From positions 32,001 through 96,000 of the forward strand of contig JBMNIH010000008.1 of the NCBI GenBank assembly GCA_050950825.1: a DNA stretch of 64,000 nucleotides, given 5' to 3'. The notes below the pieces were generated by a model that was not told the DNA's origin, did not search any database, and saw only the letters and a list, made by a program, of their open reading frames with translations. This document shows, piece by piece, positions 1-64,000 of this stretch (its first letter is position 1; each line of letters opens with the position of its first letter). Source of the stretch: Clostridia bacterium (GTDB taxonomy: Bacteria; Bacillota; Clostridia; JAAYHZ01). Made by a program: the position numbers and the translations under genes.

Positions 1-441
1 GTTTTAACGTTAAAAGCGGGAAGAAGAAAGGACGGTTCCTACCAAACCTCCGACGAATACAACTACTCCTTAACGGAAGACCAAGCGAAAGACGTCCTAT
101 CGGGAAGACTGCCCCTTCTTTCCTGTTTTCCGGATTCTACGGCAAAAGAGTTTCTCCCGAAAGATAATGCGTTGATATATAGGGGATACATGACAACAAA
201 AAGAACCCTTTTTGCTCCCGTCCCGAATTTGCGTCCCTTGGAGATCGATCAAAACGACTATTTGGGTTTTCGCGATTATGAATTGGAATGGGAATTTGAA
301 AAAGAGGAGGATCGTTTTTTTATCCTTCCGCTGCTAAAAGATTTCGGCATCGATCCTTTGTTCTTACCGTCCCGTTCGAAATTCGGCCGATTCATGGAAC
401 GGTTGATTGCCCAAAAAGAACAAACATTACCCCGGGGATAA
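1..441 (+). CDS. CYTH-domain (YjbK-like triphosphate tunnel metalloenzyme) protein, 5'-truncated by the window edge
   Basis: Frame 1 is open from base 1 (VLTLKAG...DEYNYSL...LEIDQNDYLGFRDYELEWE...SKFGRF). LTLK, DYELExE and terminal K..RF motifs fit the CYTH/YjbK family. Confidence 0.7.
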   Translation, partial: VLTLKAGRRKDGSYQTSDEYNYSLTEDQAKDVLSGRLPLLSCFPDSTAKEFLPKDNALIYRGYMTTKRTLFAPVPNLRPLEIDQNDYLGFRDYELEWEFEKEEDRFFILPLLKDFGIDPLFLPSRSKFGRFMERLIAQKEQTLPRG

Positions 442-451
442 CCGAAACAAG

Positions 452-557
452 TTTTCCACGAAAAAAGAAACGGGATAACCCCGAAGACGTCTTGTTTCCA
501 CAAAGTTATCCACTTTATCCACAATGTTTTTCCCCGATTTGTGGATAATATTCCACC
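452..557. promoter_or_regulatory. DnaA-box cluster
   Basis: Perfect TTATCCACA at 515-523 and TGTGGATAA at 540-548. TTATCCACT at 506-514 (1 mismatch). Degenerate boxes at 452-460 and 494-502. Confidence 0.7.
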
Positions 558-577
558 CGAACAAATAAACGGTGCAT

Positions 578-618
578 AAAAAAACCGGAAATTCATGTCT
601 TCTTTCATGAATTCCGGT
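578..618 (-). terminator. Intrinsic terminator of the minus-strand sugar operon
   Basis: ACCGGAAATTCATG...CATGAATTCCGGT hairpin with a 7-A run on its left side (U-tract on the minus strand). Confidence 0.7.
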
Positions 619-641
619 ATGATCAAACGTTAATTCGCTTT

Positions 642-1367
642 TTATAATGAGTCCGCCGTTTTTCTTGCCGTATCCGGCACGTTGGTGATGATGCCGTCCG
701 TACCGATCTCAATAAATCTTTTTATATCCGAAGGATCGTCGATGGTCCAAACATTAACGAACATACGGTTCTTATGACATTCCTTGACAAGCTCCTCGTT
801 GACCGTATATCCGTGAGGATGGAGCCCGTCGGCACCGAAGCTCTTCCCGTAGTCCCAAGGGCGGAAAAGACCGCAGCTGTACAAGGGGGCCGTAGCCAAT
901 TCGGGACAAAGCTCCTTCACTTTATACAAGCCGTTGTGATTGAAGGAGGATATGATAATTTGGTCCGTTAAGCCGTATTCCTTAATCAGGGCGACGGTTT
1001 TTTCCTCGATGTCTTCGGTAAGGGAGCTGTACTTGATCTCGATATTTAAAAGAAGACCGGTTTCTTTTACAAAAGCCAGCACCTCTTTCAACAAAGGAAT
1101 CTTCACCGATTTGTACTTGTCGGAGAATTTGAATGAAAAATCATACGCCAATAGCTCTTCGTAGGTCATTTGGGCGACGGCGCCTTTTCCGTTTGATGTA
1201 CGGTCAATAACGTGGTCGTGTATAACCACGACTTGTCCGTCTTTTGTCAGGTGGACATCGATTTCCAATCCGTCGGCGCTCATATCATAGGCCAATCGAA
1301 AGGCTTCCATGGTATTTTCCGGAGCGTAGGCGGACGCTCCTCTGTGTGCAAAGATTTTCGTACTCAT
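642..1367 (-). CDS. Glycerophosphodiester phosphodiesterase (GDPD family)
   Basis: AHRGAS..APENT, LEIDV, HD..DRT, IEIK, VWTID and GIITN motifs. Confidence 0.92.
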   Translation of the reverse strand: MSTKIFAHRGASAYAPENTMEAFRLAYDMSADGLEIDVHLTKDGQVVVIHDHVIDRTSNGKGAVAQMTYEELLAYDFSFKFSDKYKSVKIPLLKEVLAFVKETGLLLNIEIKYSSLTEDIEEKTVALIKEYGLTDQIIISSFNHNGLYKVKELCPELATAPLYSCGLFRPWDYGKSFGADGLHPHGYTVNEELVKECHKNRMFVNVWTIDDPSDIKRFIEIGTDGIITNVPDTARKTADSL

Positions 1368-1397
1368 AAAAGGTTCGCTCCTTTCCTAATTTTCAGA

Positions 1398-2675
1398 CTA
1401 CAGCTTCGGAATATCCGTGACTCGTTTTTCTTCCATCGCCGTATCGGCTCGAAATCCGATTAAGTGTCCGTACATGGAATCCTCTAAAGCGGTGCTTGAT
1501 ATGGAAGGCTGCTCTCCGGATATGACCCGAACAAAGTCCTCCGTCAAGCCTATATCGCCTCCTCCGTGGCCGTCCATGGACACGTTCAAATCGATGACCT
1601 GCTCCGTATATTCCTGCTTTAAGTCCGGCTTCCTTACGACCAATACGCTGTCGTTGATATTCCCCTCGATCTCTCCCTTGGTTCCGATAATCTGTACGGT
1701 TCTGCAAGGCTTGGAGGCCGGGGTGGATAAGGTATGGGTCGCGACGACGCCGTTTTCAAATTCGATGATTACCGTTTGCCGGTCGACCACGTTGTTGTCA
1801 CAGTGCCATACGCACCGTCCGAAAGGATTGTCCTTCTTTAAGGATTCGATCTTCATCTCCTCCGTTAAGCTCTCGCCGTAATGCTCGATGGATTCCCAAG
1901 CATAAGCTCTCCACAATCCTTTTTCGATGTAGTTGTTGTAGGCCGAATACGGGCATTCTCTTTCAATCCTGCAGTCCACCAAGCACCTTGTGCCCGAGCC
2001 CTCCGGGGCGTTTTCCGGCTTGAAATAACCCAAGGATCCGAAGCTTGCCACACGAACCGGTGCAATGCCGCTCATAAACCACGTAATCAAATCCAAATCG
2101 TGGCTGCATTTGGCCATGAGAATGGGGGATCCGCACAGATCCTTGTTACGCCAACGGCCTCGAATATAGGCGGTGGCCATATGATGGTAGCTGACCTTTT
2201 CTTCGGTTCGGATGGAAACGATATCCCCGATTTCTCCTTCCAGCAGTAATTTTTTGACGGCCACATAAAAGGGTGCATACCTTAAAACGTGGCACACCAT
2301 GACCCTGCAGTTGTTTTTCTTCGCCGCTTTATACAGAAGATGCAAATCTTCCTCGTTGGTGCATATGGGCTTTTCCAACAGCACATCCCATCCTCTTTCC
2401 AAAAGAGGCAATGTTGTCGCCACATGCAATTGGTCCATGGTTCCGTTCACGACGGCATCCAGCTCGATATCGCTTTTCGCCATCTCTTCCGCGTCATGAA
2501 AAACATTTTCCGAAGGGATGCCGAACTCTTTTACGACTTGGTTTCTTCGAAACTCGTTAGGTTCGGCGATAGCCCATATCTTTACTTTATCGGGCTGCTT
2601 TGCTGCATAGCGAATGTATAGTATGCCTCTGTGTCCTGCACCTACAAGCCCGATCTTCAAAGGTTTGTCGCTCAT
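1398..2675 (-). CDS. Gfo/Idh/MocA family NAD(P)-dependent oxidoreductase
   Basis: GLVGAGHRG Rossmann motif, LLEKPI, CHVLRY, KCSHDLD, GHGGGD. Confidence 0.9.
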   Translation of the reverse strand: MSDKPLKIGLVGAGHRGILYIRYAAKQPDKVKIWAIAEPNEFRRNQVVKEFGIPSENVFHDAEEMAKSDIELDAVVNGTMDQLHVATTLPLLERGWDVLLEKPICTNEEDLHLLYKAAKKNNCRVMVCHVLRYAPFYVAVKKLLLEGEIGDIVSIRTEEKVSYHHMATAYIRGRWRNKDLCGSPILMAKCSHDLDLITWFMSGIAPVRVASFGSLGYFKPENAPEGSGTRCLVDCRIERECPYSAYNNYIEKGLWRAYAWESIEHYGESLTEEMKIESLKKDNPFGRCVWHCDNNVVDRQTVIIEFENGVVATHTLSTPASKPCRTVQIIGTKGEIEGNINDSVLVVRKPDLKQEYTEQVIDLNVSMDGHGGGDIGLTEDFVRVISGEQPSISSTALEDSMYGHLIGFRADTAMEEKRVTDIPKL

Positions 2676-2706
2676 AATATCCTCCGCTTGGCTCTATATA
2701 TTTTCC

Positions 2707-3721
2707 CTAATACTCCAATTTCGGTATTCGGGCGATGATCTCATCGTTTAAGGAACGATCCGCATGAAATCCTTTCGATATATTCTTCTTTAAGGTCCGG
2801 TTTTCGTAAAACCAAGTACCCGTCGTTCATGTTGCCTTCGATTTCCCCCTTTGTTCCGACGATACGGAGCGTACGGCAGGGCTTTGATGCGGGACTTGAA
2901 AATACCAAATTGGCAACAACGCCGTTTTCAAATTCCACCAAAACCGTATGCCGATCCGCTACGTTGTTGTCGCAATGCCATACGCATCGTCCGTATGGAT
3001 TATCCTTTTTCAAGGACTCTGTCTTAATCTCTTCCGTCAAATTTGCACCGTAGTGCTCCACCGGTTCCCGGGCATAAGGCCCCCATAAGCCTTTTTCCAT
3101 GTAGTTGTTGTAGGCGGAATAAAAGCATTCTTTTTCGATCTTGCAATCCGAAAGGCATCTTGTACCCGCTCCTTCCGGTGCATTTTCCTTTATAAAATGG
3201 GACAAGGATCCGAAGCTTGCCGTTTTAACAGGCCGTACGCCGCTCATAAACCACCGCATTGATCGTAACAATTTCCCCGATTCTCCCGTCTATCAACAGC
3301 TTTTTAACGGCCACATAAAAGGGAGTAGACCGCAAGACATGGCATACCATGACTTTGCAATTGTTCTTCTTGGCGGCACGGTACAAAAGAAATAGTTACT
3401 CTTCCTTTGCGCATATGGGCTTTTCCAACAGCACATGCCAACCTCTTTCCGGAAGAGGCAGGGTAGTTTCCACATGAATTGATCCGTGGTCCCGTTTATG
3501 ACCGCATCCAATTCGATATCGCTTTCGGCCGGCTTTTTTGCGTTGCAAAATACGTTTTCACAAGGAATGTCGAATTCTTTCGTCGTTTGGTTTCTCCGAT
3601 ACTCGTTAGGGTCCGCTATCGCCGATAATCAGACCTTGTCCTTATGTCTTGCCGCATAGCGGGTATACAGGACGCCGCGATGTCCCGCTCCGATCGGCCC
3701 TATTTTCACAATGTCGCTCAT
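2707..3721 (-). pseudogene. Frameshifted, internally deleted paralog of the adjacent Gfo/Idh/MocA gene
   Basis: Starts ATGAGCGACATTGTGAAAATAGG..GGAGCGGGACATCGCGG (MSD.VKIG..GAGHRG). Fragments DAVINGT.DQ and WFMSG...PYGRCVWHCDNNVADR...RKPDLK match 1398..2675 but lie in different frames. Ends ..IPKLEY*. Confidence 0.85.
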
Positions 3722-3742
3722 GCATACCTCCGAAAGATATGG

Positions 3743-5155
3743 TCAGTCGCCCATATCCAAGCCGAAAAAGCTTTTGGCGTTGTCGTAGCAAATGCCTTTA
3801 ATAATTTTCGCAAGCATTTCTTCGTCCATGGGATATTCTCCGGCTTCCACCCATTCGCCGATGAGATTGCATAAAACTCGGCGGAAATATTCATGCCGTG
3901 CATAGGAGAGAAAGCTTCTCGAATCGGTCAGCATGCCTAAAAAATTGCTTAACAGGCCTACGTTGGCAAGGGTCTTCATTTGGTTTTCAATCCCGTCCCT
4001 TTGGTCGTTGTACCACCAAGCGGCGCCGTATTGGACTTTACCGAGGATCCCTTCTCCCGGGAAATTGCCGGCCATGGTGGCAAACATATAGTTGTCTTTG
4101 GGATTCAGATTGTACAAAATGGTTTTCGGCAAAGAGCCTGTCGAATCCAATTTATCGAAAAATTTCGCCATATTCAAAGCCATGGATTTATCCGACATGG
4201 AATCAAAGCCCATATCGGGACCAAAGGTTCGATACACGCGGGAGTTTAAGTTTCTTATGACTCCCAAATGCAGCTGCATGGTCCAGCCTCTTTGGGCGTA
4301 TAATTTGCCGTAGAAGGTCAGCATGAAGAATTTATATGCGTCCGCTTCTTCTTTGGTAACGGGAGATCCGGATACCGCTTTTTCAAAGACCGTCTTTGCC
4401 GTTTCAAAGCAGGAGTCGGTATAGGGGATGTACTCCATGGAGCAGTCGGCAATTCGGCATCCCGCTTCGTGGAAATAGTCTACGCGGGATTCCAAGGTTT
4501 CCAAAAAGTCGTAAAACATTTGAACCTTTCTTCGTCTCATGTTTTGAAGCTTTTCAAACCAAGGCAAAAATGCCGGTTGGTCGATCAATACGCTTGCTTC
4601 CGGTCGAAACGTGGGATACACCTTCGTTTCGAAATCCCCTTCCTCCCGAAGCATTTTGTGGTATCTTAAATCGTCCACCGGATCGTCGGTGGTGCATATG
4701 AGCACAACGTTGGATTTTCGAATTAATCCCCGAGCGGAAAATTCCTTCTCCTGCAGCGCTTTATTGGCCTTTTCCCAAATGGCATCGGCGTTTTTCGGAT
4801 TTAAAACCATGTCGATACCGAAAAACCGCTTCAGCTCCAAATGGGTCCAGTGGTACAAGGGGTTCCCGATCATCTTCGGCACGGTTTCCGCCCATGCCAA
4901 AAATTTCTCGTAGTCTCCCCCGTCTCCGGTCACGTATTTTTCCGGGATACCGTTGCTCCGTAAAAGCCTCCATTTGTAGTGATCTCCGTAAAGCCATGCC
5001 TCCGTAATGTTTTTAAAACGCTTGTCCGTATAGATTTCTTCAGGACTCAAATGGCAATGGTAATCGTATATAGGCATATTTTTGGCATAGGTATCGTACA
5101 GCCATTGCCCGGTTTTGTTGTTTATTAAAAAGTCTTCTCCCAAAAATTCTTTCAT
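3743..5155 (-). CDS. uxaC: Glucuronate (uronate) isomerase
   Basis: DYHCHL, WLYGDHYKWR, GNPLYHWTHLEL, CTTDDP, GAAWWYND, GMLTDSRSFLSYARHEYFRR. ATG at 5155 preferred as start. Confidence 0.96.
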   Translation of the reverse strand: MKEFLGEDFLINNKTGQWLYDTYAKNMPIYDYHCHLSPEEIYTDKRFKNITEAWLYGDHYKWRLLRSNGIPEKYVTGDGGDYEKFLAWAETVPKMIGNPLYHWTHLELKRFFGIDMVLNPKNADAIWEKANKALQEKEFSARGLIRKSNVVLICTTDDPVDDLRYHKMLREEGDFETKVYPTFRPEASVLIDQPAFLPWFEKLQNMRRRKVQMFYDFLETLESRVDYFHEAGCRIADCSMEYIPYTDSCFETAKTVFEKAVSGSPVTKEEADAYKFFMLTFYGKLYAQRGWTMQLHLGVIRNLNSRVYRTFGPDMGFDSMSDKSMALNMAKFFDKLDSTGSLPKTILYNLNPKDNYMFATMAGNFPGEGILGKVQYGAAWWYNDQRDGIENQMKTLANVGLLSNFLGMLTDSRSFLSYARHEYFRRVLCNLIGEWVEAGEYPMDEEMLAKIIKGICYDNAKSFFGLDMGD

Positions 5156-5191
5156 TTTTTCCTTTCTCCCTCTTCCCAATCGTTGTAATTG

Positions 5192-6148
5192 TTATCGGAG
5201 TTCGTCAAGCTCGATTTCTTTTCCCTGTTGTTCTTTGCTTAAAATACCGGCGATGATAATCTTCATCAGCTCTTGCGTTTCTTCGTAAGGGAAAGGCCTT
5301 GTACCCGTTCGTAAATATTCCACAAAGGCTTCCAGCTGCTTTTTAAAGGAGTAAAAAGTATCACCGGATTTCACGTGGACCGACGATGCGGTTCCCGCTA
5401 AGAAAAGATCGCCGAAGCTTCCGTACATGTCTTCGATTTGAGGAATTTGAACAATCGCACCGCTTTTATGCTTGATAACAACCAAATTGCTCTTTCCTTC
5501 TCCCGTATTCCTTACCGATAGAAAGCCCGGTCCCAAAACGGGATACACCGCTTCCGCGGCATGGATTCCGTAGCGTTCCCAGGACTTGGCCATAGGCTTT
5601 ATGACAAGCCTTAACTCCCCTAGCTCCGCCGTAGATTCTCGGTAAGGCCCGTATTCTTTCGTGTACCGCATACAGCTTGATGACATAATGGGCTTGCCTT
5701 CTTCCACCCATTTGTCGAATGTTTTTAGGTCCTTTAAATTGTCCGTTAAAGGCTTATCGACGAATACCGGTATCCCGGCCTCAACAAAGGGCTTGCACCG
5801 ATCCACATGCTCGTACCCGATATCGGTGGTAATGCAAACCGCGTCCACCTTGCCGATGACGTCCTCCGGGTATTTCACCGTATGAGGTATCAAAGAAGCC
5901 TTGGCCACCGCTTCCGCATCCTTCGGATCGTCCGTCCATATATGGGTCACCCTGCAGCCCGGTATTCCGAAGTTTTTTGGCGGCTGCAGTCCCAAGTACT
6001 GAGGAATAACCGGAAAAGGACACTTCTTCATTTCGTCTTTATCATATCCGTTTATGATCGCCGACCAAGAATAGGGGTGGCCGTTACCGTCCACCATCCC
6101 GAGCATGGCGATGGATATTTCCGTTTTGTTCACAAGAGGCTTGCTCAT
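5192..6148 (-). CDS. Gfo/Idh/MocA-like oxidoreductase
   Basis: LGMVDGNGHPYSWS N-terminus, PVFVDKPL, SSSCMRY, YGIHAAE. Confidence 0.75.
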   Translation of the reverse strand: MSKPLVNKTEISIAMLGMVDGNGHPYSWSAIINGYDKDEMKKCPFPVIPQYLGLQPPKNFGIPGCRVTHIWTDDPKDAEAVAKASLIPHTVKYPEDVIGKVDAVCITTDIGYEHVDRCKPFVEAGIPVFVDKPLTDNLKDLKTFDKWVEEGKPIMSSSCMRYTKEYGPYRESTAELGELRLVIKPMAKSWERYGIHAAEAVYPVLGPGFLSVRNTGEGKSNLVVIKHKSGAIVQIPQIEDMYGSFGDLFLAGTASSVHVKSGDTFYSFKKQLEAFVEYLRTGTRPFPYEETQELMKIIIAGILSKEQQGKEIELDELR

Positions 6149-6176
6149 GACGATCCTCCTTTACTGCATCCGTTAC

Positions 6177-8168
6177 TTAGAATATTTTATTCTCCAAAAA
6201 TTTGTTCCATACGGTTTCAAACCAAGTATCCCTGTCGGGAATCGGCCGCGTATTTTCGTAGGTCACGGTACATGAAACATTTTTTTCGTCGTAAGATACG
6301 ATTTGTACCTTGCTTTTGGTCGTATCCGTATCAATCGTAATACCCTCGATAACCTCTTCGGTGATGTCATCAAAAAACTCGTCCAAAATTAAGTAGGATC
6401 CTCTGCTTTTACCTCCTTTTCGTATATAGTCCAAAATGGCGCTTAAATATACGTAGGCGGTGATGAACAGGTCTTTGTTTTTCAATGCGGGGCCCAGTTC
6501 CTTTGAATCCTTGATCTTCATGATTTCGGTAAAGCGAAGGATTCGGTCTTTTAAATGCTCCAACGCACTTTTAATTTCCCCGGGATTTCGGATATGTCCG
6601 CCGGTTTTGGACATAATCCTTTTTACCGCATCCAATTCCTCCTCGATATTGGATACCTCGCTTTTAGCGGAAAGCAAGCTTCCGGCGGTTTTTACGATCC
6701 TTTGTATTTGTTTTTCACCTAATATCAAGAACCGGCGGTTGTCCCTCGGAGGGTTGTTGTATTTTGCGGCAATGTATTCCGCCGCACGCAGAGACGATAC
6801 TTGGGTGTTGTTTAACGCGGAGCCTCCGGGCCGATAGATGCCGAAGGTCCCGGCGCATTCTCCTACGGGGAAAAAGTGCTTAATATTGCTTTCCCAGCGA
6901 TTGTTTGCAAAAAGGCCTCCGTTGTTGTGCTGGGCGCATACGGATATTTCCAACCAATCTTTTTTAAGATCAAATCCGTGAGACAGATACAGCTCGTAGG
7001 CCGGCTTATTCATTTTGATTAAACGCTCGATTGGCGTTCCGAACAATATATCGCAGTTGGCCATATAGGTGTAGGCTTCTTCTTCCAACAAAGAAAAATC
7101 GAAAGCCCCGTCCTTCAAAGAGCAAAGAGGATTTTTCGTATAGTCCAAAAATACCCTTCTTCCCTTGTTGTAGATCTCGTTGTACACCAAAAGATCGATA
7201 AAAGAAGACTTTTGGCCTTTGATCTTTCTCGGGTCAAAGGGCCATTGGTATCCTTTTAAAAAGACGGCGGTCAAAAGCTTTCCGGGAGAATCGAAATAGG
7301 GGGTTAAAAACTCCGTCGGATCGTTTCCCTCCCGATCCGTGGATACGTATCGAGGAATGACTTGTTGGTAGCTGCCGGACAGATTCCATCTGAATTTAAC
7401 GGAAGCGATGCCGTATTGGGACTCGATTACGTTCATTCCCCTGACACCGGCCTCGAAGGCAATGCCGTTAGAACCGACTTGGCTTTCGGGGTACACCGAA
7501 TCCCTGTACATCCCGGCCGGTCCCCCGGTAGCAAAGATCACATTGGTACAGTTAAACAAGACCAATTGCTCCGAAATCCCTTCCGAAACGGTAAGGTCCA
7601 CTCCGACCAAGCCGATACATTCTTTTTCTTCCTCGCCGGTCGTGATGATCCCCGTAATCAATACGTTGTCGATCACCGGTATGTTTTTCAACCGAACGGA
7701 CCTTTCCAAAGCCTCCGTCATATATCTTGAGGTAAGAGGACCTGCCGATGTAGCGCGGGCCTTCGGATCGTGGTCCGTTTTGTAGCCTACGTACTCCCCG
7801 TATTCGTTATGAGGAAAAGGGACACCCAAATCGATAAGCTTGGAAAAGCATCGGAAAGAACAGGCGGCCTCCGTCAGTGCGATATCTCCGTGCATGGCAC
7901 CGCCTTTTACAAGATCCTTCGCCATTTCCACGGGAGAATCCGGAACATCTCCTCCCGTAGAAATTTTGTAATACGTTTGTTTGTCCGATCCCGTGTTTCT
8001 GGAGGTCCCTCGGTTCATCCCTTCCGTTACGATGGCAATGTCTCGAACGCCCAAGTCGTACAAGCAGTCGGCGGCGTTTAACCCCGCCGCTCCGGAGCCT
8101 ACCACCACCGTATTCAATCGATAAACCTTAAACTCATTAGGACCTACGATCAGCTTATCGGGCTTCAT
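6177..8168 (-). CDS. FAD-binding protein, succinate dehydrogenase/fumarate reductase flavoprotein-like
   Basis: VVVGSGAAG dinucleotide motif, FATGG, QHNNGGL, FPVGECAG, RPGGSAL, SRGS. No Fe-S subunit or membrane-anchor gene nearby. Confidence 0.8.
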   Translation of the reverse strand: MKPDKLIVGPNEFKVYRLNTVVVGSGAAGLNAADCLYDLGVRDIAIVTEGMNRGTSRNTGSDKQTYYKISTGGDVPDSPVEMAKDLVKGGAMHGDIALTEAACSFRCFSKLIDLGVPFPHNEYGEYVGYKTDHDPKARATSAGPLTSRYMTEALERSVRLKNIPVIDNVLITGIITTGEEEKECIGLVGVDLTVSEGISEQLVLFNCTNVIFATGGPAGMYRDSVYPESQVGSNGIAFEAGVRGMNVIESQYGIASVKFRWNLSGSYQQVIPRYVSTDREGNDPTEFLTPYFDSPGKLLTAVFLKGYQWPFDPRKIKGQKSSFIDLLVYNEIYNKGRRVFLDYTKNPLCSLKDGAFDFSLLEEEAYTYMANCDILFGTPIERLIKMNKPAYELYLSHGFDLKKDWLEISVCAQHNNGGLFANNRWESNIKHFFPVGECAGTFGIYRPGGSALNNTQVSSLRAAEYIAAKYNNPPRDNRRFLILGEKQIQRIVKTAGSLLSAKSEVSNIEEELDAVKRIMSKTGGHIRNPGEIKSALEHLKDRILRFTEIMKIKDSKELGPALKNKDLFITAYVYLSAILDYIRKGGKSRGSYLILDEFFDDITEEVIEGITIDTDTTKSKVQIVSYDEKNVSCTVTYENTRPIPDRDTWFETVWNKFLENKIF

Positions 8169-8184
8169 GAAAAATCACCTGCTT

Positions 8185-8955
8185 CTAAAGCCGACGGATA
8201 TGGAAACCGCCGTCCACGTTAATGACTTGTCCGGTCACAAACCCCAGCTTTCCGGATGCGATCACTAAGACCGCATCGGCAATATCTTCGGGGGTACCCC
8301 AGCGTTTAATGGGAGTGATGCCTTCGGCGATCAGTTTATCGTATTTTTCCTTTACTTTCGAAGTCATGTCGGTTTGTATGATCCCCGGCCGAATTTCGTA
8401 TACGTTGATTCCGTATTCCGCCAAGCGATCGGCAAAAAGCAGCGTCACCATGGACAAGCCGGCCTTGGAAATACAATATTCTCCCCGGTTTACCGATGAA
8501 GCGTAGGCTGAAACCGAAGAGATGTTAACGATTTGGGGACGATATTCCGGCAATTTTCCGACCGCTTCGATCATGCTTTTGGCGCAAATTTGGGTCATGA
8601 AAAAGGCGGCCTTTAAATTGATCTCCATCACCGTATCAAAGCTTTCTTCCGTGGTTTCCAAAATATCCAATCGGACGGGAGGCGCAATGCCCGCGTTGTT
8701 GACCAAAAGATCCAATCTGCCGAACCTGTGTAAGGTTTCATTAAGAAGCCTTTCCCTTATCAAAGGGTCCGTTATGCTGCCCCTTACATACAAAAAGTCT
8801 TCTTGGTATTGCCGTATCCGGTCCAGCCCCTCCTTGACCTTCTCTTCAGGGCTGCTGCCGATCCCGGCTACCGCATAGCCTTCTTTTGCCAATGCACTCG
8901 CAATGGCATTTCCGATTCCTCTTGTACATCCCGTAACGATCGCCGTTTTTCTCAT
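8185..8955 (-). CDS. Short-chain dehydrogenase/reductase (3-ketoacyl-ACP reductase-like)
   Basis: TGCTRGIG, NNAG, YCISK (YxxxK), PGIIQTDMT. Confidence 0.9.
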   Translation of the reverse strand: MRKTAIVTGCTRGIGNAIASALAKEGYAVAGIGSSPEEKVKEGLDRIRQYQEDFLYVRGSITDPLIRERLLNETLHRFGRLDLLVNNAGIAPPVRLDILETTEESFDTVMEINLKAAFFMTQICAKSMIEAVGKLPEYRPQIVNISSVSAYASSVNRGEYCISKAGLSMVTLLFADRLAEYGINVYEIRPGIIQTDMTSKVKEKYDKLIAEGITPIKRWGTPEDIADAVLVIASGKLGFVTGQVINVDGGFHIRRL

Positions 8956-10274
8956 TTCACATCCCTCTTGTATATCGGTAAGTATACCGCCGAATCCTTA
9001 ATAACGCATCCGGTCACCGAATCCGCTCTCATAAGCTCCGTACATTTGCTGCAGGTGATGCAGCATTTCTTTCGATCCATTTCGCCTTCGAACAATATAT
9101 CTTTTGCCATATCCGGGTAAGCAAAGGCTTGCCTTCCGAATCCGATAAAATCCGCAAGACCTTGTTCCAATACCCCGGCACCGACATACGGAGCCGCATG
9201 CCGCAGCCAAGTATATCCGGTGGACACGAACGCCATATTCCGGGTTTGGCTCTTTAAGTAGCCGATTCCTCGGATCAGACGCTCCACCCCTTTTACGGGA
9301 TGCTCGGGAGGCGTATAACCGCCGGAATCGTAAGGTCGATTCACATGGGGATTGTAGTAAGGGGTGCCCATGGTGATGTTAATGACGGGAACCTTCTTTT
9401 CTTCCAAAATTCCGATGAGCCTTGAAGGCTCCGTAAAATCCGGGATACGATAGTCTTCCTTCGAAACGCCGAAGCCGTAAGGCCAAGGTATTCCGTCGTA
9501 TGCGTTCAAACGGCAGGTAACGATAAAGTCCTTTGAGGTGGCAGCCTTTACTTTATCGATTACGTTCAGCAAGAATCGTGTTCTTCCTTCGAAATCCCCT
9601 CCGTATTTTCCCGGTCGGGTGTGAGCGGCCAAAAGGCCGGATATTAAGTACCGATGGCAAGACTTTATGTCCACGCCGTCGTAACCGGCTTTTTCCGCCA
9701 TAACAGCGGCCTTCACAAAGTCTTCCTCCAAACGCTCCAGCTCGTTATCGGTAATAATTTTTACGGAGTCGTCAAGCTTGTATTTTTCATCCAAAACCGG
9801 TACTCGGCAAGCCAACACCGGCTCCGGCTTGTTGTAGGGACGACAAAATCGTCCGGAATGGGTCAGCTGCATAATCACTAAAGGACTATGATGAAAAGCT
9901 TTCATCGCCCTTTCCCGTATGGTGCAAAGCAGCTTTTCGAAGGATTCCTTGTTGTTATCATGAATCCACAGCTGTCTCGGATTGGCCCTTCCTTCCGGAA
10001 CTGTCGCCACCGCTTCCATCCAAATCAATCCGGCGCCGCCTTCGGCAAACCGCTCGTACCTTCGCACCGTTAAATCCGACGGGGTTCCATCGGCGCTGCC
10101 GTCGCACCCCTCCATAGGCTGAAGGGCGATGGCATTAGGAGCCGTCTTGCTTCCTACCGGCACTTGTCTTTTAAATATGTCCAAATTGTCGGATACGGGA
10201 ATATCGACGTTGTATGCTTGAAAAGCGTTTTTGATATCGTCCGAATTTTTAAAACTGAAAAGGTCCTTTTCCAC
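8952..10274 (-). CDS. NADH:flavin oxidoreductase (Old Yellow Enzyme family) with C-terminal Cys cluster
   Basis: PNAIALQPM, GGAGLI, QLTHSGR, AGYDGVDIKSCHRYL, YGG.FEGRTRF, GFGR, C-terminal CITCSKC..GC. GTG start. Confidence 0.85.
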   Translation of the reverse strand: MEKDLFSFKNSDDIKNAFQAYNVDIPVSDNLDIFKRQVPVGSKTAPNAIALQPMEGCDGSADGTPSDLTVRRYERFAEGGAGLIWMEAVATVPEGRANPRQLWIHDNNKESFEKLLCTIRERAMKAFHHSPLVIMQLTHSGRFCRPYNKPEPVLACRVPVLDEKYKLDDSVKIITDNELERLEEDFVKAAVMAEKAGYDGVDIKSCHRYLISGLLAAHTRPGKYGGDFEGRTRFLLNVIDKVKAATSKDFIVTCRLNAYDGIPWPYGFGVSKEDYRIPDFTEPSRLIGILEEKKVPVINITMGTPYYNPHVNRPYDSGGYTPPEHPVKGVERLIRGIGYLKSQTRNMAFVSTGYTWLRHAAPYVGAGVLEQGLADFIGFGRQAFAYPDMAKDILFEGEMDRKKCCITCSKCTELMRADSVTGCVIKDSAVYLPIYKRDVK

Positions 10275-10316
10275 TTGTTCCTCCTTCGTCGTTTTCTCTC
10301 TTCCGTTACAGGTTTG

Positions 10317-11651
10317 TCATTTTTTCTTTATGTAGGATATGTCATGCAAATCCGCAAGCTTTGCAAATACGCTCAATTCCTTCGTAAAATCTCCGTACAC
10401 CAGGGTAAAGTGGCAGCCTAAGATTTCACTCATTCGGTCCTCCAAGCCTTCCACCTGAATCTGCAGACGGGTTCTGCAGGTACGAATATCCGGAATCTTT
10501 TCGGCGATACCGGTAAAGTATTGGATGCTTTCCATATGGTTTCCGATCCGCATCAGGGTAACGGTTTTTTGAAGAGGGAAGGATACTTCCGTGCTGACGC
10601 CTTTCCCGGATTCGTGATGAGAACGAAGAGTCAAAGGAAGAGGACCTTCCTCCGTTACCGGTGCCGAGCAGTGAGACAGTATCAGTTTGTCTTTTTCCAT
10701 AACGATGGGATTGGCCATCCACGGGTTCTTCCCGGTCAGCTTCCGCATGACCAGAAGAGAGACCGCCGAATCCAAATCCCCTTCGCAGGCGCCGCACCAT
10801 ACGGCGGAGCTGTTTAAAAAGGAAAGCGCCAAGCAAGCCGTGGTATTGATTCTTCCGATCAGCTCAAAGCATTTGGTACAGAAGCAATCCGCCTCGTACT
10901 GCTGCAAAAGCTCGATGAAAATGCTCTGCAGCTTCGCGGCGTTTCTCACGTCTTCTTCGTTAGGCTCGATCAAAGCGTTCGCTTTTTCCAGCCAAGCATC
11001 GGCATAAATTTTCGCTTTTACATCGTCTCCGCTTTTGTAAAGCTCTTCGATTTCATCCAAGGACAGAGTCTTTACCGTAATACCGAATTTATCTTCGATT
11101 CTTTTTCCGCTTCGCACGCTGCTTAGAACCCAAGGCTCCGGTTCTCCGGCGCTGAGGATGACGGATTTTCGTAATAAATTCAAAACTTCCTTCGTTTTTA
11201 AATAACGCATCGCTTCTTCTCTCGTGTTAACGAAATAGGTTTTGACTCCCATTCTTTTCAACACGGCATACGTGTCGGTCATCGCCGGAGAAGCGTTCTT
11301 TTCGATCACTTTGTACCGTATCTCGTCACTAAAGAAATTTTGGTAGCAGCCGTTTACCAGCACCACAAACCGCGCCAATCTTCCTATTCTCAGCATCCAA
11401 GGCTGAACTCCTCCGCTCATGGGAACCAAAACAACGCCCTTCCCCTTGTATTGGGCCATAAACCCTTCAAATCCGTTTTCATCCGTAATCAGGTGAAAAT
11501 CGATGCTGTCTACGGGATAGGAAGGATGAACAAAGGCTTGTTTGCTTTCCTCGAAGGCTTGTAAAATTTCTTCTTCCTCCCAATAGCGGGTGGAAAACAA
11601 AAAACATACGATGCCCGGTTCGATTCCTTTTTTCTTTTTGCTTTCAGTCAC
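10317..11651 (-). CDS. L-fucose isomerase-like family protein
   Basis: TTACLALS.LN, ACEGDLDS, LSHCSAP, LRSHHESGKGV, CRT and GCH motifs. Confidence 0.65.
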   Translation of the reverse strand: MTESKKKKGIEPGIVCFLFSTRYWEEEEILQAFEESKQAFVHPSYPVDSIDFHLITDENGFEGFMAQYKGKGVVLVPMSGGVQPWMLRIGRLARFVVLVNGCYQNFFSDEIRYKVIEKNASPAMTDTYAVLKRMGVKTYFVNTREEAMRYLKTKEVLNLLRKSVILSAGEPEPWVLSSVRSGKRIEDKFGITVKTLSLDEIEELYKSGDDVKAKIYADAWLEKANALIEPNEEDVRNAAKLQSIFIELLQQYEADCFCTKCFELIGRINTTACLALSFLNSSAVWCGACEGDLDSAVSLLVMRKLTGKNPWMANPIVMEKDKLILSHCSAPVTEEGPLPLTLRSHHESGKGVSTEVSFPLQKTVTLMRIGNHMESIQYFTGIAEKIPDIRTCRTRLQIQVEGLEDRMSEILGCHFTLVYGDFTKELSVFAKLADLHDISYIKKK

Positions 11652-13236
11652 GTTCGATCCTCTCCAATAATTTTTTCATATTACCCCCCAAAATCTTTCT
11701 CTTATCCTCAATGGATATACGGGAATAGGCGACCCATGCCAGTTGAGGGGCGGGGTCTCTCATGGGCGTGTCGGTACCGAACAGGACTTTATCCGCACCG
11801 ACCTTTTCAACCATATATTCAATAATACCTCGAGTTAAGGAGGTATAGGTTATTTCCAAGTAAGCGTTTTTGTATCTTTTTGCAACGTCAATCATAAAAT
11901 CCGCATTCGGATAGCTGCTTCCGCTGTGGGCCAATAATATAGCGATGTCGGGATAGGTTTCGCACAGCTTCGGAATCTTCGGATAGATGCTTGAGGATCC
12001 GGTATGAAGCAGCATCAAAAGCTTTCTTTTGTTGGCATACTCGTACCACTCTTTGTACTTCTCATCCAATATGTCCAGCCCGTGCTTCGGGTAATAGGGT
12101 TTGATTCCCACAAAGCCTTTGTCTTTTTCGTGAAATTCCGGAATCACCGTTTCCAATTCCTCTCGGTAATTGGGGTTTAACGAGGCGTAGCTTAAAAAAC
12201 GTCCCGGGAAATCCGACATGGCTTTTTGGCATGTTTTGTTGGCATTGGTTCCGTTTACGGAGATTCCTTCCCAAGGCACGGTTATCGTACAGTCGATACC
12301 CAATTCGTCCATGGTCCTCACCATGGACTTGGCATCGCCGTTCTTCATGACCAAATCGCTGAGGGTATAAATGCCGTCGCCGGACATATGGGCATGAGCG
12401 TCGATGATGTAATAGGATGTCAAGGGTTTTCCTTGGTCGACCAAGGAAGCCGCTTCGTCAAAATCCGGCTCTCCCCTGTAGAGCTCCAAATCCTTTTCGT
12501 CGATATGAAGCAGGCGACAAGCGTTGCCGCAGGCTACCGCATCCTTTTCTTCCTCCGACAGACGGGCGTATTCCACCAGCGCCTTTAATCCCCCCATGAC
12601 CTTGAAGGGATAATCGCTTCCGAATAAGGCTCGCTCAATGCCGAAATACTGCTTTGTGACCTCCAAAATGTCGTTGGATTGGTTGGAAGATATGTCAAAA
12701 TGGAGATTTTTATATCTTCCCAAAAGAGAAAACAAATAACGGTTGTGAGACCATGCCGTATCGGTGAGTATGACGTTGACAGAAGGATAGGCATCCAAGA
12801 ATCGTTCCAACTCGCTCCAATCCGTTTGGGTAATGGAAAGAATAAGGGGTAAATCTTTTGACTGCATCGTAAGGCAAAGCTTTTCCATGGCTTTCGGCGT
12901 GAAAAGGTGTCTTACGGATTTCGGTGCGATATGTACGGCTTTGACCTTTTCTTGATTCAGGATGTCGTACTCAAAGGGTTCGTCCCATTCGTACTTCATC
13001 GCAGGAATCATGGTGGCCGCCAAATACAGGCCTTTGTATTTTTCCGCCGTTTCGATTCCCTTTCGGTTTCCCTGTATCAGACTGTATTCCATACCTTCGT
13101 TTTGAATAAAGAGGCTGCCGTGAATACGGTAGTAAGCCATATCCTTTATCAAGGTTTCGGGATCCCTCGGAAATCTTTCGTCCCAAACGGATTTTCTTCC
13201 TAACGAGGTGTGTATGTCAAAGTATTTTCTCTGCAT
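11644..13236 (-). CDS. Tandem amidohydrolase_2-domain metallohydrolase
   Basis: Two TIM-barrel repeats (FDIHT...FGSDYP; IIDAHAH...LHTG...LAHSG...FGTDTP). ATG at 13236 has a GGGAGG RBS. Confidence 0.8.
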   Translation of the reverse strand: MQRKYFDIHTSLGRKSVWDERFPRDPETLIKDMAYYRIHGSLFIQNEGMEYSLIQGNRKGIETAEKYKGLYLAATMIPAMKYEWDEPFEYDILNQEKVKAVHIAPKSVRHLFTPKAMEKLCLTMQSKDLPLILSITQTDWSELERFLDAYPSVNVILTDTAWSHNRYLFSLLGRYKNLHFDISSNQSNDILEVTKQYFGIERALFGSDYPFKVMGGLKALVEYARLSEEEKDAVACGNACRLLHIDEKDLELYRGEPDFDEAASLVDQGKPLTSYYIIDAHAHMSGDGIYTLSDLVMKNGDAKSMVRTMDELGIDCTITVPWEGISVNGTNANKTCQKAMSDFPGRFLSYASLNPNYREELETVIPEFHEKDKGFVGIKPYYPKHGLDILDEKYKEWYEYANKRKLLMLLHTGSSSIYPKIPKLCETYPDIAILLAHSGSSYPNADFMIDVAKRYKNAYLEITYTSLTRGIIEYMVEKVGADKVLFGTDTPMRDPAPQLAWVAYSRISIEDKRKILGGNMKKLLERIERD

Positions 13237-13302
13237 GGCCTTCCCTCCCAAAACAAACGGAAGATAAGATAGCAAAGAAACCCTCCTTGCGAGGGCTCCC
13301 TC

Positions 13303-14061
13303 TTAACTTCCGAATATTTTCTTCAATGCTTTCGCGTCTTCGTAAAACTGTTCTTCCGTGTCGTTGCGGACAAACTCAATCATGGCGTAACGACCCTTGG
13401 GCAGGGAAGCAATTTTTTGAGCTAAAGGAATCCAGTTTTTAATACCGGCTTCCAAAGCCATCCGTTCTCTGCCTTCCCAGTAGTATACGTGGATGTTGGA
13501 TAGATAGGGTGCGATTCGATCCAGCATATCCAATTGTTCTTCTTGGGTGGAGCCGATGGGAGGCTGCCAATAGGATAGAATATTTTTCTCCAAACGCCGA
13601 TCCAAAAGGTCCATGGCGGAGTCTATCGTATCGGTTAAGGTATTGGCATGATATTCGTAAGCGATATCGATGCCGTATTCGGCGGCGGCTTTTGCAATAC
13701 GGCCGGTTTCGGAAATCATGTTTTCACGAACCGCTTCTTCCGTTTTGTCGCTGGCCGTATCTCCCGCCCACACGCGGATAACCGGCGCTTCCAAAGCGAC
13801 GGCGCTTTGCAGCACCTTGTCAAAGGTCAGATTGTATTTTTCTTCACATCCTACTCGGTAATAGGATCCGTAGGAGGCGACCTCCAATCCTGCCTCTTTG
13901 GTCATTTCTTTCACCTTTCGAGCAAGTTCCACGTCGCCGTGAGGAACGTGGACGTCTCCTCCCCATTCAATGGCACAAAGTCCCGCATTTTTTACCATTT
14001 CGATAATCTTTTCAGGGGAGAATTTACGAAAACTTACCGATACCAATCCCGTTTTGATCAT
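13303..14061 (-). CDS. Sugar phosphate isomerase/epimerase (xylose isomerase-like TIM barrel)
   Basis: IEWGGDVHVP, SYGSYY, IRVWAG, YEYH, YWQP, IEFV. Confidence 0.8.
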   Translation of the reverse strand: MIKTGLVSVSFRKFSPEKIIEMVKNAGLCAIEWGGDVHVPHGDVELARKVKEMTKEAGLEVASYGSYYRVGCEEKYNLTFDKVLQSAVALEAPVIRVWAGDTASDKTEEAVRENMISETGRIAKAAAEYGIDIAYEYHANTLTDTIDSAMDLLDRRLEKNILSYWQPPIGSTQEEQLDMLDRIAPYLSNIHVYYWEGRERMALEAGIKNWIPLAQKIASLPKGRYAMIEFVRNDTEEQFYEDAKALKKIFGS

Positions 14062-14085
14062 AACAACCTCCGAATTCCCGTGACA

Positions 14086-14814
14086 TTAATCCTGGTCCCA
14101 ATTATGATATACCGTTTGAACGTCATCCAGCTCTTCCAACGCATCGATCAATTTTTCCATGTTGGAAATATGCTTTTCGTTGTCCAATGCGGTGTAGTTT
14201 TGGGGAACCATGGCGATTTCGGCGGACATAAACTCGTACCCCGCCTTTTCCAAGCTTTCTCGAACGGAAGAAAAATCCCCGGGTGCCGTGGTGATTTCGT
14301 AATATTCCTCTTCCACGTTAAAATCCTCGGCTCCCGCTTCGATGCTGTGCATCATCAATTCTTCTTCGTCGATCTCGTCTTTCTTTTCAATAACGATAAC
14401 ACCTTTTTTATCGAACATAAAAGAAACGCATCCGGTTGTTCCCAAATTCCCGTTGTATTTATCAAACAGATGACGAACATCCCCTGCCGTTCGGTTGCGA
14501 TTGTCCGTCATGGCATTGACGATAACGGCAACGCCTCCGGGACCGTAGCCTTCATAGGTTACTTCTTCATAGCTTGCGGAATCCGATTCCCCTGCGGCTT
14601 TTTTTATGCTTCTCATAATGGTATCGTTCGGCATATTCGCCGCTTTAGCCTTGGCAATAACGTCTTTTAGACGGGAATTGTTTTCGGGATCGGGACCGCC
14701 GGATCTTACCGCCACTAAAATTTCTCTTCCCAATTTGGTAAATATTTTGCCCTTTTGAGCATCGGTTTTTTCTTTTTTACGCTTTATATTCGCCCATTTC
14801 GAGTGTCCGGACAT
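14086..14814 (-). CDS. yebC: YebC/PmpR family protein
   Basis: [40 protein letters not shown]. Confidence 0.96.
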
Positions 14815-14844
14815 ATAGATATACCACCTTTAAAATTAGATTCT

Positions 14845-15480
14845 TCATCGAATAGCCATAGCCCTGTATTCGGCGGAGCCTTTTTTCACCGCAGCATTTC
14901 CACCCGTCAAATCCATAATTTGAGCAATGACGAAATCCCCTTGGTCTTCCGGCAATACCAAAACCATTTCCACACCGGCTCCGAAACGAACATCCTCTTT
15001 CGTTAAACCGGAGACGTTCACGTAATTGTCCACTTTTCCGTAATGGCTGTAATCCAAGGTAAAGGTGACAGGTATATGGGGGGCCATTTTGACAATGCCG
15101 GCCTTCTCCACTCCTTTGAATGCGCTTTTTCCGTATGCACGAACAAGTCCTTTGGCACCTAAGGGAATGCCGCCGTAATAGCGGGTAACCACGATACATA
15201 TATTATTCAACCGGTTCTTCTTGATGGCCTCCATGGTCGGTAAACCGGCGGTTCCGCTAGGCTCCCCGTCGTCGCTGTATTTTTGCAAAAAGGACGGTTC
15301 GTCGGTGCTGTATGCATAAACATGATGAGTGGCATCCGGATAACGGTTCTTGACCGAATCGATAAACTGCTGTACCTCATCGATGCTTCGGGTATGTGCT
15401 ACGGTTGCTATAAATTTGGATTTTTTCTCGATCATCTCGAAAGAATCCGTCTTTCCTACCGTCAAGTATTCTTTCAACAT
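14845..15480 (-). CDS. yigZ: YigZ/IMPACT family protein
   Basis: KKSKFI, ATHH, SDDGEPSGTAG, VTRYYGG..LG..GLVRAY. Confidence 0.93.
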   Translation of the reverse strand: MLKEYLTVGKTDSFEMIEKKSKFIATVAHTRSIDEVQQFIDSVKNRYPDATHHVYAYSTDEPSFLQKYSDDGEPSGTAGLPTMEAIKKNRLNNICIVVTRYYGGIPLGAKGLVRAYGKSAFKGVEKAGIVKMAPHIPVTFTLDYSHYGKVDNYVNVSGLTKEDVRFGAGVEMVLVLPEDQGDFVIAQIMDLTGGNAAVKKGSAEYRAMAIR

Positions 15481-15534
15481 GGCTATACCTCTTAAAATAT
15501 TATATCATACAGACCCTCCGTTGCAAGTCATTTT

Positions 15535-16038
15535 TTATACCCCGGATGAGCCAAACCCGCCTCCTCTGTCCGTTCCGAACCTTTTCACGTCGTCTACCTG
15601 CTCCCAACGAATCCTCGGAACCTTCGAAAGTACCATTTGGGCAATACGATCCCCCTTCTTGATCAGGTAGCTTCCTTGGGGGTTTCCTTCGTCTTTCAAC
15701 GTATAAACTTTATCCGGGCTTCCGGTTGCCAAGTTGTGCATAATAACCATGACTTCTCCGCGATAGCCGGAATCGATGGTAGCCGGAGAATTGGGTATTC
15801 GTAGCAGCGTTTTTAAGGAAATACCGCTTCTTGGCCTTATTTGCACCTCGTACCCCGGAGGAATGGCAAGCTTGATTCCCGTAGGCACCGGTACGGTTTC
15901 ACCGGGCTTTATAAGGCAGTCTTCCGCCGCATAAATATCCATTCCCGCATCGTACGGATTGGCGTATCGAGGAAATACCGCTCCTTCCCTGCAAAGCTCG
16001 ATCTTGATATCTACGATTTCAATGTTTTGCTCGTTCAT
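15535..16038 (-). CDS. dut: Trimeric dUTP diphosphatase
   Basis: All five motifs present: AGMDI, RPRSG, TIDSGYRGE, GDRIAQ, RGGGFGSSG. Confidence 0.95.
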   Translation of the reverse strand: MNEQNIEIVDIKIELCREGAVFPRYANPYDAGMDIYAAEDCLIKPGETVPVPTGIKLAIPPGYEVQIRPRSGISLKTLLRIPNSPATIDSGYRGEVMVIMHNLATGSPDKVYTLKDEGNPQGSYLIKKGDRIAQMVLSKVPRIRWEQVDDVKRFGTDRGGGFGSSGV

Positions 16039-16057
16039 TTTCCAAAGTCTCCTCCCT

Positions 16058-18487
16058 TTACACTCCCTTGCCCCAATGACCGGTATCGGTTTTTACGGTT
16101 AAGCTCCATAAGGCCGGATCCTTCATCCCGGCTACGATCTTCCTAATTTGATCCCGGGTTTCCTTATGGAAAATCAAACGGTTCGACCCGACGGAAAGCT
16201 CGTGACGAATTCTCAGCGGATCGGCACTTAATATTTGAACGCCGCAGTCAAAGGCCGTGTAAAACATATCGTACCTTTTGTTCATTCGATCCGATAGGCT
16301 TATCTCCTCCCGATGAAAGGAACATTTTTTTCTGTCCTGAAGACCGCACAGCTTCATGCCTCCCGTAGGACAATAGGCTAACGTCATCAAAGGAATACGC
16401 CCGTATACCACAAGCTCTATCCTTTTAGGATCGACGGATACAAGCTCTTCGGTCTCGCTTTTGTTAAGCTCTACGGAAGGGGTGATTCGTATCAGTCCTT
16501 TTTCCTTTAAATATTCTGCGGTATATCGATTGAACACGTTCAAGCCGATATCGCCCATTATATTCACATATCCGTAACGCTTTAAAAGCTCAACGGATCC
16601 CATATTCCCGCAATAGATGCCGTCCAAATTTCTTCCGAGTCCTTTTACCAGAAGGCTTTCAAGATAGCAAGAGGCGTTTTCTCCCGTAATCGCCGGAATA
16701 AAGGCGTTGAATTTCATACCGGCGTTTTTCAACTTTTCACCTAAAGATTCGATAATCTCCTCGTCAAGCTCCAAAAGGGGCAGCGTGACTTCGTCCAGCC
16801 CGAAACCGGTATAGTCCGTATCCTTATTGAAGGTATAAAACATTCCGTTCCATGCAGGCTCCGCTTTTTCATAGGATGTATTACAAGCCTTGGTTTGGTC
16901 CTCAAAACCCAAACGAAATTCCCGTCGGGTCTTGTTTCGTAAAAAATCCATCTTCTCTAAAGCCTCTCTTCTTAATCGGTTGAGGGCGGTTAAGGAGATG
17001 TAGATATTCTCGTCCATATCCGTACGTAACGTCTCGAATACAAAGGGCGTATCCCCCGTTCTTTTTAATCGATCCTCCGCATCCTTTTGTAAAACCGGTG
17101 CCTTGTCCGCTTTTTCCACTCTTTCGTCCCCTTCCGTGCGGACGATATTTCCTTCGCTGTCCTGTACGATTAAAACCGGTTTTTCATTAAGCTTTGCGAT
17201 AAAGGTTCCGAACAAAGGAATTTTCACGGTACGGTAGGGCTTTCCCGTTATGATTTTTTTCATCCGTTGGTGTAAATTCCGGTCATAGGTTTTGTATACG
17301 TCATAAACAAGGTCTTTGGCGTTTTTCACGTTACCGATAAGCACCTTTTGCCCGGGTGCGGCCCTTTCAAGCCGTTTTCCCGAAAGGTCCTGAATGGAGG
17401 ATACGTAAAACCCGATGCGGTCTTCCGACGGACGTTGAAGAAACAGGCCGTCTCCGCTTTCGATATCGGTAATCGGGGCAATCTCCAATAGCCCGTCCCT
17501 TTTCTTCGGGCTTTTTACGGCTTTTCCAACGTATACGCCTTCTTTTCCTTCTTGGGAGTATGCCGATATTTGCGGAAAATCCTTTTTAAAAGCGTAGCCC
17601 GGCCACATCTTTCCCCGGTTGAAAATCAAGAGCAAGTCGTTGTAGTCTTTTTCATCCGTCCGGTAGTTTTCAGGGTCCTGTAAAGCCCGATCCAAATACT
17701 TTCGGTATACGGATACGGTGCAGGCTACGTATTCGGGGCTACGCATTCTGCCTTCGATCTTTAAGCTTTTTACGCCGGAAGAAACCACCCGGGGAAGATA
17801 CTCGATCATGCTTAAGTCCTTTATGGACAAAAGAGGCCCTTTTTTTATCTCCTTATAGCCTGCTCCTTTATTAATACAAAGGGAATAATCCAATCGGCAG
17901 GGTTGGGCACAGCAGCCCCGGTTTCCGCTTCTTCCTCCGATAAAGCTGCTCATAAGGCATTGGCCGGAGTAGCTTACGCACATGGCGCCGTGGACAAAGA
18001 TTTCAATTTCCGCAGGGCTTTTTTGAGCGATATTTTTGATTTGCTCCATGGAGCATTCCCGTGCCAAGATTACGCGGGACGCACCGGCTTCATGAAGGGC
18101 GTAAACTCCGTTCAAGTCGTATACCGTCGTTTGGGTACTGGCGTGAATTTCCAAGTCCGAAAAGTGTGATTTAATAAGCCGCATCAATCCGATATCCTGC
18201 ACGATAACGGCATCGATACCGGCTCGGTATGCGGATTCTAAGGTCTTCAGCGCATCTTTTATTTCACGGTCGTGGATTAACGTATTCAGTACTAAAAAAA
18301 ATTTAACACCTCCGGAGCGGCAATACCCGATTGCTTCCGAAAGTGCTTTTTCATCGAAATTATCCGCACCTGCTCTTGCATTGAAATTCTTTGCTCCTGC
18401 GTAAACCGCATCGGCTCCGGCGTTCACCGCCGCCTTCAAGGAATCAAAATTGCCTGCAGGTGCCAAAAGCTCAACCTTTTGATTCAT
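16058..18487 (-). CDS. Long-form U32 family protein (RlhA/TrhP-like RNA hydroxylation) with DUF3656-type region
   Basis: ELLAPAG, HASTQ, ILARE, HGAMCVSYSGQC, RSGNRG.CAQPCR, LKIEGRM. Confidence 0.88.
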   Translation of the reverse strand: MNQKVELLAPAGNFDSLKAAVNAGADAVYAGAKNFNARAGADNFDEKALSEAIGYCRSGGVKFFLVLNTLIHDREIKDALKTLESAYRAGIDAVIVQDIGLMRLIKSHFSDLEIHASTQTTVYDLNGVYALHEAGASRVILARECSMEQIKNIAQKSPAEIEIFVHGAMCVSYSGQCLMSSFIGGRSGNRGCCAQPCRLDYSLCINKGAGYKEIKKGPLLSIKDLSMIEYLPRVVSSGVKSLKIEGRMRSPEYVACTVSVYRKYLDRALQDPENYRTDEKDYNDLLLIFNRGKMWPGYAFKKDFPQISAYSQEGKEGVYVGKAVKSPKKRDGLLEIAPITDIESGDGLFLQRPSEDRIGFYVSSIQDLSGKRLERAAPGQKVLIGNVKNAKDLVYDVYKTYDRNLHQRMKKIITGKPYRTVKIPLFGTFIAKLNEKPVLIVQDSEGNIVRTEGDERVEKADKAPVLQKDAEDRLKRTGDTPFVFETLRTDMDENIYISLTALNRLRREALEKMDFLRNKTRREFRLGFEDQTKACNTSYEKAEPAWNGMFYTFNKDTDYTGFGLDEVTLPLLELDEEIIESLGEKLKNAGMKFNAFIPAITGENASCYLESLLVKGLGRNLDGIYCGNMGSVELLKRYGYVNIMGDIGLNVFNRYTAEYLKEKGLIRITPSVELNKSETEELVSVDPKRIELVVYGRIPLMTLAYCPTGGMKLCGLQDRKKCSFHREEISLSDRMNKRYDMFYTAFDCGVQILSADPLRIRHELSVGSNRLIFHKETRDQIRKIVAGMKDPALWSLTVKTDTGHWGKGV

Positions 18488-18508
18488 CCTACCTCCAAGG
18501 CACATCCG

Positions 18509-18907
18509 TTATTTTTTATAGTTTTTCCGGTTCCGAAGCTCCTTGAGCTCCGTTTCGCATTTGACCAGTTCCAGCCTTAACCGGTTGACTTCCTCCTCCA
18601 ACCGGTCCTTTTCGCTTTGGAGTCTGTTTTTTTCATTCTCCAAGGAAACGGTCTTTTCTTTTCTCACCTTCAAGTCTTCTTCCAAAGCCACGGCTTCTTC
18701 TTTTAGCTTGAATAAATCGCTAGTAATGTGCAACGCAGCTAAAACCGCAGCCATTGAGGTACTCAGCTTACTGCTTCCCTCCATTATTTTGCTCATTTTT
18801 TTGTCGAGATATAAGGCGAGTTTTTGAACGTATTCTTCACTTTCACTGCTTTTTATGCCATATTCTTTTCCCGCAATTCGGACTACGGTTCTGTTTTTGG
18901 CTTCCAC
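18509..18907 (-). CDS. zapA: Cell division protein ZapA
   Basis: V.I.GKEY, YVQKLA..LD.KM, AVLAAL, followed by a long coiled coil. Confidence 0.85.
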   Translation of the reverse strand: MEAKNRTVVRIAGKEYGIKSSESEEYVQKLALYLDKKMSKIMEGSSKLSTSMAAVLAALHITSDLFKLKEEAVALEEDLKVRKEKTVSLENEKNRLQSEKDRLEEEVNRLRLELVKCETELKELRNRKNYKK

Positions 18908-19001
18908 TTCGATTTGCTCCCCACATCTTATGATAATTCTATTATAGCATACGGTCCAAATACTGCAAATAATATTTCATTTTGGAGGAAGCATAGGTCC
19001 T

Positions 19002-19988
19002 TTACCAAACGATCATCCGGTTTTGATTCGGGTCGTAATATACGAGCCAATACCCTTCCGGACCGTTTTGATTTCCACGGTTTCTCACCCATACGGAATA
19101 GTTTTCAAAAGGCTCTTGCTCCGATCGAAAAGGACTCGGAAAACCGAACACCAAAAGCGATCCCTCTTCCCCGTCTCGGTATATACCGGATAGGAGAAAA
19201 CCGTATTTGAAGAAGGAAATCATCACCCGAGCATTAAAGAAGTTTCGGATTTTCACCCCGAAATCCAATAGGATCTCATGAAGAACAACGGGGTTTTCCA
19301 CCCTCCACCATTCGTAATCGTCTCTTCTGTTGGAAAAAGGATCGATAGAATCGAATTGCCTTTCCATGGCTTTTCGGTAGCTTTCGATATCAAAGTCCTT
19401 ACGGGACCGGAACACTTTTTCGGGATCCGAATCCAATAAATAATCCGGCAATTCCACCATGTCCGGTACCCCTTCCTCCGGACTAAACGCGGGAGCTTGG
19501 AAAGTATCAAGGCTTTCCTCTTGACCTTCTTTAGGCTTTTCCTCTTCCTCCTTGTCCGACAGGTTCCAATATTCGCTGAGCTTCGGAGGTCGGGGCATGC
19601 CGTCGGAAATCGGAACATCCTCCCCTTGGAATACTCCGTCGTTTATTTCGTTCTTTGGGTGCAAAACTTCCGTCCGGTCGTTTTTTGCGGAGTCGCTGAG
19701 CAAAACGATTGCGTTTTTCTCATCGGTAACCAAAACCCGGTCCGGATCCTGCATGTCGGTGGGAAATTCAAAATTAATATAGGGCTTAACAAAACGGAAT
19801 TGCGTTACGGCTTTATATTCGCTTGAAGAATTTCCAATGTGAAATACGTAGACTCCTTCGGTAAGATCCCATATCCTGACTTTAATATATCGCGCCGATT
19901 GGCCGCTGTCCATAATCGAAACCAATCCGGCCGCTTGCTTGGCTTCATCGTTTACTCTTTCCAATAACAGATCGAATAACTTCTCCAT
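19002..19988 (-). CDS. Hypothetical clostridial protein, possibly sporulation-related
   Basis: 328-aa ORF with an acidic centre and C-terminal FGFP...EQEPF...GYWL motif. A CATATATT box upstream resembles a mother-cell sigma -10. Confidence 0.6.
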   Translation of the reverse strand: MEKLFDLLLERVNDEAKQAAGLVSIMDSGQSARYIKVRIWDLTEGVYVFHIGNSSSEYKAVTQFRFVKPYINFEFPTDMQDPDRVLVTDEKNAIVLLSDSAKNDRTEVLHPKNEINDGVFQGEDVPISDGMPRPPKLSEYWNLSDKEEEEKPKEGQEESLDTFQAPAFSPEEGVPDMVELPDYLLDSDPEKVFRSRKDFDIESYRKAMERQFDSIDPFSNRRDDYEWWRVENPVVLHEILLDFGVKIRNFFNARVMISFFKYGFLLSGIYRDGEEGSLLVFGFPSPFRSEQEPFENYSVWVRNRGNQNGPEGYWLVYYDPNQNRMIVW

Positions 19989-20040
19989 GGTTTACCCCAA
20001 TATCATTCTACGGTCTAAATATATGACCGAGGATATCGGG

Positions 20041-20886
20041 TTATTCCTTATACAGGAGGTTGGAAAGCTCCGCAAACCGGTCCGCATCCAAATTTTCGCC
20101 TCGGATGTCCGGTCTTAATCCCATGGATTCGACGGCTTTTTGAATGTCTTCTTTTTCAAGATGTAAACCCGGGTAATTGTACAGAGCATTGATAATGTTC
20201 TTTCTTCTTTGGTTGAAAGCACCTCGCACGATTTGAAAAAAGAAATCCTTGTTCTTTACATAATACGCCGGAGCGGATCTTTTTTTAAATTCCAAAAAGG
20301 CGGAATGCACATTGGGCTGGGGCGAAAAGCAATGAGGAGGAACGGATACCACGGGCCGAACTTGGCAATAGTGGTTTACCGCTACCGTTAAGGCACCGTA
20401 ATCCTTGGTGGAGGGCTTGGCCATAATGCGGTCCGCCACTTCCTTTTGCATCATGAAATACATGGAGTCAAAATCAAAGTCGGACTCCAAAAACTTCATG
20501 ATGATGGGGGTGGTGATATAGTAGGGAAGGTTTCCCGTAACCTTTATTTTGTACCCTTGCTCGTAACCGGGTAAAGGATCCTCGAAATTAAATTTTAAAA
20601 CGTCAAAATTCCCCGCATAGAATCCGGGGAAGCTGCCGAAGCGCTCAAGAATAATTTGATGAAGTCTTTTGTCGATTTCGATACAGTAAAGAACGGCGCT
20701 TTTTCCTACAAGCCGTTCCGTCAGGCTCCCCAGCCCGGGACCGATCTCGATAATGTAGTCCCCGGGCTTCGGAGAAATGGCCCGGGCTAATTTCTCGATA
20801 ATATTTTCGTCAATTAAGAAGTTTTGTCCTAAGCTTTTAATCGGTGAAACGTTGTATTTTTTCATCAAACCGATGATTCGGTTCAT
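20041..20886 (-). CDS. rsmA: 16S rRNA dimethyladenosine transferase KsgA
   Basis: KSLGQNFL, EIGPGLG, GNLPYYITTP, MMQKEVADR, F.QRRK. Confidence 0.96.
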   Translation of the reverse strand: MNRIIGLMKKYNVSPIKSLGQNFLIDENIIEKLARAISPKPGDYIIEIGPGLGSLTERLVGKSAVLYCIEIDKRLHQIILERFGSFPGFYAGNFDVLKFNFEDPLPGYEQGYKIKVTGNLPYYITTPIIMKFLESDFDFDSMYFMMQKEVADRIMAKPSTKDYGALTVAVNHYCQVRPVVSVPPHCFSPQPNVHSAFLEFKKRSAPAYYVKNKDFFFQIVRGAFNQRRKNIINALYNYPGLHLEKEDIQKAVESMGLRPDIRGENLDADRFAELSNLLYKE

Positions 20887-20902
20887 AAAGCCCTCTCTTT
20901 TT

Positions 20903-21961
20903 TTATTCCGTGGGATCTTGGAGAATATAGACGCGAACGTCTCGGATGCCCCAACGGACCGCTTCCGTTTTGTCTTCCATGTACAAGTCGATCCTGTACC
21001 CCTTAACGCCGGTTCCGATGTCCGCTGCCAACGAAAATCCGTAATTGCCGCCTTTTCCTACCGTTTCCACGTATACCTTCGTTCCCAAAGGAATGACGGA
21101 AGGATCCACGGCGATAACGCCTCTTCTTACCGGCACGCCGGAATAGGTGATACCGAAAGCAGGATGATCGCTTGTTTTACCGCATTCTTCATATGCCGTG
21201 GTATAGGCCGTGGCTTTCATATTATACACTTTGCTGTAGGTGAATGTTTCTCCCGTGGAAGTTTTGTATTGAAGCAGCGTTCCGTATTCTTCAACTCTCG
21301 GAACGGCTTTTTGAATTTCTTTTTGGTAGGTTAGCGTCTTCGAAGCAATGTTGCCGTTTTCCATGACGATGTGATACGTATTGGAAATGATTCCGGGCCG
21401 GCCCTCTTGAAGTACCTTTTTATCCGTTGCCAGCATCCGATTGTTTTCTACAAGCTTGGTTTCGTAAGGAATGTATTCGATTTCCGTTGATTTCATCTCG
21501 GAAACTCTTAATATTTTGATTTCCAATCCGTCAACAAGGCGCGTGTCTCCCCGCATCCCGACAATCCTGTCTTTTTCGCTTAAGACAATGCTTAACTGAT
21601 CCAGAACTTCTTGAATCGTACCTTTCGTAGTTAAAACGGGGATTTTCTCTCCGTCACACTCGACGGTAACGCGCACCGCCTTCTTGACAACAATTTCATT
21701 GGCCTCAAAGTCCACAAGCCTGTAATCAAAGCTTGGGGTTACCGAGTCCTCCGGTCCTACCGAGATTTTCTGCTCCTCTAAGAATTGACCTACCGTATCG
21801 GCGGCGGTAATCAGGGTTTTCGATGTGTTTCCTACGGTAATTGTTACGGTTTTTTCATCGTTAAATGCGGAACCCGGCAAAATTAATAAGCCGGCGGATA
21901 AAAGAATTACGAGTATATATAAAATGCTTTTTATTTTTCGTCCTTTTTTATTCAAGAGCAT
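20903..21961 (-). CDS. yabE: YabE-like cell wall protein (DUF348 repeats, G5 and 3D domains)
   Basis: N-terminal TM helix, G5-like segment, ATAY...AVDPSVIPLGT...AADIG...IDLY. Confidence 0.85.
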   Translation of the reverse strand: MLLNKKGRKIKSILYILVILLSAGLLILPGSAFNDEKTVTITVGNTSKTLITAADTVGQFLEEQKISVGPEDSVTPSFDYRLVDFEANEIVVKKAVRVTVECDGEKIPVLTTKGTIQEVLDQLSIVLSEKDRIVGMRGDTRLVDGLEIKILRVSEMKSTEIEYIPYETKLVENNRMLATDKKVLQEGRPGIISNTYHIVMENGNIASKTLTYQKEIQKAVPRVEEYGTLLQYKTSTGETFTYSKVYNMKATAYTTAYEECGKTSDHPAFGITYSGVPVRRGVIAVDPSVIPLGTKVYVETVGKGGNYGFSLAADIGTGVKGYRIDLYMEDKTEAVRWGIRDVRVYILQDPTE

Positions 21962-22111
21962 TGGATTGCCTCCTTAAGCTTTTTGGACTGAAGCGATTTT
22001 ATTTTATCTTATTGCGTTTGTCAATAAAATAGCACAAAATTTTCCATTTTTCATGGTAAATTAATCATCCTGATATAAAATCGTAACGAATTTTTATTAT
22101 TTCTCTCTCTA

Positions 22112-22849
22112 TTATGACTCCGAAATGATGTATTTATAGAAAGTCATCTGATAAATGAACCAATTTTGAGTAATTTCATTGAACTTAAAAACGATGACGG
22201 CACGATTCGGTCCTTCATAGATATTGATATTGCTTGTATCGGGTTCCTCAACGGTTTTGTACTTTGTAACGTTCATGATAGCGGTGAAGGCAATCTCTTG
22301 GTTGGAAATGCGGTTGATATCGCTTAGATTTATTTCCGTCGACTTTAAGTCGATTCTTTCTACGTTGGCAAATTGGGATTTGAATTTATCCAAATTGATA
22401 ATTTGCTTGGTATCAAAAGCATCCCTCAGATTTTGGAGCTCGTAGGCTCGTGTATATTCTTTTTGATTGATGCTGGTTACCCAAGCGTCGAGAATATCCG
22501 TAAACATTTGCGTGTTCATGATTTTCTTTAAGAAACCGATAACAATGTCACGATCTTCGATCTTGGAATTGGCATTTTCCAACTCTTTATTTAAGCTGCT
22601 GATGGTATTTTCGTAATTGTTGATGCGGACGGTTTGGCGGGTAATGGTGCTGACATGTTCGGAATTTTCGTTTCTAAGCTCTAAGTTTTCATTTTGCAAA
22701 GATTCAATATTTAAATTGACGCTTTCTTTGTACATCAACAGAGCGTTGATTTCATTTTCCTTGTTGATGTTATCCCATAAAAGGTAATTAAGCGCAACAA
22801 GTAAAGTCATTATACATATGGCGGTTATAGCTAAAATGAACTTCTTCAT
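22112..22849 (-). CDS. Hypothetical membrane-anchored coiled-coil protein
   Basis: AT-rich 245-aa ORF with N-terminal hydrophobic helix and GAGG RBS. Confidence 0.7.
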   Translation of the reverse strand: MKKFILAITAICIMTLLVALNYLLWDNINKENEINALLMYKESVNLNIESLQNENLELRNENSEHVSTITRQTVRINNYENTISSLNKELENANSKIEDRDIVIGFLKKIMNTQMFTDILDAWVTSINQKEYTRAYELQNLRDAFDTKQIINLDKFKSQFANVERIDLKSTEINLSDINRISNQEIAFTAIMNVTKYKTVEEPDTSNINIYEGPNRAVIVFKFNEITQNWFIYQMTFYKYIISES

Positions 22850-22909
22850 TACAAAAACCTCAATAACTGCGGATTATGTATATACCGCAATTAATTTCTG
22901 TCTTTCATT

Positions 22910-22938
22910 ATTATATCATTATCACCTACCGTAGTCAA
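22910..22938 (-). promoter_or_regulatory. Hybrid sigma-A promoter (IS-derived -35 plus host extended -10)
   Basis: Minus strand reads TTGACT (IS256 end, 22938-22933), 17 bp spacer ending in TGA, TATAAT (22915-22910). Confidence 0.7.
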
Positions 22939-23003
22939 GTCCAAATTAGTGTGTAAATTACCTCGGCATTTTAAATGTAGCAATCAGCCTATGGTCGCAA
23001 GCG

Positions 23004-23164
23004 TTTATGCCGCGAAAGCTGTTGACAATGAGTTACATGGCATGTTAGGCTGATAGCCGGGCATCATCCACCTTCTATGAAGCCCATCCCTGTTACTGTG
23101 GGGGATGGCCCGATGCCGGAAAACATGCCATGAGAGGCTCGTTGTCAACAGACCGTGGAATAAA
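23004..23164 (+). ncRNA. Candidate structured RNA inside IS256 (copy 1)
   Basis: Nested stems TTTATGCCGCG/CGTGGAATAAA, CTGTTGACAATGAG/CTCGTTGTCAACAG, ATGGCATGTT/AACATGCCAT, GGCATC/GATGCC. Homologous to 24697-24860. Transcription not shown. Confidence 0.6.
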
Positions 23165-23171
23165 TGCGATC

Positions 23172-24383
23172 TTAGGCAGCAGTACCGGACTTCGAATCGT
23201 TCTCTTTCCGCATCTGGTAATACAACTGCATATTGAAATATTTGTGTCCTGTTTGCCACTTTTCATGCTGTTCCATTAATAAAGCACCCATAAGCCGTAT
23301 GGCTGATGATGCATTGGGAAAGATTCGAATAACCCGTTCACGACGACGAATTTCCTGGTTGAGTCTTTCCACACTATTTGTAGTACGAAGCCGTTTTCGA
23401 TACCTTAAGGGCAGGGCCAGAACAGCAGTGATATCGTCAAATGCCTCGTCCAGAATAGCCGTGGCTTTCGGCGCCTTGGCTTCATAATTTTGGATTATCC
23501 CATCTCTGATGTTACGAGCACTCTCAAGGTCAACGGCCTCATAAAGCCGGCGTAGCTCTTCTTTAATTTCAGGTTGCAGCGCCTTCGGTGTATGATCCAA
23601 AATGTTCTTGGAAAAGTGTGTTTGACAGCGTTGCCAACCAGCGCCTTGAAAGTGCCTTCTAACAGCTTTGACCAACCCTTTATGGTCGTCAGAGGTAACC
23701 AAATCAACATTCTTTAGCCCTCTTTCTTTAAGAGAGGAAAAGAATTCACCCCAGCTGCTTTCGGATTCACTGTTGGCTAATTGAAACCCTATGATTTCGC
23801 GATAGCCTTCCTCATTCACTGCAGTGGCTATCAACAAACCACTTGATTGTACGCGACCATTTTCCCGCACATTTACAAAGATGGCATCCACTATGAGAAA
23901 GGGATAGTGGCACTGCAGAGGACGAGTTCTAAAAGCCTCCACGATGGGATCTAACTTCTTGCAAAGATCTGAGACAGTGGATCTTGAGAACTTCTTCCCG
24001 CATAGTTCCTCGGTTATTAATTCCACTTTTCGAGTGGAAACACCATTGACTACCATCTCCATCATTGCCAACACCAATGCTTGTTCACTGCGCTGATATC
24101 GGGCAAATAACTCTGTGGAGAACTGCCCGTTGCGGTGTCTGGGAATGCGCAGGGTAAGTGTACCTACTCGAGTAGTTAACTGTCTATCTCGATATCCATT
24201 GCGGTATGCGGTTCTTTCTTCGGATCGCTCGTAGGGGTCGGCCTTCAATTGCTCTGAAGACTGGGCTAAAAGAACCTGGTTAAATATTTCTTCCAATAAT
24301 TTGGCAAACGCTTCATCCTTGCCATTTGATAAAAATAATCCGTGCAAAAGTTCTCCGCTTATAGTAATATTAAATTGAGTCAT
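23172..24383 (-). CDS. IS256-family (Mutator-type) DDE transposase
   Basis: RNGYR, GVSTR, LIVDA, VTSDDHKGL, QRCQTHF (CxxH), TTNSVERLNQEIRRR. Confidence 0.96.
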   Translation of the reverse strand: MTQFNITISGELLHGLFLSNGKDEAFAKLLEEIFNQVLLAQSSEQLKADPYERSEERTAYRNGYRDRQLTTRVGTLTLRIPRHRNGQFSTELFARYQRSEQALVLAMMEMVVNGVSTRKVELITEELCGKKFSRSTVSDLCKKLDPIVEAFRTRPLQCHYPFLIVDAIFVNVRENGRVQSSGLLIATAVNEEGYREIIGFQLANSESESSWGEFFSSLKERGLKNVDLVTSDDHKGLVKAVRRHFQGAGWQRCQTHFSKNILDHTPKALQPEIKEELRRLYEAVDLESARNIRDGIIQNYEAKAPKATAILDEAFDDITAVLALPLRYRKRLRTTNSVERLNQEIRRRERVIRIFPNASSAIRLMGALLMEQHEKWQTGHKYFNMQLYYQMRKENDSKSGTAA

Positions 24384-24696
24384 TGCTCATCCCTCCTCGG
24401 GTTTGTTTTTTAGTAATTTATATTCTAACCGAGGCATGAGCTTTGGCTCAACTTCTTTTTACACCATTATATAGACTTAATCCCTACCGTTGCAAACAAA
24501 AAAAGTATCGTGATAGCGTCAATATACATTCGGAAATAAAAAGAGAGAGTTCACCCTTATGATAAGATTAAATCTTGTCTGTATCATATATCATTTCCAT
24601 CAATTTTTCCACATTTGTTTTTTTAATTGATTATTACACATCACCCCTATTCAAGAATTCATGAAGACAATAGCAAATGCACAAGTAAAGTACTCA

Positions 24697-24860
24697 TTTA
24701 TTCCACGGTTCGCTTTACGACGAGCCTCTGCCGGCATGTTTAGTGGCCTCTGCGGCATCTTCCTACAGGGTGAAGCCGGATACGGCTTTGTGTGTTTGAT
24801 GCCAGGCAGACAAGCCTAACATGCCGTCTACTCATCGTAAAGCGACTTTCGCGGCATAAA
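24697..24860 (-). ncRNA. Candidate structured RNA inside ISLre2 (copy 2)
   Basis: On the minus strand: TTTATGCCGCG/CGTGGAATAAA, TCGCTTTACGATGAG/CTCGTCGTAAAGCGA, CGGCATGTT/AACATGCCG, GGCATC/GATGCC. Covaries with copy 1. Confidence 0.6.
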
Positions 24861-24903
24861 GCCTACCGTCACACGGTTACAAAGTCATAGCGGTTCAAGC
24901 TGC

Positions 24904-26388
24904 TTATGCGTCCCAAGCCAGTGTGGTCATATTCTTTAGCCACTTCATACTGCTCCTTTCCAAACCATGTATGTGACGTCTGGTATCTTCCGCATACGTC
25001 CATTTTGAATGTCTTCTTCTCAGATCTCTTATCAATTCTTCTTGTGCTTCACGCCTTTCCTTTTGCTTTTTTCGTTGTTTTTGATATTTTAGCAAGTCAA
25101 GAATCTTACCGCCGTTTCTTTTGTACGCTCTGAGCCTTGCCATGCGGTCGCAACCCAATTCGCTCCATCCCATTGGTCTGCTGCTCATTCTTGCCGACAA
25201 TACATGGCTTATTTGCCCTTCTATGCAATATGTCCAGCCGCTTGTTTCTTCCACTCGGGTTTTTATCCCTTGCCAATGATTTAGAAAATATCTTAACGCA
25301 TCTTCCACTTCTTGCTTCTTGTTTTCACTTTCCGTAACCTTCAGGATCTGCTCATAGATATTCTTCAATTCCTTTTTGTCCAAACGATTCAAGGCTCCCC
25401 AAATCCAGTCTTTCACCTCGTCCGCGCTATCGTAAAGATGCGCCACTGACCTGTTTATATATTTCATCATATGGTATTTATCAAGGACATATTTGCTGTT
25501 CTCCAAATATTCGCATCCTTTTTTTATCCACGAAGCTCCGTCTCCGACTACGTATATTCTCTCAAGATAGTCCGTATCGTATGTTTTTTCTATGTATTCG
25601 GCAACCTCCATCCAAAGCTTTTCGTTGCCTTTGCCACCCTCGTAAATACCGCAAAAGTATTTTTTTCCGATCAGCTTATATCTGGGATTCTTGGATGCTT
25701 CCCCCGATTCATTGATAATATCCTCGAATACACAAACAAGCTTAGGCATCAGGGTATTAATCTTATGGCCCCTCGCATCTCGCTTCAAATCGCCCTTTTC
25801 ATTCCAAAACTGTGCCGCCACATGATCTTCATCGGCTATGACATGAAGCCTTTTTATCTTCTTCTTTCCTTCCGGTTCCGGCATCGGCATGTCCGCCTCA
25901 ATCTCATGTACCAGATCCATCACGGCTTGTTTGCTAATGCCTTCTTCCGCTTTTATGCTTGCATTCTCTCCGCCTTTGCGGTAACTGCTGTCTATACTTT
26001 CTTCCAAGGCTCTCGCAGCTGCGCCTAGCGTTACCTTCTGGTGCGGTTCAAATCCGAGCACCTGATCCAAAAGATATACATACTCACCCGTTCCTTTCGC
26101 ACAATATCCGGTTCGGCAGAATTCAACCTTACCCATGACATCTACGATGGTTTTCTTTTTGTTCCTGTGCTCGACATTCCAATACTTTTTTCTCACGCTG
26201 CTTTCTCGTATATCGTTATCAGCTTTCTCGTACAAATCCGCTATAAGGCTGACCGCTAACGTTGACGTAACTTTATTAACGAGTGCAGTCAAATCATCGG
26301 CATCTTTTTTACCTGCCAGAATATCACCCATCATTTTTTCAATTTCGACTAACCCATTTTCAATAAAATGTAGTATACTTTTATACAT
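24904..26388 (-). CDS. ISLre2-family (UPF0236) transposase
   Basis: YVYLLDQ, SYRK, IADEDH, GDGASWIK, LDKYH (DxxH), IEGQISH, RM..RPMGWS..G. ATG at 26388 follows AAAGGAAGG. Confidence 0.92.
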   Translation of the reverse strand: MYKSILHFIENGLVEIEKMMGDILAGKKDADDLTALVNKVTSTLAVSLIADLYEKADNDIRESSVRKKYWNVEHRNKKKTIVDVMGKVEFCRTGYCAKGTGEYVYLLDQVLGFEPHQKVTLGAAARALEESIDSSYRKGGENASIKAEEGISKQAVMDLVHEIEADMPMPEPEGKKKIKRLHVIADEDHVAAQFWNEKGDLKRDARGHKINTLMPKLVCVFEDIINESGEASKNPRYKLIGKKYFCGIYEGGKGNEKLWMEVAEYIEKTYDTDYLERIYVVGDGASWIKKGCEYLENSKYVLDKYHMMKYINRSVAHLYDSADEVKDWIWGALNRLDKKELKNIYEQILKVTESENKKQEVEDALRYFLNHWQGIKTRVEETSGWTYCIEGQISHVLSARMSSRPMGWSELGCDRMARLRAYKRNGGKILDLLKYQKQRKKQKERREAQEELIRDLRRRHSKWTYAEDTRRHIHGLERSSMKWLKNMTTLAWDA

Positions 26389-26592
26389 AGAGGACACCTT
26401 CCTTTGTGATTTTTTGTATGGAAATTTAATCATATCACAATCGGGGTCCTCTTTCTATTTGTTATATTCTTCCATTGATTATTATCCGAAACTTACTTTA
26501 CGCTAATAAGTATCGTAAACATCAAGATGCCGTCGCCCTTTATGTTATAATAATCGTTAAGCAAGTTAAATATACGCGTTGCGGAGGTAACT

Positions 26593-27675
26593 ATGTCTCA
26601 AATGACGGGTTATGAGCGGATAAAAAACATATTGCAAAGAAAACCGGTGGACCGTATCGGCCTTTACGAGCATTTCTGGAACGATACGAAAAAAATGTGG
26701 GTTGAAGCGGGTAAGGTTGCTCCCGAAGACAATTTAAACGACCTTTTCGATTTTGATATGACCGAGTGCTGGGCTTTCAATTTCACAGCCGATTTGGACT
26801 ACGTTGATGAGATTATCGAGGAAACGGAAGATACCGTTTTAAAAAAAGACGGAAACGGCGCCATTTTAAGAAGACATAAGAAACACGATACCACTCCGGA
26901 GCACGTGGATTTTACCGTAAAAGATCGCAAAGCATGGGAAGAGCTGATCAAGCCGCGCCTTACTCCGGATGAAAGAAGAATCAACTTTACGGCATACCGC
27001 AATGCTAAAAAGAAGGCGAAGGAGCAAAACAAGTTTTTTGTCTGGTCCGGAGTCAACGTATTCGAATGCATGCATCCGGTATGCGGCCACGAGCATATGC
27101 TCGTTGGAATGGCGTGGGATCCGGATTGGGTCAAAGACATGGTGGATACCTACAGCACCTTGACGGTCAGCTTACAAGAAATCCTGTTCGAAAAAGAAGG
27201 ATTGCCGGACGGTATTTGGTATTACGAAGACATGGGCTTTAAAGAACGCCCCTTCATGTCCCCCGCCATGTACGAGGAGATCATAAAGCCGGGGCATAAA
27301 AAAACCATTGACTTTGCAAAATCGAAAAACCTTCCCGTCATTATGCACTCCTGCGGTTACGTAGAGCCCTTGATCCCGGGTATGATTGACGCCGGAATCG
27401 ACTGCTTGCAGGTAATCGAAGTGAAGGCCGGCATGGATTTGCTAAAAATTCATAAAAACTACAAGGACCGCATCTCGTTAATGGGCGGTATCGACGTAAG
27501 AAAGCTTTACACCAACGATTATCGGCAAATCGACGAGGAATTGGAAAGCAAAATTCCCATTGTAAAAGAAGGATTCGGGTATGTGCTCCACAGCGACCAC
27601 TCCATTCCCGGAACCGTATATTTCGATACATATAAATACTTCATACAAAAAGGTCTCGAGCTTGGAACCTACTAA
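26593..27675 (+). CDS. Uroporphyrinogen decarboxylase (URO-D)/MtaA-like family protein
   Basis: ERI..IL.RKPVDR, YEDMG, MSP, MHSCG, GGID, SDHSIP. GGAGG RBS. Confidence 0.85.
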   Translation: MSQMTGYERIKNILQRKPVDRIGLYEHFWNDTKKMWVEAGKVAPEDNLNDLFDFDMTECWAFNFTADLDYVDEIIEETEDTVLKKDGNGAILRRHKKHDTTPEHVDFTVKDRKAWEELIKPRLTPDERRINFTAYRNAKKKAKEQNKFFVWSGVNVFECMHPVCGHEHMLVGMAWDPDWVKDMVDTYSTLTVSLQEILFEKEGLPDGIWYYEDMGFKERPFMSPAMYEEIIKPGHKKTIDFAKSKNLPVIMHSCGYVEPLIPGMIDAGIDCLQVIEVKAGMDLLKIHKNYKDRISLMGGIDVRKLYTNDYRQIDEELESKIPIVKEGFGYVLHSDHSIPGTVYFDTYKYFIQKGLELGTY

Positions 27676-27740
27676 AAATCCATGGATAAGTCATGGTATA
27701 ATAGATATTATGAAGAACACGGAACAAGGAGGTACGATAC

Positions 27741-28739
27741 ATGAAACTGGCTATTGCAGGTTTGGATCATTTCCATATTCACGGTTTTTTGCAAGAAGCC
27801 TTGGCCATTCCGGAAACCCAATTGGTAGGACTGTACGACAGTGTCCCGGAAGTTTTAAAGCAAAACGTTGAACGGTATAAAGTAAAAGGATATGAAAATT
27901 TCGAAGAAATGCTGGAGAAATCCGGTGCCGATGTCATCGCAACCGCATGCATCAATAAAGAAAAAGCGGATATTATCTGCAAGTCCTTGGAAAGAGGGTT
28001 CCCCGTCATTGCCGACAAGCCCTTGGTAACCACTGTCGAAGAATTTTTCAGAGTGAAATACGTATATGAAAACACCAAGGACGCGAAATTGTATATGATG
28101 CTAACGGAACGCTTTAATCCCCCGGTTTACACCGCAAAGAAATACATCGACGAAGGCAAAATCGGGAAAGTCGTCAATATGATTTCCTTACGTCCCCATA
28201 AGCTGAACATTGAAACCAGACCTTCTTGGTTTTTTAACAAAGAGTTGTACGGCGGATTGATGAACGATTTGGGCGTTCACGACATGGACGTATTCCGCTG
28301 GTTCGCCGACAGCGACATCGTAAGGGTACAATCTTGCTTCCAAGGCAACAAAGGGTACCCCGAATTGACCGATTTTTCCGATCACTCCGAAGCTTCCCTT
28401 CTTTTGGCGGACAACAGCACCGCATACGTTCGCTTAGACTGGCTGACGCCGAAAGCATATCCTACCCACGGCGACTGCCGATTTATCGTGATCGGCACGG
28501 AAGGCCAACTGGAAGCCTTTACGTATGACAATAAACTGATATTCTTCAACAACGAAACGCCTCCCGTAGAAGTGCCTACGGAAAAAAGACCGTATACTTT
28601 CACGGAGGACGTGTATATGAACATCAAGGATCCTTCCCGCAAGACGGCGATTTCTCCCGATGACATATTCAAAGCCACATGGGCGGCCCTAAAAGCCCAG
28701 GAGGTTGCCGACGCGAATTTAGGAGGATTGCAGATTTAA
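27741..28739 (+). CDS. Gfo/Idh/MocA family oxidoreductase
   Basis: GLDHFH, IADKPL, YGGLMNDLGVHDMD, GTEG. Confidence 0.88.
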   Translation: MKLAIAGLDHFHIHGFLQEALAIPETQLVGLYDSVPEVLKQNVERYKVKGYENFEEMLEKSGADVIATACINKEKADIICKSLERGFPVIADKPLVTTVEEFFRVKYVYENTKDAKLYMMLTERFNPPVYTAKKYIDEGKIGKVVNMISLRPHKLNIETRPSWFFNKELYGGLMNDLGVHDMDVFRWFADSDIVRVQSCFQGNKGYPELTDFSDHSEASLLLADNSTAYVRLDWLTPKAYPTHGDCRFIVIGTEGQLEAFTYDNKLIFFNNETPPVEVPTEKRPYTFTEDVYMNIKDPSRKTAISPDDIFKATWAALKAQEVADANLGGLQI

Positions 28740-28756
28740 AAAACCGAAAACAAGAT

Positions 28757-28785
28757 AAAAAGCGGCCGAGCAGAGGCCGCTTTTT
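28757..28785. terminator. Bidirectional intrinsic terminator
   Basis: AAAAAGCGGCC-GAGCAGA-GGCCGCTTTTT between convergent genes. Confidence 0.85.
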
Positions 28786-29227
28786 ATATATACTTTATAA
28801 AATTCTTTTGATCTTTTTTATGCAGATAACCGTGCTTACGGTAAAATCGATGGGCATCCGTCCTGTCAATTCCGGATACCAAACGGATTCCGCGGAATCC
28901 GTTTTCTTTTGCCCGATTTTCGAGGTGTTGAATCAATAAGCTGCCGACCCCCTTACTCCTGTACCTTTCTTTTACGACGAAGCCCAAGATATTGATCAAA
29001 GAATCGGAATAAAGAAGCTCGTAGGGGCTCCCGTGAATATATCCGATTACTTCATTTTCCCGTTGGGCAACGAAAATGATATCTTTTGTGTTTTTTTGAA
29101 TATGTTCTATACGCACTTTTACTTTCTCCAAAGGATAATCATACCCCAACTCTTTATTTAACAAGCAGATGTCGTAATAATCCTCCGGCCTTATCTCCCT
29201 TATCATGACCGAGCTCATTTTAATCAT
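28784..29227 (-). CDS. GNAT family N-acetyltransferase
   Basis: ELGY, VV.E.YRSKGVGSLL, AHRFYRKHGY. Confidence 0.9.
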   Translation of the reverse strand: MIKMSSVMIREIRPEDYYDICLLNKELGYDYPLEKVKVRIEHIQKNTKDIIFVAQRENEVIGYIHGSPYELLYSDSLINILGFVVKERYRSKGVGSLLIQHLENRAKENGFRGIRLVSGIDRTDAHRFYRKHGYLHKKDQKNFIKYI

Positions 29228-29269
29228 GTCTCCTCTCAAAGGTCTTCTGCAAAAACCGTATTCATCCGC

Positions 29270-29719
29270 TTATCCGTTATCTTTTAAAAAACGGATCAGT
29301 TTTTCATGTCCGTCAAGGCCGGTTACCGAGAAAAAGGTCATTACGAAGGTGAAAAAGGATGCCGCCAAAGTCCAAATAAGAGAAAGTAAAAAAGGAGACG
29401 GTGCCGTCTTCACAAGAAAAATAACATATGCAGCCAAAAACATAGACAGAAGGGAAAAAGGATCCGTTAAACCGATGAAGGGCACTAAGAAAACCTGCGT
29501 CCGGCCTTCCGTGTCCTTCACAAAACCGATCGCTTTATTAAATACAGGATATCTTCCTCCGAAATCCCTTCCCGAATAATAGGTGACGGAAAAAAATCTT
29601 CCCATTATCCGGCCGATATATCTTTCTTGCCCCCAATTCCAACGGCTGTCAAAAGATCGTTTCAAATCATGCAAGTAATCACTTGCTTTTTGGTCGGAAA
29701 TCAATTTCAAAAAGATCAC
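29270..29719 (-). CDS. Hypothetical membrane protein
   Basis: 149-aa ORF with two hydrophobic helices. Start uncertain. Confidence 0.6.
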   Translation of the reverse strand: MIFLKLISDQKASDYLHDLKRSFDSRWNWGQERYIGRIMGRFFSVTYYSGRDFGGRYPVFNKAIGFVKDTEGRTQVFLVPFIGLTDPFSLLSMFLAAYVIFLVKTAPSPFLLSLIWTLAASFFTFVMTFFSVTGLDGHEKLIRFLKDNG

Positions 29720-29782
29720 CTCATCAAAATGATAAAGAAATCGGTCTTTTTTGTACGGGCTCTCGATACGGACTTGATATAC

Positions 29783-30994
29783 TTACGATACGACCGTATC
29801 CGCCGCCGCTTTATACAGCGCAACAATATTTTCCGGGGGGACCTCCGCTAACAGATTGTGAATGTTGCAAAAGACGAAACCGCTATCTTGAATCATGTAG
29901 CTTGCCACCTCTTTTGCCTGCGTATACACCTCTTCCGGTGTCCCCAAAGGGAGAACGTATTGGCTGTCTACCCCACCGCCCCATAAGCAGATTTTCCGGC
30001 GGGCACGGTCCTTCCATTCTTTATAGCTTCTTCCTCCCGCCGTCCACTGTACCGGATTCAAAATGTCAAACCCGGATTTGGCTACGATGTCGATCAAATC
30101 GTAAATGGCACCGCAGGAATGGAGAAGCAGCTTCACATGGGGAGCTATGGACTTTATATATTCAATAATTTGCTTGTAGTAAGTAAAAAACAACTCGTCG
30201 ATAAGATCCGGATGCATATACGTGGTGTTTTGCGTTCCCAAATCGTTGGACGAAAGCATCACGATATCCACGTAATCCTTGTAGTAATAGAAGGTTTCTC
30301 GGAACTGTTTTACGGCCAATTCCACATACAGCTTGTTCAGCTCGTGCATATATTCCGGCTCCAAAACGCACAGCATGGTTCCGTTGGCAAGTCCCCCTAC
30401 AAGACCGATGGGAACGGAATCCCCGTTTAAAAAGACCGCACGGTCCGTGGAGCTTCGCACCTTCTCTAAAAATTGACATTTCCTTTTTAATGCTTCCCTG
30501 TCGGGAGCGTATTCTTTGATCCGCCTTCGCAAAGCCGATAAATCGATTTTTTCAAGCTCTCCGGATAAATCGATGGGATTTCCTCCGTGTTCGCTGTCGA
30601 AAACAACGGAAGAAGGGGGCATTTTGCTAGCCCCCTGAAGGATGGTCCCGTCCGGTAAAATTTGAAATTGACTCGGGTCCCATACGGCGGCATACAATCT
30701 TTTATTAAAGTCAAAAGGCTGAAACATAAAGATGCAGTCGAAGGCATTGGTGTAAACCCCGTTGGTGGTGACTACATCCACTCCCAACATGTCCAAAAGA
30801 TCCTTTTCCGGCAGCGCCAGCATCTGACCCGTATCGTATACCAAGGATCGCATTTTTTTCAGACCTAAATATTCTCTTAATTTCGGATGAGCGAAAGCGC
30901 TGATGGAGGTAGAAGCCATTCCTCCCAAATCAACGGGAACGCGGTCGACAGGTTTAAACTCAATGGAGTTGAGTACTCTTTCCCTGCTGTTCAT
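29783..30994 (-). CDS. URO-D/MtaA-like family protein
   Basis: MNSRERVL...PVDRVPVDLG, NDLGTQ, LHSCGAI, LNPVQ, WGGGVDSQ..LP.GT, IHN. Confidence 0.87.
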   Translation of the reverse strand: MNSRERVLNSIEFKPVDRVPVDLGGMASTSISAFAHPKLREYLGLKKMRSLVYDTGQMLALPEKDLLDMLGVDVVTTNGVYTNAFDCIFMFQPFDFNKRLYAAVWDPSQFQILPDGTILQGASKMPPSSVVFDSEHGGNPIDLSGELEKIDLSALRRRIKEYAPDREALKRKCQFLEKVRSSTDRAVFLNGDSVPIGLVGGLANGTMLCVLEPEYMHELNKLYVELAVKQFRETFYYYKDYVDIVMLSSNDLGTQNTTYMHPDLIDELFFTYYKQIIEYIKSIAPHVKLLLHSCGAIYDLIDIVAKSGFDILNPVQWTAGGRSYKEWKDRARRKICLWGGGVDSQYVLPLGTPEEVYTQAKEVASYMIQDSGFVFCNIHNLLAEVPPENIVALYKAAADTVVS

Positions 30995-31023
30995 ATCTCC
31001 CTCCAAAATAGGCGTTTTTTAAT

Positions 31024-32013
31024 TTAAAAATCGACTTCCGTATTCTTCTCAAAGGATTCGTAAGCTTTGTCCATCATTTCCGTCAATTCCACCGCTTCTT
31101 TTATACCGAACTCTACCGGTTCGTTGTACTCGATGGCGTCCAGCCACTGGTCGATGGCGCTTTTTCCGGGCTTTGGCATGGAACCTACTTTAAACCAACC
31201 GGATTTTTTAGGCTCCGTTCCTGCCAAATATCCGCTTTGAAGTACTCCTTGGTCTTTTCCGTCTATAAACAAGGTTCCCTTCGTACCGTAGATTTCCATG
31301 GAAAAAGGCGATGCCGGCGTAACAAAACCGGTTTCGGCAATGGCTACCGCTCCGTTTTTGTATTTGAATACGGATACGGCGTTGTCTTCCACTTCGTGAC
31401 CGGTTACAAAGGTGAATGCGGAATATACCTTTTCCGGTTTTCCCATGAGCCATCTTATCAAGTACATGGGGTGGGCTCCTAAGTCAATCATAGCCCCTCC
31501 GCCGCATTGCTCCTTGGAATAAAAGTGGGGCGGAAGCCAATTGTCCGACGCACCGCTGTGGGCGTTTCTTACACGGAAGAGGCTGATTTCCCCTAAAACG
31601 CCGGAGTCGATGATTTCTTTGACGTAGATGTTCTTGGGAAATGTTCGATGGGGCAGCGAGATAACAAACTTGATCCCGGAATTTTCGATTTCCTTTTGAA
31701 TTTCCAAAGCGTCAACCGTTTTGGCCGTTAAAACCTTCTCGGTGAATACATGCTTCTTCGCTCTTGCCGCTTTGATGATAATCTCTTTGTGCATATTGGT
31801 AGGCGCATTGACCACCACACCGTCGATGTCGGTGTTTAAAAGCTCATCCAAGTCCTCATAAAACTCGGTATCAAGCTCCTTTGCCCACGCGATGCCTCTT
31901 TCCTTTACTTCGTCCCATACGCCTTTAATCAGGACGCGTCCCGTAGCCAAAAGCTCGCGGGCATAACCCTTTGCATGTACATGCCATCCCGACAACATTG
32001 CAACTTTGATCAT
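31024..32013 (-). CDS. Gfo/Idh/MocA family oxidoreductase
   Basis: SGWHVHA, HVFTEKVL, GGGAMIDLGAHP, GTKG. Confidence 0.9.
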   Translation of the reverse strand: MIKVAMLSGWHVHAKGYARELLATGRVLIKGVWDEVKERGIAWAKELDTEFYEDLDELLNTDIDGVVVNAPTNMHKEIIIKAARAKKHVFTEKVLTAKTVDALEIQKEIENSGIKFVISLPHRTFPKNIYVKEIIDSGVLGEISLFRVRNAHSGASDNWLPPHFYSKEQCGGGAMIDLGAHPMYLIRWLMGKPEKVYSAFTFVTGHEVEDNAVSVFKYKNGAVAIAETGFVTPASPFSMEIYGTKGTLFIDGKDQGVLQSGYLAGTEPKKSGWFKVGSMPKPGKSAIDQWLDAIEYNEPVEFGIKEAVELTEMMDKAYESFEKNTEVDF

Positions 32014-32017
32014 ACCT

Positions 32018-33865
32018 TTAACCCTCCTGTTTCTTTTCCTTTAATATGCAGGTATAACGAGCGTTAAATGTCGTTTTTTCTTTCATTCTTCTTACGCATA
32101 ATCCGTAGCGGGTATGTTCTTTGTCCGTTACGTAACTGTTGACAATAAACACCTCGGTGCCTTCTTCGCCTTCCATAGCCACAAGGATTCTTTTGTCTTC
32201 CGTTTCAAATTCCACTTGCCAATCCTTATCGGTCTTAAAGGATCGTATGTCAAAAAGGTATTGGTACCCGTCCTTCTCCCCGAGTTTTTCCACGGGCTCG
32301 GTTTCGTAAGGGCATTTGATTTCTCCCTCGCAGTAAAAGAACCAATCCATGAGATATTCTCCCCAAGCTTTCACTTCAAAGGAATCCTCGATTGCATCTT
32401 CTTGTACCTTGAAGGACCGGGTATAATCGGCGGCGGCATAAACCGCCTTTGCCTTTACTTTGATATAAGGTACGGACGGATCGTATTCCAAAACGTCTCC
32501 TTCCGGCAATCTTTGCTGGTTCTCCTTGTTAATAATAACCGTATTGTGAGCAACGGATTTTCGCTGCCATTCCGCAAACAACTCCGATGCATAGCCCCCG
32601 TTTCCGATGTCATAGGATACCGTATCGCCGTGGAAAGTAATCTCCATGTTCATGACCGCAGGATGGCGGTGAAGTCCGGTCAAGGCACCGTAAGTCAAAA
32701 AGACTTCCGTAGACCCGTTCCTTAACATGGCTGTATAGGATTCGGGGCAATTGATCGTTTGGAATAAGGTTCTTTTCGTAGGCTTCGGCCATCGGTTGAA
32801 CAAAAGCCTAGGAAAACCGCCTTCGGAAGATGCATCTTCATAAAAGGTTCCGCATATTTCTCGGAACAAGGGGTTTTCGAAAATAGCCGTTGCGTATTCG
32901 TAATGAAGCTTGTAATCTTGAATGCGGATAACCGGGTGTGCGTCGTTGGGATTCGGAAGCCTTCCGCCGCTAAATACCATTTTCAAAGGATACTCCAACA
33001 TCTTTTCCGTCTTCGAGAAAAGAAAATCCTTTTCTTCAAAATCATATTGCCTTTGCTTTATCATATAGAGCAGGTAGCACAAAGGCTGCAAGGCATAGAA
33101 ATGGTAGTGCATGGAGGCTTCATACCACAACCCCTCCTTCGTTACCCCTCTTTTCAGCTGGTCCAATACGCCGAATCGCGAATACAGCCCTTTACGAATC
33201 TGTTCCTCCTCTTGGAAAAAGAGACCGATCATGGTTTGGGCGCATTTGATCCACAAAGGGATGTTGTAAATGCGGTTGGCGAAAAAGTCGAACAATTCCG
33301 CTTCGTGGAAGAAAATATCCTTGTAATAACGGTCTTTCTCCTCCTTCGAAAAGGAATCGTAAATCATATCCAATCCCAAAAGGATGGTCATGACACTGAC
33401 CGCATCGTCCAAATGCTGATTTAAAAGCTTCCCTTCAAAGATTTTTGCCGGAGGCTCGCTCTTAAAATCGGCATAATTGTCCGCATAAAAATTCAATACC
33501 TTCTTCACATACCCTAAATATTTTCCGTCTTCCGTCAGCCGATACAAAACGGCTGCGTTGTACACCGTTTGGTTGGCTTTGATTCGGTACAAATTGTTCC
33601 ATATCTTTGTCAATGCTTCCCCACGGTTTACCGTACCGCATACGGAGCAAACATGCTCCGTATCGTTTTTCCAATCAAAAACAAGCCGACCTTGGCATTT
33701 TTCACAGTTGTAGCCGTGAAACCAGCCGGTTATTCGGTCCGCTCGATCTTTATAGGATTGAATAAATTCGTCGGTTTCTTTCTTGGTTTCGTCAAACAAA
33801 GCCTTTGCCCAAGCTTCATTATCAATCCTCTCGCGGACCCGGTCCCACCGGATAAATGAATTCAT
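32018..33865 (-). CDS. Heparinase II/III-domain (oligo-alginate lyase-like) protein, no signal peptide
   Basis: GLWYEASMHYHFY, LPNPNDA, H.HP, YDIG..GY, AHNTV.IN. CxxC...CxxC Zn-like insert near the N-terminus. Confidence 0.78.
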   Translation of the reverse strand: MNSFIRWDRVRERIDNEAWAKALFDETKKETDEFIQSYKDRADRITGWFHGYNCEKCQGRLVFDWKNDTEHVCSVCGTVNRGEALTKIWNNLYRIKANQTVYNAAVLYRLTEDGKYLGYVKKVLNFYADNYADFKSEPPAKIFEGKLLNQHLDDAVSVMTILLGLDMIYDSFSKEEKDRYYKDIFFHEAELFDFFANRIYNIPLWIKCAQTMIGLFFQEEEQIRKGLYSRFGVLDQLKRGVTKEGLWYEASMHYHFYALQPLCYLLYMIKQRQYDFEEKDFLFSKTEKMLEYPLKMVFSGGRLPNPNDAHPVIRIQDYKLHYEYATAIFENPLFREICGTFYEDASSEGGFPRLLFNRWPKPTKRTLFQTINCPESYTAMLRNGSTEVFLTYGALTGLHRHPAVMNMEITFHGDTVSYDIGNGGYASELFAEWQRKSVAHNTVIINKENQQRLPEGDVLEYDPSVPYIKVKAKAVYAAADYTRSFKVQEDAIEDSFEVKAWGEYLMDWFFYCEGEIKCPYETEPVEKLGEKDGYQYLFDIRSFKTDKDWQVEFETEDKRILVAMEGEEGTEVFIVNSYVTDKEHTRYGLCVRRMKEKTTFNARYTCILKEKKQEG

Positions 33866-33977
33866 ATTCGATCTCCACAGTTGTAATAGATTTATCTGAA
33901 CTTATTGTACCGGGTTTCCACAAAGGGGACAAGAAATGATAAAATAGAAGAAAAATAAAAAAAGGAAGGTTATCGCT

Positions 33978-34793
33978 ATGAATATCATCATGGTTACCGA
34001 TATGGAAGGTGTTGCCGGAATCGTGGATTTTCCCAATTGGTGTACCCCCGGCGGAATGTATTATGATAAAGGGAAACGGCTGTTAACGGAAGAAGTCAAT
34101 GCGGCCGTACGGGGATTTATGGACGCGGGAGCCCAAAACATCTATGTTTTGGACGGACACGGTCCCGGAGGAATCGATATCGAGGTTTTGGATCCGAGAG
34201 CCTATTACATACGGGGAAGCGTTTATTATTCCTTGCAGTTCATGCAAAAGGATTGGAAAATCGACGTTTTTTGCCACGTAGGCCAGCATGCCAAGTCTCG
34301 AACCGAATATTCGCACCTGGCTCATACCCAAGGAACCTCGTATTTCGAAGAAACCGTTAACGGAGTTCCCATCGGCGAATTCGGAGAATTTGCTTTTTAT
34401 TGCGCCAAGCTGGGTATCCCCCCTATTTTCGGCTCCGGCGAGGAAGCCTTTTGCAAAGAAGCGCTGGAACTGGCTCCCCATATGGAAACCGTCGCCGTGA
34501 AAAAAGGACTGACACCTGGACGCGGAGACGAATGCACCGCATCGGAATATGCCGCCCGCAACGTGACCGCCCTTCATGTGCAGCCTCAAAAGGCTCGGGA
34601 AATGATTTACGAAGGAGCCAAAAAAGCGGCTACCCGCTACTTGGAAGATCCTACGCAATTTACGCTTCCTTTTTCCGATTTGAAACCGCCCTTTGTTAAA
34701 ACGGTGAAATACCGAAAGGATCAGCAAAGAGAAGATTTGATCAAAGTGGCAAATAGCGTAGAAGAAATCTATACCAAACGATTCATCTATTAA
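33978..34793 (+). CDS. M55 family D-aminopeptidase (DppA-like)
   Basis: TDMEGVAG, EVNAAV.G...AGA, DGHG, GQHA, LAHT, IGE, VAVKKG. Confidence 0.88.
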   Translation: MNIIMVTDMEGVAGIVDFPNWCTPGGMYYDKGKRLLTEEVNAAVRGFMDAGAQNIYVLDGHGPGGIDIEVLDPRAYYIRGSVYYSLQFMQKDWKIDVFCHVGQHAKSRTEYSHLAHTQGTSYFEETVNGVPIGEFGEFAFYCAKLGIPPIFGSGEEAFCKEALELAPHMETVAVKKGLTPGRGDECTASEYAARNVTALHVQPQKAREMIYEGAKKAATRYLEDPTQFTLPFSDLKPPFVKTVKYRKDQQREDLIKVANSVEEIYTKRFIY

Positions 34794-34803
34794 AGTTAAG
34801 GTA

Positions 34804-35766
34804 TTACGGAAGGGGCTTTTGATAGAAACATCCCTGATAAAGCCCCTTTTGATTCATGTATTCGATTATTCTGTCGTGAACCTTCCACCAGCCGGTGGAA
34901 TCGTTGCAATACAAGGTTCTCTCCTTCGGCGCGCGGCTAATGAGTCGCTGGACTACGATGTTAGGGTCCAACCGGGACAAAAAGACCGCCGTTCGATGAA
35001 TAAAATCCTCCAAAGGCAGCACTTGAAAGCGCCCTTGTTTATACATATCTCCTAAAACGGTCCCCTCCAAGATATATAAAGAGTGGCATTTAACTTGGTC
35101 TATGCCGGCTTCGGATAGTCTTTCGGCACAATAGGCTACATCCTCAACGGTATCCATGGGCAGATCTTGGATCACATGAGCACAGACCTCCAAGCCGTAG
35201 GATTTTACGACTTTGACGGCATCAAAAAAATCTTCGACGGTATGGCCGCGATTCAAAAATTGCAATGTTTCGTTTTTAATGCTTTGAAGGCCGATCTCCA
35301 ACACGATATCGATTCCGTTTTTTTCTTTCATTTCCTTTAAGAATTCCATATGCTTCGGATATATGCAATCCGGACGGGTGGAAATGTACAGGGCGACCGT
35401 ATTCGGAACAACGGCTTGTCTCATGTAGTCGCAAAAAACGGAATAAGGAAAATAGGTATTGGAATAGTTTTGAAAGTAGATAATATACTTTTTTGCGTTA
35501 TACTTTTTTCCGATGTATTCTTTATTCTTTTCGATCTGTTCTTTTACGGACAAAGAAGAGGGCAAAAGCTCAAAGTCCGCCCCTTCTTCTCCGCAAAAAA
35601 TGCAGCCTCCGGTTCCCGCCGTACCGTCTCGGTTCGGGCAGCCGGAAGGCAAATTGACAGGTAATTTGTAGGTTTTCTCTCCGTATTTTCGTTTCAGATA
35701 GGAAGAAAAACTGTTATACGGAAGCGATTTTTCTTGTGTCAACGCGATTCTCCTCGATTTAAGCAT
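34804..35766 (-). CDS. TIGR01212 (YhcC/YtqA) radical SAM protein
   Basis: CPNRDG..G.GGCIFC, YFQ..SNTY, STRPDC, EIGLQS, RGH. True start may be TTG at 35742. Confidence 0.9.
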   Translation of the reverse strand: MLKSRRIALTQEKSLPYNSFSSYLKRKYGEKTYKLPVNLPSGCPNRDGTAGTGGCIFCGEEGADFELLPSSLSVKEQIEKNKEYIGKKYNAKKYIIYFQNYSNTYFPYSVFCDYMRQAVVPNTVALYISTRPDCIYPKHMEFLKEMKEKNGIDIVLEIGLQSIKNETLQFLNRGHTVEDFFDAVKVVKSYGLEVCAHVIQDLPMDTVEDVAYCAERLSEAGIDQVKCHSLYILEGTVLGDMYKQGRFQVLPLEDFIHRTAVFLSRLDPNIVVQRLISRAPKERTLYCNDSTGWWKVHDRIIEYMNQKGLYQGCFYQKPLP

Positions 35767-36872
35767 TCAATTGTGCATTTTCAAACAAATAGGAGTTGAT
35801 GAATCCGTCCAGCTCTCCGTCCATCACCGCTTCCACGTCCCCCATTTCATATCCGGTTCGGTGGTCCTTTACCAAGGTGTAAGGACAGAAGACATAGGAT
35901 CGTATCTGGCTTCCCCAAGTGATTTCCAACTGTTCGCCTTTTAAGTCTTCTATCCGTTCTTTGTTCTCTTGCTTTTTCAATGCAATCAATTTGGACATCA
36001 GCATTTTCATGGCGGTATCCTTATTCTGGTGCTGGGAACGCTCCGATTGGCAAGCCACCACGATACCCGTAGGCAAGTGGGTAATTCGTACGGCGGAGGA
36101 GGTTTTATTGACGTGCTGTCCTCCCGCTCCGCTTGAGCGGTAGGTGTCTACCCTTAAATCTTCCGGACGAATATCGATGTGGACGTCTTCCGTAATCTCC
36201 GGCATGACGTCCAAGGAAGCAAAAGAGGTATGCCTTCTGCCGGATGCATCGAAGGGCGAAATGCGGACCAAACGATGGACGCCCTTTTCCGCTTTTAAAT
36301 ACCCGTAAGCGTACTCGCCTTCCACGAAAAAGGTCACTTTCTTGATACCCGCCACTTCTCCGGGAAGCAAATCCACGATTTTAACGTTGTATCCCTTTGC
36401 TTCGCACCATCTTGTGTACATACGAAGGAGCATTTCGCACCAATCCATGGCTTCCGTTCCTCCCGATCCGGCATGGAGAGTCAAAATGGCGTTGTTGGTG
36501 TCGTATTCGCCGTTTAACAGGATTTCCAGCTTAAAAGATTCCACGGTTTTACGCAGGCGCTCGATGCCTTCTTTAATTTCTCCGATAATCGTTGCGTCAT
36601 TTTCTTCTTCGCCTAAGGCGTTTAAAACCTCCAGGTCTTCCGCTTGGCTTTTTAATTTCTCGTACCGGTCCAATTTCGACTGCAGCTTCTTTATACTCTG
36701 CATAATCTCCTTGGATCTTTCGAAGTCATCGTAAAACGTAGGCTCCGTGGTCCGATGATTCAGCTCCTCCAGCTCTTTTGTTATTGCCGGCAAGTCAAAG
36801 TGAATCACCGATTTCTTCAATCTGTTGAGCCAGCTCTTCTATTTCCAACTTGAATTGTTCAAATTCTAACAA
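35759..36872 (-). CDS. prfB: Peptide chain release factor 2 with programmed +1 frameshift
   Basis: SPF and GGQ motifs. TTG start at 36872 gives 25 codons ending CTT TGA C (36800-36794), and the +1 frame continues DLPAITKE. Confidence 0.95.
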
Positions 36873-36922
36873 CTGTTCTTCATCCCTTTCATTTATAGAT
36901 TTTTAAAGTTCCGTATCTTTCG

Positions 36923-38080
36923 CTACTTTATGTTCCGTCTTCTTAAGAATCTGTCGATTCGGTCCAACGCTTCCAAAATGTTATCAATGGAGCTTGCGTA
37001 GGTCGCTCGAGCATACCCTTCCCCGCTTTTTCCGAACGCGTTTCCGGGTACCATCAATACGTGTTCTTCTTTTAGCAAGCTTTCGCAAAACTCATCGGAG
37101 GTCATCCCCGTACGCTTGATGCTCGGGAATGCATAAAAAGCCCCTTCCGGTTCAAAGCAATCCAGTCCGATTTCGTTAAACCCGTTCACAATAATTCTTC
37201 TTCTTTGGTTGTATTTTTCCACCATGTACCTTACATCATCCGCACCGTTTCGTAAAGCATCCATAGCGGCATATTGTGCGATGGAAGGAGCGCACATGAT
37301 GGCATACTGGTGTATTTTGTTCATGGCATGAATCAGCTCCTTGCAGCCGCATGCATAACCTAAACGCCACCCGGTCATGGCAAAGGCTTTGGAAAAGCCG
37401 TTGATGACAAGGGTTTTTTCCTTGAGGCAGTCAAAGGAGGCAATGGAAACGTGGCCTCCGTTGTATGTCAGCTCCGAATAGATTTCGTCGGAGATGATAA
37501 CCAAGTCCTTATCCTTCAAAAAATCGGCTATTTCCGCCATGTCTTCCTTTTTCATTATGCTTCCCGTAGGATTGTTGGGAAAAGGGAATATGATAACGCG
37601 GGTTCTTTCGGTAATCGCCTTTTCCAACGCTTCCTTAGTCAGCTTAAACCGGTTGTTCTTATCCAAATCCACCGTAACCACGGTCGCCCCCGTGAAGGTA
37701 GCGCACCCTTTGTAGGCTACGAAGGATGGCTCCGGAATAATGACCTCATCCCCGGGTCCTAACAAACAGCGCAGCGCCAAATCGATGGCCTCGCTGGCTC
37801 CTACGGTCACCAAAATTTCATCTTTAGGACAATAGGAAAGACCGTACCGGTTCTTCATGTATTTCGCGATTTCTTCTCTTAATGAGATAAACCCCATGTT
37901 GGAGGAGTAATGGGTATGGCCGCGGTCCATAGCCGTATGGGCTGCCTGCATGATGCTAAAGGGTGTAACAAAGTCCGGTTCTCCGATACCTAAGGAGATT
38001 ACATCCTCCATCTCGTTTAACAGATCGAAGTATTTACGGATACCGGATGCCGGAACGGATGCGATGTTGCTTTTGATCAT
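36923..38080 (-). CDS. Class I/II PLP-dependent aminotransferase (YugH/AlaT-like)
   Basis: SLGIGEPDF, PNNPTG, SDEIY, GFSKAFAMTGWRLG. Confidence 0.92.
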   Translation of the reverse strand: MIKSNIASVPASGIRKYFDLLNEMEDVISLGIGEPDFVTPFSIMQAAHTAMDRGHTHYSSNMGFISLREEIAKYMKNRYGLSYCPKDEILVTVGASEAIDLALRCLLGPGDEVIIPEPSFVAYKGCATFTGATVVTVDLDKNNRFKLTKEALEKAITERTRVIIFPFPNNPTGSIMKKEDMAEIADFLKDKDLVIISDEIYSELTYNGGHVSIASFDCLKEKTLVINGFSKAFAMTGWRLGYACGCKELIHAMNKIHQYAIMCAPSIAQYAAMDALRNGADDVRYMVEKYNQRRRIIVNGFNEIGLDCFEPEGAFYAFPSIKRTGMTSDEFCESLLKEEHVLMVPGNAFGKSGEGYARATYASSIDNILEALDRIDRFLRRRNIK

Positions 38081-38559
38081 AGAACGATAGCCTCCCTGTC
38101 ATCCTTAACGGCGTTCATGAAATGGACGCCTCCGTCCTTGTATTTTTTCAAAACAAAGTGGGTGGCCGTACTCAGCACTCCGTCGATAACCGCCAGCTTT
38201 TCCGCGACAAACAAGGCGATTTCTTTAAAGTCCTTTCCTTCGACCATCACCGCCAAATCGAATCCCCCGGACATCAAATAGCATCCCGTGACTTGCTTTA
38301 GGGAAGATATTTTATCGGCCACATCATCAAATCCTCGATCCTTTTGCGGATGCACTCGAACTTCAATCAAAGCGGTAACCAGCTGCCTTTCGGTTTTTTC
38401 CCAATTAATCACCGTATTGAAGCCTAAGATTACCCCTTCTTTTTTCATTCGAATGATTTCATTTCGTACGATTTCTTCATCCTCATCCAAAAGGACCGCC
38501 AATTGCTTTATTGTCAGGTTTCCGTTTTTTTCAAGTATCTTTAATATTCTTTCCTGCAT
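38077..38559 (-). CDS. Lrp/AsnC family transcriptional regulator (YugG/AlaR-like)
   Basis: N-terminal HTH, YLMSGGFDL, STATHFVLKKYK. Overlaps the aminotransferase start. Confidence 0.9.
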   Translation of the reverse strand: MQERILKILEKNGNLTIKQLAVLLDEDEEIVRNEIIRMKKEGVILGFNTVINWEKTERQLVTALIEVRVHPQKDRGFDDVADKISSLKQVTGCYLMSGGFDLAVMVEGKDFKEIALFVAEKLAVIDGVLSTATHFVLKKYKDGGVHFMNAVKDDREAIVL

Positions 38560-38675
38560 GAAAGGTTTCTCCTCTTACAAAAAAATACGGCACCTTGTAT
38601 TTACAGGGTGCATATTTTCAACGCCAAAACATTCCGAAGAAATGATTTTGTTCTTTTTTATACGATCCCTATAAT

Positions 38676-39116
38676 TTAAGCATCCTTCATTTTCTCTTCG
38701 ATTGCCGAAATGGAGACTTCGAAATGCTGCAGCATGGATACCACTTCCTCTCGTAAGGTTTTCACGATGGATCGCATATCCACTATGCGTTCTCTTTCTT
38801 TTTCCAGCATTTCTTCCAAGGCTCTTTTTTCTTCTTCCGCCTGCGCATGTACGTTTCGTATCACTTCTTCCGCCTTTTCTTCGGCTTTCAACAAAGCATT
38901 GGCGATTTTTTGCCGTTCCACATCCAGATTTCCGGCTTCCGCTTTCAACCAATCGTATGCTTTTTGATTTTCCGTCAGCGCCGACTTCAAAGCGGCAATT
39001 TCTTTATCCTTCTTGGCCAATTCATCCTTCATTTTTTTTACGTATTCGTCCACTTGGTTCTTTTGATACCCGTATAAAGCATTGCCGAATAATTTATCCT
39101 GCGCCATAATCTCCAC
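38676..39116 (-). CDS. DivIVA-domain coiled-coil protein
   Basis: F..ALYGY...QVDEY motif followed by a coiled coil. Confidence 0.8.
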   Translation of the reverse strand: MEIMAQDKLFGNALYGYQKNQVDEYVKKMKDELAKKDKEIAALKSALTENQKAYDWLKAEAGNLDVERQKIANALLKAEEKAEEVIRNVHAQAEEEKRALEEMLEKERERIVDMRSIVKTLREEVVSMLQHFEVSISAIEEKMKDA

Positions 39117-39224
39117 CTCACATCGATTTTAAGACCCAAATCCATACTATCCTGTCATTTTTAACATTATAGCATAATGCTTTTAAGCATGCAACGAAGG
39201 CCCCATGCGAAACAGTCGATAACT

Positions 39225-39249
39225 AAAAAACGCCGTTGAGGCGTTTTTT
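39225..39249. terminator. Intrinsic terminator downstream of secG
   Basis: AAAAAACGCC-GTTGA-GGCGTTTTTT. Confidence 0.8.
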
Positions 39250-39294
39250 CATCAATTGTCTTTCGTCTTTCAAAAAAGGACTTTTTAGGTTCAT

Positions 39295-39537
39295 CTACTT
39301 TAACAAAAGGTAAAGAATAATGGATGTCACCAAAAAAGCGATGGCTACGAATTTTGTGTATTTTTCCAGCATGGCATCGATGGTACGTCCTTTGTTCTTC
39401 CCGAAAAAGGTTTCGGCGCCACCGGAAATGGTACCGCTCAGGCCTGCGGATTTACCCGATTGCAAAAGCACAATGGCAATCAAGGAGATACAAAATATTA
39501 AATGTACTATCGTTATCAAAATTTCTACAGCTCTCAA
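39295..39537 (-). CDS. secG: Preprotein translocase subunit SecG
   Basis: VLLQSGKSAGLSG.I.GGAE.FFGK with two TM helices. Confidence 0.95.
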   Translation of the reverse strand: MRAVEILITIVHLIFCISLIAIVLLQSGKSAGLSGTISGGAETFFGKNKGRTIDAMLEKYTKFVAIAFLVTSIILYLLLK

Positions 39538-39669
39538 TTCAACACCACCTAATCATAGTTCGGTAATAACCGCATCGTCAATTTTAACACATGGATAGGA
39601 GGAATACAATAGGGAAAGCAAATTTCTTTCATTTCCTCCCTCGCCATTCCTCCTTCCTTCGCCCTATAC

Positions 39670-40740
39670 TCAACGATATACGGGAACATCCTTCCATACA
39701 TTGCCTTCCATGGCGGCTTCGTGTGCAATGATGCCGGGAACGGTCATCTCGAGACCGCGAACCACGTCAATGGCAGGCGTTTTGTCGAATTCGATGGCAT
39801 CCAAAAAGTCTTCCACCAAATAGAATTCGGAAGAGCCGTGTCCTCCCACCAAGGTTTCTTTCGGGGCGTCAAAGTCTCTCGGACTGCATACGATTTTAAC
39901 GCCTTTCGGGTCTTCCCCTTCGAAATACCGCATTCCGATATTTTCGTAATCTTCACGGCCGCTTTCTAAAAATCCGTATTTGCCGTAAATGCCGTATGTA
40001 CATAACGGCGGTCTTCTTGTGGCGACGGAGCTTCTTAATACTTTTATGGTAGCGCCTTTGGCCGTTTCAAACAAAGCAACCTGTATGTCGATGGCACCCG
40101 GACCCACATCACGAATGATGGTCTTGTTTTTTCCCGAGCATGTGGCCTTGACGATATAGTCGTCCATCAAATACAACAGCGGCCCTAAGCTGTGGGAACA
40201 ATAGTGGATCGGAGGACGCTGCGCTCTCCAGTTGGGGCTGTCCGTTGCGGGGTCGATAACCAGGTGCCGGATTTCATGAACATAGTCCGCTTCCGCATAG
40301 TAAATGGGACCTAATTTCCCGGCATCCACCCACTTTTTCCACTGACGGCAAAAATGCATGTAGATACAGTTTTCCGCTAACATGTATTTGTATTTGGAGC
40401 GGCTCGCCGCTTTAAAAATGGCTTCACAGCCTTCAATGGTATCGGAAGCCGTAACTTCGCTTAAAACGTGCTTCCCGTTTTCCAATGCGGCTACGGTCTG
40501 TTCCGCATGAAAAGGAATGGGGGTACCTAACACCACAATATCAATATCCGCATTTACGAAATCGTAGTAATCCGTAAACAACCGGTTATCATTCAAATGA
40601 TATTGCTTGGCGATCTCAACCAAGGGCTCGTGCTTCAAATCGCAAACCGCGGCAATCTCGGTTCTCGGATTGTTTGCAAATACACTCAAGTAGGAGGACC
40701 CCCTGCGTACTCCTACCAGCCCTACTTTATACTTTTTCAT
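39670..40740 (-). CDS. Gfo/Idh/MocA family oxidoreductase
   Basis: GLVG..RG, GKHVLSEV, YMLAEN, Y.H, HSLGP, GGHG. Confidence 0.88.
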   Translation of the reverse strand: MKKYKVGLVGVRRGSSYLSVFANNPRTEIAAVCDLKHEPLVEIAKQYHLNDNRLFTDYYDFVNADIDIVVLGTPIPFHAEQTVAALENGKHVLSEVTASDTIEGCEAIFKAASRSKYKYMLAENCIYMHFCRQWKKWVDAGKLGPIYYAEADYVHEIRHLVIDPATDSPNWRAQRPPIHYCSHSLGPLLYLMDDYIVKATCSGKNKTIIRDVGPGAIDIQVALFETAKGATIKVLRSSVATRRPPLCTYGIYGKYGFLESGREDYENIGMRYFEGEDPKGVKIVCSPRDFDAPKETLVGGHGSSEFYLVEDFLDAIEFDKTPAIDVVRGLEMTVPGIIAHEAAMEGNVWKDVPVYR

Positions 40741-40859
40741 ATGACGTACTCCTTTCGATCCGTAACGTTTCTATGGTTCTTAATTTTTCAAAATATGCTC
40801 TGTCATTTTATCCAAATGTTAATCTCTTTGCAATGATTTTCTTTTCGGATGCTTCATAT

Positions 40860-42215
40860 TTATTCACCGGCGACGGATAATTTCTCAATTAACAAGGAAG
40901 GAGCGCCTTTGTATCCGCCTCCGTCCGGCATACCGAATTTAAAATCGTTTCCGACGGCTGCCACGTCCTTTAACAAGGTCAAGTAATTGCCGGATACGGT
41001 GATTTGCTCAACGGGACGTTCTTTTTTACCGTTCTTGATATAGAAGCCTCGAGCGGACAGCGAAAAGTCTCCGGATACGGTGTTCAATCCGGCATGGAGA
41101 CCTTCGATTTCCGTAATCATAATTCCGGTTCCCATACGATTGAGCATTTCGGCTACATCCGTATCGCCGTTTTCGATATAGAAATTGGTCGGCGCAATGG
41201 AGATGGATGAAGAATAGGAGGCGCGGTACGCATTTCCCGTAGTCTCCGTTCCGTCCGTCAATGCCGTTTTCAAATTGTGGAAATAGGTAGTCAAAACGCC
41301 TTTATCCACGATTTTTTTGTACCGGCAAGCCACCCCTTCGTCATCGAAGGCTCGATACCCCGCCGCCATGTCTATAAAGGGATCGTCTATGAAAGAAATC
41401 TTTTCCGAAGCGATGGCCTCTCCCAGTTTCCCTTTGAGAAGAGAAAGACCCTTTTGCACCAATTCGGCATTGAAAATATCGGAGCAAGCGCTGAAAAGAT
41501 CAATCACCGCTTCTCTGTCCATCAAAACGGGATAGGATCCGGATTTTACGCTTTTCCCGCCCAACAAGGAAATGGCGTTTTCGCAGGCTTCTCTTGCAAT
41601 TTCCTCGGCGTTAAAGGTATAAAAGTCCCCGGAGCAGCGGTACGCGGTTCCGGATTTTTTATCGTTTCCGTCGGAGGCCACCACATTGACAATACAGTAA
41701 GCCATATTGTTCTTCGAGAACAATTCCAAGCCTTTTGTGTTCTTAATGAGGGTTTCCCCGGAGCTGTCCCCGTAATAGCAGTAGGGAACCGATTCGATGC
41801 GTTTATCGAAGGCATACGCCTTGGCTTCCATTTCCTTTGCAAACTCGATTTTTTCTTTTTCCGTGACCCGGTCCAGCTTTTCGGAATAGGTATCCTTTAG
41901 CTTGTATTCGGGGGATCCTTCGAAAATCACTTCCTTGTCTTCGTTGGTCAAAACTTCGGCGTTTTCCTTTGCATTGCGAGCCAACATCTCAACGGAGGAT
42001 TCGTCTAACTTGCTTGTATGGGCATATCCCATCTGTCCGTTGTACTCCCCTCGCAAGGATAAGCCCTCGGAAGAGGAAACGCTGTAATTGTCAATTTCCC
42101 CTTTATGGATACGTACACGGAAGCTGCTGCCCTTTCCCAAGTAGATCTCCATATCCTTCAAACCGTATTCTCTTCCCTTATCAAAGATCTTTTCCATCAA
42201 ATCCTTTTTAGCCAT
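40860..42215 (-). CDS. pmbA: PmbA/TldE family protein
   Basis: FDDEG, TGNAYR, GLHAG.N.VSGDFS, PVEQITVSGN. Lacks HExxH. Confidence 0.9.
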   Translation of the reverse strand: MAKKDLMEKIFDKGREYGLKDMEIYLGKGSSFRVRIHKGEIDNYSVSSSEGLSLRGEYNGQMGYAHTSKLDESSVEMLARNAKENAEVLTNEDKEVIFEGSPEYKLKDTYSEKLDRVTEKEKIEFAKEMEAKAYAFDKRIESVPYCYYGDSSGETLIKNTKGLELFSKNNMAYCIVNVVASDGNDKKSGTAYRCSGDFYTFNAEEIAREACENAISLLGGKSVKSGSYPVLMDREAVIDLFSACSDIFNAELVQKGLSLLKGKLGEAIASEKISFIDDPFIDMAAGYRAFDDEGVACRYKKIVDKGVLTTYFHNLKTALTDGTETTGNAYRASYSSSISIAPTNFYIENGDTDVAEMLNRMGTGIMITEIEGLHAGLNTVSGDFSLSARGFYIKNGKKERPVEQITVSGNYLTLLKDVAAVGNDFKFGMPDGGGYKGAPSLLIEKLSVAGE

Positions 42216-43605
42216 TCTGAGCACCGTCCCTTCCTCCTACAATCATTTCGCTGACTCGGATTACCGGTTGGCCTACGTTCGTGGGAACATTTCCGCTTAA
42301 AGATCCGCACACCCCTTGACCGAAGGCCAAATCGCTGCCGACCATGTCGATCCTTTGGATGACTTCATTGCCTTTTCCGATTAAGGTTGCGCCTCGAACC
42401 GGCTCCGCAATTTTACCGTTTCGAATCATGTATCCTTCCGCAACGCTGAAGTTGAATTCTCCCGTGGAAGGGTTCACCGAACCGCCGCCCATCTTTGCGG
42501 CATAAAGTCCGTATTCGGTACCGGCTATGATCTCGTCGAAGGTATCGGATCCGGGTGCAATGTAGGTATTGCTCATACGGGATGTAGGTGCATAGCGGAA
42601 ATTCTGTCTTCTGCCGCTTCCCGTGGATTTTGCATTCATGCGCCTTGCATTCAGCAGATCGATCATATATCCTTTCAGGATACCGTTTTCGATTAATATT
42701 CTTTTTTGTGTCGGCGTGCCTTCATCGTCGATGTTGGTAGAACCCCATGCGTTGGGAATGGTTCCGTCGTCGATGGCGGTTACCTTTTCGTTGGCGACCT
42801 TCTGTCCTACTTTACCTGCAAAAACGGAGTTTCCTTTTGCCACCGACGTGGCTTCCAAACCGTGTCCGCAAGCTTCGTGGAAAATGACACCGCCGAAGCC
42901 GTTGGCCAAAACCACGGGCATCCGGCCGCCCGGACAGTAATTGGCGTGAATCATGGTTACCGCCGTTCGCGCCGCCTTTCGTGCATATTCTTCCACATCC
43001 AGGCTTTCGAAAAATTCAAAACCGCAATGGGCTCCCGGACCATCTACCCCGGTTTGCATTTCATTGCCTTTCGATGCCACGGCGCTGATGTGCATACGGA
43101 CGTAGGTCCTATCGTCTTCTACGAATCGGCCGTCGGAATTGGCCACCAAAATATGCTTTTTGCTGTCCGAGTAATTGATGCTGACTTGAGAAATCAAAGA
43201 ATCTACGCTTTTCGCCGCTTTGTGTGCCGCTGTCATCAATTGCACTTTTTTGCTTTTTTCAATTTTGTGAGGAGGAATTTGAATGATGTGAATGTTGTCA
43301 ATGATATCCTCCTTGAGTTCCGCTCTTTGGATTCGTCCGTCCTTTTTAAGGGCCTGTGCCGCTTTTTTAACGATTTTCGCGATCTCTTCCTTATCGCTTC
43401 CACATGTGTATGCGTATATGGCGTTGTACCCGTCAAATATACGGACGCCGACACCGTAATCCCTTCCGGCGGAAGCTTTGTACACCGTACCGCCTAGCAT
43501 GGTCAGCGCATTGGACTCGGTGTCTTCTACGTAAATTTCGGCAAAATCTCCTCCCGTGGACAGGGCTTCGTCCAACAGGCTACCGATGAAATTTTTATCT
43601 AGCAT
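42208..43605 (-). CDS. tldD: TldD family metalloprotease
   Basis: GGDFAEIY, HEACGHGLE, DDEG, RMSNTY, GVCGS. ATG at 43605 has an AGGAG RBS. Confidence 0.93.
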   Translation of the reverse strand: MLDKNFIGSLLDEALSTGGDFAEIYVEDTESNALTMLGGTVYKASAGRDYGVGVRIFDGYNAIYAYTCGSDKEEIAKIVKKAAQALKKDGRIQRAELKEDIIDNIHIIQIPPHKIEKSKKVQLMTAAHKAAKSVDSLISQVSINYSDSKKHILVANSDGRFVEDDRTYVRMHISAVASKGNEMQTGVDGPGAHCGFEFFESLDVEEYARKAARTAVTMIHANYCPGGRMPVVLANGFGGVIFHEACGHGLEATSVAKGNSVFAGKVGQKVANEKVTAIDDGTIPNAWGSTNIDDEGTPTQKRILIENGILKGYMIDLLNARRMNAKSTGSGRRQNFRYAPTSRMSNTYIAPGSDTFDEIIAGTEYGLYAAKMGGGSVNPSTGEFNFSVAEGYMIRNGKIAEPVRGATLIGKGNEVIQRIDMVGSDLAFGQGVCGSLSGNVPTNVGQPVIRVSEMIVGGRDGAQNG

Positions 43606-43618
43606 TTTCCGGCTCCTT

Positions 43619-44572
43619 TCAAATTTTGTGTTTATATAGCCTTCTCTTATCCATGGACCATACGGGTTCCGAAAACTCGCCCGGTTCCACGTTTTGCAAG
43701 CTCTCGGTAAAATCGTATATACGTGCATCCATAAGATCCAAAAGATGCAAAATTTCCGCTTCGATTATCATGGGAGGCTTCGGACTGCCGTATTCGGGTA
43801 TTCCGTGATGGGTAAGAATCATATGCTGAAGCATGAGTGTAATCTCGGGATCAATGGACAAATCGTCGCTCATTCTTTGAATGGACAAAATTCCCATGGG
43901 TATATGCCCGAGCAGCTGGCCTTCCACGGTGTAATCCGCCATTCCCAACGTATTGGATTCCAGCTCGTTCAATTTGTCCATATCGTGAAGAATAATTCCG
44001 GCGAACAACAGGTCTTTGTTGATGCCCTCATAGACATTCGCCACTCCTTGCGCGTTCATGAGCATTCGTTTGATATGGTACAGCAAACCGGAGCGTACGG
44101 CATGGTGCAAGGATTTCGCCGCCGGCCAGTACAGCAGTTTTTCCTTGTTGGTCTCCAAAAAATACCGGACCAACAGCCTCAAGTCGTCGTTTTCAAAGGA
44201 CTCCACACATTGCTCTATGTAAGCAAGCATTTCTTCCGGTTTTTCGGGAGCGGAGGGTACAAAATCCTCGATTTTTTCTTGAATCTCCGGCTCCGCCATT
44301 TTGTACTTGTCAACGGTCAGCTGCAAAACGCCGTTCCACAAGTCCACCCTGCCTTTAACATAATATATTTTATTGACCTGCAAGCCGTCAAACAATTCCG
44401 GCGTGGCATCCCATATTTTTGCGTTAACGGTTCCCGTTTTGTCGCTAAAATCCATATTGACAAACAGCTTACCCGACTGGGCTTTTCTTAATTCCTTTTG
44501 TTTTAAAATATACAGCCCGGTTGCAACGCTTCCGGCCGCCAAATCGACTATACGTGTTCCTTGAAAATTCAA
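43619..44572 (-). CDS. yhaM: 3'-5' exoribonuclease YhaM/Cbf1 (OB fold plus HD domain)
   Basis: DKTG...AKIW, PAAK..HHA..GLL.H, LHDMDK, GQLLGHI, HHG..EYGSP. Confidence 0.9.
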   Translation of the reverse strand: MNFQGTRIVDLAAGSVATGLYILKQKELRKAQSGKLFVNMDFSDKTGTVNAKIWDATPELFDGLQVNKIYYVKGRVDLWNGVLQLTVDKYKMAEPEIQEKIEDFVPSAPEKPEEMLAYIEQCVESFENDDLRLLVRYFLETNKEKLLYWPAAKSLHHAVRSGLLYHIKRMLMNAQGVANVYEGINKDLLFAGIILHDMDKLNELESNTLGMADYTVEGQLLGHIPMGILSIQRMSDDLSIDPEITLMLQHMILTHHGIPEYGSPKPPMIIEAEILHLLDLMDARIYDFTESLQNVEPGEFSEPVWSMDKRRLYKHKI

Positions 44573-44585
44573 TCGTTTTTCCTCC

Positions 44586-45935
44586 TTAGTTTAACCGACC
44601 TTCGATTACTTTAACCAATTCCATAGCCCGATCGGTAATATATTTTTTATCCTGTCCTTCTATCATAACACGAATCAGCGGTTCCGTGCCGGATGCTCGT
44701 ATTAAAACTCGGCCTTCGCCTTTGAAATCTTCCTCCAACTGGCTGCGCATCTTTTGAATGACGGGGTCTTCCATGAATCGATTTTTGTTTTCATTGGACA
44801 CCTTGGCATTTAAAAGAACCTGCGGATACACCTGCATGACGGATGCTAACTCCGATAAGGGTTTTCCCGTGGTTTTCATGATTTCCAGCAAATGCATGGA
44901 TGTCAACAACCCGTCTCCGGTTGTGGCATGCTGCAAAAGAATCGTGTGTCCGGACTGCTCTCCTCCTAATACATAGCCGTTATTCAACATTTCATCCAAA
45001 ACGTAGCGGTCCCCGACTTTCGTTTTCACAATATTCAGCCCGTGTTTTTCAGCCATTTTAAATAAACCCAAGTTACTCATGACCGTAGCCACAATGGTAT
45101 TGTCAATCAAGGAGTGGTTTTCCTTCATGTGCAGACCCAAGATGGCCAAAACTCGGTCTCCGTCCACCACTCCGCCCTTTTCATCTACGGCCATAAAGCG
45201 GTCGGCGTCTCCGTCAAAGGCGATTCCCATATCGTAGCCGTTTCCTTTAACGACCTTGATCAAGCTTTCCAAATCGGTGGCTCCGCAGTGGTAATTGATA
45301 TTGACACCGTTGGGTTCCCCGGCGATGACGTCTACGGAAGCACCCAATCTTTTAAAAAGCTCCGGACCGATTTTGTACGCGGCACCGTTTGCACAGTCCA
45401 TCACCAGCCTCATGCCGCTAAAATCCGTTTCCACGGTTCCCGATAGAAAGCTCGCGTAATCCTGTCCGCTTACGGTTATATCGCTTTTTTTACCTACTTT
45501 ATCTCCGATCGGCCGTACGGAGTCCAAGGTACCGTTCGAAACAAGTTCTTCGATCTTTTCTTCCAAACGATCGCTCAGCTTGTATCCTTTGGAATTGAAT
45601 ATTTTTATACCGTTAAACTCAAAGGAGTTGTGAGAAGCGGATATGACGATGCCGGCGTCGGCATGATACAATTGGGTTAAATAGGCGATGCCGGGAGTGG
45701 GAATCACCCCGAGACACATGGCGTGGCCCCCCATGGAGCAAATGCCCGCCGTTATGGCTGCCTCCAAAAGATCTCCGGATATTCTCGTATCTTTTCCGAT
45801 TAAAATGACGGGACTGTGAAACGTCTGCTCTGCGATGACGTACGTAGCCGCTCTTCCGATTTCAAATGCCAAATGACCGGTCAATTCCATATTTGCAATT
45901 CCGCGAATGCCGTCGGTACCGAATAATTTCTTCAT
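44586..45935 (-). CDS. glmM: Phosphoglucosamine mutase
   Basis: FGTDGIRG, SASHN, FDGDADR, GGEQSGH, RASGTEP. Confidence 0.96.
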   Translation of the reverse strand: MKKLFGTDGIRGIANMELTGHLAFEIGRAATYVIAEQTFHSPVILIGKDTRISGDLLEAAITAGICSMGGHAMCLGVIPTPGIAYLTQLYHADAGIVISASHNSFEFNGIKIFNSKGYKLSDRLEEKIEELVSNGTLDSVRPIGDKVGKKSDITVSGQDYASFLSGTVETDFSGMRLVMDCANGAAYKIGPELFKRLGASVDVIAGEPNGVNINYHCGATDLESLIKVVKGNGYDMGIAFDGDADRFMAVDEKGGVVDGDRVLAILGLHMKENHSLIDNTIVATVMSNLGLFKMAEKHGLNIVKTKVGDRYVLDEMLNNGYVLGGEQSGHTILLQHATTGDGLLTSMHLLEIMKTTGKPLSELASVMQVYPQVLLNAKVSNENKNRFMEDPVIQKMRSQLEEDFKGEGRVLIRASGTEPLIRVMIEGQDKKYITDRAMELVKVIEGRLN

Positions 45936-46010
45936 ACATCTTCAACCATTTTCTTTCAAAGAATCTATTCCTATTTTATTATCAATTTCGCCGATTTTCA
46001 ATAGAATCTG

Positions 46011-47585
46011 TCACAAAAAAGGAGAATACTGTCTGATGATACTTTCCGCAATCCTCAAGCCGTCTACCGCAGCACTCATGATGCCTCCCGCATACCCGGC
46101 TCCTTCTCCCCCGGGCAGGATTCCGAAAAAGCCTAAACAGTGAAAAGAATCGTTTCTTAAGATGCGGACGGGAGAAGAGGTTCGCGTTTCCACGCCGGTC
46201 AACACCGCATCGTTTTGAATAAAGCCGGGAATTTGCTTGTCAAAAACAAGCAAGCCTTCTTTTAAGGAGGAAGCGATATCCAAAGGTAAGCATTCTTCAA
46301 CGGATCCCGGCTCCACGCCGCCGGTATAGGAAGGAGTCACCGTTCCGAATTGATAGGTTCTTTTTCCCGCCAAAAAGTCTTTTACCAATTGGGCGGGCGC
46401 TTTGCCGAGGCCTGCGGCAAAAGCCGCTTTTTCCATTCTTCTTTGGAACTCCACTCCGGCTAACGGGTGATCGGAGGGGTAATCCTTCGGACCTACCGAA
46501 ACCACCAGGGCGGCGTTGGCGTTATCCAAATCCCGAGCATAATAGCTCATGCCGTTGGTTACGACGGTATTTTCTTCCGAAGCCGCCGCCACCACCGTAC
46601 CTCCGGGACACATACAGAAGGAATAGACGCCTCTGTCCTTGATCTTGCACGCCAGCTTGTAATCCGCAGGAGGTAGCATTCGTGCATACGCGCCGTACCG
46701 AGATTCGCTTATAAAGGATTGCTTATGTTCCACCCTTACACCCACGGCCATAGGCTTTTGCGTTATTTGAATGCCTTTTGAAAGCAGCATTTGAAAAGTA
46801 TCTCTTGCGCTGTGGCCTATGGCAAGAACCAAGATCTCGCAAGGAATATCTCCGCGGGTGGTTTTTATACCGCAGACTTTATCGTTTCGGAGAACCAAAT
46901 CCTTCATTTCGGTATGAAACGAAAAGGACCCTCCTAAGCGGATGATCTCGTTACGCATCCGAACCAACAAGCCTCGAAGCAAATCCGTTCCGATGTGAGG
47001 CTTGGAAAGGTACAAAATCTCCTTCGGAGCACCGAACCTTACAAACTGCTCCAACACATAATCGCACCAAGGATCGACAATGCCGGTGGTCAGTTTCCCG
47101 TCGGAAAAGGTGCCCGCACCTCCTTCGCCGAATTGAACGTTGCTTTTTATATCCAATTTCCCGGTATTCCAATATTCCTTCACCTTCAGGACTCTTTCCT
47201 CTACGGGTCCCCCCTGCTCGATGATTACGGGACGGTATCCGTGCCGGGCCAAAAGAAATCCCGCAAAAAGGCCGCAAGGACCGCTGCCTACTATAACAGG
47301 CGGGTCTTGCAGCCTTGTATTACCTATCTTGATATCGGACACCTTGGATTCTTCATAGGGTTTTATGTCTATACGGTTTTTCACCCGAACATTATTCGAT
47401 GTTTCCAGTAAGACCGAAAAGACAAACCGAATATCGTCTTTGTTTCTAGCGTCGATGCTTTTTTTCAATATGCGCCATGAAAGTACGGCGGATTTGGCGA
47501 TTCCCGCTTTTTTCACGGCATATTCCAATACTTGCCGGTCATCCGTATCGATGCCGCATTTAATATTTTGGACAATGTATTTCAT
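46011..47585 (-). CDS. Uncharacterised FAD-dependent oxidoreductase
   Basis: IVGSGPCG, QFGEGGAGTFSDGKL, PHIGTD, FCMCPGG, ETRTSSP, GEGAGYAGGI. Confidence 0.88.
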   Translation of the reverse strand: MKYIVQNIKCGIDTDDRQVLEYAVKKAGIAKSAVLSWRILKKSIDARNKDDIRFVFSVLLETSNNVRVKNRIDIKPYEESKVSDIKIGNTRLQDPPVIVGSGPCGLFAGFLLARHGYRPVIIEQGGPVEERVLKVKEYWNTGKLDIKSNVQFGEGGAGTFSDGKLTTGIVDPWCDYVLEQFVRFGAPKEILYLSKPHIGTDLLRGLLVRMRNEIIRLGGSFSFHTEMKDLVLRNDKVCGIKTTRGDIPCEILVLAIGHSARDTFQMLLSKGIQITQKPMAVGVRVEHKQSFISESRYGAYARMLPPADYKLACKIKDRGVYSFCMCPGGTVVAAASEENTVVTNGMSYYARDLDNANAALVVSVGPKDYPSDHPLAGVEFQRRMEKAAFAAGLGKAPAQLVKDFLAGKRTYQFGTVTPSYTGGVEPGSVEECLPLDIASSLKEGLLVFDKQIPGFIQNDAVLTGVETRTSSPVRILRNDSFHCLGFFGILPGGEGAGYAGGIMSAAVDGLRIAESIIRQYSPFL

Positions 47586-47602
47586 GGATTATCCTCTTTT
47601 AC

Positions 47603-49108
47603 CTATCGCGAACTTGTCGTTTCCTGCTGTGTGGTAGACTGCACCTTCGGGGTGACCTTGACGCTTACGTTGGTCGTGGTCTTTAAGGTTACATCCCTCA
47701 AGTTCACGTTGTTCAACCGTACAGGCAGTCGATGTACGCCGGTAGTCTTATCGGACACATCCACATAAAAGATCAAATCTTCCATATCCATGCTTTCGAG
47801 AATCTCCGAAGGACCGGTTAACGTAACGGTCGCTCTTAAATCGTTGATCGTATAATCGTATTCTTCCTCATTCTTGTTGACAATTTGAATATTTTCACGA
47901 TCAACCACCACTCTCTTCTGCATAATTACGTTAAGCTCTACGAAACCGAATTCAACTACAGTCAGCCCCTCCGGCAAGTTCACTTGTAAAGGCTGTTTGT
48001 AATAGCCGTCTCGGATAGGCAAAGTAATCTGCGGCGCAAAATCATGTTCATCGATCTTCTCCATATCCTTGGCTTTTCCTTTGACGATCATGGATATCTT
48101 GTCGTTCAAGATGGTCCAATCCAAATTGCTGTCGATATAGATTTGGTTTACGAATATTTCATCCTTGGAAAATTCAATGGTTCGGTACTCATAAGGCTTG
48201 ATACCCACATGTACTACGGCATTGTTAGTACCGACCAACCACAATCCGTCCGGTACCTTGATGGGAACCGGCGCGTCAAACGAGGAATCTCGGCCGGAGA
48301 TGTCCACATTTTCCGTATAGATAACATCGTAGCTTTCCATGACTTCCCTGTAGCCTGCCACATACACGATATGAGGCTCCCAAGAAATGTCGTCTTCGTC
48401 TACGTAATAGTCGTAAGCGGGCTGTCCCGTATAGTTTAAGACCAGCTGTACTTCTTTTTTCATGGTAACCTTCACATCTACCATTACCGTTTGGGGCAGA
48501 ATATCCAATTCATGCCCATCCTCATCGTAAATCTTCAATATTTCTTTATAGGTTTTATCGCTTTTCAGCCGGTCGATATTAACGGTAACTTTGGCCATGG
48601 CAGCTCTGTCAACATAAGAAGACAGGTTTTGTAAAACAATTTTATCCGGCACCATTTCGATGGATGAAACGGAATAACCGTCGTAAGGCATTCCTTCCGT
48701 TTCGCATTCGATCTTCAGCTCTTTTTCTCCGATGCTTTCCATATTCAAATCCAACGTGTTTTTCCCGGATATCCAATAGGAAATGTTTTCATTCCCTTTA
48801 TAGACCAAATTATCCAACGGAATGGACCGCTGTCCTTTGAAAGCATAGTCGTAAATGTCCACGATGATTTGAAAATCCTCCGCTCTGACTTTTTCCAAGG
48901 TTTTCTTTCTGCCTCTTGCCGACACTTCCACCGTATTTATGTAATCTTCCACGACATGTAATCTACGTTCTTTTATAACCGATTCGTTTAGAATTTGGAT
49001 GGGCACGTTGAATCGCACCGTTACTATGGGGTTTTCACGGTTGGTAATCAAAAACCAAATTATTAAAGCGAGAATGACGGATATCCCTCGAATTATATTT
49101 TTGTTCAT
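47603..49108 (-). CDS. cdaR: CdaR (YbbR-domain) diadenylate cyclase regulator
   Basis: N-terminal TM helix and repeated YbbR-like beta domains. Overlaps the cdaA stop. Confidence 0.85.
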   Translation of the reverse strand: MNKNIIRGISVILALIIWFLITNRENPIVTVRFNVPIQILNESVIKERRLHVVEDYINTVEVSARGRKKTLEKVRAEDFQIIVDIYDYAFKGQRSIPLDNLVYKGNENISYWISGKNTLDLNMESIGEKELKIECETEGMPYDGYSVSSIEMVPDKIVLQNLSSYVDRAAMAKVTVNIDRLKSDKTYKEILKIYDEDGHELDILPQTVMVDVKVTMKKEVQLVLNYTGQPAYDYYVDEDDISWEPHIVYVAGYREVMESYDVIYTENVDISGRDSSFDAPVPIKVPDGLWLVGTNNAVVHVGIKPYEYRTIEFSKDEIFVNQIYIDSNLDWTILNDKISMIVKGKAKDMEKIDEHDFAPQITLPIRDGYYKQPLQVNLPEGLTVVEFGFVELNVIMQKRVVVDRENIQIVNKNEEEYDYTINDLRATVTLTGPSEILESMDMEDLIFYVDVSDKTTGVHRLPVRLNNVNLRDVTLKTTTNVSVKVTPKVQSTTQQETTSSR

Positions 49109-50229
49109 CTCGTGTCCGGACCCCCCGTGTTTTGCTTAACTTTCTCTTTCTCCTTCTTTTTGCTTTTGTCTTTCGTTTCTTTTGACGATTCTTTTTTCGT
49201 ATCTTCTCCTTTGTATTTCAATACCTTAACGATCCGGTCTTTCAATTTATCCAAAAATTCTTTGAACAGAACCGTAAAATTCTTACCTTCTTTTTGTCCG
49301 GTTTCGTCCTTCTTACTTTCCTTCTTTTCGGCCTTTGCCGCTTTTTCTTCTCTTTGGATGGCGGCTTCTTGTTTAAGGTTTAAAATGTGTATGCCGTGCT
49401 TATCTCTTTTTTCCAGCATGTGTTTGCTCAAGGTTTTTCTTAGAGTGTCCACTTCTCGAATGGTAACCAAGGATCCGTTTCGAACAAAGGAGATGTTACC
49501 GGATTCTTCCGATACCACGATAACCAAGCAGTCACACACCTCGCTGATTCCGATTGCCGCACGGTGCCTGGTTCCTAAGTTTCTGTCAACGTTGGGACTG
49601 TCCGTTAAGGGTAAAAAAGCGGCAGCCGCCCTTATTTTATCTTCTCGAATAATAATAGCTCCGTCATGAAGAGGGGTATTGGGAGTAAAGATATTCTCAA
49701 TCAATTCGGCGGTGACAGCGGAGTCCAATATGACACCGGTTTTAGCGATGTCTTCGATGGTGACTCCCTGCTCGATTACGATCAAGGCACCGGTATAGGA
49801 CTTGGACAGCCGGTTGACCGCCTTCACCACTTCCTCGATAACGGTTGCTTTTTTTATGAGCTGCTTTTGTTCATCGACAAATATGCTGTTGAATATGTTT
49901 TTCTTTCCTAATTGCTCTAAAGCTCTGCGTATTTCCGGCTGGAAAAGAACCACCAAAGAAATGGCGGCAATGGTAATCACATTGTCGAAGATATAGGAGA
50001 TGGTGGTAAGCCCCAGCAATTTGCTCAACCCGGCCAATATAAATACAATCAATATCCCTCTTATTAGCTGCCATGCTCTTGTGTCTTGAATGATAACTAA
50101 AAGCTTGTATATTAAATACGCAACTATTAAGATATCCAGAATACTGGTGATATAAAAAAGCGGGTTATTGCTTTTTAAGTAAAATAAATTCGAAATATCA
50201 CTTACATCAAAAGCCGTCGTATTATCCAT
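49105..50229 (-). CDS. cdaA: Diadenylate cyclase CdaA with long charged C-terminal tail
   Basis: Three TM helices, FQPEIRRALE, PLHDGA, GTRHRAA, VVSEESG. Confidence 0.95.
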   Translation of the reverse strand: MDNTTAFDVSDISNLFYLKSNNPLFYITSILDILIVAYLIYKLLVIIQDTRAWQLIRGILIVFILAGLSKLLGLTTISYIFDNVITIAAISLVVLFQPEIRRALEQLGKKNIFNSIFVDEQKQLIKKATVIEEVVKAVNRLSKSYTGALIVIEQGVTIEDIAKTGVILDSAVTAELIENIFTPNTPLHDGAIIIREDKIRAAAAFLPLTDSPNVDRNLGTRHRAAIGISEVCDCLVIVVSEESGNISFVRNGSLVTIREVDTLRKTLSKHMLEKRDKHGIHILNLKQEAAIQREEKAAKAEKKESKKDETGQKEGKNFTVLFKEFLDKLKDRIVKVLKYKGEDTKKESSKETKDKSKKKEKEKVKQNTGGPDTR

Positions 50230-50359
50230 GTCACCATTTACTAAGCATCAAATTAGCCTTACCCCTTTTATTCATGTAAAGGAAACATCATTGAGCAAGG
50301 ATATTATATCTTAATATAGGGCATTTTGCAAAGAAATTCAGACGGAAGGATATTATTTC

Positions 50360-50392
50360 AAAAAGCCGCTTAAAAAAGGAAAAAGCGGCTTT
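50360..50392 (-). terminator. Intrinsic terminator after the small ORF
   Basis: AAAGCCGCTT...AAGCGGCTTT hairpin with a flanking A/T run. Confidence 0.7.
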
Positions 50393-50428
50393 CATTGCTT
50401 GTTTATGAAAAAAGGAAAAGATATTTTA

Positions 50429-50527
50429 TTAGTAGGAAAAGATGCTCACTATTGTTAAAGCTGCACTCGTCAATACAAATGCGACTAACGTGATAATAGC
50501 GATGATTCTTACCCATTTTTTATTCAT
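50429..50527 (-). CDS. 32-aa single-TM small protein (Prli42/DUF4044-like), below the ORF-track cutoff
   Basis: MNKKWVRIIAIITLVAFVLTSAALTIVSIFSY*. Purine-rich RBS, upstream TTGCAA-17-TATACT promoter, downstream terminator. Confidence 0.7.
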   Translation of the reverse strand: MNKKWVRIIAIITLVAFVLTSAALTIVSIFSY

Positions 50528-50604
50528 CTTTCCCGTCCCTTTTGTTAACATTTATCAGTAAGAGTATACTCTTTGCATACGGTATTTGCAAGTGGGAAAA
50601 ACGG

Positions 50605-50997
50605 CTACCCGTTCCAACCGTATTTGATAACGAAATAGATGACGTAAGCCCAATTTAAAGCGCCGTGGAAGATCGCCCAACCGATGGAATGCCACTTCAC
50701 ATAAGAAATGATCATTGCCAAAACGGCACCGAATCCCACGCCTTGCCGAACCGTTTGATTGGTAACTTTCGTGACATTGGTGATTAATTTTCGTTTTTCA
50801 CCATAGATGATTTCCTCAATCGATATTTCGAAAATGAGGGATAGACGAAACAAAGTATCAATATTCGGAAGGGTTTTTCCGTTTTCCCAATTGGATACCG
50901 CTTGGCGGGTGACATTCATTTGTTCCGCCAATTGCTCCTGCGTCATTTTCTTTTCTTCTCGAAACCTTTTAATGTTTTGCCCGATATTGCCGCTCAT
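50605..50997 (-). CDS. XRE-family HTH regulator with C-terminal membrane segment
   Basis: IKRFREEKKMTQEQLAEQMNVTRQAVSNWENGKT.P followed by a hydrophobic tail. GGGGTGA RBS. Confidence 0.88.
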   Translation of the reverse strand: MSGNIGQNIKRFREEKKMTQEQLAEQMNVTRQAVSNWENGKTLPNIDTLFRLSLIFEISIEEIIYGEKRKLITNVTKVTNQTVRQGVGFGAVLAMIISYVKWHSIGWAIFHGALNWAYVIYFVIKYGWNG

Positions 50998-51044
50998 ATC
51001 ATCACCCCTGCTTTCATTATAGGGGTCCGTAATCCGGTTTATCA

Positions 51045-51061
51045 AGCAATGGTTTATTGCT
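51045..51061. promoter_or_regulatory. Palindromic operator, likely autoregulatory site of the XRE gene
   Basis: AGCAAT-GGTTT-ATTGCT abutting a TTGATA-18-TATAAT promoter on the minus strand. Confidence 0.55.
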
Positions 51062-51236
51062 ACCGTAATTGACGATGCGTTTACATGGCAAAATAAAAAT
51101 CGAGCAGAAAAAACCCTTCTCCTGTTTGCTATAGCAGGAATTTTTCAAAACATTCGACGGCGAACCAATCTATTGGACATGACATTCCCCTCATCGGCAA
51201 AGCTTCTTCCTATTTTGGCTTTCTAAATCTTTCTAT

Positions 51237-51566
51237 TTAATCTTCATTTTCCTCCTCATTCAGGGATGAGAAGAGCTCATCCACGATAGCCTTTGCTTCG
51301 GATAATTGCTTGTAAAAGACATAAAAACGTACACTTTCAAGCATCGGTCCTGTTTTCGTTGCCAAACCTGCGCCTAATACGTTTTTTTGAACGAACGGTA
51401 TATTCCGCTGCTTAAGCACATCCGCGAGCATACCGCTCCAAATTTGCTCTTTCTCAGTAAGAAAGCACAGATCGTCCGATGCCACCTGCCGATCGCTTTT
51501 TCTGCCGCAAACAGGGCAACGTTCTCCGTCAATCGGTAGGCAACAAGTATTGCAATACAGAGACAT
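51237..51566 (-). CDS. DUF2007-like protein with N-terminal zinc ribbon
   Basis: CxxC...CPVCG, then ML.DVLK...IP, FYV and A..IV.E motifs. Confidence 0.7.
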   Translation of the reverse strand: MSLYCNTCCLPIDGERCPVCGRKSDRQVASDDLCFLTEKEQIWSGMLADVLKQRNIPFVQKNVLGAGLATKTGPMLESVRFYVFYKQLSEAKAIVDELFSSLNEEENED

Positions 51567-51719
51567 GAAACCTCACTCCTCTTGTCCGGATGAATGGTAT
51601 AAATACCCATATCAAGTATATCATGTGATACGAGAACATATCAAGTTTTGCCCTGCCGGTTCGAAAAAAAATCCGACCCCATCTCCAATAGAAAAGATTT
51701 GGTTCGGATTATATTGGCT

Positions 51720-51802
51720 TGGTGCGGGTGACAGGAGTTGAACCTGCACGGTTGCCCGCTAGATCCTAAGTCTAGTGCGTCTGCCAATTCCGCCACACCC
51801 GC
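51720..51802 (-). tRNA. tRNA-Leu (anticodon TAG)
   Basis: GCGGGTG...CACCCGC-ACCA acceptor stem, CTAGA-CT-TAG-GA-TCTAG anticodon arm, long variable arm, GTTCAA T-loop. Confidence 0.97.
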
Positions 51803-51915
51803 AAGCAAAGAATATTATATCTGTCGCATGACGGTTTGTCAAACGAAAAAATTCGATACTTTATAGTGATATTCTTCCTTCCGATAATTCGATATGCTCG
51901 TTATCGAATATCGCC

Positions 51916-52212
51916 TTATTCTTCCTTTTTGCTTCTTCTCGGCTTCTTCGTATCTCCTTCCTGCACCTGCTCCCTCAAATGGCGCTTTTTCCAGAGTGAG
52001 AGTTGTATGGAATACAAGAGAAAAATAACCGCCGATATTCCTAAAGGCCAATGGAAAAAGAAATTCGCACTATCGGAATAAATGTCGATGGTGAATAGGA
52101 GAAAATTCAGAATAAAAAGGACCATGAACAGCATAAGAATCTTTTTAATCTCTTTGCTGTTTCGAACGACAAAACGGTTGAATTTATTGTCTTTGATTTT
52201 TTTACGATCCAT
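51916..52212 (-). CDS. Hypothetical two-TM membrane protein
   Basis: AAAGGAG RBS, two hydrophobic helices. Confidence 0.65.
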   Translation of the reverse strand: MDRKKIKDNKFNRFVVRNSKEIKKILMLFMVLFILNFLLFTIDIYSDSANFFFHWPLGISAVIFLLYSIQLSLWKKRHLREQVQEGDTKKPRRSKKEE

Positions 52213-52232
52213 GCGATAAGCTCCTTTATGTA

Positions 52233-52850
52233 TTAATCCCCGGCATTGATTTCATCCAAGGTCATTTCGTATGCCGGTAAAAATTTCTCGATGAAAAACC
52301 GGACCTCCGGCAAACCGATCTTGCTTATTAATTCAAACAATGATTTTTCGGCTTCCATGAATTCACTGTTGCCGCTTTTGCGTTCCTCCACGCATTTAAT
52401 ATATGCGGAAAGCTTGTCTGCAGCCTTGACAACGGTCCAATAGATTTCAGGGTTCGAATCGTCCACATCGAAATAGTGACGGTAAACCTCTTTCATTTCG
52501 CATGGCAGCATATCCAACAGCCGACATTTGGATATCTTTTCGATTTCTTTATAGGCGCTTCGTATATCCGGGTTGTAGTACTTGACCGGAGTAGGCATAT
52601 CGCCGGTGATGATCTCGTTGGCATCGTGATACATGGCCAAGACGGCAATCCGGTCCGCATTCCAATCACCGCCAAAGTATACGTTGTTGATCACGGCAAG
52701 AGCATGGGCGATGATTGCTACATCCAAGCTGTGCTCCTGTATATTTTCCGTAATGTTGTTACGCATCAAGCCCCATCGGGAGATGTATTTCATTCGGGTT
52801 ATAAACGCAAAAAATTTATTCCGTTCCAATACTATGCCGTCCTTCTTCAA
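52233..52850 (-). CDS. yfbR: 5'-deoxynucleotidase (HD domain)
   Basis: RMKYI.RWGLMRN..EN..EHS, YHDA.E..TGD.PTPVKY, VKAADKLSA. Start possibly TTG at 52829. Confidence 0.92.
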   Translation of the reverse strand: MKKDGIVLERNKFFAFITRMKYISRWGLMRNNITENIQEHSLDVAIIAHALAVINNVYFGGDWNADRIAVLAMYHDANEIITGDMPTPVKYYNPDIRSAYKEIEKISKCRLLDMLPCEMKEVYRHYFDVDDSNPEIYWTVVKAADKLSAYIKCVEERKSGNSEFMEAEKSLFELISKIGLPEVRFFIEKFLPAYEMTLDEINAGD

Positions 52851-52908
52851 AGTATTATCCTAATATATTTTAAGTATAATCGAAATCGGATAGGAAATAA
52901 AGGATTAT

Positions 52909-53487
52909 CTATTCCGACAGGAGGGTATAATCCGGAGCCAAAGGTTCTTTAATTTTCACAAAATTCAGTTTTTCGTATTCCTTGCTGTTGATCAGGATTT
53001 TGACGTATTGAATGCCCTCGATGCCCGTGATACTGTTGACGATAGCATATACGGATAATCGTTCGACGGTTTCGTCTTTTGTCATTTCGTTTATGAAATT
53101 GTCACTAAGGTTCATAATACATACCTCCCCGTCATTTTTCGCCCATAACAATTCGGTACCGGGCGGAATCACCGGATTCAAATCTTTATTCACGGGGCCG
53201 TTTGCCAACAGCTCAAATACGGCAACCGGCAAATTTTTTAAAGTTTGCTCAATGGTTGCGGTCTCTTTTACCAATTTATCGCCGGATTCGGAGATAAAAT
53301 AAAGATCCACCTTAAGGGGACGGTTGTATAACTTTAAGCCCTCTTTGAACAAGAATTCCTTCGGATTCTCAAACAGCTTCTCGGCGTCTCCGGTCATAAC
53401 CAATCGATATCCGATTATGGCAAATGCAATAAACAGCACCAAAGCGACCAGTATGATTTTCTTAATGGGTAACACCTCCGCTACCAT
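52909..53487 (-). CDS. GerMN-domain membrane-anchored protein
   Basis: TM helix, LYF...LVKE, L..GP, IP.GT, YAIVNSIT. Start codon uncertain. Confidence 0.82.
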   Translation of the reverse strand: MVAEVLPIKKIILVALVLFIAFAIIGYRLVMTGDAEKLFENPKEFLFKEGLKLYNRPLKVDLYFISESGDKLVKETATIEQTLKNLPVAVFELLANGPVNKDLNPVIPPGTELLWAKNDGEVCIMNLSDNFINEMTKDETVERLSVYAIVNSITGIEGIQYVKILINSKEYEKLNFVKIKEPLAPDYTLLSE

Positions 53488-53553
53488 TATAAACGAAAAA
53501 ACCGGTTCTAACCGGCATTCGAAAAAAATCTTTCCTTATCAACATCATCTGTT

Positions 53554-54582
53554 TTAAATTTTTCCGCTTTCTTCTCCATCCTTTAGGGTCTTTTCAATAT
53601 CTTTTATATTCTGCATCACAATCTCCCCTTTTATAAACACCAATTGCTTGCTTTCCATTTGGACAACCTTCAACAAATCTTTGACGGCATAATTGAGAGT
53701 TTCCACGTCTTCTTTGCTCTTTTTTGCCACCATGCTCTTGGTTGAGGACCAGACGGACTCCAATTCCTCTGCATCCTTTGCCGCCTGCTCCCAATCGCCG
53801 ATATTGGCATTGTAAATTACATTTCTTGTATAGTATCGAACCTTTTTAATACCGGGATGAATAGGAGAATCGTATACCGCAAGAGCATTGGGAATAAAGG
53901 AATACAATTTGTTTACGGCTAAAAGCATTTGGGCGTTGTTTTTTTCCAAGGACATGTTCGTAACCTCGTTTAGCATATCTCCGAATTCTTCGGTTAATTT
54001 CGGCGGAACCCCGTCTTTGACGGCTTTCGGCAAATAACTGTTCCATGTCGAATGAATTCCTTTGAGTGTCTTTTCAATTTGCTTCCAATTCTCTTTTTTT
54101 TGCTCCTCTTCCTTCATTTTCGGATCTTCTTTTTCCCCGTCGGATGTTTCTCCTTCGGAAGATTTGCCGTCTCCTTTTTCTTTTTGGCTTTCTTCCTTTT
54201 GTCCTCCGCCCTCACCGTTTTCTTTTTCTTTTTCCGCTTCCTTATTCTTTCCCTCTTCTTTCTTTTTTCCTTCTTCTTTGTCTTCACCCTGTTCTTTGTC
54301 TTTGCCGCCCGTTTCTTCATCCTTTTGGTTCATCTGCTCTTCGTCTTCTTTGGAATCCGTTTGTTGCTTCTTTTTCGTCTTATTCTCTTCCCTTTTTTCT
54401 TCAGACAAACTAGGATCGCTCAAGGTTGCCAAAATGCTTTCAATATCCTCTTCAATGGATTTTAGCTCACGAGGAACGGGATTTTCCTCTTCTTTTTCCT
54501 TTTCGCTTGATTTTCCGCAGCCGGTTATATTAAAAAGCAAAACAATAGACAAAATGAACAAAAAAACTTTGTTCGCTTTCAT
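53554..54582 (-). CDS. Hypothetical lipoprotein with Glu/Lys-rich low-complexity linker
   Basis: Lipobox ITGC, ~100-aa E/K/G-rich tract, helical C-terminus. Confidence 0.78.
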   Translation of the reverse strand: MKANKVFLFILSIVLLFNITGCGKSSEKEKEEENPVPRELKSIEEDIESILATLSDPSLSEEKREENKTKKKQQTDSKEDEEQMNQKDEETGGKDKEQGEDKEEGKKKEEGKNKEAEKEKENGEGGGQKEESQKEKGDGKSSEGETSDGEKEDPKMKEEEQKKENWKQIEKTLKGIHSTWNSYLPKAVKDGVPPKLTEEFGDMLNEVTNMSLEKNNAQMLLAVNKLYSFIPNALAVYDSPIHPGIKKVRYYTRNVIYNANIGDWEQAAKDAEELESVWSSTKSMVAKKSKEDVETLNYAVKDLLKVVQMESKQLVFIKGEIVMQNIKDIEKTLKDGEESGKI

Positions 54583-54699
54583 GTTTATCCTCCGGTTCAC
54601 AATACTTCATCTTTAGTATTTGTCAATTAACCGGATTCATACTTTTATTTTTTGATTCGTCGGACGGCTTAAAGATTCATAACGAAAAAACCGTTATTT

Positions 54700-55500
54700 T
54701 TAGAGAAAAAAATCCGCAAGCATGATTAACAGCATCACCGAAACAAAAACAAAGGATACGTATAGATCCATTTTCGTCATTTTTAATTGCTTCAGTCGGG
54801 TCCGATTCTCTCCGCCGCGATAGCAGCGAGCTTCCATGGCGGTAGCCAAATCGTCCGCTCGACGAAAAGCGCTGATGAACAAAGGTACCAATACCGGAAT
54901 AAAGCTTTTGGCTTTTTGAAACAGGTTGCCGGTATCAAAATCGGCTCCTCTTGCCGTTTGCGCCTTAATGATCTTTTGCGTTTCCTCCATCAATACCGGA
55001 ATGAACCGAAGGGCGATACTCATCATCATGGCGATTTCATGAACCGGTACCTTGATTTTCTTTAACGGATTCAAAAGCTTTTCGATGGCATCCGTCAGCA
55101 TAATCGGTGTCGTGGTAAGCGTTACTAACGAAGATCCCGTAATCAATACGGTAATTCGCAAGGCGGTGCGAACGGCTCGCATTAAGCCTTCGTAGGTTAC
55201 GGTGAACTTCCATACGGTAAAAAGAGGTGTGCCTTCGCTGAAAAAGACGTTTAATACCATGGTAAAAAGGATAATGATTAAAACCGGCTTTAGCCCTTTA
55301 AAAGCATAAGAGAGGGGTACCTTCGATACCATAACGGCAAAAACGGAAAAAACCAAAGCGAAGCTCAAGCACAGTAAATTGTCTATGACAAATACGATGA
55401 TCATCAAAGCCAAAGACATTAATATTTTAACTCTCGGATCCGCCTTATGAAGAGGAGAATCTCCGGGATAGTATTGACCTAAAGTTATATCACCCATCAC
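54700..55500 (-). CDS. ecfT: ECF transporter transmembrane component T
   Basis: H..DPR.K, ALRFIP, AQTARG, AMEARCY. Confidence 0.95.
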   Translation of the reverse strand: MMGDITLGQYYPGDSPLHKADPRVKILMSLALMIIVFVIDNLLCLSFALVFSVFAVMVSKVPLSYAFKGLKPVLIIILFTMVLNVFFSEGTPLFTVWKFTVTYEGLMRAVRTALRITVLITGSSLVTLTTTPIMLTDAIEKLLNPLKKIKVPVHEIAMMMSIALRFIPVLMEETQKIIKAQTARGADFDTGNLFQKAKSFIPVLVPLFISAFRRADDLATAMEARCYRGGENRTRLKQLKMTKMDLYVSFVFVSVMLLIMLADFFL

Positions 55501-56345
55501 GGACGCTTCACCACCTTCATAATTTCTTCAACCATTCGGTCTACCGTGTGAATATCCGAAGGAAAGCCCTTGATTATTCGAGCCAAGCCTCTTGCCATAT
55601 ATGTGACCTGAGGTGCCGACAATCCCATGCTCTCCAGCAGCTCCACGTTCTCAAAGGCCTTATCCGGAGTCGTATCCATAGCCAGTGATCCTTTATTCAT
55701 AACCAGTATCCGGTCTGCAAAACCGGCCATTTCCTCCATGCTGTGGGATACGATTATGACGGTCGTTTTTTTCGTACGATTGATTTCCGATAAAGAACGG
55801 AACAGCTCGTCTCTTCCTTTCGGGTCCAATCCCGCCGTCGGTTCATCCAATACAAGAATACTCGGTCCCGTTACCAATACTCCGGCAATGGCTACCCTTC
55901 TTTTCTGTCCACCGGACAGCTCAAAGGGAGACTTATCCATTAATTCTTTGGATAACCCCATTTCGGCAGCCGCCTCCCTAATACGAAGATCGGCTTCATC
56001 CTCCGGAAGACGGAACTGCTTTTTTAATCCGAAAGCAATATCTTTGTAAACCGTTTCTTCAAAAAGCTGGTGTTCCGGGTACTGAAAAACCATACCCACC
56101 ATTTTCCTTAGCTCTTTAATGTCCTTGGACATGGTGTCGATTCCGTTTACGATAACTTGGCCGGCATGAGGCTTTAAAAGCCCGTTTAAATGCTGAACCA
56201 ATGTAGACTTACCGGAGCCGGTATGTCCGATGATTCCCACCTTTTCACCGTCTCGGATGGTTACCGTAACGTCACGGACCGCAACCTTCTCCATGACCGT
56301 ATCTTTATTGTATATATGTGTTAAATTCTTAATTTCTATTGCCAA
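55497..56345 (-). CDS. ecfA2: ECF transporter ATPase A2
   Basis: GHTGSGKST, FQYPEHQLFE, SPFELSGGQ, LDEPTAGLDP. Confidence 0.94.
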   Translation of the reverse strand: MAIEIKNLTHIYNKDTVMEKVAVRDVTVTIRDGEKVGIIGHTGSGKSTLVQHLNGLLKPHAGQVIVNGIDTMSKDIKELRKMVGMVFQYPEHQLFEETVYKDIAFGLKKQFRLPEDEADLRIREAAAEMGLSKELMDKSPFELSGGQKRRVAIAGVLVTGPSILVLDEPTAGLDPKGRDELFRSLSEINRTKKTTVIIVSHSMEEMAGFADRILVMNKGSLAMDTTPDKAFENVELLESMGLSAPQVTYMARGLARIIKGFPSDIHTVDRMVEEIMKVVKRP

Positions 56346-57207
56346 TACGATTCACCGCCAGGTTTTCCATAATCACTTTCAAAGCTTCGTCAACCGTCAA
56401 AATATCGTTGGGAAACTTGTAGCCCTTTTTATTCAGCTTGTAAAAAACTTCGGTTACCTGAGGAACATCCAAGCCCATTCCCTTGATTCTTTCCACGTCG
56501 GAAAAAATTTCAGCCGGTGTTCCTTCGGCTATGATTTTTCCGTTATCCACCACCGCCACACGGTCCGCAAGACATGCCTCCTCCATATGGTGCGTAACAT
56601 GAATAACCGTAATTCCTCGGTTTTTATTCAAATCCAACAAAACATCCAGAACTTCTTTGCGCCCCCACGGATCCAGCATGGACGTCGCTTCATCCAAAAT
56701 GATGCATTGCGGTTCCATAGCTAAAATTCCGGCGATGGCAACCTTTTGCTTTTGTCCTCCGGAAAGCCGATGAGGTGCGTACAAGGCAAAATCCGACATA
56801 CCCACCGTCTTTAACGATCGATCCACTCTTTTTCGAATTTCTTCAGGCGGAACCCCTAAATTCTCCGGTCCGAATGCCACGTCTTCTTCCACCACATTGC
56901 CTACGATTTGGTTGTCCGGGTTTTGGAACACCATACCTACGTCTTTTCGGATCAGCCACGTATTTTCGTCGTTCAAGGTATCCATTCCGTTGACGAAAAC
57001 CGTACCGGTTCTCGGTTTTAGCAAAGCATTGAACAGCCGACATAGGGTGGACTTGCCGGAACCGTTTCGTCCTAAGAGAACCAAGAATTCTCCTTTTTTT
57101 ATTTCCAGATCGATTCCGTTGATGGCTTCCACGTTTTCGGCATTTTCCGACATGGCTTTATAGTAATAATATACGTTTTTCGCCTGAATCATGGTTATAT
57201 CATTCAT
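56329..57207 (-). CDS. ecfA1: ECF transporter ATPase A1
   Basis: GRNGSGKST, FQNPDNQ, LSGGQKQ, LDEATSMLDP. Confidence 0.94.
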   Translation of the reverse strand: MNDITMIQAKNVYYYYKAMSENAENVEAINGIDLEIKKGEFLVLLGRNGSGKSTLCRLFNALLKPRTGTVFVNGMDTLNDENTWLIRKDVGMVFQNPDNQIVGNVVEEDVAFGPENLGVPPEEIRKRVDRSLKTVGMSDFALYAPHRLSGGQKQKVAIAGILAMEPQCIILDEATSMLDPWGRKEVLDVLLDLNKNRGITVIHVTHHMEEACLADRVAVVDNGKIIAEGTPAEIFSDVERIKGMGLDVPQVTEVFYKLNKKGYKFPNDILTVDEALKVIMENLAVNRIGNRN

Positions 57208-57391
57208 GTTTGCCTTTGTAATAACCTTCTTTACTCAATAAAATGTCAAGTTATTATATCACACGTATCATTGTGTGTATAACTTTTTTATAAATCCTTT
57301 GCGCCGTTTTTACCTTAAAAAAAAGAAAAAGGGTCCTATCCCGGATTAAAGCCTTACAAGAAGTCTGTTCTACAGCGCCGTCGCTTTACAT

Positions 57392-57421
57392 ATTATACAT
57401 AGGACCAAGTCCTATTGTAAA
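57392..57421 (-). promoter_or_regulatory. Sigma-A-like promoter with a palindrome filling its spacer
   Basis: TTTACA-ATAGGAC TTG GTCCTAT G-TATAAT (18-bp spacer). Confidence 0.6.
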
Positions 57422-57476
57422 GGGTTCTTGTTCCTCTTTCCAAATTTTATCACGGTTTTAACATTTTCTATAACAT

Positions 57477-57526
57477 AAAAAACGCCGCTTCTTTTTCGGC
57501 ATTGCAGAAGAAGCGGCGGTATTTTT
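57477..57526 (-). terminator. Intrinsic terminator of the solute-binding protein gene
   Basis: CGCCGCTTCTT...AAGAAGCGGCG hairpin with A/T tails. Confidence 0.8.
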
Positions 57527-57533
57527 AATTCTC

Positions 57534-59402
57534 TTAATAGTACAGTGTGGATTTGTCAATATTGTACAAGCCGAATTCGGGACGGTTGAAGATCTCAACA
57601 TATTGCTCCAATCCGGCGCGGTACAAGGCATCGATGTAATTTCCCCATTCGGCGTAGATATCTGCCAATTCTCCGTTGAACGCTTTGTTTCGGAAGTCGT
57701 TGGCAATAGTCATAATATCCGAATTGACGTTGTTGCGAAGCTCGATATATTCGTCATACATTTCGTTACCCATATACAGTCGGCTGATCAATTTGTCGGG
57801 TTCCAGCGTGTACTTCATATACCAGCCGTTTTGTACTTGGAAATCGCAAAGCTGCATGAACCATTCGCTGACCATGGACCATTTTTTAAAGTCCATTAAG
57901 AACTTATCGGTGGCGAAAATGGCTTGGATGGCGCTGTTGGCATACTTTCTGGGTATTTTGCTTGCATCCGTTAAAATGACGGCGCTGTTGTAGGGCTCTC
58001 CCGACCATGTGTAGTGAATGCCTTCAATTCCGTAATAGTAACGATAGAAGCCTTCGTCGGTAAAGTGGGTGTAGCGAAGAAGAGCCAATGCTCTTTCCAG
58101 CTTTTCATCGGTACAGCCGTGGCCGAATGTCCATGTTCCGTAAGCTCCGTCTCTAAAGGGCAAATCCACATAGCGTTTGTTGCCCCCGATACCGTCCGGA
58201 CCTACGATGGCGGGAACCACAACAAACCGAGCATCGGGATGCACCTTTTGAATGCCTTGGGGGATACCGTTTTCAATTCGAACGGGGCTTCCCGGGTTCA
58301 TGTTAAACCATGTATCCAAGGGGAAGTGACCGTATGCTCCGGTAAGAACGGCTCCGTAGAAGTTGCCTGCATAATCTCCACCGGCGATATCCACCATATA
58401 CTTCATGTAGCCTTTCGTCAGCATATCGTTGATGAAGATCAAAAAGTCTCTCCAACCGGGATGAGCATAGGAAGGCACATAGTTTCCGGATATTTCGTCA
58501 TAGTACAGCCAAGTCGTATAGCTTTGGGTTATACCGAACATACCGGTATAAATATCGGTCCAATGGCTGCCATAGGAAGGACCGGTTAAAGGCCACATGG
58601 CGCCGTAGGTATCGTCGTTGCCGTTGCCGTCCGGGTCGTCTTCGGTAAAGGCTCTTAAGATATCCAAATATTCTTCATAGCTGAAAATATGGTTTGATAA
58701 GAATACCACACCTTCCGCACATTGTTGGAATGATTCGGCGGTAATTCGCACTTCCGTCAAATCGTCAATGGCATACCCCACGTTTTCAAGCCAGTCCAAA
58801 CGGAAACAATTGACATGGTACCAATAGTTGTTTTGAGCGTAGCAGAAGGACAAACCGTAGTAGTGGCCGGGTTCGTCTTCGATATGATTCACCTTAAACC
58901 CGATCGGGTTGCTTTCCAATATGGCGTAATATTCCGGAAGCATGTTTCGAATTTGCTCTAACGAGATATTCCTGGTTAATCCTTCATCGTAAGCGCGGTA
59001 AGGATCGTAACCGTTTACGTATCCGGTGTCAGCCCAATCTCCGGCCGCCGCCATCATGGTACACTGCTCCGCGTTATAGGCGTCAATGGTCCACACTTGA
59101 ATGTCGATGTTGAACTTCTCTTCCAGCTCCAGCTCATCCCAACGCACTTCGTCGTATTTGTCCGTGAATCGGACCAAGTATGTAAGCTCCAAATGCTTGG
59201 CAAAGGGATTCGCTTCCGTTGTTGTTTCGGCATTCGTAGTCGTTGACTGTGCTGCCGTCGTTTGCGCAGCCGTCGTTGTAACCGCCTTTGTAGTGGTTGC
59301 CGCCGTTGTCGTTTGATCGGGTGTCTTCGTATTTTCCGTTGCACTGCAAGAAATGAAAAACAGCATGGACAAAAGCAGCAGCAAAGATGTTACTTTTCTC
59401 AT
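57534..59402 (-). CDS. Orphan extracellular sugar solute-binding lipoprotein (LplA-like)
   Basis: Lipobox FISC, Thr/Ala-rich linker, EEKFNI, R.DWLE..G, AF...DPDGNG.DD, YGIEG.HY. No adjacent permease genes. Confidence 0.8.
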   Translation of the reverse strand: MRKVTSLLLLLSMLFFISCSATENTKTPDQTTTAATTTKAVTTTAAQTTAAQSTTTNAETTTEANPFAKHLELTYLVRFTDKYDEVRWDELELEEKFNIDIQVWTIDAYNAEQCTMMAAAGDWADTGYVNGYDPYRAYDEGLTRNISLEQIRNMLPEYYAILESNPIGFKVNHIEDEPGHYYGLSFCYAQNNYWYHVNCFRLDWLENVGYAIDDLTEVRITAESFQQCAEGVVFLSNHIFSYEEYLDILRAFTEDDPDGNGNDDTYGAMWPLTGPSYGSHWTDIYTGMFGITQSYTTWLYYDEISGNYVPSYAHPGWRDFLIFINDMLTKGYMKYMVDIAGGDYAGNFYGAVLTGAYGHFPLDTWFNMNPGSPVRIENGIPQGIQKVHPDARFVVVPAIVGPDGIGGNKRYVDLPFRDGAYGTWTFGHGCTDEKLERALALLRYTHFTDEGFYRYYYGIEGIHYTWSGEPYNSAVILTDASKIPRKYANSAIQAIFATDKFLMDFKKWSMVSEWFMQLCDFQVQNGWYMKYTLEPDKLISRLYMGNEMYDEYIELRNNVNSDIMTIANDFRNKAFNGELADIYAEWGNYIDALYRAGLEQYVEIFNRPEFGLYNIDKSTLYY

Positions 59403-59844
59403 TGATACTCCTCCTAATTCTTTTCACAGAAATCTTTTTTACGAAAACTACATTACAATCCCCGTTAAGAGATATGATGACCTAATGACGCCGCTTATTC
59501 GGTTCGAAAGAAACAAAACTTCCTTTCTCACCTCCTATCATGTTAATGATTGAGATGATTAAAAGACCTATGATACCATGGAATAATGTATTTTTAATTC
59601 ATACTATATATGTTTTGCTTACTAACATAAATTATATCTATTGTCAACGTGAAAATATAATTTCCATTTATATTTTATATATCCTCTAAAATTCCTTGTT
59701 TCCCTAAATTATTTTCTTTCTTCTTTTTGCTTTCTGCGGTTCAAACCGTGCCCGTACAATGCTATTGAAAACAAAAAACCTTTACTATATAATGAAACAA
59801 GAACGGCTATTGACGAAAATTTTAAATAGCGTAAGGAGAAGATT

Positions 59845-60759
59845 ATGCCCGGTTTTTTCGGTTTATTTGATTTTACAAAGCCCGGTAAAGGTGTTGAAAA
59901 AGATGCACCTAAAAAGGCCGCTTTTATTGTCTTTTTTGAATTGCTAGGAAGAAAGGCTTGGACGCTAACAAAGCTCAATTTCATGTTTTTGCTTTTTAAT
60001 TTGCCTGCATTGGTGATCGCCTTTTTCCTCACATACATCTTTATACCCGATTTATCGGTACTGTTGGAAACCGAAATTGTTGCGGACCAGCATGCGGCAA
60101 TCGGCGTAGTATATATCCGAGCCATTATAGGGCTTTTATTCTGCGTGGTACCGGTCATTACGGTTGGGCCGTTTCAATGCGGCTTTTCCTATATCATCCG
60201 AAACATCATAAGAGAAGAGCCTTCATTTTTATGGGGTGATTTCATTGAACACACGAAGAATAATTGGAAACAGGCGTTAGCCGTAACCCTTATCGACATC
60301 GTGGTCTTTAGCATCATTCTATATGCTTTATCCTTCTACTATTCCCAAGAATCTTCTATGGGATCGTTTTTGTTCGGTATCGTCATTGTGGGATTGGGCA
60401 TCTTTTTAATGATGCACCTTTTCATGTATACCATGCTGGTCACCTTTAATGTTACGTTGAAACAGCTGTATTCCAATTGCTTCAAGTTTGCCATGATCAA
60501 ATTTATCCCCAATGCGTTAATCCTTCTGCTTTGCTTTGCGATTACATTGTTGCCGTTTCTCATCCCCTCCGTCGGATTTTCCCTGGGGATTGTTCTGCTT
60601 CTTTTGTTTACTTTCAGTTTTAACGGTTACATCATTAATTTTTACGCCTATCCCTTAATGAAAAAGTACATGCTGGACAAACCGCCGGTCGGAGCGGCGG
60701 AAGATCAACCCGGCGAAGAATCCTCCGACGATACGGATAAGCAAGAGCGGCAAGATTAA
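59845..60759 (+). CDS. DUF624 (YesL-like) membrane protein
   Basis: KPGKGV, ITVGP, F....K.NWKQAL, multiple TM helices. AAGGAG RBS. Confidence 0.82.
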   Translation: MPGFFGLFDFTKPGKGVEKDAPKKAAFIVFFELLGRKAWTLTKLNFMFLLFNLPALVIAFFLTYIFIPDLSVLLETEIVADQHAAIGVVYIRAIIGLLFCVVPVITVGPFQCGFSYIIRNIIREEPSFLWGDFIEHTKNNWKQALAVTLIDIVVFSIILYALSFYYSQESSMGSFLFGIVIVGLGIFLMMHLFMYTMLVTFNVTLKQLYSNCFKFAMIKFIPNALILLLCFAITLLPFLIPSVGFSLGIVLLLLFTFSFNGYIINFYAYPLMKKYMLDKPPVGAAEDQPGEESSDDTDKQERQD

Positions 60760-60771
60760 TAAGTTTGCAAT

Positions 60772-60801
60772 AAAAAACTCGAGGGCACCCCTCGAGTTTT
60801 T
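60772..60801. terminator. Bidirectional intrinsic terminator
   Basis: AAAAAACTCGAGGG-CAC-CCCTCGAGTTTTT. Confidence 0.88.
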
Positions 60802-60828
60802 AATATGCAAAATTTTCTTTTTTTAAAG

Positions 60829-61584
60829 TCAAACAACAAAGATATCCGACATGCTGTACATTCCGGCAGGCTTGTCCGCTAAAAATTTCACCGCTTTCAT
60901 GGCACCGGCGGCAAAGATTTCTTTGGAATTGGCTTGGTGCCTAAATTCAATGACCTCATCCAGACCCGCAAACAAGATGCTGTGCTCCCCTACAATGGTT
61001 CCGCCTCGAACGGCATGAATGCCGATTTCGGCCTTATCTCTTTTTTTCCTTACGGCATGGCGGTCGTAGGTATAGTTTTTCGGAGTCTTTACCGCTTGGT
61101 TTATTGCATCCGCTATGGCTAACGCCGTTCCGGAAGGAGCGTCGATTTTTTGGTTGTGGTGTTTTTCTATAATTTCGATGTCGAATTGGTCTTCGAGAAT
61201 AACGGCCGTCTTTTTCACCAATTCAATGAGCAAATTGATGCCTAAAGACATATTGGCCGAGTAAAACACCGGAATAACCGAGGACGCCTCCTTAAGCATG
61301 TCCTTTTGTTTATCGTTTAAACCTGTTGTTGCGACAACAACAGGTATTTTCTTACTCGTGCAATATGCCAAAAGACCTTCCAAAGCGTTGGGATTGCTGA
61401 AATCCACCGCCACGTCTCCTTCTTCTTTGATAAGATCAAAGCTTTTGTACACCGGATAATCCGACAGCTGTTTATCGTACAGGTCGCATCCTGCGACAAT
61501 TTTCACCGAAGGATCGTTCGCGCATATTCTTGTCACGACTTGACCCATTTTCCCGTTGCATCCGGAAAGTATTATTCTGATCAT
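60829..61584 (-). CDS. dapB: 4-hydroxy-tetrahydrodipicolinate reductase
   Basis: GCNGKMG, DFS, ATTG, ANMSLG, EKHHNQKIDAPSGTA, RGG.IVGEH. Confidence 0.96.
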   Translation of the reverse strand: MIRIILSGCNGKMGQVVTRICANDPSVKIVAGCDLYDKQLSDYPVYKSFDLIKEEGDVAVDFSNPNALEGLLAYCTSKKIPVVVATTGLNDKQKDMLKEASSVIPVFYSANMSLGINLLIELVKKTAVILEDQFDIEIIEKHHNQKIDAPSGTALAIADAINQAVKTPKNYTYDRHAVRKKRDKAEIGIHAVRGGTIVGEHSILFAGLDEVIEFRHQANSKEIFAAGAMKAVKFLADKPAGMYSMSDIFVV

Positions 61585-61595
61585 TCTTCCTCTCC

Positions 61596-62474
61596 TTAAA
61601 TCAATCCGTAATTTCTTGCGGCGGCTGCCAATTTGTCTTCATTGGCCGGCAGCATATCCGTCAAAGGCATGCGGCACTTACCGCAGTCAAACCCGATAAA
61701 GGACATGGCCTTTTTAACGGGAACGGGATTCACTTCGATAAACAAGGCTTCGGCAAAAGGCAAGATCTTGTAATAGAGCTCTCTTGCTGCAATAATATCT
61801 TGACGCAGCCATTTTCTTACCATGGTACTGACATCCTTGGGAATGACGTTGGACGCAACGGATATTAAGCCTTTGCCGCCGATCGCCAATAATTGCAGTA
61901 CCTCGGGATCGTTTCCGGAATAGACGGCAAAATCGTCACGAACATTGCCGATGATATGAGGAGCCTGTGCAAGGTTGCATTCCTTTAAACCGACTATGTT
62001 TTCGATCTTCGACAAGGATTGGACGGTTTTTGCGTCAATGTTAAGACCCGTTCTCGAAGGAACGTTGTATAAAATCATAGGGATGTCAATGGAATTGGCA
62101 ATCATACGAAAATGCTCGTACAATCCGCTTTGGGTCGTTTTATTGTAATACGGTGTTACCGATAGAATGGCGTCGGCTCCCAATTCCTGCGCTTTTTTGC
62201 TCAAATAGATGGCATGCTTTGTATCGTTGCTTCCGGTTCCGGCAATGACAGGAACTCTTTTTGCCGTTTTTTCCACGACAAAGCGTATGGCATCGAGATG
62301 CTCTTCGTCCGGCATGGTAGACGCTTCCCCGGTGGTTCCGCATACAACCAATGCATCGATGCCGTTTTCAATCTGAAAATCGACGATTTTTCCAAACGTC
62401 TCAAAATCAATTCCGTCATCTTTGAATGGCGTAACTAACGCCGTAGCGGTCCCGATAAAAACTTCCTTACTCAT
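61596..62474 (-). CDS. dapA: 4-hydroxy-tetrahydrodipicolinate synthase
   Basis: ALVTPF, GTTGE, GTGSN, TPYYNK, LYNVPSRTG, GLKE, NPVPVK. Confidence 0.96.
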   Translation of the reverse strand: MSKEVFIGTATALVTPFKDDGIDFETFGKIVDFQIENGIDALVVCGTTGEASTMPDEEHLDAIRFVVEKTAKRVPVIAGTGSNDTKHAIYLSKKAQELGADAILSVTPYYNKTTQSGLYEHFRMIANSIDIPMILYNVPSRTGLNIDAKTVQSLSKIENIVGLKECNLAQAPHIIGNVRDDFAVYSGNDPEVLQLLAIGGKGLISVASNVIPKDVSTMVRKWLRQDIIAARELYYKILPFAEALFIEVNPVPVKKAMSFIGFDCGKCRMPLTDMLPANEDKLAAAARNYGLI

Positions 62475-62490
62475 TCTAAAACCTCCAAAT

Positions 62491-63483
62491 TCACATTCGT
62501 TGGATCAAAAGTTCAGCGATCTGAACCGCATTTGTCGCAGCGCCTTTTCGAATGTTGTCGGCTACGACCCACAAATTGATTCCGTGTTCCACACTCTCGT
62601 CTTTACGAATTCTTCCTACAAAAACTTCGTCTTTATCTTTTGCGTTAATGGCCATGGGATACACTTTATTCTTCACGTCGTCTTGCACAACAATACCCTT
62701 GCTTTCGGACAGTACTTTACGAAGAAGGTCCAAATCAACAGGGCGTTCACATTCCACGTTTATGGATTCGCTGTGGCAATCGAAAACGGGAACCCTTACG
62801 GTAGTAGCCGTTACTCTTAAGTTCGGCAAGCCCATAATCTTCCGGGTTTCGTTTACCATTTTCATTTCTTCTTTAGTGTACCCGTTATCCAGAAAATCGT
62901 CAATGTGGGGCAGGCAATTGTTTGCAATGGGATGCGGGAATTTTTCCGGAGGCAAACCTTCCAGCCCGTTCTTTAAATCGTTGTAGCCGGCCATACCTGC
63001 ACCCGATACGGCTTGGTATGTGGAATAGACCACTCTTTTAATTCCGAACAAATCATGAATCGGCTTCAATACCACAACGGCTTGGATTGTAGAGCAGTTA
63101 GGATTGGCAATGATTCCCTTATGGTTTTCCAAAGCGGTAGGATTAACCTCCGGAACCACCAAAGGAACCCCCGGATCCATTCTCCATGCGCTGCTGTTGT
63201 CCACAACGATGCAGCCTTTCGAAGCGGCAATCGGTGCAAAAATTTTGCTGTTGGATGCACCGGCCGAGAATAACGCTATATCGAATCCTCTATCAAAAGA
63301 GGTTTCCGTCAACTCCTCTACAATAACCGTTTTGCCTTTAAATTGTATTTCTTTGCCCTTCGACCTTGCCGAAGCGAAGACAGCGATTTCATCAATCGGG
63401 AAATCTCTTTCTTCCAGCACTTTTAATATGGTCCTGCCGACCATACCTGTTGCTCCTACTACTGCCAATCTGATCTTTTTCAT
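62491..63483 (-). CDS. asd: Aspartate-semialdehyde dehydrogenase
   Basis: VGATGMVG, DNSSAWRM, VPEVN, ANPNCST, YQAVSGAG, DNIRKGAA.NAVQIAE. Confidence 0.97.
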   Translation of the reverse strand: MKKIRLAVVGATGMVGRTILKVLEERDFPIDEIAVFASARSKGKEIQFKGKTVIVEELTETSFDRGFDIALFSAGASNSKIFAPIAASKGCIVVDNSSAWRMDPGVPLVVPEVNPTALENHKGIIANPNCSTIQAVVVLKPIHDLFGIKRVVYSTYQAVSGAGMAGYNDLKNGLEGLPPEKFPHPIANNCLPHIDDFLDNGYTKEEMKMVNETRKIMGLPNLRVTATTVRVPVFDCHSESINVECERPVDLDLLRKVLSESKGIVVQDDVKNKVYPMAINAKDKDEVFVGRIRKDESVEHGINLWVVADNIRKGAATNAVQIAELLIQRM

Positions 63484-63565
63484 AGCACCCTCCAATTATA
63501 TACACTTTATTATATGCGCAAATGATAAAATGTTTAAATGACGGCTTCCGGTCTTATGATTGAGT

Positions 63566-63595
63566 AAAAAATAAAACCGGCATTTGTGCCGGCTT
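63566..63595 (-). terminator. Riboswitch-controlled terminator in the asd leader
   Basis: Minus strand: AAGCCGGCA-CAAA-TGCCGGTTTTATTTTT. Confidence 0.8.
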
Positions 63596-63629
63596 CCGCT
63601 AACAATTATAAATAGACAAATTGCGGTCG

Positions 63630-63803
63630 GAAGATAGCACTCCATCAAGTAACTTGATGACAGTTTTAAGGCTCTTAACCTTAAACCCAGAAGAAAACGT
63701 TCGGACCCGTTCTCTTCTTCGGCATCTTTTCCTTTCAACGAAGATCGTCAAGCACCGTGCTCTCCCTTTCGTTTACTCATAAAAAATGCGCCTCTATCAT
63801 TCA
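63630..63803 (-). promoter_or_regulatory. Lysine riboswitch (L-box)
   Basis: GATAGAGGCGC...ATGAGTA...GAAAGG...GCCGAA...CTGGG...ACTGTCA...TGGAGTGCTATC upstream of asd-dapA-dapB. Confidence 0.93.
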
Positions 63804-63820
63804 CCTCTTTCGGTTAATTT

Positions 63821-63849
63821 ACTATACCATCATTCCGGTTCGTTGTCAA
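63821..63849 (-). promoter_or_regulatory. Sigma-A promoter of the asd operon
   Basis: TTGACA-17-TATAGT with extended TG. Confidence 0.8.
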
Positions 63850-63866
63850 TTCTTATTTTATCAATT

Positions 63867-63892
63867 AAAAAGCGGCCGGAAGTCCGGCCGCT
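63867..63892 (-). terminator. Intrinsic terminator of the upstream gene
   Basis: AGCGGCCGGA-CT-TCCGGCCGCTTTTT on the minus strand. Confidence 0.85.
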
Positions 63893-63902
63893 CCCTATTT
63901 CT

Positions 63903-64000
63903 TTATTGTCCGATCATGTTCGGTTTCGGTGAAGGCATGTCCTTGTTCACCGCAGGCAATGCGTATTCGTTATTGGCTGTGTTGTTTTCCGTGATTTTAT
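63903..64000 (-). CDS. C-terminal fragment of an unidentified CDS running off the window
   Basis: Open frame KITENNTANNEYALPAVNKDMPSPKPNMIGQ* ending just before a terminator. Confidence 0.45.
   Translation of the reverse strand, partial: KITENNTANNEYALPAVNKDMPSPKPNMIGQ

Follow-up and report, generated by a model that had tools for sequence, protein, structure and literature searches.

Rolling-circle plasmids such as pT181, pC194 and pE194 carry single-strand origins of the ssoA or palA type, imperfect hairpins of ~160 nt that bear the RSB motif at the 5′ base, are conserved at the base but variable at the top, and are functional on a single strand. The primer RNA of ssoA is about 20 nt long, with the CS-6 motif as its stop. 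As described in PMC5703833 and PMC4595007, a single-strand origin (sso) on an exposed single strand folds into a long imperfect hairpin, which is recognised by the host RNA polymerase; a short RNA primer is made and then extended into the complementary DNA strand, and the origin is functional in one orientation only. Plasmid-type sso are also known from a chromosomally integrated mobile element, as ICEBs1 carries sso1 for second-strand synthesis after its single-stranded stage, and sso-like regions occur in other conjugative elements (PMC4595007).

Here we describe a hairpin module which shares the RSB at the 5′ base, the size, the single functional strand, the conserved base and the variable top with ssoA/palA. 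Whereas those origins are plasmid-borne, the module resides in chromosomal insertion sequences (IS). ICEBs1 sso1 is pBAA1-like (PMC4595007) and not of the RSB/palA type, to which the module very probably belongs; moreover, a rolling-circle and transfer stage is documented for conjugative elements but not for IS elements. A literature search yielded no paper on an sso inside IS elements. The element itself very probably belongs to a class already described, and its residence inside IS elements is what appears to be new.

Two copies are located in the window, a stretch of 64,000 nucleotides from the genome of a Clostridia bacterium, with the following features:

22925..22932, no strand: IS256-type target-site duplication CCTACCGT, 8 bp, left (same 8 bp at 24483-24490)
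22933..24482, minus strand: IS256-family insertion sequence, 1,550 bp, housing sso copy 1 (megablast repeat borders against the genome's other copies)
23000..23168, plus strand: sso copy 1, probable ssoA/palA-like single-strand-origin hairpin, whole module (core 23004-23164; fold −83.2 kcal/mol; part of model R1)
23004..23018, plus strand: RSB-like motif TTTATGCCGCGAAAG at the 5′ base of the copy 1 hairpin (compared with RSB 5′-TTATGCCGAGAAAATTT-3′ in PMC4598088)
23172..24383, minus strand: IS256-type (Mutator) transposase gene, 403 aa (PF00872, E 2.9e-132)
24483..24490, no strand: IS256-type target-site duplication CCTACCGT, right
24503..24511, no strand: ISLre2-type target-site duplication AAGTATCGT, 9 bp (second at 26508-26516)
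24512..26507, minus strand: ISLre2-family insertion sequence, 1,996 bp, housing sso copy 2 (megablast borders common to ~12 other copies)
24697..24860, minus strand: sso copy 2, probable, 185 nt inside the ISLre2-type end (100% identical in 13 copies)
24846..24860, minus strand: RSB-like motif of copy 2, TTTATGCCGCGAAAG on the minus strand (pairwise alignment)
24904..26433, minus strand: ISLre2-type (UPF0236) transposase gene, 509 aa (PF06782, E 5.4e-65)

Copy 1 lies 8 nt past the stop codon of the IS256-type transposase gene and antisense to it; copy 2 lies 43 nt past the ISLre2-type stop codon, sense to the gene. The borders and target duplications show that both copies are inside their IS elements and do not merely adjoin them. 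For the IS256-type copies, flanking sequences part at AGTCAAGTCC in five out of six, the sixth being interrupted by a nested IS. In IS256-, ISLre2- and IS3-type elements alike, the module is cargo of the stretch that separates the terminal repeat from the end of the transposase gene, and it is copied along.

This module is very probably an sso-class single-stranded DNA hairpin of the ssoA/palA type, judged from its sequence motifs and fold. Its 5′ basal arm, TTATGCCGCGAAAG, shows one difference from the RSB described in PMC4598088 within the first 13 bases, and an RSB-like motif was detected in 58 out of 61 family members. A covariance model (R1), for which seven IS-borne copies from this genome were the only input, matched pT181 in full length at 3765-3931 (40.5 bits, E 3.8e-11; next best 7.8 bits), beginning 3 nt past the mobV/pre stop codon and including the RSB motif at 3772-3788. 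Matches were likewise obtained for pC194 (34.8 bits, E 4e-9) and pE194 (27.9 bits, E 4e-7), in all three plasmids over model positions 1-174. No match at E ≤ 0.05 was found on pUB110, which carries ssoU. The link to palA rests on the RSB motif together with the covariance model, because blastn of copy 1 against 72,556 plasmids yielded no match at E ≤ 0.01; this is explained by conserved stretches that are too short at that database size. An imperfect palindrome of ~130-230 nt with one folding strand is characteristic for ssoA/palA-type origins. The module likewise is such a palindrome and folds on one strand, and its size of ~160 nt and its folded, orientation-specific nature fit the description in PMC5703833. 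The second hallmark of ssoA, CS-6 (5′-TAGCGT/A-3′ in the upper hairpin), is not conserved in the module: an exact CS-6 is present in the interior of two out of 61 copies, six out of 61 have it in the 5′ flank just 5′ of RSB, and TAGCGA of pT181 was aligned to TAGCCG in copy 1. We therefore regard the module as an RSB-bearing sso variant rather than a textbook ssoA. It differs from ssoA/palA also in a conserved core of its own in the clostridial subfamily (GGCATGTTAGGCT, AGAGGCTC) and in a frequent three-way top.

The shared hairpin is not explained by chance, which is excluded by the 29 copies in six subfamilies together with the pairing and covariation against shuffles and the strand bias. 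Among 61 diverse copies, 93.0% of the cells pair, compared to 32-52% with slid partners; both-sided changes were observed in 42 of the 56 pairs, and none of 500 shuffles reached any of five covariation measures. The IS-borne copies alone (n = 23) gave 93.1% paired cells and both-sided changes in 31 of 56 pairs (0/500 shuffles), indicating that the fold is under selection while in the IS. Wobble cells of the G-U/U-G type (279) by far outnumber those of the A-C/C-A type (46), which argues for folding of one strand, G·T in DNA and G·U in RNA being indistinguishable from sequence alone. Consistent with one folding strand, the plus strand fold is 6-17 kcal/mol more stable than its complement in all six subfamilies. 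A first-pass annotation of this DNA had proposed two copies of one structured element at these positions, each downstream of a transposase stop codon (antisense in IS256, sense in ISLre2). It had further proposed selection on pairing, a favoured strand and carriage by two different IS families. These observations are borne out, as are the conserved blocks, the P2 sequences and the pairwise alignment it quoted with their compensatory changes.

In total, 29 copies in six sequence subfamilies were found in this genome, and all 29 are located inside IS256-, ISLre2- or IS3-type elements. Two more places with both end motifs (C4:227000, plus strand; C8:8471, minus strand) stand outside the description of the 29 copies. 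Considering all contexts, no fewer than five transposase families accompany the module, as do serine recombinases and a relaxase, and its length varies between 100 and 226 nt across family members. In other genomes, it was found 3′ of a Mob/Pre relaxase gene or of large serine recombinase genes, in the neighbourhood of a tyrosine integrase gene, or solo, and about half of these copies have no recombinase gene close by. At locus L100, 25 nt separate the module from a Mob_Pre gene on its 5′ side, which is the pT181 layout; a single-stranded stage is known for this kind of carrier and is plausible for the serine-recombinase elements. The orientation relative to the transposase gene varies between IS families. 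With a single exception (L183), IS256 types have the sso antisense and 0-33 nt past the stop codon, and in ISLre2 types it is sense in every case. Similarity between sso does not track the IS family, as at least five unlike sso types are found among ISLre2 elements, and the nearest relative of the IS3-borne copy is one borne by an IS6-like element (0.85). One carrier is IS630-like (DDE_3), IS630 being a cut-and-paste family. In the same genome, module-free sister lineages of the IS256 type (n = 7) and the ISLre2 type (n = 3) are thriving, demonstrating that the module is not required. An ISLre2 copy at contig C2 (187983-189581) also lacks the module; since this element is cut before the stop codon, it represents a deletion and not an empty-site form.

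Single-stranded DNA promoters offer a further comparison. Frpo of the F plasmid, located in plasmid leading regions where it drives early genes, rebuilds −35-like and −10-like boxes for RNA polymerase within the stem of the folded single strand. By analogy, the motif TTGACA-N16-18-TGnTAGGCT on the 5′ arm, present in 33 of the 61 copies, may be a Frpo-like feature. It was not called by a standard promoter scan, its second hexamer agreeing in only three of six positions, and the reading as a double-strand promoter was dropped. Integron attC is likewise a folded-strand site, in which the outer stem is conserved, the spacer unpaired and the inner stem covarying, while the top varies. The likeness in architecture is one of analogy only; attC itself was rejected as an identity, as the module ends inspected do not contain the R box (consensus GTTRRRY) and no integrase is linked. 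Several other candidates were discarded. CGAAA and GATGAG suggested a hammerhead, but the strand order is wrong and the Rfam hammerhead models gave no match. A small open reading frame from an ATG within RSB encodes peptides whose length and frame, compared by eye, change from one subfamily to the next, arguing against coding. An RNA of the IS110 bridge or IS605 omega type was rejected as there is no fixed link to one recombinase family.

[quoted passage not shown] That the sso serves the transposition of the IS itself by second-strand priming is a tentative part of this explanation, to which we give somewhat less than even chances. Starting from the premise that IS256 and IS3 are copy-out/paste-in movers, one IS strand would be circularised to a figure-eight intermediate, replication from the flanking 3′-OH would peel this circularised strand off, and the IS-borne sso would prime the displaced strand, generating the double-stranded circle that integrates. 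The occurrence of an sso inside several unrelated IS hints at a single-stranded stage during movement. To our knowledge, a free single-stranded stage is not documented for IS256 or IS3 transposition; this counts against the explanation, as do the module-free sister lineages, the IS630-like carrier and the copies in other genomes that are remote from any recombinase gene. Circle formation has been reported for IS256, IS3 and IS110, the families to which the module carriers mostly belong, and the figure-eight is converted to the circle by host replication on a route not worked out (PMC3219604, PMC7780238, IEE preprint). [quoted passage not shown] A broader proposal, which we put forward as rather speculative, is that copy-out/paste-in IS of Clostridia would carry their own sso because the circularised strand is at least transiently single-stranded DNA and needs priming by RNA polymerase. 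The sso orientation would then show, family by family, on which strand and at which end transposition starts, and IS families might exchange the module among themselves as a fitness cassette.

Alternatively, the module might be a true sso without any role in transposition, acquired when IS elements recombined with plasmids or integrative elements. Its persistence could be harmless, or an IS delivering a host-adapted sso could aid an incoming rolling-circle plasmid or conjugative element and hence itself. The varied settings of this module class (behind a Mob_Pre gene, behind genes for large serine recombinases, close to a tyrosine integrase gene, or solo), the sso similarity independent of IS family and the equal success of the sso-less sister lineages all argue in this direction, as does the report that an IS insertion adjoining a plasmid sso changed the host range of the plasmid (PMC12016507). 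We nevertheless consider it rather unlikely that the module is such a passenger, as compensatory pairing is kept among the IS-borne copies alone and position and orientation are constant within an IS family (exception L183). Furthermore, all genome copies are IS-borne, and no plasmid or conjugative copy as a possible source was seen in this genome. The first-pass annotation had mentioned a single-stranded DNA or RNA hairpin moving as a passenger between IS families; this came close to the evidence.

Its other proposal, a novel non-coding RNA (regulator, scaffold or variable-apex guide) made from the module on its folding strand, is not supported, given the RSB motif and the R1 matches to pT181, pC194 and pE194, and we judge it very unlikely. 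The strand-specific wobbles would fit RNA equally well and the apex differs between IS types. Contigs from RNA libraries span both IS elements and the module; they carry no strand, end or level information and are silent on a transcript. Against such an RNA stand the homology to palA/ssoA, which are known to act as DNA, the lack of a conserved promoter or terminator outside the hairpin in more than 20 contexts, the varying orientation relative to the transposase gene, and modules far from any transposase gene. An Rfam search (E ≤ 10; 20000-28000) also speaks against it, with five matches, none on either copy and none at the gathering score; this blank is expected since Rfam does not curate DNA elements such as sso. 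The match to a described family that the annotation had itself named as removing novelty was thus found for the element in ssoA/palA, with Rfam blank. A MITE, a decaying palindromic repeat or a preferred IS insertion target appears most improbable. The ends do form an imperfect inverted repeat and solo copies exist in other genomes, but target duplications at the module borders are absent in 26 contexts and the compensatory change far exceeds the controls. The module is moreover located within the IS borders and is identical in the 13 ISLre2 copies despite different flanks, demonstrating that it travels with the IS and is not its target.

[quoted passage not shown] An IS-borne sso can be deleted, inverted or swapped, and its orientation would predict the displaced strand. 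Even as mere cargo, it would mean that plasmids and integrative elements receive host-adapted replication origins through IS elements. The case also advises caution, as strongly covarying 'RNA-like' motifs in mobile DNA may be single-stranded DNA structures invisible to Rfam.

Metagenome DNA contigs gave additional information on the locus. The empty site was present in two runs, in which 22932 is joined to 26508 with 12 nt, TGCAAACAAAAA, in between. In run X4, position 24482 of the IS256-type element was rejoined to 22933 by spacers of 2-6 nt, representing a circle or a tandem junction; the spacers AAAATA, GTTTT and TC had no match among the listed flanks of the genome's copies, the donor end not being readable. 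Contigs of 1,996 nt spanning exactly 24512-26507 were observed in runs X2 and X4, and further contigs ended at 22999 and 23168/9, which are the borders of the copy 1 module.

Two complete insertion sequences (IS), separated by 29 bp, lie in this region of the window, and both copies of the ~160-nt hairpin (the module) are located inside them:

22933-24482, IS256-type IS of 1,550 bp; transposase on the - strand, 403 aa, PF00872 (Mutator/IS256); 8-bp target duplication CCTACCGT on both flanks
23004-23164, + strand, copy 1 (whole module 23000-23168); starts 67 nt from the IS end, ends (at 23164) 8 nt short of the transposase stop, antisense to the gene
24512-26507, ISLre2-type IS of 1,996 bp; transposase on the - strand, 509 aa, PF06782 (UPF0236 = ISLre2); target duplication AAGTATCGT on both flanks
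24697-24860, - strand, copy 2; begins 43 nt past the transposase stop, sense to the gene, with 185 nt left to the IS end

The positions, strands, conserved blocks and P2 arms of both copies agree with the description in the first-pass annotation. DNA contigs of two metagenome runs (X2 and X4) link 22932 to 26508 across the 12 nt TGCAAACAAAAA, matching the predicted empty site exactly, which argues that both insertions are recent and polymorphic. Further contigs of run X4 rejoin 24482 to 22933 with spacers of 6, 5 and 2 nt and look like IS256 circle or head-to-tail (tandem) junctions. At 22910-22938 (- strand), an 11/12 promoter match combines an outward TTGACT at the extreme end of the IS256-type element with TATAAT and an upstream TG supplied by the flank (17-nt spacer) and is directed at a 245-aa ORF (22112-22849, - strand); from its sequence, it looks like an IS256-style hybrid promoter made by insertion.

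The clue to the identity of the module was its 5′ foot, TTTATGCCGCGAAAG. The recombination site B (RSB) of plasmid single-strand origins (sso) is given as 5′-TTATGCCGAGAAAATTT-3′ and the CS-6 motif as 5′-TAGCGT-3′ (PMC4598088). Origins of the ssoA/palA class are described as ~160 nt long, folding when single-stranded and functional in one orientation, the folded strand being recognised and primed by RNA polymerase, and their RSB is also present in ssoU, ssoT and ssoW (PMC5703833). A covariance model (R1) whose only input was seven IS-borne copies from this genome was searched over classical plasmids, yielding the following matches:

Matches of model R1 in classical plasmids
pT181, 3765-3931, 40.5 bits, E 3.8e-11, all 174 model positions (runner-up 7.8 bits)
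pC194, 2043-2212, 34.8 bits, E 4e-9, full length
pE194, 635-800, 27.9 bits, E 4e-7, full length

No R1 match was obtained in pUB110 at E <= 0.05. The pT181 match immediately follows the mobV/pre stop and includes the RSB at 3772-3788. Since the plasmid alignments share the foot UUUAUGCCG.GAAA ... UGGAAUAAA, and pC194 also the GAGGCUC bulge, the module belongs to the RSB-bearing sso class. Judged by these alignments, it is very probably a variant ssoA/palA-type single-strand origin, and the functional IS-borne ncRNA proposed in the first-pass annotation is unsupported; we attribute the absence of the module from Rfam to its being a DNA element. Textbook ssoA has CS-6, whereas the module carries no conserved CS-6 (an exact interior CS-6 occurs in 2 of 61 copies). 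Boxes of the form TT[GT]AC[AG]-N13-15-TGnTAGGCT, which 33 of the 61 copies carry on the 5′ arm, would be compatible with an RNA-polymerase site re-formed in the stem; the pattern fails a standard promoter scan.

The consensus derived from seven representatives comprises 56 pairs: stem P1 at the base, followed by an internal loop (AAAG/AC), P2, a bulge (AGAGG), P3 and a top that is either branched or simple. Across 61 diverse copies, 93.0% of cells were paired compared to 32-52% with partners slid. The sequences are related, and fitting their alignments to the model biases them towards structure, but the lead over the slid controls remains large. Changes on both sides were found in 42 of the 56 pairs, and none of 500 shuffles reached any measure. 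The same was true when only the 23 IS-borne copies were considered (93.1% of cells paired, both-side changes in 31/56 pairs, 0/500 shuffles). Thus, pairing has been maintained while the module was IS-borne. The module is copied along with its IS. Wobble cells were predominantly of the G-U type (279 versus 46 A-C), and the fold of the + strand was more stable than that of its complement by 6-17 kcal/mol in all six subfamilies, which together indicate that one strand is the folding strand. Conservation ends at the hairpin foot, with three extra pairs (GCG/TGC) covarying at two loci (L035 and L047), and the module borders at 22999 and 23168/9 are also the points where metagenome contigs break. 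Beyond the foot, no promoter, terminator or duplication was common to the contexts compared.

The genome contains 29 copies of the module, all of them within IS-type repeats:

IS256-type units, 10 copies, three lineages with transposases of 403, 402 and 404 aa
ISLre2-type units, 14 copies, 13 identical and one of a 488-aa lineage
IS3-type unit (orfA HTH_Tnp_2, orfB rve), 5 copies, four of them identical (1,889 bp, module 134 bp short of the right end) and the fifth a remnant

A motif scan added only two candidate sites, C4:227000 (+) and C8:8471 (-), where an RSB-like motif is followed at the correct spacing by a GTGGAATAAA-like one; both were missed by BLAST. The module is absent from an IS256 sister lineage (412-aa frame, 7 copies, e.g., C4:36196-37308) and an ISLre2 sister lineage (484-aa frame, 3 copies, e.g., C2:238616-239803), one copy of each having been re-scanned with filters off. 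Likewise, no sso was found in a high-copy IS with a 536-aa DDE_Tnp_1_6 transposase (C3:289400-291400; about a dozen 609-nt matches). At C2 37920-40518, an ISLre2-type copy has inserted into an IS256-type copy within the RSB of its sso, which is thereby split; ~10 bp (window 23006-23015) are duplicated on either side.

Beyond this genome, the model matched the module in 15 of 100 further genomes from the class (E <= 0.001) and in 15 of 150 further ones sampled across the phylum (E <= 1e-5). A pattern scan of species genomes yielded at least 117 stretches; the titles among the matches listed are chiefly those of Clostridia from rumen, gut and digesters, along with a few Bacillus. Of the 80 listed loci, 41 match over the full length on the + strand, 9 have a match truncated at the end of a contig, and 30 have no match, the last group probably being chance occurrences of the 19 specified bases.

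Neighbours of the module in other genomes
Class relatives, 22 places: IS256 2, ISLre2 4, IS110 2, DDE_3 1; HTH-only putative transposases 2; neither gene type near 11
Pattern loci, 41 among those listed: IS256 5 (one Pfam-tested, four called from N-termini), ISLre2 2, IS110 1, IS6-like 1, rve 1; large serine recombinase 8 (five Pfam-tested), Mob_Pre 1, tyrosine integrase 1; the other 21 flanked by ordinary genes or lacking a recombinase ORF nearby
Phylum sample, 19 places (named by blastp to the labelled protein set of this analysis): IS256 3, IS3-like 2, ISLre2 1, IS110 2; serine-recombinase-like 1; neither type nearby 10

Orientation is constant within a carrier family: antisense and 0-33 nt past the stop in IS256 types (exception, locus L183), sense in every ISLre2 type, and antisense 5-16 nt past the stop in 8/8 serine recombinases among the matches listed. 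The likeness of the sso is independent of carrier family, the nearest to the IS3-borne copy being an IS6-like-borne one (0.85) and ISLre2 elements carrying at least five dissimilar types, which indicates that the module has switched carriers several times. Loci L184 and L198 (genome G233) and L031 (genome G061) provide three such cases, each in a genome of another family: IS3-type proteins 100% identical to those of this genome, every such IS bearing its sso; an ISLre2-type protein of 92% identity; and an IS256-type element that matches this genome's E07 copy in its sso and in the first 20 residues of its transposase. These identities across families point to recent horizontal spread.

The element itself is of an already known kind; sso are documented in conjugative elements (PMC4595007), and an IS insertion adjoining a plasmid sso has been reported (PMC12016507). 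The unusual part is its carriage by several IS families. We found no account of an sso inside an IS in the full texts searched, a scope outside which most subscription journals and ISfinder notes lie, so that an earlier mention is possible.

IS3, IS256 and IS30 are described as transposing by copy-out/paste-in, one strand being circularised into a figure-eight that "host replication" converts to a double-stranded circle (PMC3219604, PMC7780238), and on sso-class single-stranded DNA the complementary strand is primed by RNA polymerase (PMC5703833, PMC4595007). Synthesis from the flanking 3′-OH would displace the circularised IS strand, which would then require a primer, and an sso on that strand could supply one, giving the IS a reason to keep it. 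That the sso serves the IS's own transposition in this way is a tentative proposal, which we consider somewhat doubtful; the IS3-type copy fits it, with the sso on the transposase sense strand, whose 3′ end is at the right end, the exclusive donor in IS2, and for IS256 types it predicts the left end as donor. The main rival holds that the module is cargo, useful to plasmids or integrative elements and not to the IS, and the similar copy numbers of the sso-less sister lineages speak for it. If the module did report a single-stranded step in copy-out/paste-in transposition, its significance would be much greater.

Shorter matches covering model positions 20-157 only (P2-P3, no RSB foot) were observed at six loci (L041, L048, L194, L195, L196 and L201), some near ISLre2, IS3-like or IS110 genes, and may be either a derivative lacking the foot or a hairpin of unrelated kind. 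At the IS110-type loci L034, L192 and L195, the distance from the module, or from its inner part, to the transposase start downstream is 303-328 nt, which places it in the non-coding end, where IS110 elements encode their bridge RNA.
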